Shown here one piece after another: positions 1 to 12,346 of a stretch of 12,346 nt of DNA. How positions within the stretch are numbered: the first letter of the stretch is position 1; every line of letters starts with the position of its first letter. Position numbers and translations under genes: made by a program. Source of the DNA: Candidatus Edwardsbacteria bacterium (lineage in GTDB: Bacteria > Edwardsbacteria > AC1 > JBFLXN01); the NCBI GenBank assembly GCA_040755715.1, contig JBFLXN010000014.1, forward strand, positions 1 through 12,346, in the 5' to 3' direction. The notes beneath the pieces were generated by a model. That model had not been told where the DNA came from, did no database searches, and was given only the letters and a program-made list of their open reading frames with translations.

Positions 1-331
1 CGAAATCCTCGGTTTTTACTAAAATTGCACCTCTTTGGATAAGCTTCGATATAATTTCATAATTTTTGCTGCCACCTTTCAGTCCCTCCTCAAGTATCTT
101 CTGGCCCATAGCCCCATCTGCAACCATTCCATCCTGATACACCTTAAAGTTAGCCACCTCTAATTTCTCAAAATATCTGGCTATTGAATCCCAGAAGCCA
201 GAGATAGTTTCTCTATGTTGCTTCCAAAACTTCTCCCCGAAACCTGCAATACCTCTTTTGTCCACCTGCCTAGCAATACTTCCAAGATCGGCACTCATGT
301 GGATGATTGGAACATAGATTAATTTTCGCAT
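1..331 (-). CDS. Hypothetical protein, N-terminal fragment (about 110 aa visible; gene continues beyond the window start)
   Basis: ATG at 331..329 on the minus strand overlaps the TAA stop (333..331) of the upstream 88-aa ORF as TAATG. I translated the frame by hand and it stays open to position 1: MRKLIYVPIIHMSADLGSIARQVDKRGIAGFGEKFWKQHRETISGFWDSIARYFEKLEVANFKVYQDGMVADGAMGQKILEEGLKGGSKNYEIISKLIQRGAILVKTEDF... No family recognised. It is absent from the ORF track because no stop falls within the window. Confidence 0.45.
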   Translation of the reverse strand, partial: MRKLIYVPIIHMSADLGSIARQVDKRGIAGFGEKFWKQHRETISGFWDSIARYFEKLEVANFKVYQDGMVADGAMGQKILEEGLKGGSKNYEIISKLIQRGAILVKTEDF

Positions 332-597
332 TATTTTCCTAATCCTTTAGCTTTTATTAAAAGTTCTGCTGTCTGTTTACGCAGGGTAGATATGGTTCTG
401 CAATTTTTACAATCCTCGTTTTTCTCATCATATTTTTCACAAGACAAAAGCATCTCCACCTCTTTCTTTAAGTGACTCGCCCTTTCGGCTTTATCAGTTA
501 CTGCCTTTGCCTCGTTGATATCGCGGGTCAATTCTTTAATGGTCCATTCCCTTTTTAGAAATATAGGGCACTTTATCTCTGGTTTTGGTTCTGCCAT
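331..597 (-). CDS. Small Cys-containing hypothetical protein (88 aa, Cys at 10, 53, 63, 66)
   Basis: ORF-track ORF. Its ATG (597..595) overlaps the TGA stop (599..597) of the upstream gene as ATGA, which indicates translational coupling. CxxC (CKNC) plus two further Cys suggest a metal site. No family recognised. Confidence 0.45.
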   Translation of the reverse strand: MAEPKPEIKCPIFLKREWTIKELTRDINEAKAVTDKAERASHLKKEVEMLLSCEKYDEKNEDCKNCRTISTLRKQTAELLIKAKGLGK

Positions 598-1598
598 CAG
601 CGTTTAACCTCTGGGATCTGTTTTTCGCTTCCTAACTTCTGCAATCTGACCTCCAATATATTATTATGGTATCTTCTCACAATTCCTTCGCTGTCAACTT
701 TTGCTGGAAGAGAAACCTCTTCATAGTAGTTAGATTCGGGAGTTTTACAAGAGACGGTAAGTCTATCTTCATCTACCCCTAATAATATATCCTCTTCCTG
801 GGCACCTTTTAATTCCATAATGATGTTTAGATGGTCGCCTTCATCAAAGATATCCAATAACAATTCCTCTTTATCTTTTTTTAATTTATCCCCTCCGATA
901 ATCCACCAGCTAAACATAACTTTCTTTCCTGTGGATTCATCAATCTTACATCTTTGGAATACTAAAACCGGAAAACCTATCAGCTCTTGAGCCGTTGGAT
1001 TAATAATATTTCTTACCCTGTGGAGAATATCCATATGATTTGGCGCATTATAGCTGTGAGCCAATTCGTCAATGGTGGCATGTCTATTTTGCCAGACAAA
1101 AAGAAGTATATTTTGGCTCTCAGGATCTAACTCTTTGGCAATCTTATCTATTCCCTCTTGATTTATTTCCAATAGGCTTCTTTCAAATATCTTATTTTTC
1201 CACATCTCTACATCTTTTACCATAATCCAGGCCTTTGAAGCAGTTGCACCGCCTTGATTTCTATAAGAGATACAAAGGGCGTCCTTACTTCTTAATGTAA
1301 AACCCCTCTGTTGAATGCTGATTCCTTTTATATTTTCTAAGGACGTCTGGAATATAATCCTCGCCGGCTGCCAAAGAAAAAGCCTCAGGTTAGTCAGGTA
1401 CAGATGCCCTGGTTTCCAGCCGCTGCGTAGATTATCTTTGTAAAAACCCGGATCGCTTAGTATAACCTCTTCATTCGCTTTTAATTCAGGCTTATTTTTC
1501 ATCTTTTCTGTAGTGTTTATAAGTAAAACCTGGATGTCTTGCACCACCGGGTTTGTTATCTTCATATTCTTTCCGTTTATATTTTGACCTTTTATCAA
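597..1598 (-). CDS. GRAM/PH-like domain + winged-helix-like segment + C-terminal Hsp20/alpha-crystallin domain fusion protein (GvpH-like small heat-shock protein, atypical architecture)
   Basis: The N-terminal region GWKPGHLYLTNLRLFLWQPARIIFQTSLENIKGISIQ matches the GRAM/bacterial-PH-like motif repeated twice in ORF 4599..5672. The middle segment NILLFVWQNRHATIDELAHSYNAPNHMDILHRV is HTH/wH-like. The C-terminal DIFDEGDHLNIIMELKGAQEEDILLGVDEDRLTVS...RRYHNNILEVRL is a clear alpha-crystallin domain. The track start at 1598 is a TTG, preceded by AGGGG 5 nt upstream. An alternative ATG at 1565 (MKITNPVV) exists. Confidence 0.7.
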   Translation of the reverse strand: MIKGQNINGKNMKITNPVVQDIQVLLINTTEKMKNKPELKANEEVILSDPGFYKDNLRSGWKPGHLYLTNLRLFLWQPARIIFQTSLENIKGISIQQRGFTLRSKDALCISYRNQGGATASKAWIMVKDVEMWKNKIFERSLLEINQEGIDKIAKELDPESQNILLFVWQNRHATIDELAHSYNAPNHMDILHRVRNIINPTAQELIGFPVLVFQRCKIDESTGKKVMFSWWIIGGDKLKKDKEELLLDIFDEGDHLNIIMELKGAQEEDILLGVDEDRLTVSCKTPESNYYEEVSLPAKVDSEGIVRRYHNNILEVRLQKLGSEKQIPEVKR

Positions 1599-1767
1599 AT
1601 TCTACCCCTGTAGAATGTATTATCTGGGCATCTTCACCAGTTGAGTATTTAACCGAATATCTTCTTCTCTTTTTTGCCCACTCATCCCAGTCCATAGCTG
1701 TGGAGTGTCTCACCTTTGTGCCGCGGCCAGTAGAATACCCTGAAGTTTTAGGTGTCTTGGATTTCAT
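1492..1767 (-). CDS. Possible small basic repeat-containing protein (91 aa); uncertain
   Basis: ATG at 1767 has AAAGGGA 5 nt upstream. Lys/Arg-rich, with internal repeats (GYSTGRG..HST / KYSTGED..HSTG). It overlaps the 5' end of the next gene by 73-107 nt depending on which start that gene uses. It may instead be untranslated leader. Confidence 0.25.
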   Translation of the reverse strand: MKSKTPKTSGYSTGRGTKVRHSTAMDWDEWAKKRRRYSVKYSTGEDAQIIHSTGVEFDKRSKYKRKEYEDNKPGGARHPGFTYKHYRKDEK

Positions 1768-1782
1768 TTATCCCTTTTTTTC

Positions 1783-2355
1783 CTATTTCCATTTCCAATT
1801 ACAGGTCTTCCAATCATCAGGCACAGAAGGATGGTCTAAAATTCCTGTTTTCCCGCCTGCGTTATCAGTCTCCTTGACTACGTCCTCCTCGTCGACTTTG
1901 GGACTTTGCGGGGCAGGGGACGGAGCTTCCTCACATGGTTCATCTTGAGAGGAATCGAGGGCTTCAGCTGCTTCTTCCTCTTCTACGACCTCTTCGAAGA
2001 CTATCCCGCATTTCGGACAAACTGTTGTGTTTTCTTTTACGGCTGTGCCACAGCTCACACATTCATATCCTTCTATCTCTTCTACTTCTTTTTTGGTCTC
2101 TTCAGTGCCCATACTACCTCCAAGTTCTTTCTCGCCCTCGCCTTCGCCCTTAACCTGTTCTTCTCCCAAGGAAGTAATCCTGTATAAAGCAAACCTACCG
2201 GGCGAAAGCCTTTCTATATACCCTTTCTCCCACAATTTTTTGCATATATCATAGGCATAATTTATTGTAACCCTTAAGTTCCCGGCAATAGTTACGGTAT
2301 TTCCCTGTTTAATTTCCTTAAATTTTTCTAAAATCTTTTTCTCGTTAGGGGTCGT
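1783..2355 (-). CDS. Winged-helix + zinc-ribbon transcriptional regulator with acidic linker and tail; start codon anomalous (ACG at the RBS-defined start site)
   Basis: The ORF track begins at a TTG (2235) that would cut a winged helix in half. Hand translation upstream stays in frame from the stop at 2361..2359 and gives KTTPNEKKILEKFKEIKQGNTVTIAGNLRVTINYAYDICKKLWEKGYIERLSPGRFALYRITSLGEEQV, a complete wH fold. A near-perfect RBS AAGGAGGT sits 6 nt before an ACG codon (2355..2353), and there is no ATG/GTG/TTG in between. Downstream come CVSCGTAVKENTTVCPKCG (a zinc ribbon) and a poly-acidic tail. Confidence 0.5.
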   Translation of the reverse strand, partial: TTPNEKKILEKFKEIKQGNTVTIAGNLRVTINYAYDICKKLWEKGYIERLSPGRFALYRITSLGEEQVKGEGEGEKELGGSMGTEETKKEVEEIEGYECVSCGTAVKENTTVCPKCGIVFEEVVEEEEAAEALDSSQDEPCEEAPSPAPQSPKVDEEDVVKETDNAGGKTGILDHPSVPDDWKTCNWKWK

Positions 2356-2405
2356 CTTTTACCTCCTTATGTTCTTGGTTATTATTCTATCCTTATGCCA
2401 ACATT

Positions 2406-2858
2406 TCAATATTCGATAGATACAGATTTCCACTTCTTTTCGGCTCTACTCCCTTTGCCTTGGCGCCCTACTTTTTCTTGAAGAGTAGTCAATCTATTGG
2501 GTCCACGATTACGAATTACCAACCACGACCCACGAGTAGGTCCAGATAATTTAATCTCGGCTCGAGAGTGAGGTCCGAGTTTTGTCTCCTCTAACACATC
2601 ACCTTCTAAGGTAAGCCTTCCATTTTCATCTATCCTGCCTTGACTTTCCATCATAGTAACTTCGAACTGTGAAAGGCGCGGGACCATGCTTTGCAGATGA
2701 TAAACAATCAAATATGGCCACCGCATGCTTCCTTTAATCCTTACTACTTTAATTCCCACTGGGCTTGCGAGATTTAATCCCGCTTCCCTTCGAATATTCG
2801 AAGGAATAGATAATCTACCCTCTTCATCAATTTCGCTAAATCCTTTTAACAGCGGCAT
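2406..2858 (-). CDS. MraZ/AbrB-type double swapped-hairpin (DxxGR-x-xP) DNA-binding protein, putative regulator
   Basis: Two copies of the AbrB/MraZ-type motif are present: [19 protein letters not shown] and [19 protein letters not shown]. The 150-aa length matches MraZ. ATG at 2858 overlaps the dnaK 3' end (stop TAG 2838..2836) by 23 nt. RBS weak. Confidence 0.5.
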
Positions 2859-4602
2859 CTTTTGTTTCTATCTTTAGATTTCTCTTTATCCGTTTAAACG
2901 CATTATAGACAATCTCAACCAGCTTTCTTAATTCATCAATTTTTACCCTGGTCTCTTTATATTCACCCTTGGATAAAGTTGTCTTTATTGCCAGGATTAG
3001 TTTCTCTATTTTTTCTACATCTGACCTATCTATTAGACCCTCTCCTTCTTCCAGAACCATCTCTGCTGCTTGTATCATACTTTCCGCTCGAATGCCCATT
3101 TGAATCTCTTCTTTTCGCTTTTGGTCTTCCTTGGCATGAATTCGGGCATCTTCTATCATCTCGTTAATCTGGTCCTTGGTCAGCCGGGAAGAAGAACTGA
3201 TCTGGATACTTTTTTCATTATCGGTATGTAAATCCAAGGCTCTGACTTGTAAAATCCCATTGGCATCTATATGGAATGTCACCTCAATCTGAGCTTCACC
3301 CCTTCGACCGGGTGGAATATCAGTAAGCTCAAACTTACCCAGACTTATATTATCGAAGCTCAGGAATCTCTCTCCCTGCAAGACATGGATATCGACCTGA
3401 GTCTGGTTATCTTTAGCTGTCGTAAATATCTGACTGCTGGATGTAGGAATGGTGGTATTTCTTTCTATGATCTTAGCAAATATCCCTCCCTCAGTCTCAA
3501 TTCCTAAAGAAAGGGGAGTAACGTCTAACAATACCACATCTTTTATTTCCCCAATCAAGATATTGGCTTGAATTGCTGCGCCAAGAGCCACTACCTCATC
3601 CGGATTTATATCCTTATAAGGTTCTTTGCCCAGAAGCTCTCGAGCGAGCTTTTGCACAGCAGGCATTCTGGTGGAGCCTCCTACCAAAACTACCCTGTCT
3701 ATCTGGCCGGGGTTGAGCTTTGCATCAGAAAGGACCTGTTTAGTAGGCTCTATCATCTTCTCTAATAAATCCCTGGTTAGCTCTTCAAACTGCTCTCTAC
3801 TCATAGTCAGATGCAGATCCATATCTTGTATGAGAAATGGGATTCTGATATCTGCAAACCTTTTTGTGGAAAGTTCTTTTTTTGCCTTCTCTGAAGCCTC
3901 TTTCAACCGCTGTAAAGCCACCCTATTTCTTCTTACATCCACTCCATGCAACTTCTGAAAATTATCAGCCAAATAATCCATTATCCTCTGGTCCCAATCA
4001 TCTCCGCCAAGATGTGTATTTCCCCCTACTGCCTTCACCTCAAACACGCCATTGCCCAACTCTAAAATAGATACATCGAAAGTGCCTCCACCCAAATCCC
4101 ATATTAGAATATAGTGTATATCCTGCTTGTGTAAGCCGTAGGCCAGGGAAGCAGCAGTAGGTTCATTTATAATCCGCATTACCTCTAATCCGGCTAAGGC
4201 GCCTGCCTCCATAGTCGCCTGGCGCTGGTTATCATTAAAATATGCAGGAACTGTAATTACTGCTTTCTCTATTTTCTCGCCCAAATAATCTTGCGCATCT
4301 TCCTTGACCTTACGAAGGATTAAGGCCGAAATCTCTTGGGGGGTAAATTTTCTCTCGTCAATCTCTACCCCATAATCAGTGCCCATCCGACGTTTAATAG
4401 ATGCAATGGTACGTTCTGGATTTGCAACTGCCTGGGTTCTGGCAAGATTGCCTATCAGCTGCCTCCCTCCATCGGCAAAGGCAACCACTGAAGGAGTAAG
4501 CCTTCCGCCTTCAGCATTGGGTATAATCTCAGGCCTCCCATTGTTTATAAAGGCGGCTACTGAAAAGGTAGTGCCTAAATCTATTCCTATTACCTTACTC
4601 AT
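2836..4602 (-). CDS. dnaK: Hsp70 molecular chaperone DnaK (589 aa)
   Basis: The canonical N-terminus is [18 protein letters not shown]. Actin-like ATPase motifs are present: [12 protein letters not shown] and [13 protein letters not shown]. The substrate-binding domain and helical lid follow. The ATG at 4602..4600 is preferred over the track's upstream extension ([10 protein letters not shown]...). That extension overlaps the preceding gene and precedes the conserved Hsp70 start. ATGA overlap with the stop of ORF 4599..5672. Confidence 0.95.
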
Positions 4603-5672
4603 TTGGCTACCTGGGCTATTTTCTTCTTTAACCGTGGGCTGACCCAGCCGCAGTTTACGCAACCCTTTTCTAATAGCTCTAAGGCGTTTGCCTTTTTTCC
4701 GCATTGAGGGCAGGCTTCTGTTCTTTCTCTAAATGATATGATTCGGGTAAGCGCCCTCTCCCACTCATACATTCCCTCTCCTGAAAAAGAGGCAACCTTT
4801 CTTTGAGAACCACCTTCACCCAGCCCTTGCGCGCAAGAGCTGGGTTCATATATTACGTCAAAGACCTTTTTCTTCTTTAATACCGGGCTCAAATTCCTTA
4901 CATCTATAGCAGAACCTAATATCTTTTCTGAAGGGACTTCAAAAGCCAATCTCTTTTCAAAATCATACCACCAGCATAATCTCTTATTTGTTATATACAG
5001 ATGACCGGGCTTCCAGATACCATCTGATGAGGCCATATGCCAGGCCTTGCCCTTGTGAGTAATCGTTTCTCCTTCTGTCAGGAAATCTAATGTCTCTTCC
5101 TCATATTCGGGTAGAATAAGGTTTTCATCAATTATAAGTCCGCCTAACTTTATCGCCTCTTTTATAGACTCACCTAATTTATCTATCTCCACAGACCGCA
5201 GACGCGCTAATCTATCATCCTTAAGAATAAGTAAGAGCGTATCTTCTTGTATCAAGAGCCCCTTTATCTCATCTAAAGAGGTTTGAAACATCACTTCATT
5301 AAGCTCTTGATTCATGAGCAGCAGTCTTTTATCAGTTAAATAAATCTGCCCCGGTCTCCAACTAACATAGATTCCTTTGGCATAAAAAAAAGAGCCCAAC
5401 ATCTTAAGTTTAAGCTCTTCTCCCTGGATTAAAGAAATCTCTTTTTTAGCTCTATTATCTTTTTCCCAGGCGCGAATCTTCTCATCCCATGCCTTCATCA
5501 TGCCATACTCGAGCATAGTCTCCATGCCGGCCAGGGCGGCTCTTAAATTAACACCGATTAAAGGGATGCCCGCCACAGAGATGATAATGTCAGCGTTGAT
5601 CACCAACCCCTTATCCAGGACCCTATCCAATAAATCAACCAATGTGACCCGTGCATCTCTGGTTGGCTCCAT
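4599..5672 (-). CDS. GvpA/J-family gas vesicle shell domain fused to two GRAM/PH-like domains and a C-terminal zinc ribbon (357 aa)
   Basis: N-terminal [48 protein letters not shown] is a textbook GvpA core (compare canonical [44 protein letters not shown]). Two GRAM-like units follow ([19 protein letters not shown]... and [17 protein letters not shown]...). The C-terminus [25 protein letters not shown] is a zinc ribbon nearly identical to the C-terminus of ORF 7469..7819. ATG at 5672 has AAAGGAG upstream. Confidence 0.8.
4819..4844. repeat. Second copy of the 26-bp palindrome (CCCAGCCCTTGCGCGCAAGAGCTGGG, 25/26 identical), in frame inside the GvpA-GRAM-ZnR gene
   Basis: On the minus strand it encodes PSSCAQGLG, between the second GRAM domain and the zinc ribbon. 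It is flanked by ttca.../...ttcata, as the other copy is. Confidence 0.75.
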
Positions 5673-5757
5673 ATGTCGCTTCGCTCCTTTATCAGAATTC
5701 AGAAGTCAGATTTTTCTATCCTCTGTCCTCTGTTACCTGTTTTTCTATGCTTTGGCT

Positions 5758-6549
5758 TTAGGCGAATGAGTATGGTGGCCAGGGGCCTGTAAATCGAACG
5801 ATCAACCCATTTTCTTTTTTAATCTTTTCTAAAACTTCGCCAAGCCTTTTGACATTTTCCTTAGCAACCAAACAGGATAAGTTCATGATCATCTGTAAGT
5901 TCTCATCTACTTTTTTAGCCTTATCTATATGAATATCAAAAACTTCTTTCTTTATCCGAGCATAAAAGTCCTTAAAATATTCATCGGCCTTTTTTCCCAT
6001 CTCTTTCCTTAATAGATTCTTTATCTTCTCTTCATACATATAGGCTGTGCCCGGTGGTTTAGACTTCAACTCCTCTTTCAAATTCTTAATCTCTGGGCTA
6101 TCTTCGGCTATTCTTTCAACCATAACCTTGGGATCCCATAAAATCTGGACTCCATATTCTTCTTTGCCCTTGACTTTATTTAATCTTTCTTTTAGATTCT
6201 GGTAATCTTTTTGCAGCCACTTTTTCATATTTTCTTTCGGGTCTATGCCTTCTTCGCCAATAATTATGGTATCAAATGCCAGAGGCAGGACAGTACCAAA
6301 CCTCTGCCAGGCATAATCCACTACCTTCTGGTGAGTCATTACCCAACCTTTTACAATATCTTTATCTTCTGATTCGTAGGGGTGAGGTTCACAGTTGTGA
6401 ACAACGGCTGAAATTTCCTGGTATGGAAGAGTGTAAACGTTGCTCCCATCAATTCCAATCTCACCCAGGCTTACCTTTTCGTTGCCATCAGCTATGCAGT
6501 AGAGATATATACCGTCGTTCACTTGGCTGTCTCCTTTATTTTTTCCCAT
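5758..6549 (-). CDS. gvpF: Gas vesicle protein GvpF/GvpL family
   Basis: N-terminal GIYLYCIADG is the GvpF/L YxYGx motif. The C-terminal RFTGPWPPYSFA is the hallmark GvpF/L ending. 263 aa. The start overlaps the gvpK 3' end by 31 nt. Confidence 0.88.
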   Translation of the reverse strand: MGKNKGDSQVNDGIYLYCIADGNEKVSLGEIGIDGSNVYTLPYQEISAVVHNCEPHPYESEDKDIVKGWVMTHQKVVDYAWQRFGTVLPLAFDTIIIGEEGIDPKENMKKWLQKDYQNLKERLNKVKGKEEYGVQILWDPKVMVERIAEDSPEIKNLKEELKSKPPGTAYMYEEKIKNLLRKEMGKKADEYFKDFYARIKKEVFDIHIDKAKKVDENLQMIMNLSCLVAKENVKRLGEVLEKIKKENGLIVRFTGPWPPYSFA

Positions 6550-6836
6550 CTCGTGGGATTAGCTATTTTATCTATAACATCGTTGACTATATTATCTAAA
6601 CCATCTCTCACTGATTGAACTGCCTCACCAACCCCTTGTTCCTCTTTTATATGCTCTATTGCGACGTCGAGTTCCTTAAGCGCTCTACCCAGACGTTCTA
6701 TCTCTTCTTCGTTTAGGCTTCCACCCTCCATTCGCTTTACCGCCTGAAGTTTAAGGGCATCTCTGATTATTTCAACCAAGGCAAGCACAAGGCCTAAAAC
6801 ACCGCTTTTAAGATTATCTTCATTGATATCTATCAT
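6519..6836 (-). CDS. gvpK: Gas vesicle protein GvpK
   Basis: GVLGLVLALVEIIRDALKLQAVKRMEGGSLNEEEIERLGRALKELD matches the conserved GvpK core (LxLVELLRQ...QAxRRxExGxLxxEEIERLG). ATGA overlap with the stop of the upstream Hsp20 gene. Confidence 0.85.
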   Translation of the reverse strand: MIDINEDNLKSGVLGLVLALVEIIRDALKLQAVKRMEGGSLNEEEIERLGRALKELDVAIEHIKEEQGVGEAVQSVRDGLDNIVNDVIDKIANPTRWEKIKETAK

Positions 6837-7420
6837 TTTTCTATTTTTACTTCTAAAATCCCATTCTTGTATGTTTTTTCTAGTTTTCCTTTAGATTCGC
6901 AGGGTAGTTTTAATTGCTGATGGTACTTGCGATCAGGAATATCTACTGATATTGCAAGGCTGTCTTTGACTAAATCAATTTTTATATCCTTTTCTTCAAT
7001 GCCTGGTATTTCAGCAATCACTTTAATATGATCTTCCTCATCAAAGATATCCGCTGGCCGCTCTTGAGGTGTTGGAGGGGGTGAGGGTTTTACTTCTGGT
7101 CTCTGTTTAGCAAAAGGTTTTCCTCTAAAGGCCCTTCCTCTTATGCCCGGAGGGATGCCGCCGGGGATACCCGAAGGCCTTCCTTCAGCTCTTTTCAAAG
7201 GGGCTTCTTTTATCTTACGCTCCACCTCTTTATCAACCTCCTTAAGCCTCTCTTTGAAAGCCGGGGATTTCTCCAGGCCTTTAATTAATCCCCCTAATCC
7301 GGGAATTACCTTGCCCAGACCTTTAAGTATTCCTCCTGCTACACTTTCAGATTCTTTTTCTCCCGCCTCGGGCGGGACATCCTCTGGTCGCTTTTTGTCT
7401 TTATCTTCTTTACCGGTCAT
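6833..7420 (-). CDS. gvpH: Hsp20/alpha-crystallin family protein, GvpH-like, with Gly/Pro-rich basic N-terminal region
   Basis: C-terminal ACD: DIFDEEDHIKVIAEIPGIEEKDIKIDLVKDSLAISVDIP...KTYKNGILEVKIEK. The N-terminal half is low complexity (GIPGGIPPGIRGRAFRGKPF). AAAGGTG RBS 7 nt before the ATG at 7420. Confidence 0.8.
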   Translation of the reverse strand: MTGKEDKDKKRPEDVPPEAGEKESESVAGGILKGLGKVIPGLGGLIKGLEKSPAFKERLKEVDKEVERKIKEAPLKRAEGRPSGIPGGIPPGIRGRAFRGKPFAKQRPEVKPSPPPTPQERPADIFDEEDHIKVIAEIPGIEEKDIKIDLVKDSLAISVDIPDRKYHQQLKLPCESKGKLEKTYKNGILEVKIEK

Positions 7421-7468
7421 ATTCTACACCTTTCTTTAGCTTTACTTGTTAAGCTGCTAGCTTATTTC

Positions 7469-7819
7469 TCATTCTGCCTTTATATCTTTTGCCTTGGCGC
7501 TTACCCAGCCACACCAGGGACAGCCCTCATCAAGTAATTCTTCTGCCAGAACTTTTTTGCCGCACTGTGGACAAAGTTCTTTACCCTTCATGGCTTCTTT
7601 CCAGGCTTCTGTTTCCACATTAGTCCCTGATGGAAACTCAAGGCCATACTTTGCTGCTGTCTCAAAAGAAGCCAGGGCTGCCCTTATCTTAATTCCCAAA
7701 AGCTCTACTCCGGCAACAGATATGGCGATATCCGCATTAATCACCAGGCCTTTGTCTAAAACCCGGTCTATGACATCAACCAAAGTAACACTTGCATCTT
7801 TTGTCGCTTCTATTGCCAT
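7469..7819 (-). CDS. gvpA: GvpA/J-family gas vesicle structural protein with C-terminal zinc-ribbon extension (116 aa)
   Basis: [49 protein letters not shown] is the GvpA/GvpJ core. The C-terminus is CPQCGKKVLAEELLDEGCPWCGWVS (CxxC...CxxC). Strong RBS AAGGAGG (7834..7828) sits 8 nt before the ATG at 7819. Whether this is the major GvpA or a J/M-type minor paralog cannot be decided from sequence alone. Confidence 0.85.
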   Translation of the reverse strand: MAIEATKDASVTLVDVIDRVLDKGLVINADIAISVAGVELLGIKIRAALASFETAAKYGLEFPSGTNVETEAWKEAMKGKELCPQCGKKVLAEELLDEGCPWCGWVSAKAKDIKAE

Positions 7820-7827
7820 TTCTATTG

Positions 7828-7834
7828 CCTCCTT
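7828..7834 (-). promoter_or_regulatory. Shine-Dalgarno AAGGAGG for the gvpA-family gene, embedded in the 3' end of the upstream ZnF gene
   Basis: Plus-strand cctcctt at 7828..7834 is the reverse complement of AAGGAGG. It sits 8 nt upstream of the ATG at 7819. Confidence 0.6.

Positions 7835-12346: not shown

Follow-up and report, generated by a model that had tools for sequence, protein, structure and literature searches.

A winged-helix/zinc-ribbon gene of a gas-vesicle-type cluster reads ACG where its orthologues start with ATG, probably through a recent loss of the start codon

The stretch of DNA analysed here (the window) comprises 12,346 nucleotides of contig JBFLXN010000014.1 (NCBI assembly GCA_040755715.1), part of a metagenome-assembled genome (MAG) labelled 'Candidatus Edwardsbacteria'. 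It carries a gas-vesicle-type cluster with all genes on the minus strand. Encoded upstream of the gene under study, which specifies a predicted winged-helix and zinc-ribbon protein (denoted wH-Zn), are GvpO, a double ArsA/Get3-type ATPase, GvpG, a DnaJ-type zinc-finger protein, GvpA, Hsp20, GvpK, GvpF/L, a GvpA-PH/GRAM fusion, Hsp70 and an AbrB/MraZ-like protein. Pfam matches above the cut-offs were obtained for Gas_vesicle (two genes), GvpL_GvpF (220 bits), GvpG and GvpO, and GvpK was assigned from the Pfam annotation of an identical contig of the Logan collection (L003); the window showed no GvpN-type AAA+ protein. In every related cluster the Hsp70 gene is followed by that of a 149-aa homologue of the AbrB/MraZ-like protein, and the wH-Zn family is itself a fixed member of this large gas-vesicle-type cluster. 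As a putative DNA-binding protein encoded within a gvp-type cluster (GvpA, F/L, G, K, O), wH-Zn resembles the gas-vesicle regulators GvpD/GvpE of haloarchaea and GvrA/B/C of Serratia, but we found no sequence relationship to them, and the wH-Zn family is a different protein. The features of the locus are collected in Table 1.

Table 1. Coordinates of the wH-Zn gene, its start region and its neighbours in the window.
Feature	Position	Strand	Remarks
AbrB/MraZ-like gene, 150 aa	2406-2858	-	Pfam MraZ 22.4 bits; TGA 50 nt 5' of ACG, in another frame
Shine-Dalgarno (SD) sequence AAGGAGGT	2368-2361	-	5 nt 5' of ACG; last base is the T of TAA
In-frame TAA	2361-2359	-	closes the frame upstream of ACG
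AAG	2358-2356	-	between TAA and ACG
ACG at the ancestral ATG position	2355-2353	-	derived base C at 2354 (plus strand G)
wH-Zn gene frame, 190 sense codons and TAG	1783-2355	-	TAG at 1785-1783
N-terminal winged-helix domain, residues 1 to ~72	2140-2355	-	predicted, AlphaFold2
TTG, codon 41, first canonical start	2233-2235	-	NCBI start; without SD; within helix 3
Zinc ribbon, residues 96-120	1996-2070	-	C99-x2-C102 ... C113-x2-C116, conserved in the alignment
C-terminal motif HPSVPDDWKTCNWKWK	1786-1833	-	conserved; after a low-complexity acidic linker
Spacer GAAAAAAAGGGATAA, 15 nt, wH-Zn TAG to ATG of the 91-aa gene	1768-1782	-	lineage-specific deletion junction
Conserved 91-aa gene	1492-1767	-	tblastn 68-82% identity to L011, L006, L016, L008, L012

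The first-pass annotation of this locus described a textbook ribosome-binding site followed by ACG, with a TAA inside the site. A direct read of the window agrees with this description exactly, coordinates included: the minus strand from 2370 to 2330 is ATAAGGAGGTAAAAGACGACCCCTAACGAGAAAAAGATT. The base that had been singled out, at 2354, is the middle base of the ACG, with the clarification that the minus strand has C there and the plus strand G. The ACG is followed by the codons ACC CCT AAC GAG AAA AAG, and translation from 2361 to 1783 gives a stop, then KTTPNEKKILEKF...NWKWK and the terminal stop, with zero internal stops. The window contains five copies of AGGAGGT, all of them on the minus (coding) strand, against 2.1 copies expected over both strands. 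Three of the four other copies stand 5-7 nt 5' of the starts of the GvpO gene (aaaggaggtataaaag-ATG), the DnaJ-type zinc-finger gene (gaggaggtgaaag-ATG) and a 68-aa zinc-ribbon gene, and the remaining one sits inside the Hsp20 gene. The three copies at gene starts indicate that the organism uses strong SD sequences, and the copy before the ACG has the standard geometry; it is unlikely to be a chance match.

No ATG, GTG or TTG is present in any frame within 20 nt of this SD. An upstream extension or read-through was rejected, as the TAA closes the frame and the AbrB-like gene ends in another frame, and ATT at codon 8 (2334-2332) is an unlikely start, lying 26 nt from the SD, having no SD of its own and cutting helix 1. 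The 50-nt intergenic region was examined for a leader or RNA element: the window as a whole gave no Rfam match that reached its gathering score, and positions 2310-2410 fold no more stably than shuffled sequence (z = -0.11). A promoter-like match, TTGAAA-17-AATAAT, is found at 2409-2381; promoter-like matches in 1400-3000 are not commoner than in shuffles (4 vs 3.3).

For the N-terminal domain encoded from the ACG, AlphaFold2 predicts the topology H-beta-H-H-beta-beta-H, with elements H3-15, E17-19, H20-27, H31-44, E47-49, E57-60 and H62-75 in the model and a pLDDT of 88-96 per 10-residue block over residues 1-70. The best Foldseek match of the predicted model in the PDB is MarR (5h3r_B, E 2.9e-4, probability 1.00, rmsd 2.2 over 73 columns), and further matches include AspA, RosR and many MarR-family wHTH chains; no Pfam wHTH model reaches its cut-off (TrmB 16.4 bits, cut-off 25.6; MarR 13.1 bits, cut-off 24.6). 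The modelled domain superposes on MarR/TrmB-type wHTH folds such as E. coli MarR (5h3r) and pNOB8 AspA (4rs8) with an rmsd of 2.2-3.4 over 70-78 columns, but wH-Zn lacks the N- and C-terminal dimerisation helices of MarR and, unlike these proteins, is fused to an acidic linker, a zinc ribbon and a Trp-rich C-terminal motif. The linker has a pLDDT below 50 and is predicted to be disordered. The zinc ribbon of the window protein matches Zn_Ribbon_1, Zn_ribbon_3 and DZR (E 6e-5 to 4e-4) just below the gathering scores, with 23.2 and 22.2 bits for PF13240 and PF13248 against cut-offs of 25 and 27, and the orthologues P0015 and P0013 pass the Zn_ribbon_3 gathering score (27.3 vs 27). Across homologues the C-terminal motif reads HPSVP(E/D)DWKTCNWKWK and is intact in the window; the C-terminal peptide of the orthologue P0031 is HPSVPEDWKTCNWKWK, and the columns P179, W182, C185, W187, W189 and K190 are near-invariant in the alignment.

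These predictions describe an uncharacterised, conserved family with a MarR-like winged helix, a disordered acidic linker, a zinc ribbon and a Trp-rich C-terminal motif, and it is the fold of the putative DNA-binding protein that suggests a regulatory role. They bear out the earlier proposal of a winged helix joined to a zinc ribbon, as well as the remark that beginning translation at TTG 2235 would truncate the winged helix, since codon 41 falls inside helix 3 (residues 31-44).

A protein search returned 30 proteins, 29 of which were taken into the alignment. All 29 aligned homologues start M-T-[S/P/Q]-N-E-K-K at column 1, where the window has T(ACG)-T-P-N-E-K-K. At the DNA level the aligned codon is ATG in 14/14 distinct orthologous sequences (26 contigs), obtained mostly from exact-protein look-ups, with genome and metagenome scans contributing 1 and 5 loci. 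The orthologue ATGs are preceded by a purine-rich SD at similar spacing, usually in the context AAAG-ATG-AC. The closest relative, represented by contigs L001 and L002, reads GAGGAGTGAAA-ATG-ACT-CCT-AAT-GAG; its protein P0031 (190 aa, from a Nitrospirota MAG) shares 88% amino-acid identity with the window frame and is collinear with it. Among the orthologue DNA compared, ACG occurs only in the window and in L003. P0030 (113 aa, beginning MLRVTINY) was considered as a second start-less orthologue and rejected: its contig L027, at a coverage of 2.26x, keeps the ATG and carries a 1-nt deletion in a T-run that shifts the frame. The ATG in all 14 orthologues and the alignment at Met1 indicate that the ACG is a derived T-to-C transition and not a conserved non-AUG start. 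Among the readings offered in the first pass, the comparison upholds an ATG-to-ACG point mutation; genuine non-canonical initiation or a regulatory device is not supported, since none of the 14 orthologues shares the ACG, which had been named as the sign of such initiation.

A second derived change lies directly downstream. In the relatives that carry the homologue of the 91-aa gene (L006, L008, L011, L012 and L016) or its annotated equivalent (L024), the gap between it and wH-Zn is 2.4-7.2 kb. In L001 and L004, where the homologue of the 333-aa PH+Hsp20 gene serves as the far landmark, the gap is ~5.6-6.6 kb, and L021 has the same genes after wH-Zn, its contig ending before either landmark. 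In the relatives the interval encodes at least one small TPR protein, a number of small ORFs, a second ArsA (ArsA2, 734-814 aa) and a B12-binding radical-SAM enzyme (426-487 aa), and in most cases also a TPR protein of ~310 aa; in L011 it contains just two of these, the large TPR protein and the radical-SAM enzyme. The genes beyond the block are 88-99% identical to L001. Since the window has a 15-nt junction where every relative with enough flank has a kilobase-scale interval, the block is missing in the window lineage, and two derived changes thus stand side by side: the downstream block is gone, and so is the start codon of the gene heading it. The TPR, ArsA2 and radical-SAM genes could lie elsewhere in the genome, beyond the 12.3-kb window. 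The deleted block had gone unremarked in the first pass; it lies outside the coordinates treated there.

To learn about selection on the frame, we compared it with L001, which gave a dN/dS of 0.24 overall and of 0.12 in the first 66 codons. When substitutions were polarised with nine outgroups, the window branch showed 11 non-synonymous changes plus the start-codon change and 12 synonymous changes (omega ~0.24), and the L001 branch 7 non-synonymous and 8 synonymous changes (omega ~0.24). In the 40 codons 5' of TTG 2235, the window branch carries 6 synonymous vs 2 non-synonymous changes. Constraint in these N-terminal codons indicates that, during most if not all of the period after the two branches split, the N-terminal part was being translated. 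Either the ACG arose recently or it still serves the gene as a start, and the counts are too small to tell which.

The possibility of a pseudogene had also been raised. One of its marks is present, the loss of an expression feature (ATG to ACG, with no alternative canonical start that has an SD), whereas the frame is undisrupted, with 190 codons open and collinear with P0031, and constraint is not relaxed on the window branch, where omega equals that of the sister branch, a comparison of low power in which a very recent inactivation looks identical. The lost start codon therefore stands, but with an intact frame under constraint it is too early to speak of a pseudogene. The gene may function at a low level, and no decay was seen beyond the start codon.

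We consider it probable that the start codon was lost recently in this one lineage, leaving either a severe hypomorph with a trickle of expression or an incipient pseudogene. In this lineage only, an ancestral ATG would have become ACG by a T-to-C transition. The intact SD would still place the 30S subunit with ACG in the P-site, and full-length protein would arise by near-cognate initiation only, at ~1% or less of the ATG level if E. coli is a guide. E. coli reporters place ACG in a class initiating at 0.1-1% of AUG, and by mass spectrometry the products of ACG starts carry N-terminal Met with a minor Thr species (Hecht et al., bioRxiv 10.1101/063800). By analogy with this class, a drop of at least two orders of magnitude would be the default expectation, and the leader shows neither an Rfam match nor a significant RNA structure by which it might be altered. 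The change resembles start-codon-loss alleles of the ATG-to-ACG type in being a single second-base transition with an intact SD and a predicted residual initiation of 0.1-1% of AUG, and differs from the reporters of Hecht et al. in being a natural allele of an uncultivated bacterium, not an engineered one. If the wH-Zn protein works with or controls the downstream block, loss of the block would have removed selection on the start codon; the gene order suggests that the need for the protein may have been relaxed because its partners or targets were lost. The event is of an ordinary kind, a start-codon-loss allele in a MAG, and no new initiation mechanism is revealed.

An unlikely reading is that non-AUG initiation was selected here, ACG and a perfect SD keeping the regulator scarce or IF3-sensitive in the manner of the infC AUU. 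Regulatory non-AUG starts include the AUU of E. coli infC and pcnB, and the infC AUU is conserved among orthologues. Like these, wH-Zn has a noncanonical codon at a well-placed SD, from which low, IF3-sensitive initiation would be expected; as in infC, the SD distance is correct (the SD and its 5-nt spacing are optimal) and the codon opens a conserved frame from codon 1. The frame is intact, the constraint on the window branch (omega ~0.24) extends to the N-terminal 40 codons, and ACG initiates measurably in E. coli. However, none of the 14 distinct orthologues has ACG or any other non-ATG codon, so that no conservation suggests a device, in contrast to infC, and the intact frame is equally explained by a recent mutation. 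Moreover, the mismatch of ACG falls on the middle base, and E. coli initiates from it less well than from codons of the AUU/AUA/AUC/CUG class. We know of no natural bacterial ACG start, and a literature search for such starts found nothing relevant. A version of this reading in which the ACG is a working start and the winged-helix/zinc-ribbon protein has been kept at very low copy since the loss of the partner block seems to us distinctly improbable; if true, it would be, to our knowledge, the first natural bacterial ACG start kept by selection.

Most likely the dominant genotype truly carries the ACG in its DNA, and acquired it recently. L003 (SRR29635779), assembled by a different pipeline, is identical to the window over all 11,630 nt, ACG included, and the agreement of a second assembly argues against an assembler artefact. 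The protein cluster at 90% identity has three members, namely two truncated calls of the window genotype and P0031, and no ATG-started version of the window genotype was found in a collection of 15 billion proteins. The window and L003 assemblies probably share one read set and so are not independent sampling, which leaves room for a consensus error or a minority/majority polymorphism. That the true base is T and the gene starts normally with ATG is nevertheless rather improbable. The source is a metagenome-assembled genome, in which single-base errors such as the T-run frameshift of L027 occur, but a T-to-C change outside a homopolymer is atypical for a consensus error, and both the agreement of the two pipelines and the missing ATG version speak against it. 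The sequencing error suggested in the first pass is thus weakened by L003, and it keeps some ground through the probably shared reads.

The NCBI entry for the gene, P0001 (MEW6684984.1, 150 aa), starts at TTG 2235, which also opens the single ORF (150 aa) of the wH-Zn frame in a mechanical ORF list; the Logan gene call P0032 (128 aa) starts at TTG 2169. An exact look-up of contigs encoding P0001 returned no gene with precisely that product on record, and L003 was found via P0032. Because TTG 2235 lies within helix 3, the annotated product is without the winged-helix domain. It is very unlikely that either truncated protein is the real product. The two TTGs are the first canonical starts and were picked by two gene callers, but neither has an SD (the sequence 5' of TTG 2235 is atatatgcaaaaaa), unlike many genes in the window; the cut within helix 3, the purifying selection on codons 2-40 described above and the start of all orthologues 40 codons further upstream likewise argue against them. 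Restoration at the RNA level by C-to-U editing of ACG to AUG, as known from chloroplasts and plant mitochondria, is scarcely credible, since we know of no such mRNA editing system in bacteria, the window gives no hint of one, and one site in one lineage does not look like the work of an editing system.

As annotated, the 150-aa and 128-aa products begin without a ribosome-binding site and the DNA-binding-type domain is absent from them; a better description of the gene is a frame of 190 codons whose start is mutated. The cluster in this lineage probably runs with little or no winged-helix protein and without the TPR/ArsA2/radical-SAM block. As such it would be a natural 'minimal' variant that helps to tell which parts of a large uncharacterised cluster are dispensable.

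The window is part of a large syntenic supercluster found repeatedly in metagenome-assembled genomes labelled Nitrospirota, Edwardsbacteria and Patescibacteria (window; L012, L016, L021 and L024, the L numbers denoting contigs of relatives that carry wH-Zn orthologues). Its order is GvpO, a double ArsA/Get3 ATPase, GvpG, a DnaJ-type CxxCxGxG zinc-finger protein, GvpA, Hsp20 and GvpK, followed by GvpF/L, a GvpA-PH fusion, Hsp70, an AbrB/MraZ-like protein, wH-Zn, TPR, ArsA2 (the second ArsA of the relatives' clusters) and radical SAM. Part of the published work links ArsA homologues with gas-vesicle genes (PMC2963123). No GvpN-type AAA+ gene was seen within the window.

Comparison with the relatives shows that the window lacks a block which, in all of them, separates the wH-Zn gene from the 91-aa and 333-aa genes. 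The block comprises genes for one or more small TPR proteins, for ArsA2 (734-814 aa), for a B12-binding radical-SAM enzyme and for a ~310-aa TPR protein, together with small ORFs. The short A-rich spacer found in its place is similar to two stretches of L011, one after the wH-Zn stop codon and the other before the ATG of the 91-aa gene, and this resemblance to both flanks suggests that the block was lost by deletion through microhomology. Beyond the junction, the conserved 91-aa ORF (1492-1767, minus strand) shares 74-107 nt with the beginning of the 333-aa ORF (597-1598, minus strand), depending on whether the true start of the latter is ATG 1565 or TTG 1598. The product of the 333-aa gene is 322 aa long in the call from Logan, another assembly set, and 301-311 aa in relatives.

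The region 597-1767 shows mosaic similarity to L001 and L004. The wH-Zn protein shares 89% identity with that of L001 and just 50% with that of L004; for the 333-aa, 88-aa and following genes the identities are 88-99% to L001 and 89-94% to L004. Together with the differing phylum labels of these genomes, Edwardsbacteria versus Nitrospirota, the mosaic identities suggest that cluster segments recombined or were transferred, or else that there are binning and labelling problems.

Coordinates of the junction, block equivalents and individual genes
Feature	Sequence	Position	Strand	Remark
Deletion junction	window	1768-1782		15-nt spacer
Block equivalent	L001	2340-8970
Block equivalent	L012	10526-17719
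Block equivalent	L016	10559-16063
Block equivalent	L011	6030-8466
wH-Zn neighbour gene	L001	2348-2575
wH-Zn neighbour gene	L010	796-1065
wH-Zn neighbour gene	L012	10535-11017
GvpA-domain protein, 357 aa	window	4599-5672	-	C-terminal zinc-ribbon-like motif
GvpA-domain protein	window	7469-7819	-	C-terminal zinc-ribbon-like motif
98-aa ORF	window	11725-12021		GIY-YIG-like (provisional label)
Stand-alone winged helix	L006	979-1173
Stand-alone winged helix	L007	6001-6168
Stand-alone winged helix	L012	8503-8721
Stand-alone winged helix	L016	9740-9961

The motif shared by the two GvpA-domain proteins reads CPQCGKK...C(P/V)xCGW, and the 357-aa protein carries, between its GvpA domain and zinc ribbon, two GRAM/PH-like segments as well. 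The PH/GRAM-like N-terminus of the 333-aa protein, which also contains an Hsp20 domain, is similar to these segments.

At the cluster head, a 42-nt direct repeat of 88% identity (11724-11765 and 12017-12058) flanks the 98-aa ORF on both sides, and just upstream lies a perfect 20-nt repeat with copies 156 nt apart (12001-12020 and 12157-12176). The repeats look like tandem copies of a small, provisionally GIY-YIG-like gene heading the gvp cluster.

Several related clusters contain, upstream of the full-length wH-Zn gene, stand-alone paralogues (72-73 aa, 31-34% identity) of its N-terminal winged helix; no ORF annotated in the window is a counterpart of these. The L027 orthologue (170-200), on a contig of 2.26x coverage, keeps its ATG and has a 1-nt deletion within a T-run (GATTTAAC in place of GATTTTAAC). 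The deletion, probably a low-coverage error, creates an early TAA, so that the gene caller restarted at Met26.

Proteins of the wH-Zn family close with a nearly invariant Trp-rich peptide, HPSVPEDWKTCNWKWK (window 1786-1833, minus strand), preceded by a disordered acidic linker. In most relatives a small TPR protein is encoded next to the wH-Zn gene, or one gene further downstream. TPR domains frequently take C-terminal peptides as ligands, and hence the wH-Zn protein and the small TPR protein may be partners.

What the first reader, a model, noticed from the sequence alone, without database searches (positions are those of the whole stretch)
4599..5672. Gas-vesicle shell domain fused to two GRAM/PH-like domains and a zinc ribbon, with a GvpA-ZnR paralog sharing the same C-terminal module
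The protein at 4599..5672 has a canonical GvpA core at residues 8-57, two GRAM/bacterial-PH-like units and a C-terminal zinc ribbon [25 protein letters not shown]. The 116-aa GvpA-family protein at 7469..7819 ends in CPQCGKKVLAEELLDEGCPWCGWVS. The two therefore look like paralogs, and the larger one appears to have acquired about 230 aa of GRAM-domain insert between the shell domain and the ribbon. GvpA fused to ligand- or membrane-binding GRAM/PH domains, or to a Zn ribbon, is not a described GvpJ/M-type extension. It could tether vesicles, nucleate assembly at a membrane, or mark a non-buoyancy use of the GvpA fold. The same GRAM unit also appears in the GRAM-wH-Hsp20 protein at 597..1598. 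This suggests that GRAM domains mediate a protein-protein or protein-lipid contact specific to this system.
Basis: partly seen in the sequence, partly recalled or inferred. Interest (0 to 1): 0.85.

Follow-up and report, generated by a model that had tools for sequence, protein, structure and literature searches.

The report
GvpM fused to PH domains and zinc ribbon
A minor gas-vesicle protein (GvpM type) carries two PH/GRAM-like domains and a zinc ribbon, and its GvpJ-type neighbour carries the same ribbon; the pair is conserved across many anaerobic bacteria and some archaea, I found no paper describing it, and it probably docks chaperones and accessory proteins while the vesicle is being started.

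Summary
ORF 4599..5672(-) encodes a 357-aa protein with these parts:
- a Gas_vesicle domain (Pfam 62 bits);
- a four-Cys ribbon.

ORF 7469..7819(-) has the same ribbon. The 25-aa module CPxC-x12-CxxCGWxS keeps identical spacing in 62 small and 70 large homologs.

One correction: the N-termini are GvpM-type (large protein) and GvpJ-type (small protein), not GvpA. Canonical GvpA in related loci forms a separate clade.

The pair belongs to a conserved core: J-ZnR, Hsp20, GvpK, GvpL/F, M-PH-PH-ZnR, often DnaK, and PH-wH-Hsp20. Relatives of the large protein occur in 368 species genomes. The 80 best loci span more than 12 bacterial phyla, ANME-1 and Methanotrichaceae.

The PH of the Hsp20 protein is homologous to PH1 (hhalign 98.7%).

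Best reading, by inference: the C-terminal module is an adaptor on a nucleation or cone subunit. It recruits the cluster's own chaperones and accessory proteins, enlarging the job done by the short GvpM/GvpJ C-termini in haloarchaea.

Lipid tethering and a GvpA-free shell are not excluded. No paper found describes this architecture, so I call it a new variant of a known kind.

The parts
4599..5672 (-). Whole gene for the 357-aa GvpM-type protein with PH-PH-ZnR extension (M*)
   Evidence: ORF. Ribosome-binding site and ATGA overlap with the DnaK start. The 100%-identical protein P0001 is filed as 'gas vesicle protein' from a Candidatus Edwardsbacteria MAG.
5445..5672 (-). GvpM-like shell domain plus conserved W-rich helix (residues 1-76)
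   Evidence: Pfam Gas_vesicle 10-48, 62.4 bits. NCBIfam halo_gas_GvpM covers residues 1-67 over the full model, 97 bits. PDB GvpA 8gbs E 1e-7.
5139..5420 (-). PH-like domain 1 (residues 85-178), motif [13 protein letters not shown]
   Evidence: AF2 strands 87-160 plus helix 163-176, pLDDT 76-90. BBS5 profile hit to 76-145. Homologous to the PH of the Hsp20 protein. Missing in the natural variants P0028, P0031 and P0116.
5064..5138 (-). Acidic inter-PH linker (residues 179-203)
   Evidence: Median net charge -7 across 48 homologs. Low pLDDT at 189-194.
4722..5063 (-). PH-like domain 2 (residues 204-317), motif [19 protein letters not shown]
   Evidence: AF2 strands 204-297 plus helix 301-316. 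Pfam GRAM sub-threshold hit at 215-234. Invariant W220 G223 Y226 R231 L232 W234 D237.
4635..4721 (-). Zinc ribbon (residues 318-346), C321 C324 C338 C341
   Evidence: Four Cys invariant in 48 homologs. The 25-aa spacing is identical in 70 M* proteins.
7469..7819 (-). 116-aa GvpJ-type protein with C-terminal zinc ribbon (J*)
   Evidence: Pfam Gas_vesicle 61.3 bits. Best NCBIfam model is halo_gas_GvpJ, 98.3 bits. Homologs are 77-94% identical across phyla.
7499..7573 (-). Zinc ribbon of J* (residues 83-107), CPQCGKKVLAEELLDEGCPWCGWVS
   Evidence: 65% identical to the M* ribbon. The same 25-aa module is present in 62 J* proteins.
597..1565 (-). PH-wH-Hsp20 protein (GvpH-like); the ORF opens at TTG 1598 but the likely start is 1565
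   Evidence: AF2 shows PH 34-130, a helical domain 136-222 and an alpha-crystallin domain 237-310. Foldseek matches the Sulfolobus Hsp20.1 ACD with TMt 0.85, plus PH-like hits. hhalign to PH1 of M* gives 98.7%. An ORF best assigned to this protein is found in 58 of 80 loci, some covering only the wH-Hsp20 part.
2836..4602 (-). Cluster-encoded DnaK/Hsp70, translationally coupled to M*
   Evidence: Pfam HSP70 714.6 bits. ATGA overlap. DnaK directly follows M* in 28 loci.
5758..6522 (-). GvpL/F
   Evidence: Pfam GvpL_GvpF 220.6 bits and NCBIfam GvpL 201 bits. Called gene of 254 aa. It precedes M* in 49 loci.
6519..6836 (-). GvpK
   Evidence: Pfam GvpK 68 bits.
6833..7420 (-). Hsp20 with a disordered N-terminal region
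   Evidence: Pfam HSP20 24.2 bits; NCBIfam archaeal Hsp20 73 bits.
7833..8225 (-). Stand-alone DnaJ-type CXXCXGXG zinc-finger protein
   Evidence: Pfam DnaJ_CXXCXGXG 43.4 bits.
8326..8901 (-). GvpG-like protein
   Evidence: Pfam GvpG 38 bits.
8931..10895 (-). Tandem ArsA/Get3-type ATPase
   Evidence: Pfam ArsA_ATPase 464.7 bits in two stretches. The association of ArsA with gvp clusters is known (PMC2963123).
10938..11207 (-). GvpO
   Evidence: Pfam GvpO 66.9 bits.
11233..11439 (-). Double zinc-ribbon protein
   Evidence: Pfam DZR 36.8 bits.
11444..11728 (-). GvpG
   Evidence: Pfam GvpG 84.3 bits.
12158..12346 (-). C-terminal end of an upstream GvpL/F paralog, cut by the window edge
   Evidence: Pfam GvpL_GvpF 43.1 bits. 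The full gene is seen in L002 at 3105..3983.

Best explanation
What it is. The 357-aa protein is the GvpM-type minor shell homolog of a gas-vesicle accessory gene cluster. The 116-aa protein is the GvpJ-type homolog of the same cluster.

How it probably works:
- The hydrophobic N-terminal GvpA-like domains take part in the nucleus or conical cap of the vesicle, as GvpJ and GvpM do elsewhere.
- Their C-termini face the cytoplasm. In this lineage these short, hydrophilic partner-binding tails have been replaced by folded modules: a Zn ribbon on both J and M, plus two PH/GRAM-like domains on M.
- The PH-PH-ZnR module acts as a protein-protein adaptor. It holds aggregation-prone M (and J) in a soluble pre-assembly complex and recruits the cluster's own helpers.
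- The candidate helpers are the PH-wH-Hsp20 protein (a GvpH analogue carrying a PH homologous to PH1), GvpL/F and GvpK, and possibly the co-translated DnaK.
- The shared ribbon gives J and M a common handle, either for one partner or for J-M pairing.

Shown here: the domain identities, the conservation, the shared modules and the gene linkage.

Inferred: the topology, every binding partner, and the role in nucleation.
For: Identity of the proteins:
- Both carry the Gas_vesicle domain. The NCBIfam scores are reciprocal: M* fits GvpM best and J* fits GvpJ best.
- Both are distinct from the canonical GvpA found in related loci.

Fold of the extension:
- AF2 predicts two PH-like domains.
- Foldseek finds tandem-PH proteins, with BBS5 at 1.6e-8.
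- Pfam GLUE hits 46 of 48 homologs and GRAM hits 44 of 48.

Conservation:
- The ribbon module has identical spacing in 62 J* and 70 M* proteins.
- The J*/M* pair is present in every locus that has enough flanking sequence.
- Gene order is conserved as J*-Hsp20-K-L/F-M*-DnaK-PH-wH-Hsp20.
- The M* stop codon overlaps the DnaK start codon.

The PH module is shared in trans:
- PH1 is homologous to the PH of the Hsp20 protein (hhalign 98.7%).
- A stand-alone PH protein sits beside M* in Desulfosporosinus.

The module is dedicated to gvp. In 1.84 billion representatives only 121 clusters match residues 78-357, and most matches lie behind a GvpM-like N-terminus.

Precedent from haloarchaea:
- The C-terminal 25 aa of GvpM bind GvpH and GvpF, and GvpH prevents GvpM aggregation (PMC7688916).
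- The hydrophilic C-terminal part of GvpJ binds GvpG, GvpH and GvpL (PMC8716928).
- GvpJ, GvpM and GvpS are absent from the cylinder and are found in bicones (PMC10903477).

A gas-vacuolate isolate, Methanothrix thermoacetophila, has a G-'A'-'M'-K-LF cluster. It is down-regulated during DIET growth in parallel with the gvpA/N/O cluster (PMC10470525). Its gene order matches the Methanotrichaceae loci L078 and L080.
Against: - No interaction was tested here, and the tools could not predict complexes.
- The AF2 model gives no confident arrangement between domains (pTM 0.40), and the N-terminal domain has low confidence.
- PH/GRAM domains often bind lipids. PH2 is mildly basic (median pI 8.8) and the tail is basic, so membrane binding is not excluded.
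- PH1 is dispensable in some close relatives. Some lineages also have Hsp20 partners without a PH. A strict PH1-to-PH(Hsp20) pairing therefore cannot be universal.
- I could not confirm that Mthe_0071 itself carries the PH-PH-ZnR extension.
Confidence: 0.5

Rival explanations
1. Membrane or lipid tether. The PH/GRAM-like domains and the basic tail bind anionic membrane lipids. M* would then anchor nascent or mature vesicles to the cytoplasmic membrane, or nucleate them there. The PH on the Hsp20 protein would target that chaperone to the same site.
Against: PH1 is neutral, and neither PH domain carries a strongly polybasic charge. The acidic linker (-7) would oppose binding to anionic lipids. 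No membrane step is reported in the gas-vesicle literature read here. The PH-like fold binds proteins just as commonly (pICln, TFIIH p62, PTB and Ran-binding domains).
Confidence: 0.2
2. Built-in assembly chaperone acting in cis. The PH domains cap the exposed beta-edges or hydrophobic face of M*'s own GvpA-like domain, or of a neighbouring J* or GvpA subunit, in the way pICln holds Sm proteins. They release at incorporation, possibly driven by DnaK, ArsA or Cdc48.
Against: AF2 does not dock the N-terminal domain onto either PH (pLDDT below 50 for residues 1-45). This reading overlaps with the best explanation and cannot be separated from it in silico.
Confidence: 0.18
3. A different shell. 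In the compact clusters that lack gvpA and gvpN, the very conserved J-ZnR is itself the main wall subunit of a gas-vesicle-like nanostructure, M* is its cap or decoration, and buoyancy may not be the purpose.
For: Six loci have at least about 6 kb of unrelated flank on both sides and no canonical gvpA: L024, L057, L060, L064, L068 and L080. The two inspected gene by gene, L057 and L080, also lack gvpN and gvpO. J* is the most conserved protein of the set, with 84% mean core identity across phyla. Many hosts live in sediment or the subsurface, where flotation is of doubtful use.
Against: Canonical gvpA and gvpN are present in 18-19 related loci, usually at the upstream edge, so they probably lie just outside many of the fetched stretches. 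Methanothrix keeps gvpA x4-N-O in a second, nearby cluster that is regulated in parallel. In haloarchaea GvpA, GvpJ and GvpM cannot substitute for each other.
Confidence: 0.08
4. Regulatory or nucleic-acid-binding role. The Zn ribbons, together with the wH domains nearby, would bind DNA or RNA and couple gvp expression to assembly.
For: Weak ribbon similarity to ribosomal eL37 and S27ae. wH-like and AbrB/MraZ-like proteins are encoded in the cluster.
Against: The ribbon sits on two hydrophobic structural homologs. All ribosomal-protein hits are far below threshold. The conserved ELL..G and CGW residues are not a known nucleic-acid motif.
Confidence: 0.04

Closest known systems
Haloarchaeal GvpM and GvpJ (Halobacterium salinarum gvpFGHIJKLM accessory set)
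   Same: The N-terminal GvpA-like domains give reciprocal best matches to the GvpM and GvpJ models. The genes are linked to gvpK, gvpL/F, gvpG, gvpO and an Hsp20-type (GvpH-like) gene. In haloarchaea the C-terminal parts are the partner-binding parts.
   Different: Scores are below the curated haloarchaeal cutoffs (97 against 109, and 98 against 125). As far as I recall, haloarchaeal GvpM (84 aa) and GvpJ (114 aa) have short tails without folded domains or Cys ribbons. Here M carries about 280 extra residues (PH-PH-ZnR) and J carries a ZnR.
Atypical GvpJ/GvpK extensions noted in a review (Anabaena flos-aquae GvpJ with 6 x 21-aa repeats; GvpK with a GvpA-like domain; PMC10903477)
   Same: This is a precedent for lineage-specific C-terminal elaboration of minor GvpA homologs whose function is unknown.
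   Different: Those extensions are repeats or fusions between Gvp proteins, not PH-like domains or zinc ribbons. No paper found here mentions PH, GRAM or Zn-ribbon Gvp fusions.
GRAM / Vps36-GLUE / BBS5 branch of the PH-like superfold
   Different: The window protein itself does not reach any Pfam gathering score. Ligand binding (phosphoinositide or ubiquitin) is untested. The charge is not markedly basic. The subfamily is essentially confined to gvp clusters.
pICln, a PH-fold assembly chaperone of Sm proteins
   Different: There is no specific sequence relationship. This is an analogy only, and nothing was tested.
ArsA- and Hsp20-containing gvp clusters (Castillo and Saier 2010, PMC2963123)
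   Same: A two-domain ArsA homolog and hsp20 sit inside gvp clusters together with gvpF/L, G, J, K and M.
   Different: That paper does not describe the PH or ZnR fusions, nor the DnaK, J-domain-GvpL/F or Cdc48-like components seen here.

Membership tests
Gas_vesicle protein family (Pfam PF00741; GvpA/J/M/S) | Match to the family HMM above the gathering score | tested here: met
   62.4 bits for the 357-aa protein and 61.3 bits for the 116-aa protein, against a cutoff of 25. Both PDB GvpA structures are matched.
GvpM (NCBIfam NF046091, haloarchaeal model) | Full-length match reaching the curated cutoff and scoring above the GvpJ and GvpA models | tested here: inconclusive
   Residues 1-67 cover the model 1-67/67 at 97 bits, below the cutoff of 109. 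This is well above GvpJ (55.8) and GvpA (41.2). The model is an 'exception' type built for haloarchaea.
GvpJ (NCBIfam NF046090), for the 116-aa protein | Match reaching the curated cutoff and scoring above the GvpM and GvpA models | tested here: inconclusive
   98.3 bits, below the cutoff of 125. This is above GvpM (57.8) and GvpA (56.8).
GvpJ/GvpM accessory role | Encoded with gvpK, gvpL/F, gvpG and gvpO in one cluster | tested here: met
   Window gene map. The order is conserved in 80 loci.
GvpJ/GvpM accessory role | Minor component, essential, located in bicones or caps rather than the cylinder | not testable with these tools
   Known only for model organisms (PMC10903477).
GvpA (major shell protein) | About 70-aa protein closest to canonical GvpA | tested here: not met
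   J* is 49% and M* is 39% identical to Anabaena GvpA in the core. The short GvpA genes of related loci are 72% identical. GvpA models score below the J and M models.
PH-like superfold | Seven-stranded beta-sandwich capped by a C-terminal helix | tested here: met
GRAM domain (Pfam PF02893) | HMM match above the gathering score of 23.6 bits | tested here: not met
   The window protein scores 18.1 bits, E 0.0024. However, 44 of 48 homologs hit at E <= 0.01 (best 3.9e-8), and 46 of 48 hit Vps36 GLUE.
GRAM/PH lipid-binding domains | Binding of phosphoinositides or membranes | not testable with these tools
   Only charge was computed: PH1 pI 7.1, PH2 pI 8.8, linker -7. This does not decide the question.
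Zinc ribbon | Two CxxC knuckles on beta-hairpins, with conserved Cys ligands | tested here: met
   C321, C324, C338 and C341 are invariant. The spacing is identical in 132 proteins. AF2 predicts short strands at 318-320 and 327-329. Pfam ribbon models hit only below threshold.
Zinc ribbon | Bound Zn(II) | not testable with these tools
   Needs metal analysis of purified protein.
Small heat-shock protein / GvpH-like (for 597..1565) | Alpha-crystallin domain fold | tested here: met
   Foldseek matches 4rzk (Sulfolobus Hsp20.1 ACD) at E 2.2e-7, TMt 0.85. NCBIfam archaeal Hsp20 scores 70 bits, below the cutoff of 140.

The most novel reading that the evidence does not exclude
The J-ZnR / M-PH-PH-ZnR / PH-Hsp20 / GvpK / GvpL-F module is a self-contained nanostructure-building kit. 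In the compact clusters that lack gvpA and gvpN (Desulfosporosinus, Dethiobacter, ANME-1, Methanotrichaceae, Mariniphaga), J-ZnR would form the wall, with zinc-ribbon and PH domains decorating the outside. The result would be a gas-vesicle-derived compartment or membrane-tethered organelle of sediment anaerobes, built by a dedicated Hsp70/J-domain/ArsA/Cdc48 machinery rather than by GvpN.
Probability: 0.08. Interest if true: 0.9.

Novelty: new variant of a known kind. Interest (0 to 1): 0.6.

Why it matters
How a gas vesicle is nucleated, and what GvpJ and GvpM do, are open questions. Progress is slow because these proteins are tiny, hydrophobic and aggregate.

What this variant offers:
- The same proteins carry folded, soluble, strongly conserved handles: two PH-like domains and a Zn ribbon.
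- The matching partner modules sit on a cluster-encoded Hsp20.
- A dedicated Hsp70 system is encoded alongside.
- Together these give defined domains whose partners can be mapped, tagged or co-crystallised. They could serve as attachment points on the vesicle cap when engineering acoustic reporter genes.

It also shows that a large, phylogenetically broad group of anaerobes, including cultured Firmicutes and methanogen-related archaea, shares a gvp cluster type that the gas-vesicle papers read here do not cover.

Tried and rejected
- Literature. Nine full-text searches combined 'gas vesicle' with GRAM, pleckstrin homology, PH domain, zinc ribbon, zinc, ArsA/Hsp20, DnaK, MAG terms and host names. 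None found a description of the fusion.
- The afdb50 fold library was not available, so I could not see how AFDB/UniProt names this architecture.
- Lipid-binding signature. Per-domain charge and pI across 48 homologs did not decide the question.
- 'No gvpA anywhere'. I looked for short GvpA genes in 80 loci. Absence within +-10 kb is real for six compact loci. Elsewhere gvpA/gvpN sit at the edges of loci, so absence from the window is probably a matter of window size.
- 'Recent paralogs' reading rejected. The N-terminal domains match different models (M vs J) and form separate, tight clades.
- Plain 'GvpA fusion' rejected for the same reason.
- Complexes could not be predicted, and neither coordinates nor PAE were returned. 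Zn-site geometry and inter-domain contacts therefore remain unchecked.
- The wH call for residues about 136-222 of the Hsp20 protein rests only on the AF2 secondary-structure pattern. No Foldseek hit among the top 50 confirmed it.


Full report
**1.

All long ORFs of the window lie on the minus strand and form a gas-vesicle (gvp) cluster.

ORF 4599..5672(-) encodes 357 aa.
- It has a good ribosome-binding site. Its stop codon overlaps the start codon of the next gene, a DnaK (ATGA at 4599-4602).
- Pfam places a Gas_vesicle domain at residues 10-48 (62.4 bits against a cutoff of 25).
They are significantly related to each other (BLAST E 4e-7) and to the N-terminus of the protein at 597..1598 (E 8e-13).
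- The C-terminal CPQC...CVNCGWVS is at residues 321-345.

The 116-aa protein at 7469..7819(-) carries CPQC...CPWCGWVS at residues 83-107. The two tails are 65% identical.

**2. The fold of the extension**

I aligned 48 full-length homologs, 52-82% identical to the window protein. AlphaFold2 on this alignment gives two domains of seven strands plus a C-terminal helix, at residues 87-176 and 204-316, with pLDDT 76-90. A small ribbon follows at 318-346. As expected for a monomer, the GvpA-like N-terminus is predicted poorly.

Structure and profile searches agree on a PH-like fold:
- Foldseek against the PDB returns tandem-PH proteins: BBS5 at 1.6e-8, FARP1 DH-PH-PH, Dok7 PH-PTB and FACT Spt16M.
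- The window protein alone is below threshold for GRAM (18.1 bits against 23.6).
- Across the 48 homologs, 46 hit Vps36-GLUE, 44 hit GRAM, 27 hit bPH_3 and 19 hit PH.

The PH-like fold is therefore established. 'GRAM/GLUE-like' is a fair description of the sequence subfamily. Strict Pfam membership is not met by this particular protein.

**3. These are GvpM- and GvpJ-type proteins, not GvpA**

- The large protein matches the GvpM model over its whole length (1-67/67, 97 bits). That is far better than GvpJ (56) or GvpA (41).
- The small protein shows the reverse pattern: GvpJ 98, GvpM 58, GvpA 57. All scores are below the curated cutoffs of these haloarchaeal models.
- In 80 related loci, short canonical GvpA genes are 72% identical to Anabaena GvpA on average. 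The small-protein clade (J*) is 49% identical and the large-protein clade (M*) is 39% identical.
- J* and M* are each tight clades, with 84% and 77% mean core identity.

**4. The ribbon is one homologous module on both proteins**

In 62 J* and 70 M* proteins the motif is always 25 residues long: CPxC-x12-CxxCGWxS, with ELL..G in the middle. J* has a characteristic CPWCGW. The four Cys are invariant. Metal binding itself is untested.

**5. Distribution**

- The exact protein is filed as 'gas vesicle protein' from a Candidatus Edwardsbacteria MAG. Full-length homologs are numerous.
- A scan of one genome per species found relatives in 368 genomes. The best 80 all cover about residues 1-350.
- Bacterial hosts: Nitrospirota (98% identical), Actinomycetota, Atribacterota, Bacteroidales, Chloroflexota, Desulfobacterota, Verrucomicrobiota, Ignavibacteria, Acidobacteria and Ca. 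Scalindua.
- Cultured Firmicutes: Marinisporobacter balticus, Desulfosporosinus fructosivorans, Anaerobacterium chartisolvens, Anaerosacchariphilus and a Clostridium sp.
- Archaea: ANME-1 Methanophagales and Methanotrichaceae.
- Searching 1.84 billion representatives with residues 78-357 alone gave only 121 clusters at E <= 1e-3. Most matches begin around residue 78-90 of the target, that is, behind a GvpM-like N-terminus. The module is therefore dedicated to gvp clusters.
- Natural variants lacking PH1 exist.

**6. Context**

The conserved core is J* - (Hsp20 or PH-Hsp20) - GvpK - GvpL/F - M* - (DnaK) - PH-wH-Hsp20. In some archaea and Anaerolineales the order is J* - M* - PH-Hsp20 - K - L/F.
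- DnaK directly follows M* in 28 loci, and GvpL/F precedes M* in 49.
- An ORF best assigned to the PH-wH-Hsp20 protein occurs in 58 of 80 loci, though some cover only the wH-Hsp20 part.
- Its AF2 model shows a PH domain, a helical domain and an alpha-crystallin domain. Foldseek confirms the ACD (TMt 0.85) and PH-like hits.
- Profile-profile comparison aligns its PH with PH1 of M* (98.7%, E 2.9e-16).

The wider cluster holds:
- a tandem ArsA, GvpO, two GvpG-like proteins, a double zinc ribbon and a DnaJ-type zinc-finger protein;
- in the 98%-identical relative L002, three more GvpL/F paralogs, one of them fused to a J-domain, and a Cdc48-type AAA ATPase.

**7. Where is gvpA?**

- Neither the window nor L002 (+-10 kb) has a canonical gvpA.
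- Across loci, gvpA (18 loci) and gvpN (19 loci) are associated and usually sit at the upstream edge. In several loci gvpN is the first gene seen. In most cases gvpA probably lies just outside the fetched stretch.
- Six compact clusters have at least about 6 kb of unrelated flank on both sides and still lack gvpA. The two I inspected gene by gene, L057 and L080, also lack gvpN and gvpO.
- Methanothrix thermoacetophila is described as gas-vacuolate. A published table lists a gvpA x4-N-O-LF cluster and a nearby separate G-'A'-'M'-K-LF cluster. Expression of both falls in parallel during DIET growth (PMC10470525).
- The gene order of that second cluster matches the Methanotrichaceae loci. This suggests the J*/M* module works with a canonical GvpA encoded elsewhere. 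I could not verify the length of Mthe_0071.

**8. Mechanism**

What is established for haloarchaea:
- GvpL binds the N-terminal 25 aa of GvpM.
- GvpH (Hsp20-like, from my own knowledge) and GvpF bind the C-terminal 25 aa of GvpM.
- GvpH prevents GvpM aggregation (PMC7688916).
- The hydrophilic C-terminal part of GvpJ binds GvpG, GvpH and GvpL (PMC8716928).
- GvpJ, GvpM and GvpS are absent from the cylinder and are found in bicones (PMC10903477).

By inference, the C-terminal PH-PH-ZnR of M* and the ZnR of J* are enlarged, folded versions of these partner-binding tails. They would face the cytoplasm and dock the cluster's own chaperones and accessory proteins during nucleation or cap formation.

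Observations that fit this reading:
- the PH is shared between M* and the Hsp20 protein;
- a stand-alone PH protein lies next to M* in Desulfosporosinus;
- an extra ribbon protein is present in Methanotrichaceae;
- M* and DnaK are translationally coupled.

None of this is a binding test.

The rival readings remain open. They are lipid tethering, a pICln-like cap acting in cis, and J* as an alternative shell. Domain charge does not settle the lipid question: PH1 is neutral, PH2 has pI 8.8, the linker carries -7 and the tail is basic.

**9. Novelty**

- ArsA and Hsp20 in gvp clusters were described in 2010 (PMC2963123).
- A 2024 structural review lists only the Anabaena GvpJ repeats and a GvpK/GvpA-like fusion as unusual.
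- No paper in the searchable library links gas vesicles with GRAM, PH or zinc-ribbon domains.
- The domains are visible in precomputed Pfam annotations and in JGI product names such as 'Zn finger protein HypA/HybF'. The data are therefore public but uninterpreted.

I rate it a new variant of a known kind, of moderate to high interest to gas-vesicle specialists.

Noticed in passing
window 11725..12021 (-): A 98-aa GIY-YIG nuclease-domain ORF (Pfam 53.2 bits) sits between the upstream GvpL/F and GvpG. In the 98%-identical relative L002, GvpL/F (3105..3983) runs straight into GvpG (3946..4251) with no such gene. It therefore looks like a recent insertion of a small GIY-YIG element into the operon.
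   Followed up: partly
L002 1306..2346; window 2836..4602 and 7833..8225: A dedicated Hsp70 system split into separate pieces sits inside the gvp cluster. One GvpL/F paralog is fused to a C-terminal J-domain with HPD (Pfam DnaJ 44.8 bits). A DnaK is translationally coupled to the M* gene. The DnaJ-type CXXCXGXG zinc-finger domain is encoded as a separate 130-aa protein.
   Followed up: partly
L002 50..1267; L010 13877..16036; 39 of 80 loci: A Cdc48-family tandem AAA+ ATPase (NCBIfam CDC48 911 bits in L010) is part of this cluster type in about half of the loci. GvpN, which a review says is present in all gvp clusters, was seen in only 19 loci and is not in the window.
   Followed up: partly
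L024, L057, L060, L064, L068, L080: These compact clusters contain (GvpG) J*, M*, (wH-)Hsp20, GvpK and GvpL/F, and are flanked on both sides by at least about 6 kb of unrelated genes. None has a canonical gvpA. L057 and L080, inspected gene by gene, also lack gvpN and gvpO. Either the shell gene is elsewhere in these genomes or the module works without it.
   Followed up: partly
L057 9655..10038 and L080 11502..11873: The PH and ribbon modules also occur as separate small proteins. A 127-aa stand-alone PH protein lies directly upstream of M* in Desulfosporosinus. A 123-aa protein with a CPSCGK..LLESGC ribbon lies directly downstream of M* in a Methanotrichaceae MAG.
   Followed up: no
P0028, P0031, P0116 (L076 9396..10184): Close relatives of the window protein (75-84% identical, 243-268 aa) lack PH1 and the acidic linker entirely but keep PH2 and the ribbon. 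PH1 is therefore dispensable in some lineages.
   Followed up: partly
window 597..1598 (-): The ORF as listed starts at a TTG (333 aa). Homologs are about 290-310 aa and the called gene in the Logan contig is 322 aa, so the real start is probably the ATG at 1565 or further downstream.
   Followed up: partly
window 1783..2235 (-) and 2406..2858 (-): Two small putative regulators lie between DnaK and the PH-wH-Hsp20 gene. One is a 150-aa protein with a zinc ribbon and an acidic tail. The other is a 150-aa protein with a weak MraZ/AbrB-like N-terminus that overlaps the end of DnaK by 23 nt. The latter recurs in 9 related loci.
   Followed up: no
window vs L002 / P0001: The 100%-identical protein is labelled Candidatus Edwardsbacteria, while the 98%-identical locus is labelled Nitrospirota. 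Either one MAG is mis-binned or mis-classified, or the cluster moved recently between phyla. J* identities of 77-94% across phyla also suggest horizontal transfer of the whole cluster.
   Followed up: no
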